Origin: Sphyrna mokarran | Taxonomy: Eukaryota | Reading direction: 5' to 3' | DNA: 64,000 nucleotides | Assembly: GCA_024679065.1 (NCBI GenBank) | Contig: JAGIQG010000019.1 | Location: forward strand, 14,570,001-14,634,000 | Shown here: in pieces, positions 1 to 64,000 of the stretch | Numbering within the stretch: position 1 is the first letter of the stretch | Layout of the letters: the number at the start of each line of letters is the position of its first letter | Notes under the pieces: model-generated | Told to the model about the DNA's origin: nothing | Databases searched by the model: none | The model's input: only the letters and a program-made list of their open reading frames with translations | Program-made: the position numbers and the translations under genes

Positions 1-255
1 CTGTGTAGAGTCCGCACATTCTCCTCATGTCTGTGGAAGTTTCCTGCGGATGCTCCAGTTTCCTCCCAAAAGTGAGTTATGTGCGGATTAGAATGATTGG
101 CCATGCTAAATTGACCCTTAGTGTCCCAGGATGTGTAGGTTAGAGGGATTAGTGGGTAAATATGTGGTATTCTAAGATAGGGCCTGGGTGGATTGTTGTC
201 ATTGCAGACCTGATGGGCCAAATGGCCTCCTTCTGCACTGTAGGGATTCTATAAT
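1..255 (+). mobile_element. HE1-like V-SINE, 5' part outside window, CR1/HER1-type tail
   Basis: V-core (ttctcctcatgtctgtggaagtttcc...gtttcctccc) and tail gatgggccaaatggcctccttctgcactgtagggattctat. Confidence 0.85.
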
Positions 256-454
256 TCCATGATTTCAGGAGTTCTCCAGAAGGTTTTCCTGAGTATTAGA
301 GCGCAGTAATCCCTCTTCCCCACCACACCATCAAAGCATGTATAGAGACCATAGCACTGATTTTTGCTTCTTGCCTTGCCATCAATATTTGCACCGCACT
401 GATCTGTTCCCAGGCTTTCCCAATATGTTTACAATAAACATTTCCATGGGCCGT

Positions 455-895
455 AAGACCATATGATGTAGGAGCAGAATTAGGCCATTCAGCCCATCCA
501 ATCTCCTTTGCCATTCAATCATGGTTGATATTTTTCTCATCCCCATTCTCCTGCCTTTTCCCCATTACCCCGGATACTCTTATTAATCAAGAATCTATCT
601 TTCTCTGTCTTAAAGACACTCAATGACCTGGCCTCCACAGCCTTCTGCGGCAAAGAGTTCCACAGATTCACTCTCTAGCTGAAGAAATTCTTTCCCATCG
701 CAGTTTTAAAGGATTATCTCTTTAGCCTCAGGTTGTGCCCCCTAGTTCTAGTTTTTCCTACTCCTGGAAACATCCTCTCCATGTCTACTCAATCTCGGGC
801 CTCACAATACCCTGTAAATTTCAATAAGATTCTCTCCTCATCCTTCTAAGCTCCAACAAGTACAAACCCAGAGCCTTCAATCGTTTCTCATGCGA
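455..895 (-). mobile_element. CR1 LINE 3' fragment
   Basis: Reverse complement of CR1 3' end (taggagcagaattaggccattcagccc) followed by RT C-terminal antisense sequence. Confidence 0.75.
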
Positions 896-1099
896 GAATT
901 TCTCATACGGTTTCCCCCCACAGTCTGAAAGACGTGCTGACTTGGTGCATTAACAACAGGTGCAGAGTGTGGCAACTAGGGATTTTTCACAGTAACTTCA
1001 TTGCAAATTAATGTAAGTCTTACTTGTGAGTAATAAATCAACTTTAAATCAGAAACAGAGACCTTACATTGGCTTCCAAACATTATTTTGAAGGTCTAA

Positions 1100-1855
1100 T
1101 ACTGTTAGAAACTATATAGGAAATAGTAGAACCCTTAAGAGTATTGTTCGGCAAAGGGATCTAGGTATATCGGTACACAGGTCACTGAAAGTGGCAATGC
1201 AGGTGGAGAAAATAGTCAAGAAGGCACATAGCATGCTTGCCTTCATCAAACTGGGGTACTGAGTTTAAAAATTGGTCATGTTTTATAGAACCTTAGTTAG
1301 GCCCCACTTAGTATATAGTGTTCAATTCTGATCGCCACACTACCAGAAAAATGTGCAGGCTTTGGAGAAGGTACAGAAAGTATTTACCAACTAATGCCTG
1401 GTATGGAGGGCATTAGCTTTGAGGAGAGGTTGGAGAAACTTGGTTTGTTCTCACTGGAACGACAGAGATTGAGGGAAGATCTGATAGAAGTCTACAAGAT
1501 TATGAGAAGTATGGACAGAGTGCATAGTCAGAAATTTTTTCCGAGGGCAGAAGAGTCAATTGCTAGGGGGCATAGGTTAAAGGTGCGAGGTGCAAGGTTT
1601 AAAGGAGATGTATGAGGCAGATTTTTTACGTAGAGAATAGAGAGTGCCTGGAACTCATTGCTGGGGAAGGTAGTGGAAGCGGATGCAGTAGTGACTTTTA
1701 AATGGAGACTTGACAAACACATGAATGGAATGGGAATAGAGAGATATCGTCCCCAGAAGGGTAGGGGGTTTTAGTTAAGTCAGGCAGCATAGCCAGTGCA
1801 GGGTTGGAGGGCTGAAGGGGCTGTTCCTGTGCTCTAATTTTCTTTATTCTTTGTT
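1100..1855 (+). mobile_element. CR1/HER1 LINE 3' fragment
   Basis: ORF 1394-1615 MPGMEGISFEERLEKLGLFSLERQRLREDLIEVYKIM is the CR1 ORF2 C-terminus; tail gggctgaaggggctgttcctgtgct. Confidence 0.9.
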
Positions 1856-1857
1856 TT

Positions 1858-3165
1858 TTGACAAACTCTTCATTCCAGGGATCATTCTTGTGAACCTCCT
1901 CTGGACCTTTCCCAAGGCCAACACATCCTTCCTTAGATATGGAGCCCAAAACTGCTCACAATACTCCAAATGGGGTCTGACCAGAGCCTTATACAGCCTT
2001 AGAAGTACGTTCCTGCCCTTGTATTCTAGCCCTCTTGACATGAATGCTAACATTGCATTTGCCTTCCTAACTGCCAGATGAACCTATATGTTAACCTTCA
2101 GAGAATCTTGAACAATGACTCCCAAGTCATTTTATGCTTCTGATTTCCTAAGCATTTTCTTATTTAAAAAATAGTCTATGCCTCCATTCCCCCTTGCAAA
2201 ATGCATAGCCTCACACTTTTCCACATTGTATTCCATCTGCCACTTCTTTGCTCACCCTCCTAACCTGCCCAAATCTTTCTCAGTCCCCTGCTTCCTCAAT
2301 ACTACTTGTCCCTCTACATATCTTTGCATCATCTACAAACTTAGCAACAGTGCCTTCTGTTCCTTCTTCCAAATCATTAATGTATATTGTGAAAAGTTGT
2401 GGTCTCATCTCTGACCCCTGAGGCACACCACTAGTCACTGGCTGCCATCCTGAAAAAGACCTCTTTAACCCCACTCTCTAAATTCTGCCAATCAGCCAAT
2501 CCCCTATCCATGCCAGGACCTTACCCTTAATAGCATGGGCACTTAACTTATTTAACAGTCTATTATGCGGCACCTTTGTCAAAGACTTCTGGAAATCTAA
2601 ATAAATCATGTCCACTGGTTCTCCTTTATCTAACTTCCTCATTTTCCTCAAAGAATTCTAACAGATTTGTCAATCATGACGCGCCCCCCCCTCCCACCGC
2701 CCCTGCTTGATGAAGCTGTGTGCTGTTCCATTTTATCATGCATTTCCAAGTAATCTGCGATCTCATCTTTATAATAGGTTCCAAGATCTTGCCAATGACC
2801 AAAGTCAGGCTAAACAGACTATAATTTCCCATCTTCTGTCTCCTCCCTTTTTAAACAGTGGTGTTAAATTAGCTACTTTGCAGTCCTCTGGTACTTTCAC
2901 CATCACCAATGCCTCCACAATTTGCTCAGCTGTCTCTTTTAGAACCCAGGAGTGCAGCCCATTCGGTCCAGGTGATTTACCCATCTTTAGATCTTTCAGT
3001 TTCCCTAAACTCTTCTCCTTAGTGATGGCTCCCGCTTTCTCCCTGTAACCTTTGATCCTCTTACCAATCAAGAACCTATCTATCTTAAATACACTCATTA
3101 ACCTGGCCTCCACAGCCTTCTGTGGCAATGATTTCCATAGATTCACCAGCTTCTGGCTGAAGAAG
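1858..3165 (-). mobile_element. CR1 LINE RT fragments
   Basis: Minus-strand ORFs with [38 protein letters not shown]. Confidence 0.9.
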
Positions 3166-3789
3166 GGACTATATGAAAACCTCCACAGCCCTTATGCAGA
3201 GAGGACACTCAGTGGGGCGAGTAAATTGGCTGCTCAAATGATAATATCCAACGGACAGATATATTTGTGGGGTGTGAGGGTGGGTGTGGGGGATAATTGC
3301 AGACTGAGAGATGTCCAGTGCTGTGTTGTATATCATTCGTTTAGAACATAAAAGCAAATGAAACTGATCGGAAAGAAAAAACAGCTAGTTCATCAATTCT
3401 GGCCCAATATCCGACCTGAGCCAGGACTGAATACTTCATTCCAGCTCCCACCTCTCATACCCTCCTGCAGCTATGCAAACTCCTGGCAAAGGTAATGATT
3501 TCAGGGACAACAAAGGGGAATAGAACCTGGAAAAATTCCTCGTGATCCCTCTTGGGTGATCGAAACCAGTCCAAGAATTCACGTGAACCAGTGGTTAGAT
3601 ATAAAGATACTTGGTCTTTGAGGTAATGTGACCTTTGTTGGAACCCGATCCCTCTTGAAAACACATTATGGTTTGTACTCACTGAACCACAAAGCAACCT
3701 GCTCCAGAGGTTTGCAACTCTCTGAGAACAGAACAACTGCCTAAAATCCAATCTGTTCCTCGCTGACAGGCTAAACAAAACTTCTGTTT

Positions 3790-4200
3790 CACTTTTTCAT
3801 AGGCTGTGGGCATCACTGGCAAGGCTAAACTTTCTTGCCCATCTCTAATTACCCTTGAACTGAACGGCTTGCTAGTCCATTTCAAAGGGTAGTTAAGAGT
3901 CAACCACATCGTTGTATCTCTGGAGTCACGTGTAGATCAGACCAGGTAAAGATGGCAGATATTCCCTCTCTGAATGGCATTAGTGAACCTGATGGGTTTT
4001 CATGACTATTGATTGTAACTTTGAAGTCACTATTACTGCGACTAGCTTTATTATTCAGCTTTATATATATTGCACCTTTATTAGTTGAACTTAAATTCTA
4101 CCAGCAGCCACAGTGGGATTTGAATCCCTGTCCCCAGAGAATTAGCCTGAGCCTTTAGGTTACTAATTCAGTGACATTCTCATAATGCCACCATCTTCCC
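3790..4200 (-). mobile_element. tRNA-derived SINE, second family (called type C here)
   Basis: tRNA-like head gggaagatggtggc...ttcaaatcccac on minus; tail gggtaattagagatgggca matches the LINE 3' end at 43550-44060; other copies at ~17665, 24430, 50400. Confidence 0.75.
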
Positions 4201-4264
4201 AATTTTGTGAATAAGTCTCTTTGAAAAGCAAAGGAAAATTATGTAAATTTAGGTAGATACAATC

Positions 4265-4595
4265 TCACAGAATCCCCTACAGTGCAGAAGAGGTTATTCG
4301 GCCCATCGAGTCTGTACCTACTCTCTGAGAGAGTATTTACCTAGGCCCTATCCCCCACCCCACGATCCCAAATATTTACCATGGCTAATCCCATCTAACC
4401 TACGCATCTTTGGACACCAAGGGGCAATTTAGCATGCTCAATCCACCTAATCTGTACATCTTTGGAGTGTGGAAGGAAATCCACACAGGCACAGGGAAGG
4501 AATGTACAAACCCCACGCAGATAGTTAGCGAGGGCTGGAATTGAACCTGGGTCCCTGGCACTATGAGGCAGCAGTGCTAGCCACTGTGCCACCCA
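4265..4595 (-). mobile_element. HE1-like SINE (CR1 tail)
   Basis: ggtggcacagtggctagcactgctgcctcatagtgccagggacccaggttcaattcc head on minus strand. Confidence 0.85.
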
Positions 4596-5509
4596 AATTT
4601 CTAAGCCTTTCCCATAGCAAGAAAGAGAAAATATTTGACTTGAAGATTATTCAGTTGAAATCAAATTTAGGTTGATGTGCATATACGTGATGTTGCTCTT
4701 GTGTGTTTATTTCTCTCTCAGAGAGTAGGGGCAAACTCAATGGGCCAAATGGCCTCTTCTGCACTGTAGGGATTCTATGAAATTCAATCTATCTAAATTT
4801 ATTTGATTTTCTTTTGCTTTCCAAAGAGACTTGCTCACATAGTTGGCAAGATGGTGGCATTATGGGAATATCACTGAATTATAACTGAAAGGCTTAGACT
4901 AATCCTCTTAATGCATTTGTGTTTAAATAGTTTCATGAGTTTTAAAGCCATGTAAAACGTTGTTGAACAGACATTAAATAGAATGTATTTTAATTATCAG
5001 ATCACTGCTGGATAGTTCTGCCAAATGCTAATTTAAAGAATATTGGGAAAGTTGTTTTATTTGGGCATTACGCACAGTTGAAGATTAAATTGCTAACCTC
5101 TTACCAAATTTTCTCCACTAGGTGGCATTACTGTTCTATTGTAGAGCTTGGAGCCGCATAGAGTATTAGTCACGAGTTTTCATTTTGAAGGCTATTTTTG
5201 TACAATTAGCTTTGTACAATTATCATGGCAGAGTTGTAAATGAGAAGCATTACACATAAATTGTATAATGATGCAAATTCCAATAACACTGCTTATAATT
5301 TGTTTTATTGTACACTCTTGAGATGTGAACATGTCTGGCCAATCTCTAATTAGTCTTAAGAAAACGGTGGGGAATCAACTTCTAGAAGTGTTGCATCCAC
5401 CCGGTGTAAGTGCATATAGCCTGCTATTTACTTGCTGTAATGGGCTTTGCTACTAAGTCCATTTCAGAAGGCAGTTAACAGTCAACAACATTGCTGCGGA
5501 TTTGGAATC

Positions 5510-6638
5510 ACAAAAATACCATATGGTCAAACAGGCCATCTAAAATGGCAATTTGTAAAGCACTCTGGGACAATTGGGCAAAAACTAAAATGACAGGCTC
5601 CAGCCTAAAAGACAGAGATAAACAGGCTGCAACCCAACAAATGAATACACAGGATATGGGTCATCTCCAGGACAAAAGAGGCCTTCTGATCAAACTGGGT
5701 TGTTTACCAGACGTAGGGGTGCTGTAACCCCTTATTTGGGAGGGAGGTGTGTACTCTATGTGCCCCCAGCACCTGCAGACAGTGCCATTGGACACACACC
5801 GAAGGATTGGTGTGGCTGCACCTGATTGGACTTCATTGATCAGGGTGATTGGCAATGGCCAAAAAGGGCATGAAATCCAACGGGACATCAAGGACACTGT
5901 GCACCCAAGAATCTCTCTCTCTCTCTCTGAAACTATGAATGAGCTACAACAACGGTGACCATCACCAGCGACAACCAGCATAAGGACAACCACAGCCGAC
6001 AAGGAAGGAAGACCGGAGCCAGAGTTCCAGACCAGACCAAAGGAGCAGACTACACAGAAGATGACCGAGACCAGCGCACAGATAAAGGCCAATATCTGCT
6101 TGGGTACTTGCCAGTTATGCAAAGTTAAAGTCATCTATAGGACTTGAACAGCACGATAGCACAGTGGTTAGCACTGCTGCTTTACAACTCCAGGGACCTG
6201 GATTCGATTCCTGGCTCAGGTCACTGACTGTTTGCACATTCTCCTCATGTCTGTGTAGGTTTCTTCCAGGTGCTCTGGTTTCCTCCCACAGTCCAAAGAT
6301 GTGCAGGTTAAGTTGATTGACCATGCTAAAATTGCCCCTTAATGCCCTGGGATGTGTAGGTTAGAGGAATTAGTGGGTAAATATGTAGGGATATGGGGAT
6401 AGGACCTGGTTGGGATTGTGGTCAGTGCTGACTTGATGGGCCAAAGGGCCTCTTTCTGCGCTGCAGAGTTCTATGACTCTAACTCTAGTATTTTCTGTAA
6501 AGATAACTTACAGTTGATTGGATGGGTGATTATTGATTTTGTGTCTTAAATAAATATCGGTTGTACTAACAAGACGTCTACTCGCAGTTATTTGTCCACC
6601 GTATAAGGATTAAAACAGACTATGCAGCAGGCACAACA
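5510..6638 (+). mobile_element. 5' LTR of ERV (5' boundary uncertain; interrupted by SINE)
   Basis: Ends ...gcacaACA two bases before a PBS; AATAAA near 6548; immediately upstream of gag. Confidence 0.7.
6148..6485 (+). mobile_element. HE1-like SINE inserted in the ERV LTR
   Basis: cagcacgatagcacagtggttagcactgctgc head, V-core, CR1-type tail. Confidence 0.9.
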
Positions 6639-6640
6639 AC

Positions 6641-6658
6641 TGGCAACTCCGCCAGGAC
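6641..6658 (+). promoter_or_regulatory. Primer-binding site, tRNA-Arg(TCT)
   Basis: TGGCAACTCCGCCAGGAC vs recalled vertebrate tRNA-Arg-TCT complement TGGCGACTCCGCCGGGAC (16/18, both mismatches CG>CA). Confidence 0.8.
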
Positions 6659-6932
6659 ATCAACAAGAAGTAACTTTGTTGCTCCGATATCAAATACCGC
6701 AGAATCTATATTAAACTATTATTTAAAACTCAGAGCCAACAGGTGAAAACTCCTTACTGGACAAATAACTGCTTTCGAGAAATTGTTTATTGTGCATGCA
6801 TTTTTACTAACAAGGAGGATACAATAAACTTCATAGGTTTGCATTAGAATCCAGAGGGATTAGGACAGGAATGTAGTCCAAAGCTGTACCCATAGTCCAA
6901 TCAACTCCCTACCCCTTGTCATTGAATATAGG

Positions 6933-8684
6933 ATGACAGGAAATAGCATAGAGACTGAGAAGTGTTTCATATGGGAAACAAAAATCAGGGAATTTATTAA
7001 GAAGAAAGAGTGATCCCTATGGGCACAATCTTGTGACAACACTGAGACGGGATTGGGATCCCTAGGGCAGAAGTACTGGGATGATCTAAGGAAAGTTCAG
7101 GGAAAACGGGCAGACAAAAATGAGAAAGAAATTGCCATTGTGAGCTGTTGAGGACAGCTGTTCGGAACAGAAAAAGAATTAATCACAGTTCATAAGGAAC
7201 TGGAATTGAAGCAGGCACAGGAGGAAAAGGAGGAGATTAAGAAACTAAGGGAACAACAGCAGGAGAGGATAGAACAAATAAGAGCCAAAAAGGACAGAGA
7301 GATAGATGAATTAAGGAGAACTAACCAGGCAAATTTATTACTTTTGGACAATTTTCAAACCTGGCATGAGAGAGCCTATCAAGACACCCAACGACAGTCT
7401 TGGCCAAAGATGAAGCTGAGCAGGCAGTAACCCAATTGCAAGCCAAGTGCTCTGCTCTACAGGCGGCAATAAAAACCTACATCAAGTCAGTAAACAACAG
7501 AGACAGGCAACTGCTGACCACTCCAAATGCCAGTGAGAAATTTCATGGCTGGAATTTCGATTATCGATTCAGAATGGATTTATGTGCACCTTCAGGACAG
7601 TAGAGAAAGAGGAGATAGAGAATGCGGATTGGGGAGAGTTAAAGGAGAATGCTAGACTTCACACAAACCAAAGATTGGGGTCCACCCCACCTTATACCCA
7701 CTGCGCCCCCAGATTCATCTCCAGTACTGACGTACATCGGGTAGGAGAGTCTCAGGGCCCACTTGTTACATATACAACCCCGTTTATAGTGGCTCAATTG
7801 GCCGAAATCACAAATAAAGTCATAACTTTTGAATCATCAGCGATCTGCACAATTCCTTTGAGGATGTTAGGCAGCAGAAGATAACGCATAGGTTAGATGA
7901 AAGGGAAGAGGTAAAGCAGACAGTCATGAGCTTAAGCAAGTCTGTATGGTCTGCCCTGCCAGCCCCTCAAAATATTGGGGAAGGAACCTTAAATAAAATG
8001 AAGGAAGCAATGTTGACTGCAGTAGAATTTAATAAAGGGGATCTTGTAGAGGGGTTAAATAAATGTAGACAGAGGAAAGGGGAACATCCGACTGCCTTTG
8101 CCAGTTGTTTGTGGATCCACTTCACAGGAGGATATGGGGAATTAGATTGGGCTAGATTAAATGAGGCTGATTCATCCAAATGGACTTGGACATTAGTGTC
8201 GCACACAACAGAGGAAGGCAAGAAAGTCTGCGCTAATTTTGACCCCACAGAGATCACACAAAATGAAGACTGCTTCTTAGATGCTTAGCTTGAGTCTGGG
8301 AACAGGAAGTTCAGGGACCCCCAATGTCATGGTCAGAAAGGAAGGCGAGCATGCTTCCCATGAGGGCTACTCAGGGTCTGGTATAGAGAAACGAGGGTAG
8401 ATGGGATCACCAAAACCAGAGAGATATAGCTCCACCTTTCACAGAGATAGAGGGACATGTTTTAATTGCAGGCAGCCAGGACACTTTGCGCGAGGTTGTA
8501 GGAGATCCCCGCTGCCGTACACACGGACCCTGAGACTGAGAACTACTGGCTCCTCTAGTTAGAACAGCTCCTCGATACAAGAGAGAACACCGTCCACCAC
8601 CGATTGAAAGTCCTGGTCATCCCATGCATACCATAAGCACAAGCCCTGTATCCAACTGTCCCTGCCAAAGGAACCCTAGATTGA
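6933..8684 (+). pseudogene. gag: ERV gag, disrupted
   Basis: ATG 6933; coiled-coil segment KQAQEEKEEIKKLREQQQERIEQ; capsid-like ORF 7926-8288; zinc knuckle CFNCRQPGHFARGC (CX2CX4HX4C) at 8458-8499; multiple stops and frameshifts. Confidence 0.85.
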
Positions 8685-9080
8685 CAGTGCCTGGCTTCCC
8701 GAACTTGGATCTGTAGCGCCACGTGGCATAGTGTAGGGAGACCCTAGTTAACCGGTGAGGTAACAGGCCACTTTATAGAATTCCTTTGGGATACCAGAGG
8801 CTCCCAAACTATCTTGAATGTATCAAAATTAAAAACAGACCTCCCTTGGTCAACTGTGGGCACAATTACACTCAGTGGATTCACAGGACACATGCAGAAG
8901 GGATGCATTACAAGCTATGTACAGGTCTGTCTACGTAACATAGTGTGTGACCATCTGGTGGTGTTCGTTGACCTTCCCTCAAGCGCTGAACATATCCTGA
9001 GGTCCGATTATATGAATAAATGTAATCTTTCATTTGATCCAACAAATCTGGATCTGTATTTGGCAGATGGCTACGATTAG
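8685..9080 (+). pseudogene. pro: ERV aspartic protease, disrupted
   Basis: EFLWDT(R)GSQT at 8778-8810 (DTG mutated), ITLSGFTG flap, HIL(R)SDYM = ILGxD motif. Confidence 0.85.
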
Positions 9081-9975
9081 CAGAGCTCCATCAATCATTC
9101 CAGTCAGGACATATGCTAATAGGATTAACACAATAGGGGAATTCTGGTTTGATCCCTTAGCGATTAGCAGTGATCCAGCCATCAGGGACATGCTTCAAAG
9201 AAACAACGGGGAGCTTGCGCAGCATAAACATAATTGTGGCCAGATACCTGGGGAGGTGTTTACTGAAGGGCCGAATCTGAAACCACAGAGACAATACGGT
9301 TTCGCCAAACAGTCAGAGGGGGTGGTAGCCAAACTCATTGATAGTCTATTACAGCAGGGGTTGTTGAGATAAGTGGCATCCACAAATAACAGCCTGTGAA
9401 GAAGGTAGATGGATCATGGAGGTTAACGGTTGACTACTGGGAATTAAATAAGGTTACCCCACTCTTGGCCCCCATAGTAGCCACAAGCCCCGTCACCATG
9501 ATGAGATGTGCGCAAAATTTTTCATGGTGCTAGATATTAGTAATGGCTTCTGGTCCATCTCTTTAAACCGGTCTTGTCTATACAAGTTTGTCTTTACTTT
9601 CCAAGGACAGCAATACAGTTGGATTTGTCTATCACAGGGTTTCCATAATTCGCCATTCATCTTTCACATGCGACTAGCTAGCGGACTAGAAAAATTTTCC
9701 TGACCCAAGTGCTTGTAGACAATTTATTGTTACAGACTAACACCAAAGAGGAGCAGATAACGTTGCTGGATGAATTACTCGCACTGCTCCACTCATTAGG
9801 CTGCAAAGTCTACCTGAAAAAGACCCAAATTTTGCAGCCCAAGGGTTATATACCTAGGTACAGTGATTACCCATGGGAAGAGCGAGATTGAACAGAAAAG
9901 AATACGCTACAGAGTGCACCTTCCGCTACCCTGACACATGTGTGCCTTTGATCTTTCCTAGGTCTAGTAGACAGT
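9034..9975 (+). pseudogene. pol: ERV reverse transcriptase, disrupted; RNase H and integrase core absent
   Basis: PQRQYG, VKKVDGSWRLTVDYWELNK, LDISNGFWSI, QYSWICLSQGFHNSP, VDNLLL (decayed YVDD), SFLGLV. Confidence 0.9.
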
Positions 9976-10400
9976 GCAAAAGCCTGATACAATATGCAGC
10001 TGCTCTGCATTCCAAATAACACTGAGAATTTTATTTCCAGTGCCAGTCATCCAATTTCAGAGCCAAATCGGGGTGCAAGAAAATCAGCATTCAAACTGAT
10101 TAAGCGGAAATGGAGGAGAACAAAAGCATCTTTCACAGTGGTTGTGATTTGTGCCAGAATCACTGATTGTACTCTAAGCAAAAATTCTAACTCACTATTC
10201 TTGTATTCATTTACTGCAGAATAGATGCAGTGCGGCCCTGTTATAAGAAAGAGTGAAAAAAGAAGGGTCCAACGAGTCATTGCATTATATCCAAATTCAC
10301 GCTAAATCAGGGCGTGTAAAATCGGGGCTTCACTACATTAATTGCGATAACAGCAGAAACTATATTGATCTCTTCAGGACAGTGATGGACGACAACAGAG

Positions 10401-11940
10401 ATGCAACCTACGATCTACCTCACCGGACTCATCATCGGGATAAGCATACAGGACATTCCAAGCAAGATGAACTTGTGATATCCAGGTTTGCCCCACCTGA
10501 CATGGGGGAATGTGAGATGGGTGTGTTACGGGCGCACTCTGAGTATAATGTTTGAATGTAATAACCAATGGCTGGTATACAAAAAAACCAAATGGCAGTT
10601 CAGCTGAATGTTATCTGAGTGTCACCATAGAAAAGGACTGGTAGGGATTTTCAAATAATGGGTGCTCTGAAATTGGATGACTGGCCAACAGCCCAGAGAA
10701 AGGATTAGAGCTCGGGCAGCGGTGTCCTGGGACACTTGTAGAGGGGGACTTTGCATTGAATGAAATAAGAACTGGACCGAAGTCAATCCCAGACCAATCC
10801 CCCTCGAATTGTTCTGAAGCCAACCCCGGTCCACAGAATGGATTGATGCTAAAACACACAGGGAATATCTTTATGACAACATCCACCACAAATTGGTACC
10901 TGTGGTGTGTGAATATCGCTGGGACTCAACTACCAGAATGGTGCACTCCCCAGTTTAAGAGATTATGCCTCTTCTTAACTTGCAGATTATTAGGAAGGAA
11001 GGTAGGAATGGATGAAAGACAGGAAAAATCCATGAGGGAGTCAGTCAATGACATGACCACAGCATACGGGCAGGGATAGCTATCAATGCCCTTGATTTAG
11101 CTGACAATAAACTTAGAGTTCTGACCCAACAGGTTAAGTAGACACTAATTTTATTAATGAGGACAATCAGCAAGATGCTGAAGGGGAGCTGACTGGGAAC
11201 ACAGCCAGCAGCCACATGGTCGCTGTATTAGAAGGATCACGCCAAAATAATCAAACAAATTAGAGGATGATCACCGACTACAGAACCGGACTTCATGTAG
11301 TGCATACGGACAGTCGATGGTAGTACAGCTAAGGGAAAACCTAGAGCAGGTACGCAGAGGACAGGTTCTGTCTTGGATTAGTAATCGACAGATGGAACAT
11401 CTATTTACACCTAAGGAACACCCTAGTTAACTGCTGCTGGATGCGACAGTTGACCAAGTCTGGTTCAATGACAACTGCAAAGGGACTCCAGGGAAAGCCT
11501 TAGGAATGATTGTAGTGTTCTCCATTATCACTGATGACTGGGTCGGACCGAGGGTCTTAGAAGTGGAGAATATAGAGACTATCCATGAGGATATGTGGAT
11601 AGGGCATGATGGCACTTTACCACACGCAATGGAGAAAAAAGTGATGCTCATAGGCACTACTCTGGACAGATGTCAACAAATTGATGAAATAATCACACGC
11701 CCGTACCCAGTTTACTTAAATGAGCATGCACTATGTGGCTTCACACCAAACACCAGCCTAAATTGCACAGTAGAAGCTTATAGCCTGGACACAGACATAA
11801 CTCGGGTAGCTTACAAGGGAGCAGGGAGATACTGTCTCACCACCTCCCTCAAACAATATCAGTATGGTGCGACATATTGTAACATTACAAACATTACATT
11901 CTGCATCAAACCAGATATACCAGTCAGGCTGGGCCTCATT
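10401..11940 (+). pseudogene. env: ERV env-like glycoprotein, disrupted, 3'-truncated
   Basis: Acceptor-like tctcttcag (~10369-10377); hydrophobic start MQPTIYLTGLIIGISI; fusion-peptide-like SVNDMTTAYG/GIAINALDL then heptad-like stretch; Cys-rich ORF 11506-11940 with N-glycosylation sequons (NTS, NCT, NIT). Confidence 0.7.
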
Positions 11941-12499
11941 CATAAAATATTAAAGTTTACCACTCTCTGGCTGGGAAAAGAAATGAGATACGAGTGGAGT
12001 CTTTTAAATAATAAATACTTCATACTTCTACGAACCAACATTAGATGCAATATTTCATGTTTTTGTCATAAGGTTCGACTTGTTAATGGTCAGACGAATA
12101 GTGCTTCAGGCAGCAAGGAAAAGGCACACGTTTTTCCATCAGTTCCGTCATTATATTTTAGTCTGAGAACAATAGTGTGTTCCATTTAAAGGAAAACTCT
12201 CAATAAAACCAGTTGTACTAAAGCAAGATAAGAATTCATTGCTGCAAATGTTCCAATCACCCATAACAAAGACAAGGACTAGAAAAGGTAATGTTCATTT
12301 TGCTTTTTTTTACAAGGTGGTATTTACTAAATGGCTGCTTCTTCACTCTGTCAGTTTGCTGTGTGCCAGTGACATCACTTCTAGTGAATATATGAATATA
12401 CTAATACATAGAGCTTAGTGTTGCTATCAATCAATATGAATACACATATATCAATCATGTCACTCCCTCCAGTGGAAAATCCTCATCTTATTCCTCCCC

Positions 12500-13550
12500 A
12501 GATTCTTCTTCTGGCCCATTACTGTAGTCATCCTCCATGGTCTGTGGAGCTTCAGTCTCTGGTGGGATTTTCCCCTTGCCAGAGCCAGAATGTACAGAAT
12601 GCTGCAACCACACTCTGGAGGACACTGCAATGCTCCTTATGATTGGTCCAGACATCTGAAGTGTATCTTCAGCAACCCAATGGTCCTTTCCACATCACAC
12701 AGATCCCCCACGACCCAAGAGCTGAGGTTCAGAGTCACTGTGACCTTCAATGCCACTGGCATGGTGTGTACACCAATGAGTTCAGTCGGGGGCAATTGCA
12801 TATCTGGCATATTGCTGTCACTGTGTCCTTAGAGATTTGGAGCCTCCTTCAGCACTGGAGATCAGACATTTGGAAGTCACTGGAGTGCTGCCTATATGCT
12901 GGATAAAGGCATCATCGGCAGACCTTCCCACTTGGACCTCCTGCACAAACTGAGCCTGTATCTTATTTCCCAAAGATATCTCCCCAAAAGGCTGCCAACA
13001 CTCACCTGGTCTCCTCTCCCTTTTGCCCCTCCTTCCTCAGAGGATGTTCCACCAGCTGAGTAACTATCCCCAGTGATTGAGACGCAGAAAAACCTGTGAC
13101 TTGTAACTGAAGGTACACTGAGCTGCAATCCTCAGACAAAGCCTCCAGAGAAGATGAAGCCCTCAGAAATACTAAGCAGGTTTACAGAGCTAGAGAAATC
13201 AGAAGGAAGTCTGGCAGAACTCTGAACTCAGACTGCAACAAACTCGCAAATTAACTGAAAGCACTTCTACTTTGGGTCCTTTTATCCTACCCTTGTTTGA
13301 TAGTTTGCTAAAAACATGCTACCCACCTGCCTGTTTTGCCATGGGATGAGTGAAAAATTGCAGGAGCAATGTTAACCTCATAGTCAATAGGCTTTCCAAT
13401 AATCTTAACTGGCCCTTTAATAGTAGGGAGGCATTGCTATGAGTCCTACATGCACCTGATGTCATGGCACACGTACGCAATCCATCGGGATGCCTCTCCG
13501 ATATGCAATTGGGTTGAGTGTACCCGATCTCAGGGCATAAAGGTCATGCC
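12500..13550 (-). mobile_element. PIF/Harbinger transposon remnant, internally deleted
   Basis: Minus-strand translation YRQHSS..MSDLQC*RRL, MPVALKVTVTLN, VERTIGLLKIHFRCLDQS*GALQ resembles HARBI1-type DDE transposase. Confidence 0.75.
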
Positions 13551-13554
13551 CAAG

Positions 13555-14520
13555 AGTCTGCAAAGGGGCATAGATAGGTTAAGTGAGTGGACAGAAATTT
13601 TAAGATGGTGTTTGATATGAAACTTGTCAATGTTGATAGGAAGAATCGAATAACAGCATTTTATTTAAGTAGATTGTAAAACTTTCTGGTGTGGGGCAAG
13701 GTGAGTGGCCTGGTACATAAACCAGGAAACCGAGATTGCAGCTATAGTGCTCCCCAATCAATGACTCACATCATTGAAAGACTGACCCCTGACAACATTC
13801 AGAGGCAGGTTCAGAGGACAGAAGCTATTGCCAAGCTTGGTGATTACTGCATGTTAATGCACAAGTCTAAAGGTAAGTAAATGTAATCCTGGTGTTTATT
13901 GTAAGGGGAATGGAATATACAAGTAGGAATATTTTGCTACCGTTGGACTGGGTGTTGGAGAGACTACATCGGGAATACTGTGTACAGCTTTTGTCTCCTT
14001 ATTTAAGAAAGGATGTAAATGTCTCAGGAACAGTCCAAAGAAGGTTCTCTTGATTGATACCTGGAATAGGGAGTTTTCTTATGAAGAATAATTGGACACG
14101 TTGGATTGTAATCATCGGAACTTGGAAGGTCAAGAAGTGATCTCATTGAAACATAAAAGACCCTGATGGAACTTAACAGGGTGATTGCTGAAAGGATGTT
14201 TTCTCTTTGTGAGAAGATCCTCCAATCTCTCCCATAAGGGAAAACATCCTTTCAGCGTATTTAAATATAAAGGCTTTCCATTTAAAATGAAAATGTGAAG
14301 ACATTTTTTTCCTCCCAAAGGGTCATGAATCTTTAGGCTTCTCTTGCCAGAGAGTTCTGAAGACAGAGTCAGTGAATATTTCTAAGGCAGAGGCTGATTG
14401 ATTCTTGATCCCCAAGGAAGTCAGAGGTTACTGGGAGTAGGTGGAATATCAAGTTGTGGCTACAATCAGATGATTTTATTGAATGGCAGAACAGGCTCAA
14501 GGAGCCGAATGGCCTGATTT
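13555..14520 (+). mobile_element. Old CR1 LINE 3' fragment
   Basis: Decayed RT C-terminal sequence (gactacatcgggaatactgtgtacag) and CR1 tail gaatggcagaacaggctcaaggagccgaatggcct. Confidence 0.75.
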
Positions 14521-15204
14521 TAATCTGTATGTTCATATGTGTTGTGTTTTTGGAGAAGGAGTTCCAGGATTTTGATTCAGTCACAGCAAAGGAATGGTAA
14601 TATATTTCCAAATCAAGTTGGTGTCTGACTTGGAGGGGAACTTGCAGGTGATAATGTTCCTATTGTCTTTGCTGCCCTTGAGAGATGTATTTTCAATTTC
14701 AGTGTCACTTGAACCTTGAAGAATAATGCCTGCTTTTATAACTGTTATGATACTGGAAAAAGGTTTGAGTTAGTCTGCCCCCAGATTATTCTCCCTGCTC
14801 CCTGTAAATTTTATAATCTGCTTTCCTTCATTGTTTTCCTTTTAATTTTCCTATTAATCTATCTTGGGACCTTTCCTTTTGGGTATTTATTCATCAGACA
14901 TTTTAGCACAGATTTATAATTACTCCATTTCTTCTAAACAGAGAGCCCAAACTTTTCCGAGCTGGTAATATCTTTGAGACTATACTCCAGTTCTTAAAAT
15001 TCAGTCTGGGCATAAATTACTTTTACAGAGCTCTGTAATACATGATTCCAGAACAATCCTATACAACGTGCACACATTTAAATTTGACTTTATTCCTTAT
15101 ATTGAAGAGATTGAAGTTGTCCATGATCATAATATTGTTTGATAAGTTGTCAGTTCGTATTGTATTCCACAAAACAATAAGTGTAAATGTCTCAAAGTGT
15201 CAGG

Positions 15205-15440
15205 AACTCGGATTCGTTTCCTGACTTGGGTCACCGTCTGCATGGAGTCTGCATGTTTTTCTCATGTCTGCGTGCATTTCCTCTGAGTTCTTCTGTTTCC
15301 TCCCACATTCTGAAAGATGTGCTGGTTAGTGTGTTGGCCCAAACAGGGGCCGGACTCTGGCAACTGGGGGAATTACATGGTAACTTCATTGTAGTGTTAA
15401 TGTTAGCCTTATCTGTGACTAATAAATAAAGTTTAACTTT
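15205..15440 (+). mobile_element. HE1-like SINE with alternative (type B) tail
   Basis: V-core then gtaacttcattgtagtgttaatgttagcc...tgtgactaataaataaa. Confidence 0.8.
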
Positions 15441-17299
15441 GTACCACACTGTGTAATGTGTGCAATATTTTTTGTGCCAATTTTTATCTGAATGTGGTTG
15501 ATTTAACTGACTTAATGGTGAAAAGGTTTTAATACTTAAGGAATCAGAAAATCTGAGGCAATTTTCAATAATGCAGAGTGAAAAATATGATTGTCAATTT
15601 AGTGCAAATTTTCCAAAATATGAACCTTCATCCTTAGATTCTCCTTATTTATTAATTTAAATATCCCAAGGGACTGCTATCCCACTTGCAGGTCTATAGG
15701 CAGTATTAGTCATTTTTATGATTAACAGTACAAATAATAAATTCCTTAGAAATCTTGAACATTTCAGTCCAGACATGCTTAAGTTTTTTTCCATCAAAGC
15801 TGACATGAAATTCATCCAACCATGGCGTGCAGTCCCTCTGAATTCTTGTTGACATGAACTAAAGGCATGATGGCAACCACAGTTTTATCATCAGCATCAA
15901 TAACTTGTAGTTCCCTCATGTATTTAACACAGTAAAATGTCCTAAGGTGCTGCACAGAGTTATTACGAGATAAAATGTGACACTACATCACATTAGGGCA
16001 GGTGGCAAACCCTTGGTCAAGGTTTAGAGGAGCATCTTAAAGGACTAAACTGAGTTTTAGGGAGGGTAGTCCAGAGCTAAGGTTCCAGAAAGATGCGGCC
16101 ACCAAGACTTGAGCAACTAAACATCAGGGTGAATATGAGGAGTGAATTGGAGGAGTGCAGGTACCTCAGAGCATGGTAGGATGGAGTGGATTGCAGTAAT
16201 GGGGGAAAAAGAGAGGCCATGGGAGGAATTAAAAAAACATGGACACGAATTTTAAAATCAAGATGGTGTTTAACTGGGAACTAACGTAGGTCAGTGTGTA
16301 GAGGAGTGATAGGTGAGCAGGAAGTGATGCTGGTTAGGATACAGAGTTTTGGATGACATCAAGATTACAAAGGGTAGGTGTAAAGTTGCATTTTCACAGA
16401 CTTCATTAGAGAATGCAAAAATAGTATGTATTAATACAGCTGTATAAACAGCCTCACAGCTGTAGCTAGCTCCCAAAATTTCTTTGCCAAGAAGCATCTC
16501 TCTCTATGGGGTGATTCTACATCCAGATTCCCCAGGGCAGGTGACCCTTACTCTGCTGTGTTGCCCTTAAAGGGACAATCACCGCAGTGGGGTATGAGAG
16601 GCCAGCCAGAAATGGATTTGAATAGTGGATTCAAAGGTACTATAGGAACAGATGAGTGTTTCAGCTGCTGATAAACTGAAGCAGAACAGAATTGGGTGAT
16701 GCTATAAAGGTTAAAATGCTTGGCTTTGGTGATGGCATGGATATTTATTAGCTGAATGTAATATCTCATCTGATGTCATCTTTTTCAGTCCCTTTCCACT
16801 GAAGTGAATTTATGTTATTGCCCTGGAAAATGTGGAAAAGCTAATGTCCTTTTCTCAATTGCAAAGCCACTGTGCTTGGAATAATTTTGAATTAAACTTT
16901 AAAGTAAGGTAAAAATCATGTACCTTTGCATAATGCTCTTAATGAAAATGGCTTTGGCTGTCAAATGTAATATACTTGATCTACAGAAGTGCTCTCTCTT
17001 TGTGAATACAATATTTGGCCGGAACTTCTGGCACAGGTTCTGATATCTACTCTTTCTTTGCTGCCAACTGTGTTCAGAACATCTTTCAATTAATGTTAGA
17101 AGTTTGAAAGGTAATATAATCTTTAAAAATTAAACTTGCCCTTATAGGTAACATGCAACCTTAAAATAGTATTGATATTTTAAAAATTAATTTAATCTCA
17201 GCTTCTTAGGTAATGTTAGACACAGTCAAGAATGTTGAATGCCATTGGAAAGGACCCTAATGTTAATTTGTATGCAGTGCATTGCCATTGACAGGATCT

Positions 17300-18505
17300 G
17301 TAGCTCAGAATTGTAAGTGAATGAGAAGCTACTATGTAACAACAGAAATCAGACACAAAACTGGAGGCAACTTTGTAAGTGGTGTAAATAGAAGCATAGT
17401 ATTATGGAGGGAGATTAATAAAAGAATTGGATGGTTAAATTTGTGGCAAAGGATTTCAATATAAGCAATTGTGAGATTGTCCACTTATGACCAAAAAAGG
17501 ATAAAGTTTGGGTGGTTTTTAAATGATGAAGAGATAAAAAGAATGGATGTTCAAAGAGTTAAAATATCATGAACAGGGACAAAAAATACCAAAAAACAAA
17601 AGGCTACTGGATAGTAGGCCTTTAGATCTGGAGGACTAGAATGGAGAATCAGGTAGTTTTAACCCAGGGGAGGCAGTGGGGTAGTGACATTGTCAGAGAA
17701 CTAGTTTTGCAAAGATTCAAGTGTATGCTCTGGGGACACGGGATGAAATTCCACAAGTCCAATGGTGTAATTCGAATTGAAATAGAATCTAGAATGAAAA
17801 GTCTAATGACAATCATGAATGATGACAATCAATTGTCATCAAAACACATCTGGTTCACTCATGTTGTTTAGGGAAGGACATCTAAATATGATTCCAGATC
17901 CACAGAAATGTAGTTGACTCTTAAATGACCTCTTGAGGGCAATTAGGGATGGGCAATAAATGCTGGCTCAGCTAGGGATGTTGACGTTCACATCTCATGA
18001 AAGAATAAAGAAAAATGATAGACCTGGTTAGACCACACTGGTGAATAATTCTAGATGCCACATCTTAGGAAAGATATATTGACCAAGAGGGAGTGTGGCA
18101 TAGATTTACCCAAGCGATACCTGGATAACAAGTGCTAATTATGAGGAAATAAATATCAAGAATCACAGTAGTATTCTCTGGAAGGGGTGATCTAATCAAA
18201 GTTTCCAAAACATGTAGGGTACCAGGTACAGTCGGTAAGAGAAACTATTTCTGCTAGTTGGGAAATCCAGGTCCAGGGGTACAGTTCACAAGCTATGAAA
18301 ATGAGATTTCAGGAGAAAACTTTGGAAACGCTCCTACACATAAAGAGTGTTAAATATTTAGAATTATAGATGATGGATGAATGATTAGTTTTTGTGTGTG
18401 AGCCAAAGGCTAGGATGTGGAGATAGGTCACAGATCAGTTAGGATTTCACTGAATGGCAGAACAGACCTGATTGGCCTCACAGCCTGTTTCTGCTCCCTT
18501 GTTCC
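17300..18505 (+). mobile_element. Old CR1 fragment interrupted by type-C SINE (~17665-18010)
   Basis: Decayed CR1 RT end (ctggttagaccacactgg) and tail gaatggcagaacagac; SINE tail gggcaattagggatgggcaataaatgctggc. Confidence 0.65.
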
Positions 18506-18759
18506 CTAAATGAGATGAAAGCTGGTGTTTTGGCAAAGCAGTCTGTTAAAGCAGTCCACATTTGAGTAGAGTATGCTTGCTTGGCTCTGACAAATGTTGC
18601 AAATTCAGACAGCACGAAAGGTGTGCAGGAGTTAAATCTGCCAGAAGAGCGTTGACATTTGGCATCACACTATGATATTTAGCAGTTTACTAGGCAGAGG
18701 AGAAACTGTCTCTTTGCGATCACAGGCACAACATTCATCATCATATTATAAAATGAATT

Positions 18760-19155
18760 CTGATAGTATAGAAGAAGGCCACTCAACCCATCAAACCTGC
18801 ACTGACAACAATCCCACCCAGGCCTTATCCCCAATACTCCATGCATTTACCCTGCCAGTACCCCAACTTATTTATTCATTATTAGTCACAAGTGAACTTA
18901 CATTAACACTGCAATGATGTTACTCAGAGCGTATCACACTCTAGCTACAGTGAGGGAGAATGTAGCATGGTCAATGCACCTAACCAGCACATTTTCCGGA
19001 CTGTGGGAGGAAACCAGAACATGCAAAGGAAATCTGTGTGGACACAGAGAGAACATGAAGATTATGCACAAACAGAGACCCAAGCCAAGAATTGAACCCA
19101 GTCTCTGTTGCAGTGAGGCAGCAACAATGACCACTGTATCACTGTACCACCCCTA
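18760..19155 (-). mobile_element. HE1-like SINEs (composite of B-tail copy and CR1-tail remnant)
   Basis: Head at ~19150 on minus, B tail at ~18870-18920, CR1-type tail at ~18760-18860. Confidence 0.75.
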
Positions 19156-19922
19156 AGCGTGTCAGATGTATTATTCATCTGCAATTTTGAAATATTTTTT
19201 CTTCATTCTTGTAGAATTGTTCTTTTTCAATTTTTAAAGGCATTTGTTTTTCACTATTAATAGAATATATGCTTTTCAAACACTTGCTCGTGGAACATCA
19301 TTCTTGTGTTTACCTTTTGAATCAATTGGCATGAACATTGTGGGTTTTTTTCTTCTTTCATTTCATTTGCTTTGAGTCATCTTTGAATTGTAACTTGTTG
19401 GCTGGGTCCCTGCATTCTAACCCATGATCAATTGAAGAACACTTGCCAACATTACATCAATTGAAATTTTCAACAAGTGTGTGCATTACCACTCTAGCAT
19501 TTTGCCAGACAGGTGTTGCACACTCATTAATACATCCTGTAAACCGCTATCCCATTTCAAAGGTGGATGTAATGTCACTTTTAATTACAAGTAAATGAGA
19601 TACTTTAGAATTTCAGAACAGGTGTTAACATAGTGGTACAGCTTCCTCACGGTTACCTATTAAGCTCCATCTTTATCTTGCAAGTTGATAATTAATGATT
19701 TTCTCAATGCTCAATCATCAAGGAATCTACTCACATAATAAACACTAATTATTTTAAAAAGCCTGCCACTTAATGCTTATGGAACCATTTTTGTGACACA
19801 TCCTGACTTCAAAACAATACTTAGACAACAGGCATCCATTGTGTAATGAAGTAATAATTACAATTTGCAATCTAGTCTTGCATGTCTGCTATATGTTTCT
19901 TCACTATTTCTTACATTCATAA

Positions 19923-20225
19923 GGGGCAGCACAGTGATCACGACTGCTGCCTCACAGCCAGAGATCTGGGTTCGATTCCAGCTTGGGTCACTGTCTGTGT
20001 GGAGTCTGCACGTTCTCGATGTGTCTGTGTGGTTTCCTCTGGGTGCTCCGGGTTTCCTACCACAGTCCAAAAGATGCGCTGATTAGGTGTCTTGGCTATG
20101 CTGAATTCTCCCTCAGTGTACCTGAACAGGCACCAGTATGTGGTCACTTGAGAACTTTCACAGTAACTTCATTACAGTGTTAATGTAAGCCTACTTGTAA
20201 CACTAATAAGTAAACTTAAAAAAAA
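19923..20225 (+). mobile_element. HE1-like SINE, B tail
   Basis: ggggcagcacagtg head, V-core, tttcacagtaacttcattacagtgttaatgtaagcctacttgt tail. Confidence 0.85.
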
Positions 20226-20689
20226 CTTTTATACAGTGCATTTATACAGATTCATGCACATATAATGCAAAGGAATAAACTAGCTAAGGTTAATGTTCCA
20301 AATTTCTTGGGTTCCAAATGCAAAGATAATGTACAGTGCGACCAGTAGACGGAATTAGGGTTGATCAGAGGTAAATTAGAGATACAATGAGTTGCTGGGG
20401 GAAGGACAAGGAGTTCATACAAACTATACTGGATGCCATCAGTCTAGCCATCTCAGATCTGTCAAGATTTCATTGAATGGTTGAACAGACTAGATGGGCT
20501 GAATGGCTGACTTCTGCTCCCACATCTTATGACCAGGTGAATGTCCTACTATTTTATTCATAACTTTAAAGCCAGTTTCAAATATCAGCTTTTATTTTGG
20601 TGTTTATTTTTACTATTAACAAGAAAATCAAAGGGATAAATTCAATCCCTCCAAAAAATAGGTAAAATTTGTTTTCACTTTGTACACTG

Positions 20690-20915
20690 TAGGAATGGTT
20701 AGCATTACTGCCTCACAATGCCAGGGACATAGGTTCAAATCCTGGCTTGGGTCATTGTCTCTCTGAGTTTGGACTTCCTTCCTGTGTCCGTGTGGATTTC
20801 CTCCAGGTACTCTGGTTTTCTCCCACAGTCTGAAAGACGTGCTGGTTAGGTACATTGTCCATGCTAAATACTGCAGTGTTATTGTAAGCCTACTTGTGAC
20901 ACTATTAAATTTTAA
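20690..20915 (+). mobile_element. HE1-like SINE, B tail
   Basis: tggttagcattactgcctcac head; gtaagcctacttgtgacac tail. Confidence 0.8.
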
Positions 20916-21334
20916 AAAATGATAAATCTTAAGGAGACAACCAACCCACCATTAAGATATGAAATGACAGCTTACATTTAATGACATATTCTGCAATAGT
21001 TCCGACAGTAATCTGCTTCCCTGATTACAAAGCAATGTTCAGCTACTTCACAGAATCACAGAATTGTCATGGAGCAGATGTAGGCCATTCAGCCCATTGT
21101 ATCTGCACTGGCTCTCTAAATGAGCATTGTGGCTTTTTGCCTGTATCCTTGCACTTTATTTCACGTTTATTTTCATAATCATTTAATGCTTCTTTGAATG
21201 GCTTGATTGAATCTACTTTAGCAATAAGATACATTTATAATATTTGTGGGTGGATAATGCACTGCAAAGAGGTTTCGTGCGAAATGTACACTTAAAGTGA
21301 CACATCAGCATTATGACAAAAGCACAAAAATCAA

Positions 21335-21730
21335 AGTGTCAGTGCTAACTCTGTGATTGCCCTCGCACCTCTGCATCAGAAAACTGGGGGCTGATGTCCA
21401 CTCCAGAGAGCTGAACACGTAATTCATCCTGAGGTTCCAGTGCTGAGGGAATGCCACCATTCTGATGTGACGTGAAACCCAAGTCTTCTTTGCCTTAGAT
21501 GGACAGAAAGGATCCCCCATGGCACTATTTGAAGAATAGTCAAGGAATTCTCAGCTCTCACTATCTATCCAATATTTATAATTTGACCAGCATCATTGAA
21601 ATAGGTCGCCTGACTGATATTTTATAGCTATTTGTGGGAGCTTGCTGCATCCAAATTAACTGCTGCATTTCTATATGACAACAAGGTACTCAACTGGTTG
21701 TAAGGTGCTTTTGAACTTCCCGAAGATATG
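21335..21730 (+). mobile_element. Deu-domain SINE (SacSINE1-like), old
   Basis: gatcccccatggcactatttgaagaa...tttgtgggagcttgctg Deu-like core; similar copies at ~27250-27660 (+) and ~46490-46800 (-). Confidence 0.6.
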
Positions 21731-21865
21731 CATGATGAACTTTAAAAGCAAAGTGTGTTTAATTATCAGCCTCTTGATGCCCAAAAATATTTCACGCCAA
21801 AATGCGGTCATGGCGCAGTCAGACGTTCTATTAGTAAACACAAAAAGGGAGTTATTAATAATGAT

Positions 21866-22155
21866 TGGCACAGTGGTTAGCACTGCTGCCTCACAGTGTC
21901 AGGGACCCAGGTTCAACTCCAGCCTCGGGTGACTCTGTGGAGTTTGCATGTTCTTCCCGTATCTGTGTGGGTTTCCTCGTACACTCTAAAGGATGTGCAG
22001 GTTAGGTTGATTGGCCATACTAAGTTGCCCCTTAGTGTCAGATGGATTAGCAGGGTAAATACATGAGTGGAGATGTGGGGATAGAGATAGAGAGTGTTGT
22101 CAATGCAGGTTCGATGGGCAGAATGGCCTCCTTCTGCGCTGTAGGATTCTGTAGT
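21866..22155 (+). mobile_element. HE1-like SINE (CR1 tail)
   Basis: ggcacagtggttagcactgctgcctcacag...gatgggcagaatggcctccttctgcgctgtaggattct. Confidence 0.9.
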
Positions 22156-22779
22156 TCTAGTATTGTTCAGCAGCGTCATGGCTGCAGCTAGCTTCCTACA
22201 TGGCCCTTTTGCTAAGAGAGCTCCTAAAGTGTCTCTTTCCTATCAGGGCTCCACTCCCCTGGGATGATTCCCTATTCTGAGACCCAATTGATTCCCCAGG
22301 CCCGGTGACATTGAATCTCCTGTAAAGGGGCAATCACCGCATCCCTCCTTCTTTAACTCCTTTATACAATCTTCAATGAAGATTCATTCAGTCCTAAATA
22401 TTAAATAAACATTACATGCATGAGTTGGACAATTATAAATCAGGTTTTTGAGGCATTTTTCTGTTTCTTATAGAGTGACATAATTCTGTAGTCTGAAAAG
22501 CTTCCACAGGATTGACATTAACTGGAGCTGAGTTAGTGTGTATTGCTTCTGGCATAGGCAGTTACTGTTTGCTTTCACAGAGACATCAGTGCTGCCTATT
22601 ACAGTTATTTTGATGCTTATAGGTCTGAAAAACATTTCCTGATGGCAACACTGACTGCTGAAGTGTCTCTCTATTCCTCAAGTGCTCCACAAGTTTATGA
22701 ATGACCCAATTCCCCAGACCTACTGATTCAAGAGGGAACCAATCTTAGAGTCAATAATTCTGGGGATTTAACTTGATTG

Positions 22780-24420
22780 CGAGAGAGGAATGTATTGAGC
22801 TGCAAGTCTTGTTGCTGTGGGAAGGGCTGCGTAGGAGTGCAGGGGAGCTCACAGTGTGAGGTTACCACTTGAATCCACTCTCACCTTTCCACCTGCTACA
22901 CTAGCCCCGTGCCACCCAGTCACCATCTCAACCACCTACCACTCCACCCACCTCACCTTGCCACATTACTTTGTATTTGATTCTCTTGTGGAACATAGGT
23001 GTCACTGGCTGGCTCGCATTTATTGCCCATTCTTTGTTAAAAGTCAATCACATCACTGTGGATCTGGAGTCACATGTAAGCCAAATGAGGTAAAGACATC
23101 AGATTTTCTTTCATGTTTCCAAGTTTCATATTAGATACTTGAAATGTTTTTTTATTGTTCCAATAATGGCTCATTGGTAAGATACTGAGGCTTGTGTATT
23201 TAAACATAAGCACTTTTATCGGGAGGCATTAACCATGTGCAGTTCCAAATATGGTTTAACACGGAGCTATTCCATGCAAACTTGCTGCTTTCCAAGTTTT
23301 ATCCTAGACTGTTCTCTGATCATGTAACTACATGCACCTCACTGAGCAGTGCCAATTTCCAGTCCCACATCGACCTGCCAAACACCTGACAATATAATGT
23401 ATGCAATGGGGTAGACATCAGCAGTGAGATCTGAGACATCATGGTAATCATGCGAGTGAGAGACTTCCACCTCTCTCAACAAAGATACACAATTCCTCTG
23501 TTAATGCTGACAAAACTTCACACATTTCTGGTTCTGCTGTGGACTAGCCCGAAGCAACATTTGCATGCAATTGAACAGAGTGTTGTGTCCTGTGCCCCTT
23601 GGCAGGGAGTCTGTCTCCATCTGCAACACCTACTCCTGCTCACTTATGATATCTGGCTTGCCATGTGACATTGTAGCTAACTGCCTTTGAGGCCACGTTG
23701 TGGTGTGTATACCTGAAGTGATAGAGACACACGCACCTTGTGTGATAGCATCTCCTCAGGACAACCTCTCCTGCACCAACTCTACATCACATCTGAAAGA
23801 TGAAAGTCATCATTGATAGCTGACATGGGGAAAGAATCTTTACGCAGAATATCATATTGCAAATACTGGTGACATTCGTTTGACATGATTGCTTTCAGTC
23901 CTATAGCAGATTGCTGTTTAATTCTGTTACCAACTATTCCAGTGGTCACGCCATCTCCACTCTGCCGATCTCCACGTCCTCCTCCCCCTCTGCAGTATTC
24001 AGGTTGGCAATGAGTGGAGGGCTGATCCTAGTTGTCTGGGAATGCTGCACTCTCTTCTACAGAGAGAGAAAACAGAGGGTTAGAAGTGTGAAAGATTGAT
24101 TGTGTGGAAAGGAGGGAAGACAATACCTGCAGAAGGTGCTGGTGAATGGGTAGGAAATGGCAGTAAGATGAAGATGTGCATCTGTGTTGACTATTCATAT
24201 GGAGATCAGAAGGTATTGCAAATGAGGAATGGGTTGAGCAGTAAGCCTTGTTGGTGTGGGAAGGGCTCTGTAGGAGAATGTAGGGGAACTCAAAGTGTGA
24301 GGTTACCACTTGAATCTCCTCTCACCTTTCCCCGCTACACTAGCCCTCGCCCAGTTACTACCTCACATCCTACCCATTTTACCCACCTGTCACTCCACTA
24401 GGCTCACACACATCAAGTTA
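22780..24420. mobile_element. Probable decayed Harbinger element
   Basis: CNYMHLTEQC-like transposase start at ~23320 (+); minus-strand spliced segment KRVQH...EGEEDVEIG at ~23950-24060 resembling the Myb/SANT partner ORF. Confidence 0.45.
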
Positions 24421-24429
24421 TCTTTTTTC

Positions 24430-24755
24430 TTTTTCATTCATGGGACATGGGTGTCACTGGCTGACCAGCATTCTTCGCCTATCCTAGTCATCCTTGTTCT
24501 GAGTCAACCACATTGCTGTGGCTCTGTAGGTCCGACAAATTAAGGATAGCAGATTTCCTTCCCTAAAGGGCATTAGTGAACCAAATCTTCTATTCCAACA
24601 ATGTTCAATGATTTCATGGTCATCATTAGATTCTTACTTCCAAACTTTTTTCATCGAATTCAAATCCCACCATCAGCCATGGTGGGATTCGAACCTGAAT
24701 ATTAGCTGAATTTCTGGATTAATCCAGTGATAATACCACTAAGCCATTGCCTTCC
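24430..24755 (-). mobile_element. Type-C tRNA-derived SINE
   Basis: Same head and tail as 3790-4200. Confidence 0.75.
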
Positions 24756-38205: not shown

Positions 38206-38677
38206 ATAACAATAGCACTTGTCAAATCCATGTGGCTGACAACTTCTCCTCCCTTCCTCCGCTGTGCCCTCACTACTGGGAATTTGAGTGGCAACTGTTT
38301 CCCTTCAAATTTGATTCACCTAACTCTGCATGCCTCGCAGTTCAAGAGTTCTGCACTTTCAGTCCCTTGAGCTAATTCAATCACTTTGTCCAGGGATATT
38401 TTAATTCCTGCCAGCAGCTTCTTCTGAATGTTCAAACTATTAACACCACAGTCAAGATAGTCACGCAAACTATAACATAATAATAAACCAAACAAAGAGA
38501 AGTTTTACAACCATTTAACAAAGCTAAGCGCCAAAGCAGAAACCATTTCCCCTGGCTCCCTAACAGCTGAACAAAATTTATAATGTTGCCAATAATGGAG
38601 GGTTAGGGATTGTTGTAATTCATAACTAGTGCAACTAGCTGGTCAAAAGATTTCATATTCGGTGTCTGTGGAGAGAG

Positions 38678-39330
38678 AATTATAGAATTCCTGCAGTGTA
38701 GAAAAAGATGATTCAACCCATCGAGTCTGCACCAATTCTCCAACAGAACATCTTACCCAGGCCCACATCCCACCCCATTCCGTTATTCCTCAACATGTAC
38801 CCCACTAGTTCTCCAGAACCTACACATCTAATGGACGATTTAACATGGCCAATCAATTCAACCTGCACATCCATAGACTGTGGAAAGAAACAGGAGCATC
38901 TGGAGGAAACCCATTCAGACGGGTGGAAAATGTACAGGCTCCACACAGACAGTAAGCCAAACCTGGAATTGAACTGGGTCCCTAACACTATGAGGTAGCA
39001 GTGCTAACTACTGTGCCCTCCTATTTTGTCCATTTTTATCTTTTGAAGAGGAAGTTTGAAATACATTAAAGTTTATTTATTAGTCATATGTAGGGCTTAT
39101 ATTAACACTGCAATGAAGTTATTGTGAAAATCCCCTAGTTGTCACACTTCAGCACCTATTTGGGTTAATGTGTCTAACCAACATGTGGGAGAAAACTGAA
39201 GTACTCGAAGGAAATGCATGCAGACACGGGGAGAATATGCAAACTCCACACAGACAGTGACCCGATGCCAGAATCAAAGCCGGGTCCCTGGCGCTATGAG
39301 GTAGCAGTGCTAACCACTGTGCCACTGCAC
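38678..39330 (-). mobile_element. Two adjacent HE1-like SINEs (CR1 tail 38678-39020; B tail 39065-39330)
   Basis: Two heads and two distinct tails. Confidence 0.8.
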
Positions 39331-39366
39331 CACATAGCTGCAGTCCTGCTCTGCTTGTATGAGGAA

Positions 39367-39668
39367 TACACAGTAAGCAGTCTGACAACACCAGGTTTAA
39401 ATCCAACTGATTTATTTAATAGTAAACTCATAAGCTTTCAACTCTATGGCTTTCATCAGGCAAATAAGGTGTTCTGGTCTCCAACAGCACACATACCAGC
39501 ACAACACAATGTGTTGTTGGAGACCAGAACACCTCATTCGCCTGATGAAGGCCATAGAGTCAAAAGCTTGCGAGTTTACTATCAAATAAATCGGTTGGAT
39601 TTAAACCTGGTGTTGTCAGACTTCTTACTGTGTTTACCCCAGTCCAACGCCGGCATCTCTACATCATG
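39367..39668 (+). mobile_element. Penelope-like insertion with inverted 5' end and hammerhead motif
   Basis: ~120-bp inverted arms (39368-39491 / 39510-39633), ctgatga core, 3' end ccggcatctctacatcatg, TSD tgtatgaggaa. Confidence 0.85.
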
Positions 39669-39913
39669 TATGAGGAAAACCATTTTGAAGGTTAAAGAAT
39701 GCAGGTCTCTGGGGGAAGAGGAGGAGAGTGGGGTTAATTGGATAGCCCTTTAGTGACAGTGATATTCTATCATTTATGAGCAGTGGGTAAATCTAATTTC
39801 AAAGTATAGATGTCTTTGTAGCAACCTAGGGCAATAACAATAGTCAATGTGAAAACCACAAAAAATCATTCAGAAAACAACAGTAAATAACATTTGAGCT
39901 CAGATTTTCTGAC

Positions 39914-40084
39914 CTTGCCCACGGCTAGGATCCTCCAGTCCCTCTGCATTGATTGGAGACTCGGCTGAGAACGAAATTCTCCATTCTTGTTGGCAGCGAC
40001 AATGGGATGCAAATGGCTGGAGAATTCCAGCTTTGTCTTTCCAGTGAAACCATCCTCCAGCATTGGATTCCTCGTGCACAACTC
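39914..40084 (-). CDS. Candidate 171-nt coding exon, unidentified host gene
   Basis: atttctcagtatgtAG|GAG...AAG|GTcaga, length divisible by 3, non-repetitive; frame 0 reads ELCTRNPMLEDGFTGKTKLEFSSHLHPIVAANKNGEFRSQPSLQSMQRDWRILAVGK. Confidence 0.35.
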
Positions 40085-40139
40085 CTACATACTGAGAAAT
40101 TGCCACTTATGCTGGACATGGCAGCTTAGAGTCAAACTT

Positions 40140-40435
40140 TCTAAAGTTTAAATTTATTAGTCACAAGTAGGCTTACATTAACACTGCAATGAAGTTACTG
40201 TGAAAATCCCCTTGTCATCACAGTCCGGCATCTGCTCGGGTATGCTGAGGGAGAATTTAGGATAGCCAATTCACCTAACCCTCATGTTTTTGGACTGTGG
40301 GTGGAAACCGCAGTACCCAGAGGAAACCCACATAGACACTGGGAGAATGTGCAGACTCCACTCAGACAGTGACCCAAGCCGGATCCCTGATGAAGCGAGT
40401 CAGCCGTGCTAACTACTGTGCCTGCCCTTGTGCCG
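40140..40435 (-). mobile_element. HE1-like SINE, B tail
   Basis: tagtcacaagtaggcttacattaacactgcaatgaagttactgtgaaaa plus V-core. Confidence 0.85.
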
Positions 40436-41567
40436 CTCTGATTCTGCAAATTGACAACTAGTCTAGATGAATAGTTACCTTTTTAACTCACTTAAACAAC
40501 TATCTGGATTGACAAATATAGGCCTTCGCTAGCACGGCAGCTGTAATAATCTTGCTGCAAGCAAAACTATCTTCCAGTAATTATCCTTTTAGTAAATGAC
40601 AGACCTGTACACTTGCCCCAGAACTCACTTTCAGCCCAGCAACCCTGTGACACTTTCTAAGGTTGCTAAGTAACAGGACACCCAGTCAAAGACACTGTGG
40701 TCATGCATTTCCTTCATCGAAATTGGGAATTTGAATACATAATTTAAGTTTGCGGCACTAGCTGTTGCTGCCTCTGATTGACTGGGACTGATGGGGCTTA
40801 TTTTAATTTAACCCACCTGGCAGGAAACTAATAGAATTGGATCCTGATTTTGAAATCAATGGAAAATCTAATCAGATAGGGTTGAAAATGTGCATTTTCT
40901 GGCCCTGTCAGTAATCTGTTCAGTGGCTCAGATCAAAATTTGCTCCAGATATTACAATTTATAATTCTCCTAAAATGCATTATGCATTCCACTTTACATA
41001 TCTTCCCTGTTGGAGGTGTTTAATCTTTAGGCACTGACTGAATCTCATAATTACATAGAATTAGAATGTATTTTGTGAAGTGTGTAATCAGTTTGAGATC
41101 AGGGTTTACAACCTAACGTTGAGAACGTGGCATGTTCTTGCTATAGTTTCCTCATTACAGGATCTGTATTTGGCAGCAGGAAGATTAGAACGCCTCAGAA
41201 ATTAGTGTCAAAGGTGCACAGGTTTCAAGCTGAGCTGAGTATTTACTGCATCTGCACTTGAACTGGCTGTCTTCATCATTTTGTTTAACTGTCAGTTAAC
41301 AATGCTGAATCTACTGGTTCCTGTCATGGTGACATTTTATGCTCCAAACACAGTCTTACTGGAGGAAGTTTTCATGCACACAAGGTAACAAATGGTTAGA
41401 ATGGGAATATGTGAACAAATAGTGGTTATCGACTGTGCCCTTGCATGAGGGATGGGGCCAGCAATTTTCCTCAGATCTTATATGCTGTTTCTTTAATGAT
41501 TACATCAATGACCAACTTTGGCAATAAAGCAGGCTTAATTTTCATCATTCAACAAACATGATTTCAT

Positions 41568-42090
41568 GTTTATTTATTAGTGTCATCAGTGGGTTTATAT
41601 TAATACTCCAGTGAAGTTACTGTGAAAATCTCCTAGTTGCCACACTCCAGCACCTGTTCAGACACAGTGAGGGAGAATTGAGCACGGCCAATGTATCTAA
41701 CCAGTACGTCTTTCAAACTGTGGGAACCATGATGTGGAAATGTCGGCATTGGACTGAGGTGGGCACAGTAAGAAGTCTCACAACATCAGGTTAAAGTCCA
41801 ACAAGTTTATTTGGTAACACGAGCTTTCAGAGTGCTGCCCCTTCATCAGGTGAATGACAGTCACCTGAATAAGGGGTGGCACTCTGAAAACTCATGCTAC
41901 CGAATAAACCTGTTGAACTTTAACCTGATTTTGTAAGACTTCAAACAGTGGGAGGAAACCGGAACACCCGGAGGAAACCGACACGGACACTGGAGAACAT
42001 GCAGACTCCTCACATACAGTGATCCAAACTGAGAATCGAACCTGAGCCCTGGCACTGTGACATAGCAGGATAACTGCTGTGTCACCCCAA
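41568..42090 (-). mobile_element. HE1-like SINE, B tail, split by a Penelope insertion
   Basis: SINE halves either side of 41726-41939. Confidence 0.8.
41726..41939 (-). mobile_element. Penelope-like insertion with inverted end and intact hammerhead core
   Basis: Minus strand cacCTGATGAaggggcagcactctGAAAgctcgtg; TSD ttcaaac(t/a)gtggga 41712-41725 / 41940-41953. Confidence 0.85.
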
Positions 42091-43549
42091 TTAACTAAAC
42101 AGGATGTAGCATTTATATTGAGGTGTTTAATGGCTTGGATGTCCATCACTTATTATTATGATTTCTAATATTCCAAAAAAAATGTCATATTTGCAATAGG
42201 ATTTTCAGCTTATGGCACACACAAATTGGGCATTGAGTTGGCAACTGGTTTCCATCCAGAAAATCATGGAAGGTTTGAGTTTCCAATTCAGTTTCCCTGT
42301 TCAAATGGACTGTACAGTGATATATCATCTTAGAATCAAATTATAATAACTGCAATATTCTGAAGCAAACTCTAATGTGTTGGAGCACTTTCAATGCCAA
42401 ACCAAAGGCTTAACCAAGACATGGGCAGAGATCTGATGCCCTCCTGACTAAAATGCTGTTTAGGATGAATTTCAGCTGAATTGGAGATGGCAGATAGACT
42501 TGTGAGCAGTGGGTGGTGGTGCTCTGAAACTTATGTTGCAGCACCCACAGCTAACTCAGCACAGTCACAGAACGGAGCAGGGAAACCAATATTTCCACAA
42601 CCATACAGAGTGGAAAGACAATTATTCAACTAGTAATAATTGCACTTTCACTGATTTTGTTCAGTAACCAATTTGAAGCTGCTTGTGAAGAATAAATAGG
42701 AGTCTGCTCACCTGCTCATCTAGAATTGTTTCAGTAATAAAGATTTTGCTTGGTTTGTGAAGTCATATCCCATTCCAAATTGGAACAGTTTGGAATAATG
42801 TGATTGCCTGCATAATATTTGTTACCAAATCATTTAAAAAAAATATTCAGTAGAATTGGAACCCACATGGCCCACATATATTAAAACCTAGGCATGTAGT
42901 AATGCATTCTGGCAATGAATGGGCAAGTATTAATAATGGAATGAAATACACATAGCTGTGTAACTTATCATCAATGGTAGATTAATACAGCCAAAGAGTA
43001 CACAACCATTAATCACAATGCCTTATTACAGGAATCACCTCAAGCACTTTCTGAAATGGTGACTGGTGTTATGTGGAAAATGATCCTTATACACAACTGA
43101 ACAGCAAGTCAGCCAGCAGAGCTGGTTAGGACTGGGTGATGGTGGCTGGCAGAAAGTCAAGCTTCACTCACACACCGAGAAGTTATTGATAGTTGCACTC
43201 AGAATTTCAGGATATCTGAAAGCGCCAAGTAACTACTTTTGAATTGTAAACACTGTTTCAGTGTGCAAAATTATTCTTAAATGTGCCCCAGTGCTTTGTG
43301 TAAATGGGTTTTCTTCCACGGTGAGTTAAGTGAGTGGGCAAAAAATTGGCAGATAGAGCATAACGTGGGAAAAGATAAGGCTGTCCATTTCGGCAGGAAG
43401 AATAAAAAAGCAAAATATTATTTAAATAGAGAAAAAGTACAGATAGCTGCAGTGCAGGGGTTCTGGGAGGGATGTGAGTGTTCCAGTCCAAGAATCTCAG
43501 ACAGTCAGCATGTAAATTCACTAAATAATTCGAAACGCATTCTATTTTA

Positions 43550-44060
43550 TGCATTCATGGGACATGGGTATGGCTGGCTGGCAGCATTTATTGCTGCTTC
43601 CTAGTTGCCCTTGAGAAGGTGGTGGTGAGCTGCCATCTTGAATCGCTGCAGTCCATGTGCTGTGGGTTGACCCACAATGCCATCAGGGAGAGAATTCCAG
43701 GATTTCGATCCAGCGATAGCAAAGGAATGGTGATATATATTTACAAATCAGTTTGGTGAGTGGCTTGGAGGAGAACTTGCAGGTGGTGTTGTTCTCATTC
43801 ATCTGCTGCCCTTGGCCTTCTAGATGGAAGTGGTCATGGCTTTGGAATGTGCTCCCTGAGGATTGTTGCTAAATTTCTATATTTTGTTGATAGTACACAT
43901 TGGTGCTACTGAGCAGCGATGGTGGAGGGAGAGGATGTTGAGGTGTGGTGCGAATCAAGCAGGCTGTTTTGTCCTGAATGGTGCCGAGCTTCTTGAGTGT
44001 TGTTGGAGTTACAACTGTCCAAGCAATTAGGGAGTATTCCATCACACTCCTGACTTGTAA
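43550..44060 (-). mobile_element. CR1-group LINE 3' end (tail donor of type-C SINE)
   Basis: Minus frame VMEYSLIAW...TTLKKLGTIQDKTACLI; tail gggcaactaggaagcagcaataaatgctgcc...cccatgaa. Confidence 0.7.
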
Positions 44061-44311
44061 TGTGAGGTATATGATGAGGAATCTTTAAATCACAACAGTG
44101 ATTTATTGAGTGATAATTACAACTATATGCAGACAAGCTCAGTACAGATACAGGTCTAGTCCCACTAATTCCCAGGCTCACACTGCAGTTTCCACCTACC
44201 CAGGCCTCTGCTCTAATGCTCAATGAGCTGAGATTTAAATGCTCTGTTCCAATAGATATTGGGGGGGAGTTATGTGACCCATAAAGATCGCCCCCTAAAA
44301 GGGTTCTCACA
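44061..44311 (-). mobile_element. Candidate short solo LTR (Gypsy-like size)
   Basis: TGTGAG...CTCACA terminal inverted ends, AATAAA on minus at ~44102; no TSD. Confidence 0.45.
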
Positions 44312-44314
44312 GAG

Positions 44315-44890
44315 TCTAATCTGCTATTGCAAGGAGAATGTGTATAATAACAGAGAAGTCTTGTTCCATTGTACAGGGCATTGGTGAGACCACACCTGAA
44401 TACCATGTACAGTTTGTCCACATTATTTGAGGAGGTTCATTCTTGCATTGCAAGCAGTTCAGATAAGTTTCACTGTGTTGATTCCTGTGATGACTGGTTT
44501 GTCTTATGAAGAAAGAGTGAGCAGTTTGAGTCTCTACTCAAAGGAGTTCAGAAGAATGAAAGATGATCTTATTGAATTATATAAGATTCTGAGGAGGCTT
44601 GATCAGGCGGATGGTTCCTCTTAAAGGGGAATTAAGAGTTCAGATGAAGGCAAGGAAGAATTTCTTCTGAAGGGTTGCTAATGTTTGGAATTCTTTTCCA
44701 CAGCAAGCAATGGAGGCTTGTTCATTGAATAGATCCAAGGCGATCTTAGACAGATCTTTGATCCACAAGGGTGTTGGCAGTCATGGGGTACAAGCAGGCA
44801 AGAGAAGTTAAGGCCACAATCAGATGTTATTATTGAATGGTGGAGCAAGCTCAATTGGTCGAATGGCCTATTCCTACTCCTTACTCTTAT
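44315..44890 (+). mobile_element. CR1 LINE 3' fragment
   Basis: GLSYEERVSSLSLYSKEFRRMKDDLIELYKIL; tail gaatggcctattcctactcct. Confidence 0.85.
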
Positions 44891-45359
44891 GACTGAAGCA
44901 GGAATTATATGATTAACTATGGAATCCGTCAAAACTCAGGCTTACCCATCTTGTGGACTTGGTGCAACAGTCAACTCTGTTAATCAAAAAATGTTAAATT
45001 CACTCGTAATATTGTCACCATCTAAAAACAATCTTGCTTTAGTTTTAAGCTTACACTTTGTAAGAACTTCATGCAGGAAAGCTTCGTGCTTTTGGAAAAA
45101 AAAATATACATTACAAGCAGCATGTAGCAACTTATTTCACATGTGAAAAAGAAATCCTCATTGCCTACTGGTTAAAATGGCCAAATATTCAGATTCATTT
45201 TGCAATATTGATTAATCTTCTAATTCTCCATCTTGGGGAAAATCTTTGGACCCCAATGACACACATAGTCAGAAATTGGTGGGTGGTGATGGGGGGGAAA
45301 TGGAATGGGTTGGATTCAGGGTGAAGGGAGTGTGGACATGGGGAAGAGCAGGCCACAAA

Positions 45360-45650
45360 CTTTAAAAATTTTTACTAGTCACAAGTAAGTAGTGCTGTAA
45401 TGAAGTTACTTTGAAAATCCCTATTCGTCACACTCCGGAGCTATTCGGGTACACTGAGGGAGAATTTATCATGGCCAATGTACCAAATCAGCACGTCCTT
45501 CAGAATGTGGGAGGAAACTGGAGCACCCAGAGGAAACACACATGGTCATAGGGAGAATGTGCAAACTCCACATAGACAGTGGCCCAAGTCAGGAACCCAA
45601 CCCTAGCATTGTGAGGCAGCCGTGCTAACCACTGTGCCACAGTGCTGCTC
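45360..45650 (-). mobile_element. HE1-like SINE, B tail
   Basis: Head, V-core, B tail. Confidence 0.85.
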
Positions 45651-48297
45651 TTGACCAAATATAGGAAATTACTGTATGACTGTTCTTCATCTTGCTTTCT
45701 GAATCAATTTGAGGCTAATTGTATCTTCCACAGATCACCAGTAAAATCCCACGCATTGACTTAGAAAGTTGATAAAGTTCCTCTTCACTTTCTCACTCTT
45801 CTGAATGTGTCTTCTTTTTTTCCCTCAACCTGGCTTCACAGTTGGAAACAGTCTGTATATTGCATGCCCTCCTTGCTTTGAAACTTCCGTTTTAACAATG
45901 TGACATTGCAATTCCCCATGCTTCCTCTTTCGATCCTCCCTGACAAAGACATTGTTTAGTAAGTGCTGTATTAGGAGCGGTTTCCTGCTGTAGATATGAT
46001 TTCAGATTGTCTGCACCCATCACACTGAGCGTGGCATTCCTGAGAAGCCGCTTGCCAACCTAAATTGGATTGGAACAAGAAAATTGTGAACATTTCACTG
46101 ACACTGCTTGGTACCAAAGCTAAATAGCAAATTAATGTTACTTGGCATTGTGCATTAGCTAAAAAAATCCTCTTAGATTGTACTTATTTTTGATGCACAA
46201 ACAAGATGGATGTAAAACACAGATGTAAAGATCAAATTGTGCCACTTAAAACAGTAAAAAAAATCAGAGGAGCATTTTTAGTTGTGATCTGTGAGGATTA
46301 AAAATAACCATATTGTTAAGTGAATTTGCTTAAACTGAGTTAGGTTAACCTCAGAAATCACAGAAAACATGCTTTGTTTCTTGAACATAAATATGTGTTT
46401 TTTTCTGCTGCCTTGTTCGAATTCACTGCCAGCCTTTAGATTACTCTTTTTGCTTTCCGATACCAAGGGAAAAAATAATTTGTATAGTGTCACCTGTACC
46501 CTCAGGATATTTTAAACAGATAGATTCCTCTTTTCAGTCACGGTTGTCGGGGTGAACATGCCATCCAATTTGCACAATCCCAATTCCTGCAAGCACGATG
46601 TGCACAATGTGTAAATAAAGAGCCACAAGAGTACAAGGGTGTCAGTGCGATGGCTTGCCTGAAAGGTGTCATTTCCAACAGTGTGACACTCATTCAGTTC
46701 TGCAACGAAATGTCAGTCAGTTTCAATCATCTGCTCAAATCTCAGCAGCAGGACACAGACCTGCTCGAACGAGATGGTGGTTTTACCTTTTAAAAAGGCA
46801 GCTTACATTCCGGAACTGCATCAGTCAGGAAGAAAATTGTTAATGTTCTTTAAATTATATGCAGTTAAGAAAACGTAAAGATTTGGGCTGGAATTTGGAG
46901 ATGAAGGCCAGAACCTTACTCTTCTCCCAAGCTGGAGATGGGGGAGAAGGAGTGGGAGGGTAGGCAGAGCTGCAGCATAAAATTACTTGGATGGCATTCC
47001 CTTCAGGACCCCACCCACCCTGATCCAGACATAATTTTATGGTGGGATGGGTAGGGCCTCAGGGGGAGAATTCAGTCTCTCTCCAGTGAAGCACCTTCTT
47101 CTCATCCAGCCTCAGGTTTTAGGTTGGCGGGCGTAGGTCAGAGCAGGGTGGTAAACTGAAAAATAAATACATCTCCATCTCCGGCAGGAAGTGGGATGCT
47201 TCTCAATTTGAAGGCCTGTTCAGATTTGGGGTGACCTTTCCTCCGGCACCTGGATGCTCCAGCCCTCCCTCTCTCTGCCTGCCAGCCTACTGCCCAATAC
47301 CAAGATTGCACTCCTCCCTGCCGATCCCCCCATAGTATTCACTATCTTCCCATCCCCAGGACCAACTGAAATGTGGTCCTGGGTCCTAGGCTGAGACAAT
47401 GTTTTGCAATACCTATACTCATCACGACAGCACAGTGCCTGGCCAGACTGGAGAACTTTCAGCCCCTCAGATTATTCAACAACTCTCCAAGATGGGACTT
47501 CCTCCCAAGAGTAGATGGAAGTATGGCCTACTGCCATCAATGCTCATGGGAATGTGAAATGACAGTAAGCCATGGCAACACTCAGGGTGAAATGTGCTCA
47601 AAATTCATGGCCAAAATTCAGGGGGGGCATGGTGACAGAACGGTTAGCACTGTTACCTTGCAGCACCAGGGATCTGGGTTCAATTTTGACTTTGTGTGAC
47701 AGTGTGGATTTTGCATGATCTTCAACGTTAATATTCCCCTGCCATTTGTCATTCTCACCTCTACCTTTCTCAAGATCATGCATACACTTACTTACCAGGA
47801 CTTCTCCAACAATCCCAAATACCTATCAAGACTTTTCAACAGTCGAGTCGGTGGAGACTCAATGGGCTGAATGGCCTCATTCTGCACTGTACGGATTCTA
47901 TGCTTCAATGGACATACAGGAACCATGCTTCTTAGAATGTCATTGTGACTTGTATCTTGCAGGACCATGGTTCAATCTATTGAGAACCAAATACTTTAGG
48001 GGACTGATCACGCCTGACACATCATTCTGTCATGATCGTCACTGCCCAGAGGGGCTCCCCTGTCCAATGCCAGGGTCACAACATAAACTGCTCTACCATA
48101 AGCCAAACAGCCCCAGGGAATGTGCCCCTTACTTTCACTCTCCCATGGACAGTCTTTTATCTCCTACTTGGAGACAGTCTTTTACTATTCCACTTTGTTC
48201 ATTGACCATGCCCTAATCCTTTTTGAGCGTTCAACTAGGACAGGACACCAGTCCATTGCAGGATATATACTCACACAGACAGACAATTTGAGGGACT

Positions 48298-48705
48298 ACC
48301 TGTCTGTGTGGAGTTTACACATTCTCCCCATGTCTGCATGGATTTCCTTCAGATGCTCCAGTTTCCTTCCACAGACCAAAGATGTGCATGTTAGGTGTAT
48401 TGGCATGCTAAATTTTCCCTTAATGTACCCAAGCAGGCGCCAGAATGTGGTGACTATGGGATTTTCAAAGTAACTTCATTGCAGTGTTAATGTCAGCCTA
48501 TTTGGATCTAATAAATAAACTTTACTTATTTAGCGAGGCCAATTGACCTAACCTGTACTCCTTTGGACCGCAAGGGAAAACTGGAGCATCTGCTGGAAAC
48601 CCATACAAGCACAGGAAGATTATGCAAACTCACACAGAGAGACATCCGAGGCCAGAATCGAATCCAGGTTCCTGGAGCTGTGAAGCAACAGTGCTGACCA
48701 TGCCC
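48298..48705. mobile_element. Two HE1-like SINE pieces tail to tail
   Basis: Plus B-tail copy 48298-48530, minus copy 48530-48705. Confidence 0.75.
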
Positions 48706-49479
48706 CTTAATGCGTGATACATTCTTTCAAACTGCTTCTCTTTATTCTAACAGAGAGGTTAATCTGAATAATGATTCAATTAAAATAACGGAGAAAAATT
48801 TGACAAAAGGATCTTAAGTAATCATAGAATAATATTAGCAATAATAACTTGTGGCTTAAAGTCACACCTTTAAGGTTATATTCTGAAAGCAGCATATATA
48901 TTACTAATTATATCAACTGAAACTTTACTTATCTTCTGACTCAAAGGCCTCTTTCCTGAATAAATTAGAGAATATTAAATTTTCAGATCCTCTGGGATGT
49001 GCTTCCTGTAAGTGCAGTCACTGTTTTCTTTATCATTATTCAATCAGAGCAAATCAAAAAACAATCTACTATATTTCTACCTCTCTTTGGTTCTGCATAC
49101 AGGCAAACTCTGTTTCTCTCACTATAGATGCTGCCAAACGTGTTAAATTTATCCAGCATTTTCTACCTCTATTTCAGATTTCCGTATTTTGCTTTTAATC
49201 AGATCAAAAACCAATCCTTTATTGAGATGTTTTCTCAGTCAGTGTAAAAGTGTTGTCTTGGGAAGCACGGCCTGCCAATCAAATGTACCCAGAAATTAAA
49301 AGCAATGATGACATTTAATGTCAATCCATTTCTTTGAAATAAAACTGAGAAATTCCCAGGCTTTATTAACAAAATCTATTCCATGGTACTTTAGTCAATA
49401 GTTTTTTTAAAAGCTCCATATGCACAATCAACCATAACACCACTATTCACTTTCTCCATTACCTCATCAAAGAACTTGA

Positions 49480-49780
49480 TCATAGAACCCTACAGTGCAA
49501 AAGGAGGCCCCTTGTGTCTGCACCAACCACAACCCTCTCATAGCCTCAAGCATTTTATCATAGCTATTCTCCTGACACTAACGGGCAATTTAGCATGGCC
49601 AATCCATCCAACCTGCATATCTTTGGACTGTGGGAGATAAGCCAGAGCAGCTGGAGGAAACCCATACAGACACAGGGAGAATCTGCAAACTCCACGCGGA
49701 CAGTGACCCAAGGCCAGAAGTGAACCTGGGTCTGTGGCACTGTGAGGCAGCAGTGCTAACCACTGTGCCACCGTGCCGCT
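49480..49780 (-). mobile_element. HE1-like SINE (CR1 tail)
   Basis: agcggcacggtggcacagtggttagcactgctgcctcacag head on minus. Confidence 0.9.
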
Positions 49781-50399
49781 CCACCATGCACAGAGACAGA
49801 GAGATAGTTCCTGAATTTTCATTGGTGAAAAGTTAGTGAAACACAATTTGCTTTTATCAAATTCTTGGGTGGAATTTTTCAGCCGCACATGCCATTGTGG
49901 GCTTAAAAAAAGAAAAATAGAATATTCTGTAAAAAATGCGAAACTTGTAAATGTTAACAATCAGAGAAGCTTAGGTTACTTGTGACACTAATAAATAAAT
50001 TTTATTTATTGTATTTACTTTATGTGTCTCCAGGCCTTCAGCAATGCAGTTGACTATTAATTGCCCCTGAAATGGTCAAAAAAGCCGCTCAGTTCAAGGG
50101 CAATTGGGCGGTGGAGGTGGGGATGGGGGAGGGGTGGGTGGGGAATGGGGAGCAACAAATGATGGTTTCACCATTGATACCCACATCCCACAAAAGAATT
50201 AAAGATTGTATGGTCTTCTCCTACTCCTGTTTCTTTTAATCATTCTCCTGAGATTTGCTTTCATCTGGTGAAGAACAGTTGGAAGCTGACACGATTTTTC
50301 AATGCATAGAAAAGATGCCCATTGACAAGATGCTAGAATCATTATGCAAATAATGCCTCCTTGAAGGTATGGAGGACTAATTTTCTCAAATATATTATT

Positions 50400-50750
50400 A
50401 GGGCAATGACCTAGTGGTATTATTGCAAGGCTATTAATCCAGAAACTCAGCTAATTTTCTGAGAACTGTGTTTGAATCCCACCATAGCAGATGCTGGAAT
50501 TTGAATTCAATAATAGAAACAAAATCTGGACCTAGGAATCTATTGATGACCATAAAACCTGTTATTAATTGTTGGAAAAACCCATCTCATTCACTAATGT
50601 CCTTTAGCGAAGGAAATATGCCATCCTTGCCTGATCTGTCCTACACGTGACTCCAGTCACAGCATTGTGGTTGACTCTCAATTCCCCAGGGATGGGCAAT
50701 AAACACTGGTCAGCCAGACACGCTACGTCCCATGAATTAATAAAAAAAAT
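50400..50750 (+). mobile_element. Type-C tRNA-derived SINE
   Basis: ctagtggtattattgc...tttgaatcccaccatagcag...gggatgggcaataaa...cccatgaattaataaaaaaa. Confidence 0.8.
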
Positions 50751-50877
50751 GTATAAAGTGCACAGGTGAAATCTCCTTTCACTTTGGCTCTACCCATGTG
50801 CTAATAAGCCGGAGCAGCTGAAACAAAATGAATTTACAATGACTAGGTTGTGCTTCGGATGTTCCATTTGGCTAGAA

Positions 50878-53800
50878 TTTATTTTAGCTGGGAGGTTAGC
50901 TGGAGTGTTTCGGCAGGGTTTAAACTAATATGGAGGGGGGGGTGGGGAGACAGAGGGAACTGGGAGTGGGAGAGAGATGGGTGACAGGGTAAGTCCAGAG
51001 GGTAGGCAGGAGGATCAGAGAGGCCCTGAGGGTCTTCAATGCATGTGTTTTAATGCGAGGAGTGTGACTGGTAAAACAGATGAACTGAAGGTAATAATGT
51101 TCACAAGGAATTTAGAAGTGGTGGCGGTGACTGAGACGTGGTTAAAGGAGGGGCAGGCAATTGAATATTCCAGGGTATAAATGTTTTAGGCATGACAGAG
51201 GTGGTTTGAAGAGAGGAGGGGGAGTGGCGTTATTAGTTAAGGATTACATCATAGCAGTGCAGAGGGAGGGTGGTATGGATGATTTAGGAATTGAGTCGCT
51301 ATGGGTGGAGTTGAGGAATAGGAAGGGAGAGGTTACTATGTTGGGTGTGTACTACAGACCGCCCAACAGCCCGCGGGCCGTGGAAGAAGGAATATGCAGG
51401 GACATTTTAGATAAGTGTAGGAAGAATAGGGTGGTTGTAGTGGGAGATTTCAATTTCCCTGGGGTAGATTGGAAGGTGCCCAGAGCAGAAGGTGCGGATG
51501 GGGAGGAATTTGTACAGTGTGTTTGGAAGGGTCCTTGGAGCAGTATGTGGATAGCCCGACTAGAGAGGGGGCTATACTGGATTTGGTTCTGGGGAATGAG
51601 CCAGGGTAGGTGGTTGACATTGTAGTAGGAGAGCATGTGTCAAATAGTGACCACAACTCTGTCTGCTTTCGGATATTAATGGAAAAAGATGAAGCCTGCC
51701 TTAAAGGGAGGGCTAGATACAGCCAGATTAGGCAGGATCTTAAGGATACCGACTGGGATAAGCTGTTCGAGGGTAAGTCGACCCATGTGGGAGTCTTTCA
51801 AGGGAAAACTAAAATCTTTGCAGGAAAGACACGTGCCGGTAAGGGGGAAGGATGGGAAAGGTAGGGTTAGAGAACCGTGGGTTACTAGGGATATTGAGGG
51901 CCTGGTCAGGAAGAAGCAGGAGGCGTACGTTAGATCTAGGCAACTGGGGACAGAGACAGCGCTGGAAGAATATAGAGACTGTAGACGGGATCTTAAAAGG
52001 GGTGTCAGAAAGGCAAAAAGGGGCCACGAAATGGCTTTGGCAGGTAGGATTAAGGAAAATCCTAAGGCATTTTACTCCTATGTAAGGAGCAAAAGGATGG
52101 TTAGAGGCAAGATTGGACCTCTCGGGGACAGAGGAGGGGATCTATGCTTAGAGCCTGAGGGAATGGGGGAGATCCTGAATGAATACTTTGCGTCGGTATT
52201 CACGCGGGAGAGGGGCCTGATGTTTGGTGCCGACTTTGAGAAATTTGAGGACCCGTTAAAGGAAATAATCATTACGAGGGAAGAGGTGTTGGGGCTTTTA
52301 GGCAGCATAAAGACTTATAAAGCTCCAGGGCCTGATGGCATTTACCCCAGGCTGCTAAGGGAGGTGAGAGATGACCTTGCTGGGCCTCTGACGCAAATCT
52401 TTGTCTCTTCTTTGGACACAGGTGAAGTCCCAGAGGACTGGAGGATAGCAAATGTAGTACCGTTGTTTAAAAAGGGTCAGAGGGATAACCCAGGGAACTA
52501 TAGGCCGGTGAGCTTGACTTCAGTTATAGGTAAGCTAATGGAGAGGATTCTCAGGGACAGGATGTATGAACATCTGGAGCGCTGCAATCTGATCAGGGAT
52601 ACGCAGCATGGCTTCGTTAAGGGGAGGTCGTGCCTTACGAATCTAGTGGAATTTTTTGAAGAGGTGACAAAAATGGTTGATGAAAGACAAGCCTTGGATG
52701 TTGTCTATATGGATTTCAGTAAGGCGTTTGACAAGGTTCCTCATGGTCGGCTGATAGAAAAAGTGAAGGCGCATGGGATACAGGGCCAGGTATGTAGATG
52801 GGTTGAGAACTGGCTTGGGAGGAGGAGACAGCGGGTAGTAGTGGAAGGCTCTTTTTCCAACTGGAGGTCTGTCACTAGTGGTGTGCCACAGGGCTCAGTA
52901 CTAGGACTTCTTCTATTTGTGGTTTATATAAATGACTTGGAAGAGGGGGTAGGTGGTGTGATCAGCAAATTTGCTGATGACACTAAGATGCTTGGATTGG
53001 TGGGTACTGAGGAGCAGTGCCAGGCAATACAACAGGGCATAGATAGTCTGGTAGATTGGGCAGATAGATGGCAAATGGAATTTAATCCGGATAAATGCAA
53101 GGTGATGCATTTTGGCCGGAATAATGTAGAGGGGAGTTATAAGATAAAAGGAAAAACTATCCAGAGTATAGAGACACAGGGAGACCTGGGGGTGCAGGTT
53201 CACAAATCTCTGAAGGTGTCAGTACAGGTGGAGAATGTGATAAAGAAAGCGTATGGTATGTTAGCCTTCATAGGAAGGGGTATAGAATACAAGAGTAGGA
53301 GTCTGATGTTGCAAGGGTATAGAACGTTGGTTAGGCCTCACTTGGAGTACTGCGTCCAGTTCTGGTCACCGTACTACCGGAAGGATGTGGAGGCCTTGGA
53401 GAGAGTGCAGAGGAGATTTACCAGGATGCTGCCTGGTATGGAAGGGCTGTCTTACGAGGAAAGGTTGAACGCACTGGGTTGTTTTCCCTTGAAAGACGTC
53501 GGCTGAGAGGGGATCTATTAGAGGTATATAAGATTATGAGGGGTATAGATAGAGTAAATGGTGGTAAGCTTTTTCCACCATTAGAAATGGATAGAATGAG
53601 GGGTCATGGCCTTAGGGTGAGGGGGGCTATGTATAAGATGAATATTAGAGGGCAGTTTTTTACACAAAGGGTAGTGGGGGTGTGGAATGCACTGCCGAGT
53701 AAGGTGGTGGGAGCAGGCACGTTAGGGTTGTTTAAGGGTCTCTTGGACAGCCACATGAGCGGTCTGCAGATAGAGGGATATAGCAGGACTGTCTAAATAT

Positions 53801-54271
53801 CTTATTTGTTTCCACAGGCAATTCGGTCCACCTTGTTGACCAACAAGGTGCATGCATTCAGCAGGTCGTGCGAGGGCTGCTCTTTGATGTTGCTTCAGGA
53901 GTGGCCTAGTGCTTCAAGTCGTTTGTGTATGCTTAAACTGGACCTTCTGATGGGCAACATGACAGCTCAGAGACTATCGCTGTTGCTGTGCAGACACATG
54001 GATTTGGGCCTGTGTCTGCGGGAGTTTGCGCGTTCTCCCCGTGGTTGCGTGGGTTTTCTCCGGGTGCTCCGGTTTCCTCCCACATCCCAAAAATGCGCTC
54101 TTAGGCTGATTGGATAACAAATTGTCCCTATATTGGTCCCTATATGGGAATCTTCCACAATAGGCATAGCCTAAAGTTACAGATATGTCATTAAGACGTT
54201 AGGACGACGGCGCGGGCTCGTTGGGCCGAAGGGCCTGTTTCCCGTGCTGTGTTGCTCTTTGTTCTTTGTTC
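50878..54271 (+). mobile_element. Young 5'-truncated CR1 LINE: ORF1 end, near-complete ORF2, long 3' UTR
   Basis: ORF1 end ILAGRLAGVFRQGLN*; tail (tctttgt)n; candidate TSD ctagaa (50872-50877 / 54271-54276). Confidence 0.92.
50977..53796 (+). pseudogene. CR1 ORF2 (APE endonuclease + RT) with a few frameshifts
   Basis: FNARS, VTETWL, GVYYRPP, VGDFN, SDHN (endonuclease); KAPGPDG, YRPVSLTS, DFSKAFD, GVPQGSVLG, FADDTK (RT; 605-aa open frame). Confidence 0.95.
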
Positions 54272-55420
54272 TAGAACGAAGGATATATGATTATAATCTG
54301 GAAGGGAAGAAAGGCATGCTATCGGAATCGGAACATGAACTGAACTGATACCCGTCAATCCAAACAAAATACCATTCATGGTGAATGCTAAAGAAATATG
54401 AGACGATTTTATTCTCTTCACAAAATAATCAGATATGAGGAAAAATTATAAGTCTGCACATTGGCCCTGAGTTTTCTGGACTCCAGCCATTGCAGCAGGA
54501 TTCCCTGGGAAAAGGCAAAGTGCTAGATAGGTTAAAGCTTATGTATTGCTCTCCTTTCCCCATGGCAGGTAGACAGGCTCTGGCTATTTTTAGCCACAGA
54601 GCACAGATGTATCCTGGCAATGCACTCCTCGTGTCCCCATGTAACTTAGGCATCGTGGTGATTGTCCCTTTAAAGGCAACATGGCAGGGTCAGGGTCACC
54701 TGACCTGGGTGACCAATCAGGAGTGGGAAATCTCATCTGGAGGAGGTGTTCCTCTAGGCACAGGTGTTTTCGATCTGGCTGCAAACGTGCTGCTGGCTTT
54801 CAACATCATGAAATAAATCTCTTTTTGATGAAGTCTCTGAAAGTGCAGTATTCCAGGTACCATCTTGCAGGTTGGATATGCCCAGGTCTGGTCATCACTG
54901 GGGGGTACCATAGATAGGCTTGTACATATATTTAGCAGCCTCACAGCATGGGTCTGAATGTCCAACATGTATCTAAGTACTGAGAGAAAGATTCAAATAC
55001 ACTGAAGCAACTAAAATTAACATACGAACACAGGAGCAGGAATAAACAGATCTGTATAGGCCCGTGTAAAAAAAAACATAATAGAACAATAATTGCCAAA
55101 TGTGATCAAGATGCTGAGTAGCTTTTATGAACTAATTGAATGTTAAATGGTTGTCTTAAACATCTCAACAAATTGAGGTTAATATTCAATTTTTTCTTTG
55201 CAATTGTGGTAATGTACTCAGTTTATATATTGCCAATATTACAACAAGATCCTGACATCACAGCTTCTAAAGACTGTATACCAAAGAATATTGTTATGAG
55301 TTAGGCAGAAGCAACATCTCATGATAAGTAGTAATGATACATGAAGAAGGAGGTAAAACTCAAGAGTAATCATAAAATCTCTTTGAGGGATTGTCTCCTT
55401 TGGTCTTTGGTAACCAATAG

Positions 55421-55534
55421 GGCATTACTGTTCTTCAGGTAACCTGCATAAGGTCAATCGAAAAGGAAATCGTTATGAATACACGATGATATCCCGACCG
55501 TTTCCACAGTGTTCGCATGCACATCAAAGTGAAG
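55421..55534 (+). CDS. Candidate 114-nt exon, unidentified
   Basis: AG at 55419-20 (or 55437-38), strong donor AAG|GTAAGA, open frame HYCSSGNLHKVNRKGNRYEYTMISRPFPQCSHAHQSE, six CpGs retained. Confidence 0.3.
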
Positions 55535-55932
55535 GTAAGACATAGAGACTCTGTAATTGCAGATCCATTTATATACATGAAAATATACCAAATATTTGTA
55601 CATTGCAAAACTGCAGACACATGCTTATGAAGTCGCAATTTCTGATGACTAAGATGACATTTCTTAAAATGACTGTACAATAGCTTACAGAACATACATG
55701 GAATACTTCCAAATAAAATCAAAACGAAAACTGCAGGCAGTTTTATGGTGAGCTTATGGCATTTAATTTACCAAAGGGAAGGTATTATCGTAACTGACTG
55801 AAGCAATTATTGCTAGGACTACACGCACTGTATAAAAGAGTAACTAAACTGGTTTGCCATTCTTGGAGAGTTAGGGCTGGATTTTGTTTTTAAAAGCTGC
55901 CTTTAGTGAGATGGGGTGCTGGGGGTGAGGGA

Positions 55933-56003
55933 CATGATGTGGAGATGCCGGCATTGGACTGGGGTGAGCACAGGTTGTCCTGTAGGACTTTAATCTGGTG
56001 TTC
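55933..56003 (-). mobile_element. Very short Penelope insertion with inverted tip
   Basis: catgatgtggagatgccggcattggactgggg; TSD ggtgaggga 55924-55932 / 56004-56012. Confidence 0.8.
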
Positions 56004-57199
56004 GGTGAGGGAATGTGAGGAGTCATTTTGGAATTATACAGCAAGTGAATAGACTCACCACACAAACTCATCCAAAACATCACCACTAAAATATGGCTTA
56101 CTGGAGGTTTCCCATGTAGGGAATTGCCTACAAAATGCAACGGCAAGAAATAGTTTTGCTCAAGTTAGATACAAGTGGTTTCTCTGTAAATTGTACCTGA
56201 ATAAATCATGTGACTTGTTGAAAATGTCATTTTTAGGTGATGTTTTGTACTCAGAGATCTAGTGAACAGAACTTGTTACTTTTGTAGTTATTTTCTTCAG
56301 TGACCACCAGGAAGCAGTAAGTGTCACTTTAATCTTGCATGATTAGTTTTGCAAAAATAAAATGTATTTGTGAGCTCAATTCTTGGCAGAACTCTGGCCA
56401 TTTGTTTTGTGAAATCTTTATAATATTAAGGTAGAACTGGTTAGCCCAACTGAGATGGCACTTTGAGATCCTAGACATTTCAATCTCTTCACATATGTCT
56501 CAATTTCTATAAACGAGAGATGGTTTCTATGGTTCTATGGAAATGAGAATGATAGGAAGTCTCCTTTCTCCTTAATGTATTTTGCAATTTTAACTTTAGA
56601 GTATTAGTTACAATTAAGCAAGAACATCATGTGAAATAATTGAATGGTTCATACAGAAAAAGACAGACAAAAGGAAACATTTTAGACTACAAATCCACAG
56701 CAGTCTACCTGTCAAGAATCAAGTATTAATCGCATATTGGAAAGCTCCAAAGCTATTTCTTCCATGAATAATAAATGAAGACATGTTCATTATTCACACT
56801 ACTGTGCTTTGAAATGTGGTGTACTGCTTTTTGGTATAGCCATTTAATTTTAATATCATTAATTTAATACATTTAATTGAAGAATTATACAAGGGAAACA
56901 CTGAAGTCATTTCTCATGGTGCTCCAATTTCTCACTGAATTCTGACGTGCTTTCTTATTCAAACAGCTTCTGCAAGTGAAATAAATCTCTTATGTGTGAA
57001 ACTAGCATAAATATTTTGATGCCCTTGAAGGCCTAGAGCTGCTTTGAAAAGCTGCCTGTCCATGAGGTGTGGTATCTGGAATGGGGATGAGGGAACATGA
57101 GGGGTTGTTTTGGAATTGAATCACAAGTGAATGGACTCAACCCCCCAAAAAAGTTGCAACTAAAATATGGCTTAATGGAGATTTTCCTGAGCCTTGTGA

Positions 57200-57400
57200 A
57201 TTGGGTCAGGTGGGTGTGACTACAGCGTCCTGACAAGTTTCTTCAACTGGGGCTTATAATGCAACCTTGACCATCGGTGCTGTATCGCACCCACCCACCC
57301 CCTTTCCAGTTATATCGCAGCACCGATGGTCAAGGTTGCATTATAAGCCCCAGTTGAAGAAACTTGTCAGGACACTGTGGTCACACCCACCTGACCCAAT
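57200..57400. repeat. Inverted repeat, 83-bp arms, 35-bp spacer
   Basis: 57200-57282 is the reverse complement of 57318-57400 with 2 mismatches. Confidence 0.95.
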
Positions 57401-59822
57401 ACTTGAAGTAGACACATTAAAGGTGATTACCTTGAATAAAATTGTTGCAGCTTTTTAAACTTTCTCCAGAATAATGAGTTTCTTTCTTTGAGTTCGTTTA
57501 AAAATTGAAGATTTTTATGTCTTTAATGGTGGAGCTTAATTTTTCAACAGGAAACACTCTCTCTGTGCTACAGAAAGAGCAGTCCTTATAATTTCATTTC
57601 TTAAAAATGGTTTTCTTCCATGAATTTGAGGTGATATATGATGGTAATCATCTTATTCAGCTTACTGATGCTTACTATCCTGTAGCTGTCGTGATACATT
57701 CATCACACGATAGCCTATCAGACCTGATCTGATTCCACTAAACTATGCATTAGTATGGTTCATTAATGATCAGCAGTATCGTGCCTAATGGATTCCAGGG
57801 TGAGTCAAACTGACTGGGTCAGAAAATGAGCCTTCTAGAAGCAGTGCGATAGAGGAGACCATTTGCATTCTGAAATCTCATTCTTAGTATCTATACAACA
57901 AGAGGAGGAGTCCATGCCAGCCCCTCCAAACACCTGAAATACCTGGTTAATCCATTGGTGGTACTTTTCAACAATTTCCTATGGATGTCGCCAGTAATAA
58001 ACCACCTCAAAATGGTGCCCTTGATTTTACACTGGCAAGGCCTTAGATGGGATGCCCCAATTATTAGCAACTTAAGGGCTATTTCCTGTCCAACCACAAT
58101 TTTTTTTTAGGCTGGCAGGAGGATGAACCTGGCATGAAGGGAGCCCAAAAAAGAATGGGTTCATGGGTAAGAAGTGAATTTTGGGTAGGAAGTGAGCGGA
58201 TGCCTCCATCAGAAGCACTTTTCTGACTGCAGAACCCTGCCCCCCACTCCTCCCCCTCCAATACCCCCACTCCCCCCACCCATCACCACCCAAGTCCCAT
58301 GGCCATCGACTCTCCCTCATCATCTAACTTCCTCCCTTCAAACTATCCCCACTCTCTGTACTCTCCATCTCAGCCGTGACTTCCCTACTGTCCCTGCCCT
58401 AGGATCCCTTAAATGCACTTTATTCTCTCGAATCCTGGGACTTAGGCTCAGGCACCTTCCTGAAGTTCCCCTTCAGCCCATTGCAACCCTTGTTGACTAT
58501 TCAAGTCAGCTGACAGCTCTCGAGGCATGGCTTTCCTCCTGAGGAGCGGAGGTCCACCTACAGCCACGTAACGCTGGTTAGAGAGTGAAATAGCTGCAGG
58601 GCACTCTGTCTTGGCGGGGACGTGTTCCCCACTGACCCTTCACCCAGTGGGAAGGGAAACCTTACCATATGAAATATTCAGACTCTGTGATGTGGGTGAC
58701 CAATGCTATTCAATGATGGAAGCTTGTCCGCCCCACGCAGGCTGGTGTAGTCAGGACACGGGGCTTTCTTGAGCCTAGATAAGCAAAGAAAGAATGAACT
58801 TGCATTTGCATATTGCCTTTCATGCCTCAGGATGGCTACAACTCTTTCAGCTAAGGATATCATTTTGATTTCACTTCTGCAATAAATCAGGAACAAATTG
58901 GTACACATTAAACTCTCAAAATAGCTATGAGATAATGCCTAGTTGCTGGGAGGTTTGGGAGAAGGGGGACTAGTACCTCTGAAACCAATCCCCCCCTCAC
59001 CTTGGTGCTTTTGGCTTTCCCATCCGCTGGAGGTAGACGTACAGAAATAGAAACAGTTTGGCTGGATTCTTGCGGCCTGCAGCTAGTGTCACTGAGATGC
59101 AGCAGGTTGGGAAATGGGGGCTGGCGCGATGGATGGCAACCTATTGAAGTGCAGCAGTTTGACAGTCAGCATCCACAGTGTTGTGAACATTTGAACACTA
59201 TTGGCTGGATTTTCACTCACAGGTCAGAGCGCAAACTCAGGACAATTCCCGGCTCAGCAAAATCCAATCCGGGGGACGGTGGATTCTCCGTTGAGTTGGC
59301 AGGGTTTCCTGGGATCAGGACCAGGAAGTTCGCAAAAATGAAATATTTAAAATGCTTTAAAAAAAGATTCAGATACCTGTCTGTCTTTCTGCCTGTTTCC
59401 AGTGTGCTCTGATCTGGGACTGTTCTCTGGCTCTGGGAGATGCACGTGCGTTCCTGATGCAAATCCCGGAATAAGGCTGGTAAATTGCATCTCCCCACTG
59501 GCCTGCCAGAAAAGTTGCAGGTCGGGAAGGGAGAATCACCCCCTATATTTCAGATGCCTCTCACACAAGTGGCAGTTTCTGATTCCATTGGGCTGCATGA
59601 AATGTGCACATGCTATTTTTCTACATGTGGCTGTGTTTGGGGGCTGGACTATCGATTCACGCCTCTTCTGACATGATGGTCGTTGCGAGAATGCAGGATG
59701 ACACAACTTTCTGAAATCTGTCAGATTTCCCAAGGAAAATCTAGTCCCTGTGTCTTGACCTAAAACACTTGCTCCCATCTGTATGCTCCAGTGCGCCGCT
59801 CCACTTTGGCTGGTGCTACAGC

Positions 59823-60010
59823 TAGTAAAAAAGCGAGCTTTCAACACTCCCGTGTCTTCCTCAGGCACTGCACTTGCCTGAGGAAGACACGGGAGTGTTG
59901 AAAGCTCGCTTTTTTACTATCAAATAAATCGGTTGGATTAATAATTGGTGTTGCTAAATTCTTACTGAGTTCTTACCACCCGAATCCAACGCTGGCATCT
60001 TTACATCATG
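59823..60010 (+). mobile_element. Young Penelope-like insertion with perfect 45-bp inverted repeat and hammerhead core
   Basis: Arms 59823-59867 / 59875-59919; CTGAGGA-a-gacac-ggga-gtgtt-GAAA; TSD gctacagctagta 59815-59827 / 60011-60023. Confidence 0.9.
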
Positions 60011-61469
60011 GCTACAGCTAGTAGCAGCAGGTTCTAATGTAACCTGATCTATACGGTTGTTGCATAAGGGCACTGTTGTGGTGTGTTCGTCTATAAATAT
60101 TCTGTTCTTTCCTCTTACAGTGGCACAGCAAGTCAGTTATGTCTTTCTTTCTTACCAGTGATTTGAAATGCGAAGGTAATGTCACTAATCCTGTTCTCCC
60201 ACTGGGGAGATTTGTTCAGAGGGACTGTATGTCAGTAATGTTACACTGCTGGAGTCAGATCTCCAACCCAAAAGCTGCTTTCATACAGCTTCCTGCTGCT
60301 AGAGGATATTCACCAAAATCACTCTAACATATAGCTCTTCCTTATCATTCAATATTCTGCTGCAGTTTGATGTTGTTTCTTTTTATTGATTTGCTTGTAT
60401 CCTCCATTCCTAAATTTCTCTGATAGCATCTTTATAGTTTGTTTTGTGCCTAAAGTGTCAGAACACTAGGTAGCAATGACTTTCTGACTACAGACCGCTT
60501 TTCCTGCCCCTGCTTGGAAAGTGGTGGATGTGGAGAGAGCTGTCAATTATTCTGCTGTAGCACAAAGCTTTGCTGCAAAGCCCAAGCATCAGGACTAAAA
60601 AATAATACAAGTCCATAAAAGCAGCACATGATCAAAAACAAAAGTGTACCCCTCCCTCTGCCTGCACCCCACCTCCAGCTGAAAGAAAGGAAGATGGGAC
60701 TTTGCAGCGTGGAAGAGGTTCAGTAGATTTCTGGTACATTTCAATGTGCTCCCCTGTAGGAAGCATTCACACTCCTTCCTCTCTGAAGGGTAATGATTCT
60801 GTCAAGTGTTGGTACAGCTCTGGAGGTAGTTAATGAGCTATAATCTGGAAAGAAGTGTCCAACAGCAGTTCATCAAGTAGCCGGCAGGGAAAGACAGTCA
60901 AGGAGAGATTTGAATTCTAATTTTAAACTTGGATAGGCAGGGGCCAAGACAGTTGGTGAATCATTTTACAAAACTAAAGGAAATCCAGTGCCATTACTGG
61001 CAGTGTTTCTGTATATATACAAATCTTTGAAGGATATTATTCCTGAAAGAATTTTTAAAAAGTGTACGGTGGGGGGCACAGATGTGCATAGGTAAGAGAC
61101 TTTGGACTGACGTTCAGCAAGACTAGAAACAGGGGGTGTGGATTCTAATTAACCCAAGCATGTTTCTTTCACAGAGGGAACATGCAAATGTTTGTGCTGC
61201 CCACTCTTTACCATGATTAGAGCGTGCAACCACTGCTAAGCACACTTCACAAGATGCACCATCAGGAGAAACTGGTACAATGCCAGGCTATCCTGTACCA
61301 TTTCCAGTTAGCCCACATCTCTTAAAGGCATTTTAAAGGGAGCAGGTATCCTAAGTGGTTGGGGAAGAGTGTCCATACAGACATTCCTAAACAATGGTGC
61401 AACCAGGAAGAGAGCACACCCTAAGCTTCTCCAACGTGGCATTGGGGCCCTTGGTAAGCCAAGGAAGGA

Positions 61470-61742
61470 TGGTGAACGAAGCCCAGTCCATTACTCAAAC
61501 CAGCTTCCCATCCATTGACACTATCTACATTTCCCACTGCCTCAGAAAATAAGTCAGCATAATCAAGGACCCTACTCACCCTGGCATTCTCTCTTCCACC
61601 TTCTTCTGTTGGGAAAGTGATACAAAAGTCTGAGGACACGTATCAACTGACTCAAGAACAGCTTCTTCCTTGCTGCCATCAGACTTTTGAATAGACCTAC
61701 CTTGCATTAAGTTGACCTTTCTCTACACTCTAGCTATGACCG
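61470..61742 (+). mobile_element. Rex1/Babar LINE 3' fragment
   Basis: FPSIDTIY...SIIKDPTHPG...LKNSFFLAAIRLLN. Confidence 0.8.
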
Positions 61743-62309
61743 TGGAAGGGGCGGTGTAGGAGTGATCAGTCACAAAGGCTGGCTATAACTGGAGGATGCA
61801 CATGGACAATGGTGCTCTCTGCTGCTATCAGCTGGCTTTCAAGCAAATTATGCCCCACACATTCCTCTGCTGGTAGAAATCAAGTTTGGCTTGATTTTTT
61901 TTGTCAAAGTCAGATTAGATTCAATTTTTAAGTCATCTAAAAAAGATGTGAATTTCTTCAGTTTTCATATTCATTTGGCACTTGAGTTTTTTTTTGTTAA
62001 GATCTTTTCTGAAAGGTTTTGCTTCCAGAATTGTGATCATTTTCAGATCTATTAGTCAGTCAGCATCAATTTTCACATCATGGGTCAATTTTGTCCAGTG
62101 TGAGTGATATATGTGTAGGCATTTAAAAAAATTATAGTTCATAGATACAAATATAGTGAGAACAGGGAGAAATCTGAAAGTTGTAGAAGAGGTGGACAAA
62201 ACCTTCGGAGAAATTACCAAAGGCTCAGGCTAGCTGCTACAGTGAGGTATTAGATGCCAAAAGCAATGGGAGAAATATTTTGAAGGTAGGAATGAACATG
62301 TGACATGCA

Positions 62310-62652
62310 CAGATATGATGAGGTATAGTGAGGGCATGGATAACAGGTCTTACAGATATAAGGTGTAATGAGGGATATAAATAATGGGCCATATAAATAT
62401 GGTAAGTTGTACTGAGGGCATGGATAATTGGCCATATAGATATGATACAGTGTGGTGAGGGATATGGATAACAGGCTATATGAATATGATAAGGTGTACT
62501 GAGAGGCATGGATAATAGGCCATATAGATATGGTAGGGTGTAGTGAGGGATATGGATATCAGGCCATACAGATATGGTAAAGTGTAGTGAGAGAGATGGA
62601 TAACAGGCCATATAAATGTGATGCAGTGCAGTGAAGGGCATGAATAGAAGCC
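62310..62652 (+). repeat. Minisatellite, 43-44 bp unit, about 8 diverged copies
   Basis: Unit starts at 62408, 62451, 62495, 62539, 62583 (tgtagtgagggatatggataacaggccatatagatatggtaagg). Confidence 0.9.
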
Positions 62653-63759
62653 ATGCAAAGACTCAAAGGAAAACAGTTAGGGCCAGAAACCTTAGACTTA
62701 CTTTAATGAAGGAGATGAATTGGAGAAAGCCAGTTAAAGAACTCTAAAAGTCCAGAAATAAATGTGTGTGTAAACAGCCCTGAGAAAAGAGAAGGCTTGT
62801 CAGGAGAGGGAGATTACTTGAAGGAAATAAGCTGACATCAGTATATAATTCAGTGACTTGTTGATTTGTTGAAATTTGAGAGGTTTATTTTGCTATTATT
62901 TCCATTGGCAGTGCGTTTGCACATTGCTGGAGCACAGCGGTCAGCGTTTTATCAACTGTATTGCATTTCCCAGGAACCAATCAGGATTTTAATGGGAAAT
63001 TTGAAGAGATGAGGATTTGTGTGTGATTGCCAATTTGATTTTGTGATGAAGATACAGTTACATTTTAATATAGATTATTTGCTTGTGACTTATGTATATC
63101 CACGATTCTCAAATGTATTTGAGTGCTTATTAAATAGTAATTTTATTTAATCTAATTTGACCAGAAATTTAAAATGCTTAGCAACAGACATAATGAAAGA
63201 AATCTTCCAGATCAACGTCTAAAATAACTTCAGTTATTGGAAATTATTAGCTGTGAGATAGCCCACTGTGCAAAGTGGACACAAAAGTGCCAAATGAAGA
63301 AAAACATTAAATTGATTAAAGCTTTTATATCTCCCTCTAAGAGTAAGTGCTGCGTTCACTTTTGGGAGCTAGTTGCCCTCATTAGAGGCAGCATTTGCCA
63401 GCAGTTTTAGGATGGTGAATGCATTTTTGGTAATGATTTTATCATCCATTCTCTACCGCTCCCCAAAGACTTCATTTCATCGAAAAGAGAAGATACATTG
63501 TACCTTTCAGATCTGTCAGAAGTATGCTGCTCATTTCTGTATTATATGTGGATTTTTCCAAATTTACAATTTGCCTGAGGAGGTAATTTGTGTGATTTCG
63601 ACCAAGACTGCTCTGAAAAAGTCAAGAAGGTGGACTTAAAATTGAGCACAAAGAGACAAATAAATCTACAAATGACTGTAGGGCAGTTGGAACAATGGCA
63701 CAGTGTTTAGGTTATGACTAATGACACAGTGTCTTACTTGTGACTAATAAATAAACTTT

Positions 63760-64000
63760 AAGAACAAAGAAAATTACAGCACAGGAAAAGGCTCTTCGGT
63801 CGTCCAAACCTGCACCGACCTTGCTGCCTGATGGAACTAAAACCATCTATCCTTCCGAGGACCATATCCCTGTATTCCCATCCTATTCATTTTGTCCAGA
63901 TGCCCTTAAAACACACCATCGTATTTGCTTCCACTACTTTCCCTGGCAGCAAGTTCCAGGCATCCATTAGCCTCTGTAAAAAAAAAAAGTTGCCTCATGC
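63760..64000 (-). mobile_element. CR1/HER1 LINE 3' end, runs out of window
   Basis: Reverse complement of the same tail seen at 1650-1855. Confidence 0.85.

Follow-up and report, generated by a model that had tools for sequence, protein, structure and literature searches.

Organization of the provirus

The 64-kb window (the whole stretch of DNA analyzed here) carries an endogenous retrovirus (ERV), in a probable shark genome as first proposed, whose LTR-PBS-gag-pro-RT-gap-env order can be read directly from the sequence. Each part of this order, as proposed in an earlier sequence-only reading, was located within the window:

5522..6638, plus strand: 5′ LTR, matching both ends of sibling copies at 70–89%
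6150..6475, plus strand: SINE-like repeat inside the 5′ LTR, missing from sibling LTRs
6641..6658, plus strand: primer-binding site (PBS) of tRNA-Arg(UCU) type, 16 of 18 bases equal to the 3′ complement of the genome's tRNA genes
6930..8560, plus strand: broken gag with a charged helical stretch, a probable capsid and one CCHC knuckle
~7800–8290, plus strand: probable capsid, assigned by position alone
8748..9030, plus strand: decayed aspartic protease, from its motif and a weak tblastn match to SnRV Pol residues 14–46 (E=0.12)
9290..9970, plus strand: broken RT, cut in the thumb (RVT_1 E=9e-9)
9971..10042, plus strand: pol-env junction remnant, 76–92% to siblings, with RT far upstream in those copies
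10043..10336, no strand assigned: 294 bases of unexplained origin, without a match in sibling loci
10337..11942, plus strand: broken, 3′-truncated env, predicted F-type (class Ib), 44% to residues 71–541 of a 685-aa frame from the sister sublineage

The boundaries of the 5′ LTR were set from siblings whose flanks diverge there; without the SINE-like insert it measures ~790 bases, ends in CA and has a decayed first dinucleotide. The SINE-like repeat has 23 matches across the window and is dated to after integration because sibling LTRs do not carry it. Neither a second LTR nor any tRNA or Rfam match was found in the window. Among the genomic tRNA genes, ARAGORN called one tRNA-Arg(tct) and gave an intron-bearing second gene the wrong label.

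The charged helical stretch of gag (~7150–7500) drew only sub-threshold Pfam matches to unrelated families, while the capsid region had no Pfam match and phmmer scores that were weak at best. A single CCHC knuckle lies at 8458–8499 (zf-CCHC E=1.6e-5), in keeping with the coiled coil and single knuckle described before; outside the knuckle, comparison of Gag with SnRV, lokiretroviruses (loki) and other elements gave nothing significant. The protease motif, previously recognized as W-D-T-(G), reads W-D-T-R-G at 8787–8801 and is therefore decayed; the protease of coelacanth P0001 aligns with the sibling copies. In RT, LDISNGFWS (9530–9556) and QGFHNSP (9635–9655) are present as first read, and the decayed (Y)VDD site is now VDN (9715–9723). 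RT identity is 52% to P0001, 41% to SnRV and 30–33% to loki-type proteins.

In three siblings, the bases aligned to positions 9970 and 9971 are separated by 1,322, 2,728 and 174 bases, and the RT-env gap is therefore a deletion. Judged from this sequence comparison, tether, RNase H and integrase have been deleted from the window copy. Its env is without the C-terminal heptad and transmembrane part, and no 3′ LTR follows. The window copy is thus a dead, deleted provirus without the capacity to make virus.

Related copies in the genome

Of 99 candidates, 40 RT copies were scored, and the 39 others share 76–84% identity, which places the provirus far beyond chance. The search for fuller copies that had been suggested for this locus was successful: siblings hold tether, RNase H, integrase and two LTRs, so that the plan LTR-PBS-gag-pro-pol(RT, tether, RNase H, IN)-env-LTR is present at the family level and deleted in the window copy. 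The siblings also carry a second RNase H with the tether, a feature that every retrovirus has and that is therefore not diagnostic of loki. Pairwise dN/dS for env was 0.09–0.45 in all 10 pairs compared.

Viral contigs contained neither a family locus nor a loki locus. Metagenome contigs contained no env match; six Pol matches at 28–33% were seen there. Contigs of four sequencing runs held many divergent pieces across env, from which orthology is not deducible, and no RNA run was listed among the sequencing runs carrying matches. The two long env frames had no exact match in the protein collection.

Phylogenetic analysis of RT and integrase

The main RT tree comprised 64 rows and was built without foamy, ERV-L/ERV-S, alpha/beta or Odin rows; the integrase tree was built without a CGIN1 row. 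Reference rows were matched by eye to the alignment of the loki paper (P0044 as SnRV, P0049 as lamprey loki), and a 10,688-base viral contig matches P0044 at 99%. The shark family forms a clade of its own (100/99) inside the canonical retroviruses (100/99) and is excluded from the loki clade (100/99). P0037 is its sister (99/95), followed by coelacanth and frog elements (84/92). A quick mixture-model tree of 89 rows agrees in topology, with a support of 99 for the canonical clade including the family. Integrase likewise recovers loki (100/99) without the family, which joins the remaining sequences (92/90), and an AU test rejects a forced clade of loki and the family (p=0.016). Gamma and epsilon rows sit in a 100/99 branch outside which the family falls, as it falls outside Ty3/Gypsy. 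It was not directly grouped with SnRV in the 64-row tree, where the backbone is open or has support below 95.

At the sampling used, these trees refute the loki-like or loki-neighboring placement originally given to the element: the RT phylogeny that had been proposed as a check did not recover a loki grouping. The exclusion of gamma/epsilon elements and Gypsy, made in the same reading, is confirmed. The RT motifs, described there as spumavirus-like rather than gamma/epsilon-like, follow the pattern of the SnRV row and are unlike the foamy and foamy-like ERV (FLERV) rows examined. By sequence, the polymerase is that of a canonical retrovirus of class III / SnRV grade, near the coelacanth and frog elements.

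The envelope is predicted to be of F type

A natural 685-aa env frame is present in the sister sublineage. At the family level, Env has a signal-like start, a basic cleavage site near residue 225, a helix-beta-helix layout downstream of that site and one anchor near 628–659; no CX6CC, CXXC or ISD motif was found in it. In the ESM Atlas, the top cluster scored 0.95 with 211 of 256 features, and 18% of its members carry Fusion_gly; this was at a recognition value of 1521, which is below the level where a high score counts as strong, and a 183-aa piece gave a best score of 0.79 and no lead. Both structural models are poor, with a pLDDT of 38 for the first (229 aa) and 37 for the second. Foldseek on a weak model ranked fish paramyxovirus F0 first (E=3.4e-7, with TM-scores of 0.12–0.14), followed by nidovirus and torovirus spikes. 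Fold searches against the PDB were uninformative for the first model and gave no match at E<=0.001 for the second, where only generic coiled coils (Z<7) appeared. No F-family (PF00523) match came from sequence searches of Pfam and the PDB, for which env pieces, the 685-aa frame and two env alignments served as queries, and a word search for Env relatives found 0 among 7,898 candidates.

With SnRV Env, HHalign gave 86% (E=4.9e-6) over 284 collinear columns, against 0.06% with SnRV Gag. The same likeness is weak by BLASTP (E=0.012) and hmmsearch (E=0.29, rank 1 of 502 including shuffles). By eye, the Env motifs are also collinear with those of the published Loki-Bsp Env. Given the missing gamma-type motifs, the F-like layout and the F-type top matches in the Atlas and, from a weak model, in Foldseek, the F-protein-like Env proposed at the outset likely holds, and we predict that the family Env is an F-type fusion protein.

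Origin of the pol-env combination

The locus is probably one inactive, partly deleted member of an old multi-copy ERV family that combined a canonical class III/SnRV-grade pol with a predicted F-type Env. The ancestor would have used tRNA-Arg as the primer of reverse transcription, relied on its own integrase for integration and entered cells by means of a furin-cleaved, F-like trimer triggered by pH or receptor, with a fusion peptide, long heptad, cysteine-rich beta core, second heptad and one anchor. Germ-line spread may have proceeded mainly through reinfection, as env is under purifying selection between copies. Later, most of pol and the 3′ end would have been deleted from the window copy, and the SINE inserted into it.

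That the element is a chondrichthyan lokiretrovirus, or belongs to a lineage sister to loki, we consider next to untenable. The F-like Env with its Loki-Bsp-like motif order, the dual RNase H of the siblings and the nearest proteins being labeled NYNRIN-like (loki integrase is CGIN1/NYNRIN-related) speak for it, but both trees and the AU test place the family elsewhere, RT is closer to SnRV and class III-grade proteins (41–52%) than to loki-type ones, its motif is unlike that of loki, and dual RNase H is shared by all retroviruses. An identity as a foamy-like ERV of fish or sharks (clade Tu, with an Env known to be F-related) is a little less remote and still highly improbable. Foamy-like ERVs are reportedly present in cartilaginous fish, and the RT trees were built without foamy rows; against this, the closest intact relative (P0176) scores 156–160 bits to MLV-type RT and 118–135 to foamy RT, the RT motifs are unlike every foamy and FLERV row examined, Gag has a CCHC knuckle, and Env has no sequence match to the solved foamy Env. 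The structural report on foamy Env describes it as structurally F-like (PMC11468914).

A recombinant, in which a class III-grade pol took up the env of an RNA virus or a lokiretrovirus and the F-type Env is a local gain, not a deeply inherited trait, carries more weight and yet appears unlikely. Env swaps are frequent in retroviruses, and the likeness to SnRV Env is distant. SnRV, however, falls on the family's side of the RT tree and has a collinear Env, so capture would require two events or one old one; moreover, the same env type occurs in both sublineages of the genome. We favor the canonical family with a predicted F-type Env. That F-type (class Ib) Env across the base of the retroviruses (loki, foamy, the shark family and SnRV) is ancestral, with gamma/beta-type Env a later replacement, is a conjecture to which we give somewhat less than even odds. 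A sister-sublineage copy with an unbroken env frame and a broken pol may represent an F-type gene kept by the host.

In itself the provirus is dead and unremarkable, and it adds no shark to the host range of lokiretroviruses; the key point is that a canonical pol occurs together with a predicted F-type Env. SnRV is a living, cultured virus classed in Orthoretrovirinae. If this pairing is true, its occurrence at the class III / SnRV grade favors inheritance of F-type Env from a common ancestor, which SnRV allows to be tested, and F-type Env is more widespread among retroviruses than usually described. An F-like env alone is then insufficient to identify a lokiretrovirus. In the loki paper, loki Env had no overall similarity to that of retroviruses, and four origin scenarios were left undecided (PMC7947760); the foamy Env paper places orthoretroviral Env in a class apart from F (PMC11468914). 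SnRV-related ERVs are already known from elephant shark; in the literature searched we found no statement of F-type Env for SnRV, class III shark ERVs or otherwise on the canonical side, and a prior description is possible.

Comparison with known systems

Odin elements, the sister group of loki, have no env, unlike the shark family. Mammalian foamy Gag is without a CCHC knuckle. The family shares with foamy viruses the F-related Env fold class, predicted in its case (PMC11468914), and differs in its CCHC Gag, RT motifs, lower RT scores and single-anchor Env. With lokiretroviruses (PMC7947760) it shares an F-like Env, dual RNase H and the LTR-gag-pol-env plan; it differs in its RT and integrase position, in its RT motif, in that no smc-like gene was seen, and in an extra ~130-residue N-terminal region ahead of the F-like core of Env. 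In the alignment of that paper, the three loki rows examined have PFGYxNSP, and LDISNGFWS...QGFHxSP is the SnRV row (PMC7947760). None of the 6 chondrichthyan genomes in the loki screen was positive (PMC7947760), a result that the shark element leaves unchanged.

The nearest RT relatives (46–52%) are the coelacanth and frog "NYNRIN-like" Pol proteins (P0001, P0029–P0032) and P0037, which have the same PR-RT-tether-RNase H-IN order and form a separate lineage. SnRV and SnRV-related ERVs belong to clade Huo of class III (PMC6001957, PMC12193657). CmiERV lineage I of elephant shark is, in the part of its description available, which assigns its Env to no type, such an SnRV-related ERV with gag-pol-env, and resembles the family in occurring in a cartilaginous fish (PMC4422223). 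The family is not sister to SnRV in the RT trees and has no accessory frames that we saw; its tRNA-Arg(UCU) site has another sequence than the SnRV site, and its Env (~685 aa, short tail) contrasts with the much longer, long-tailed SnRV frame. Both nevertheless have an Arg-type-looking primer site (we take that of SnRV to be Arg), a coiled-coil Gag with one CCHC, the RT motif LDISNGFWS...QGFHxSP at 41% RT identity, and distantly similar Env proteins with a long post-cleavage subunit.

Structure and decay of the provirus

The sequence-only reading had listed the parts of a provirus, each of which was found in the sequence, and the provirus as such is real. Its 5' features are as follows.

5522–6638: LTR, about 790 bases long and interrupted by a SINE-like insert; limits placed where the flanks of sibling copies in the same genome diverge
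6150–6475: SINE-like repeat inside the LTR
6641–6658: primer site, 16 of 18 bases matching a genomic tRNA-Arg(UCU)

At L082:1500–1586 (minus strand) lies a tRNA that contains an intron and whose sequence gives the anticodon UCU; ARAGORN in its bacterial setting labels it tRNA-Pyl.

Stops and frame changes break gag, pro and RT alike, and the Pfam matches are to the CCHC knuckle and RT. The tether, RNase H and integrase have been lost after 9970, env stops at 11942, short of its anchor, and no second LTR lies within the 64-kb window; this copy is without coding potential for a virus. The remnant of pol is separated from env by 294 bases (10043–10336) that occur once in the window and have no match in the sibling loci.

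Placement of the polymerase

Among named proteins, the nearest to the family Pol are “NYNRIN-like” Pol proteins of coelacanth and frogs, and the window RT (X at breaks) shares 52% identity with the coelacanth protein P0001, 41% with snakehead retrovirus (SnRV) and 30–33% with lokiretrovirus-type proteins. Reference proteins were identified via rows of the supplementary alignment of PMC7947760 (P0044, SnRV Pol; P0049, lamprey lokiretrovirus), and 13 proteins carrying the lokiretrovirus motif formed the lokiretrovirus set. The RT tree, built like the integrase tree without foamy, ERV-L/S, alpha/beta or Odin rows, retained 64 of about 170 rows after near-duplicates, short rows and most Gypsy and gamma rows were dropped. 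It resolved a lokiretrovirus clade (100/99) and a clade of canonical retroviruses including the family (100/99); the family itself (100/99) is sister to the protein P0037 (99/95), followed by elements of coelacanth and frogs (84/92). A quick tree of 89 rows, computed with a mixture model, agreed, and the integrase tree (55 rows) again separated the family from lokiretroviruses. In neither the RT nor the integrase tree are the family and SnRV sisters.

The proposed loki-like provirus therefore does not stand: the family falls outside lokiretroviruses in both trees, a forced joint clade is 50 log units worse (AU p=0.016), and the RT motif picked out earlier is that of the SnRV row in the supplement of PMC7947760, not the PFGYxNSP read in the three lokiretrovirus rows on the same page. 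A foamy assignment is also improbable: the closest intact relative (P0176) scores 156–160 bits to MLV-type RT versus 118–135 to foamy RT, and foamy RT motifs differ from those of the family. The family is a new lineage within a known grade of retroviruses.

P0001, P0029–P0032 and P0036 (coelacanth, frogs, turtles) go under the database names “NYNRIN-like” or “Gypsy retrotransposon integrase-like”, yet each is the Pol of an ERV in the family's grade. Several fish proteins with labels of this kind carry the lokiretrovirus motif.

Family size, age and spread

Searches gave 39 further copies of the RT stretch at 76–84% identity (40 scored of 99 candidates) and 43 matches to the env stretch (40 scored of 152), and a protein search gave 154 (150 scored of 556). 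The sequence-only reading had suggested a search for copies with RNase H and integrase, and such siblings are present in the same genome: among 10 sibling places retrieved, Pfam recognized RT, tether and integrase domains in one, and tblastn located RNase H and integrase regions in several.

LTR pairs, comparable in 5 of the 10 siblings, diverge by K2P 0.11–0.21, corresponding to 25–48 million years at the mammalian rate used in PMC7947760. The rate that PMC4422223 assumes for sharks would make this ten times longer, so that the age can be stated only as old. There is also a second sublineage, about 65% similar at the DNA level. Many pieces of its env, at 85–95%, occur in contigs of four sequencing runs (four organisms, four studies), and the family is therefore common to related species.

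The same genome, of 2.77 Gb, holds, at 40 places, a separate ERV family related to P0158, an ERV protein of the shark Mustelus asterias, with decayed matches at 47–83%; in the RT tree this lineage lies between SnRV and class I ERVs.

The envelope

One second-sublineage provirus (within L046) has a natural, unbroken env frame of 685 aa (L040:952–3006, minus strand), while its pol carries about 6–8 stops and several frame changes. The window env covers residues 71–541 of this frame at 44% identity. The start of the 685-aa Env is signal-like; the protein has a basic site for cleavage near 225, one anchor near 628–659, 19 cysteines and 8 sequons, and lacks ISD, CXXC and CX6CC motifs. The intact frame possibly reflects co-option. 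Youth or chance may also account for it, since it was selected post hoc as the longest frame in 150 scored matches and long env frames are present in close copies too. Across env copies, all 10 of the 10 pairs had a dN/dS of 0.09–0.45, in keeping with reinfection as the mode of spread.

Several comparisons make it very probable that the family Env is F-type, that is, paramyxovirus F-like. The alignment of the family Env profile with that of SnRV spans 284 columns and brings the cleavage sites into register (86%, E=4.9e-6), against 0.06% for the SnRV Gag control; BLASTP and hmmsearch gave weak matches to SnRV Env. By eye, the published Loki-Bsp Env has the same blocks in the same order. In the ESM Atlas, the top cluster (0.95) had Fusion_gly on 18% of members, a match of low recognition value; clusters of Fusion_gly/Baculo_F and of coronavirus S2 came next. 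The AlphaFold model, a poor one (pLDDT 37), places a helix, a beta region and a helix after the cleavage site, and its best viral fold match was the F0 of a fish paramyxovirus (E=3.4e-7, TM 0.12), with spikes of a nidovirus and torovirus kind ranking next. Searched by sequence against Pfam and PDB, the family Env had no match, and PDB fold searches with the model were unspecific. The SnRV env frame (L084:6131–9535) aligns distantly to the family Env and is without a Pfam fusion-protein match.

Proposed history and comparison with known retroviruses

Reverse transcription would have been primed by tRNA-Arg and insertion mediated by integrase, with cell entry presumably via a furin-cleaved F-type trimer and germ-line spread through reinfection. 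A deletion and a SINE insertion would later have altered the window copy.

Lokiretroviruses were reported from 0 of 6 chondrichthyan genomes, their Env having no overall similarity to retroviral Env (PMC7947760); lineage I of elephant-shark CmiERV groups with SnRV (PMC4422223); the SnRV-related clade Huo has ERVs of class III among its members and is present in all major vertebrate lineages (PMC6001957); and SnRV counts as an unclassified orthoretrovirus, ERVs related to it occurring in fish, amphibians, reptiles and birds (PMC12193657). A catshark “Spuma” ERV in which no Env was detected is possibly related (PMC10699275), foamy Env is F-like and orthoretroviral Env assigned to another class (PMC11468914), and lokiretroviruses are named as the vertebrate F-type case, with vertebrate ERVs deferred (10.1101/2023.10.26.564294). 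Passages of PMC9040795, PMC10435555, PMC12287698, PMC13709493, PMC12583693, PMC11521997, PMC8227577 and 10.1101/2021.11.23.469661 contain no report of a canonical pol paired with an F-type Env, and within a partial coverage of the literature no published report of an F-type Env was found for SnRV or shark class III ERVs. The interest of the family lies in this pairing, a predicted F-type Env with a canonical pol, which it has distantly in common with SnRV.

Follow-up and report, generated by a model that had tools for sequence, protein, structure and literature searches.

F-related envelope proteins of retroviruses

F-related envelope (Env) proteins have been published for lokiretroviruses, which combine an Env related to Fusion_gly F0 with an R-x-K-R site and a dual RNase H (Wang and Han 2021, PMC7947760), and for foamy viruses, whose class Ib Env sets an added receptor-binding module on an F scaffold (Fernandez et al. 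2024, PMC11468914); the RSV F fold is described as widespread, with further retroviral cases expected (PMC12583693). Of four scenarios for the origin of Env, Wang and Han favoured the one in which lokiretroviruses captured an F-like Env independently (PMC7947760). Chondrichthyan endogenous retrovirus (ERV) reverse transcriptases (RTs) are reported to fall mostly in clade III (10.1101/2023.10.17.562709); ERVs resembling snakehead retrovirus (SnRV), with env downstream, are known in the elephant shark (PMC4422223), and coelacanth ERVs are mostly SnRV-like (PMC4977317). The literature searched gives no fold for the Env of the SnRV clade.

We analysed a stretch of 64,000 nucleotides from the shark Sphyrna mokarran (genome size 2.77 Gb), hereafter the window, in which SINE-type repeats are abundant and which holds a provirus with the element order LTR-PBS-gag-pro-RT-env. 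This is very probably a dead ERV, likely of the SnRV (class III) clade, whose broken and truncated env is predicted to specify an F fold (class Ib). In the openly accessible text of the literature searched (including 10.1101/2021.11.23.469661, PMC12690878, PMC13709493, PMC12193657, PMC9040795, PMC5512871, PMC5210030, 10.1101/2023.10.26.564294 and 10.1101/2024.03.17.585361) we found no paper joining an F-type Env with an SnRV-like ERV, each being known separately, and no statement of an F fold for SnRV-clade or walleye epsilonretrovirus Env.

The provirus and the affinity of its Pol

The features of the provirus are as follows.

5522..6638, plus strand: 5' LTR, split at ~6134-6480 by a SINE-type insertion and ending in ...ACAACA
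6641..6658, plus strand: primer binding site, pairing at 16 of 18 bases with the 3' end of tRNA-Arg(UCU)
6936..8560, plus strand: broken gag, with a coiled coil (~7120-7400), a capsid-like region (7833-8288) and a CCHC zinc knuckle (8452-8502)
8748..9080, plus strand: likely protease remnant, with a degenerate D-T-G motif seen by eye
9214..9970, plus strand: broken RT, with LDISNGFW and QGFHNSP motifs (RVT_1, E 3.2e-08)
10062..10335, strand not assigned: unrelated interspersed repeat, ~270 bp long, that entered the spacer between pol and env
10401..11949, plus strand: decayed env of predicted F type, with an ATG at 10401 and truncated at the position matching residue 541 of a 685-residue open-frame paralogue
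11026..11037, plus strand: decayed furin site KSMR (RKRR at residues 225-228 of the paralogue)
11038..11099, plus strand: putative fusion peptide over two frames, aligning to paralogue residues 229-250 (hydrophobic, post-furin)
11100..11420, plus strand: broken HR1/central-helix region, with long helices in the paralogue model and a family-profile match
11431..11949, plus strand: Cys-rich beta region (equivalent of F domains I/II), frame still open

Two blocks of the 5' LTR align to 3' LTRs of the sibling proviruses L028, L029 and L030 (71-86% identity). Pairing at the primer site was scored with the CCA tail assumed; the matching gene L040 was called tRNA-Arg tct by ARAGORN, and a second match, L039, was called tRNA-Pyl. 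The gag region matches the Gag-like protein P0001 (E 3.7e-35) and holds one knuckle, above the Pfam cut-off (zf-CCHC, E 1.1e-05); the capsid-like label is suggested by position. A Pfam search of the putative protease remnant gave no match. The tether, RNase H and integrase have been deleted from the window copy, such that frog Pol P0002 matches over its residues 138-313 only and RT meets the pre-env spacer at 9970/9971. The repeat in that spacer is independent of the provirus, query bases 213-485 matching other sites at 72-86%. Elsewhere the window holds a CR1/L2-type LINE (51146-53796, plus strand; RT frame of 608 aa), near-perfect inverted repeats at 57200-57400 and 39360-39641 (83-nt arms at 98%; 132-nt arms at 89%) that are likely MITE-type elements, and a tandem array of a 44-bp unit (62417-62636).

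The least broken RT of the family, that of L021, shares 50-72% identity with the three RT pieces of the window and was set by hand against four references only, in the available RT alignment of the PMC7947760 supplement; the counts, which are approximate, gave ~73 identities with SnRV over 136 columns, ~53 with HERV-L, ~51 with FFV and ~49 with Loki-Pma, or ~54% for SnRV versus 36-39% for the others. The RT motifs here (LDISNGFW...LPQGFH.SP) are as in SnRV, whereas Loki RTs have PFGY.NSPA.FN. Among database Pols, models from frog and coelacanth come nearest (47-55% identity), Pol relatives bear the automatic name NYNRIN-like, and sibling copies carry a dual RNase H (tether plus RNase H). SnRV, too, primes on tRNA-Arg. 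By sequence the ERV likely belongs to the SnRV (class III) clade. With that clade, which includes CmiERV lineage I of the elephant shark (Han 2015, PMC4422223), it shares the RT motifs, the order pol then env and a cartilaginous-fish host; it differs in a cytoplasmic tail of ~25 aa, as against 136 reported for SnRV (PMC12193657). SnRV Env was not among the named or listed matches in sequence searches or in the BFVD structure search.

The best-surviving alternative, which we nonetheless regard as very unlikely, is that the element is a lokiretrovirus and the first in cartilaginous fish. An F-related Env, an R-x-K-R site, a dual RNase H and Pol relatives bearing the NYNRIN name would fit (PMC7947760), but the F-related Env and dual RNase H are not exclusive to lokiretroviruses. 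By eye, the Env of Loki-Bsp follows the motif order of the shark family (GP..G, G.IP, LP, C..VCP, LCG, C), which makes homology of the two Envs likely, the shark Env differing in an extra N-terminal domain of ~140 aa. RT motifs and hand identity (~36% to Loki-Pma versus ~54% to SnRV), however, side with SnRV and leave the lokiretrovirus reading unsupported. QGFHNSP has 0 occurrences in the available part of the PMC7947760 supplement, and in that study lokiretroviruses were not found in chondrichthyans, of which six genomes were screened, the Orectolobiformes row giving three screened and 0 positive.

Even less probable is a foamy-like ERV of the CmiFLERV type, in which Env would be F-related anyway. 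Shark FLERVs exist (PMC5512871), the nearest solved structures for both RT (foamy Pol, E 7e-28; then Ty3, 1.6e-17, and MLV, 8e-13) and integrase are foamy, and a foamy Env was matched in BFVD, though only at rank 36. The PDB, however, holds no SnRV-clade structure, so that foamy is simply the nearest solved relative; hand identity to FFV is ~38%, and the RT is by that count not spumaviral. Gag here has a CCHC knuckle, which foamy Gag is not known to have. The shark Env, at 685 aa, is shorter than foamy Env and of type I topology, with a single furin site before the fusion peptide and its extra domain at the N-terminus, whereas foamy Env has a leader peptide and a large inserted RBD; in common they would have an F scaffold with an added receptor-binding module (PMC11468914).

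The env family and its predicted fold

All the env motifs quoted in the sequence-only reading were found in their places: SVNDMTTAYG at 11041-11070 (frame 1), then GIAINALDL at 11073-11099 (frame 3), a stretch (11038..11099) that may have served as fusion peptide, and the Cys-rich string LDRCQQ...FCIKP within the open frame 11431-12189. The gene carries five in-frame stops and ~9 frame changes, the piece limits being set by eye. Its match to the open-frame paralogue by tblastn (E 1.7e-123, residues 71-541 of 685) and the 203 bits scored on 11251-11943 by a family profile built without the window rows, which found nothing on the reverse strand, indicate that the homology is not due to chance. 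Homology to the siblings stops at 11942-11949, where they run on to residues 600-683; within the window those tails align to the 5' LTR only, and the truncation is therefore real. In this comparison no HR2, TM or 3' LTR remained within the window, which bears out the proposal that the TM anchor was lost by truncation. The furin site has indeed decayed to KSMR, siblings L010 and L014 keeping RSRR at the same place. Neither CX6CC nor [QE]NR..LD nor an intact basic furin motif occurs in the three forward frames of 10400-11950, so the surviving env lacks CX6CC and an immunosuppressive domain (ISD), as had been noted. Interrupted by stops and shifts of frame and lacking a membrane anchor, the window copy has no function as a protein.

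The window's 173-aa Cys-rich frame has at least 151 genome matches at E up to 0.001 (29-82% identical), a lower bound as 150 of 507 candidates were scored, and an R-x-K/R-R match is present at 7 of the 14 env loci listed. Divergence of the window env from a close sibling is K2P 0.168, and the LTRs of sibling L030 are 0.181 apart; judged by sequence, the env family is old and inactive. One locus retains a natural open frame:

L007:1060-3117 (= L021:3001-5058), minus strand: open env frame of 685 codons; the surrounding provirus is old, its gag and pol broken

The protein of this paralogue is 44% identical to the window env over residues 71-541 across breaks and 57% over the window's last frame. 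Its layout runs from the furin site (RKRR) through the fusion peptide (a hydrophobic stretch directly after), long helices and Cys-rich beta region to HR2 and a strong TM (~626-661), with 19 Cys and 8 N-glycan sequons; nine Cys columns (paralogue 384-526) are conserved in 74-93% of aligned family rows. The window env keeps this layout up to the beta region only, the full F-type layout being present in the paralogue. An early fusion peptide had been proposed as an F-like trait; its position was correct, but ~228 residues precede it in the paralogue, and the F-like trait is the long post-cleavage subunit (457 aa) rather than an early peptide.

Among 1.84 billion representatives searched, 55 relatives were found at E up to 0.001. 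Names are attached to 8 of the 10 looked up, from sharks, a ray and the frog Pelodytes; Xenopus tropicalis appeared in another search. Over the Pol and Env searches together, named relatives of the element include Mustelus, Chiloscyllium, Pristiophorus, Heterodontus, Scyliorhinus and the ray Rhinoraja. In many copies this env lies between pol and a 3' LTR, and a frog Pol model continues directly into the Env family (Ig-like segment, 48% over 107 aa). The N-terminal ~140 residues are variable, being Cys-rich in the shark paralogue and Ig V-set-like in P0048 (E 0.045); in P0048, P0066, P0021 and the C-terminus of P0003 the Ig V-set-like domain replaces the Cys-rich one, a swap that by analogy is likely a modular exchange of the probable receptor-binding tip. 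A distant second env lineage in the same genome (L033, L034, L036, L037 and L038; 25-33% identity to the paralogue) also has R-x-K-R and pol upstream, and at least three subfamilies invaded the genome. Public shark gene models P0010, P0029, P0047 and P0057 join ERV pol/env pieces to host genes (symporter, fbxo15, Niban, cadherin-like) and are likely annotation chimeras.

The fold was modelled with AlphaFold on residues 140-620 of the paralogue, 57% identical to the window row (A2), and not on the window copy itself. The alignment had 54 rows, with 34 database proteins picked among the relatives found and 19 genome pieces (X at stops), the window's included, and left out chimeric gene models and several short pieces. 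The model (mean pLDDT 74.2, pTM 0.56) places two N-terminal strands before long post-cleavage helices, a confident beta-rich core (85-97) and an HR2 helix; pLDDT is below 50 in the fusion-peptide and HR2 stretches. Foldseek returned 242 PDB matches at E up to 0.001, and the 44 listed among ranks 1-50 are all F proteins (RSV, hMPV, hPIV3, PIV5, NDV, henipavirus), headed by post-fusion RSV F (E 1.6e-11, TM 0.39) and then Langya, NDV and hPIV3 F; TM-scores to F are 0.24-0.43 at an rmsd of 17-39 A (0.2-0.46 over all structural matches), and long helices inflate such matches. The 49 BFVD matches comprise lispivirus and fish-filovirus glycoproteins, baculovirus F, paramyxovirus F and three retroviral Envs, of WEHV-1 (rank 9, E 1.4e-10), WDSV (rank 33) and feline foamy virus (rank 36).

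Profile and language-model searches gave weaker support. Against the PDB, profile A1 placed hPIV3 F0 first (E 0.035), its residues 263-479 aligning across the Cys-rich region kept by the window, and profile A2 did not recover F0. In the ESM Atlas the top clusters for the paralogue (scores 0.95 and 0.93, low recognition) have Fusion_gly in 18-21% of members, and the window's own ORF had no usable match there. Neither Fusion_gly nor Baculo_F was found at the curated Pfam cut-off in any of 14 window pieces or the paralogue; below it, one of 47 family members matches Baculo_F (E 0.0011) and one GP41 (E 0.041). The structure search thus gives F proteins, as the sequence-only reading anticipated, and the Pfam fusion families it also named are silent. 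That reading had further taken a foamy Env match to speak against an F-type protein, which does not hold, as foamy Env is itself F-related (PMC11468914). We are highly confident that the predicted structure is a paramyxo/pneumovirus F fold of class Ib.

That Env instead belongs to class Ia as a divergent, gamma-like member, or is unrelated, and is matched to F through its long helices, seems most improbable. The low TM-scores, silent Pfam and single weak GP41 match among 47 members would be expected of such a protein; however, neither the window frames nor the intact 685-aa paralogue has the gamma-type hallmarks (SU CXXC; TM CX6CC and ISD), the post-cleavage subunit is 457 aa with a confident beta core, the F0 profile alignment lies in the Cys-rich beta region and not in helices alone, and no class Ia Env is among the matches listed. 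A lone mononegavirus F-gene fossil in or beside a retroelement, for which the best structural matches being mononegaviral might speak, is ruled out by the repeated LTR-gag-pol-env-LTR context and by the frog Pol model continuing straight into the Env family, leaving it next to no probability.

For the predicted class Ib Env, the order furin site, fusion peptide, HR1, Cys-rich beta domains, HR2 and TM is common to F proteins, and the predicted fold is shared with paramyxo/pneumovirus F (PF00523), baculovirus F (PF12259) and lispivirus glycoproteins; the shark Env differs in being retrovirus-encoded, in its 9-16% identity and in its extra N-terminal domain. By analogy with F biology (PMC11468914), furin cleavage of the ancestral protein at R-x-K/R-R would have bared the fusion peptide at a new N-terminus within a metastable trimer; HR1 would extend to a trimeric coiled coil that plants the peptide in the target membrane, with HR2, beside the TM, folding back and fusing the membranes. 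There being no separate attachment gene, the N-terminal ~140-residue domain (Ig-like in some frog relatives) is likely the receptor-binding module; class Ib proteins are described as carrying a modular receptor domain on an F scaffold (PMC11468914).

Distribution of F-type Env and an open-frame copy

The locus is a dead remnant, belonging to a set of at least 150, and matters for the question of how retroviral Env arose. The BFVD models of walleye epsilonretrovirus Env (Q9WHI8 and A4GTG3 for WEHV-1 and WDSV) have the same core (E 1.4e-10 and 5.5e-06) at 13-16% identity, differing from the shark Env in length (1159-1317 aa) and in an epsilon-type Pol; by these models exogenous fish retroviruses of class I have an F-type Env too. 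The pairing of such an Env with a canonical (SnRV-clade) Pol in sharks, rays and frogs would weaken the parsimony of independent capture, to which foamy Env and the walleye models add, and suggests that the entry machinery of the RSV/measles type is more widespread among aquatic retroviruses than recorded. That F-type Env is ancestral in retroviruses becomes testable by an Env-versus-RT tree. The most far-reaching version, in which F-type Env (Loki, foamy, SnRV-clade, walleye epsilon) came first and gamma/beta-type later, and the shark frame is the first F-type syncytin-like fusogen, we consider unlikely.

Slightly less doubtful, taken alone, is co-option of the open env frame by the host. Its provirus is old (LTRs K2P 0.138), insertions split gag, and six aligned blocks of pol (~1050 codons) carry 5 frame changes and 6 stops; at that rate ~7 disablements are expected in 685 codons and none was observed, in a copy selected because, of at least 151 env matches, its frame is the longest. 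Four close siblings carry 6, 7, 7 and 18 env disablements. From pairwise distances, dN on the open copy's terminal branch, counted from the split with its nearest sibling, is 0.004-0.005 and dS 0.03, against dN 0.02-0.04 on the terminal branches of broken siblings. The age of the LTRs would predict a higher dS; the shortfall would follow from gene conversion with a neighbour 245 kb away or from recombined LTRs. The frame is a candidate for co-option. The primer site of the open-copy provirus (L023:6150-6300, minus strand) differs from that of the window subfamily.
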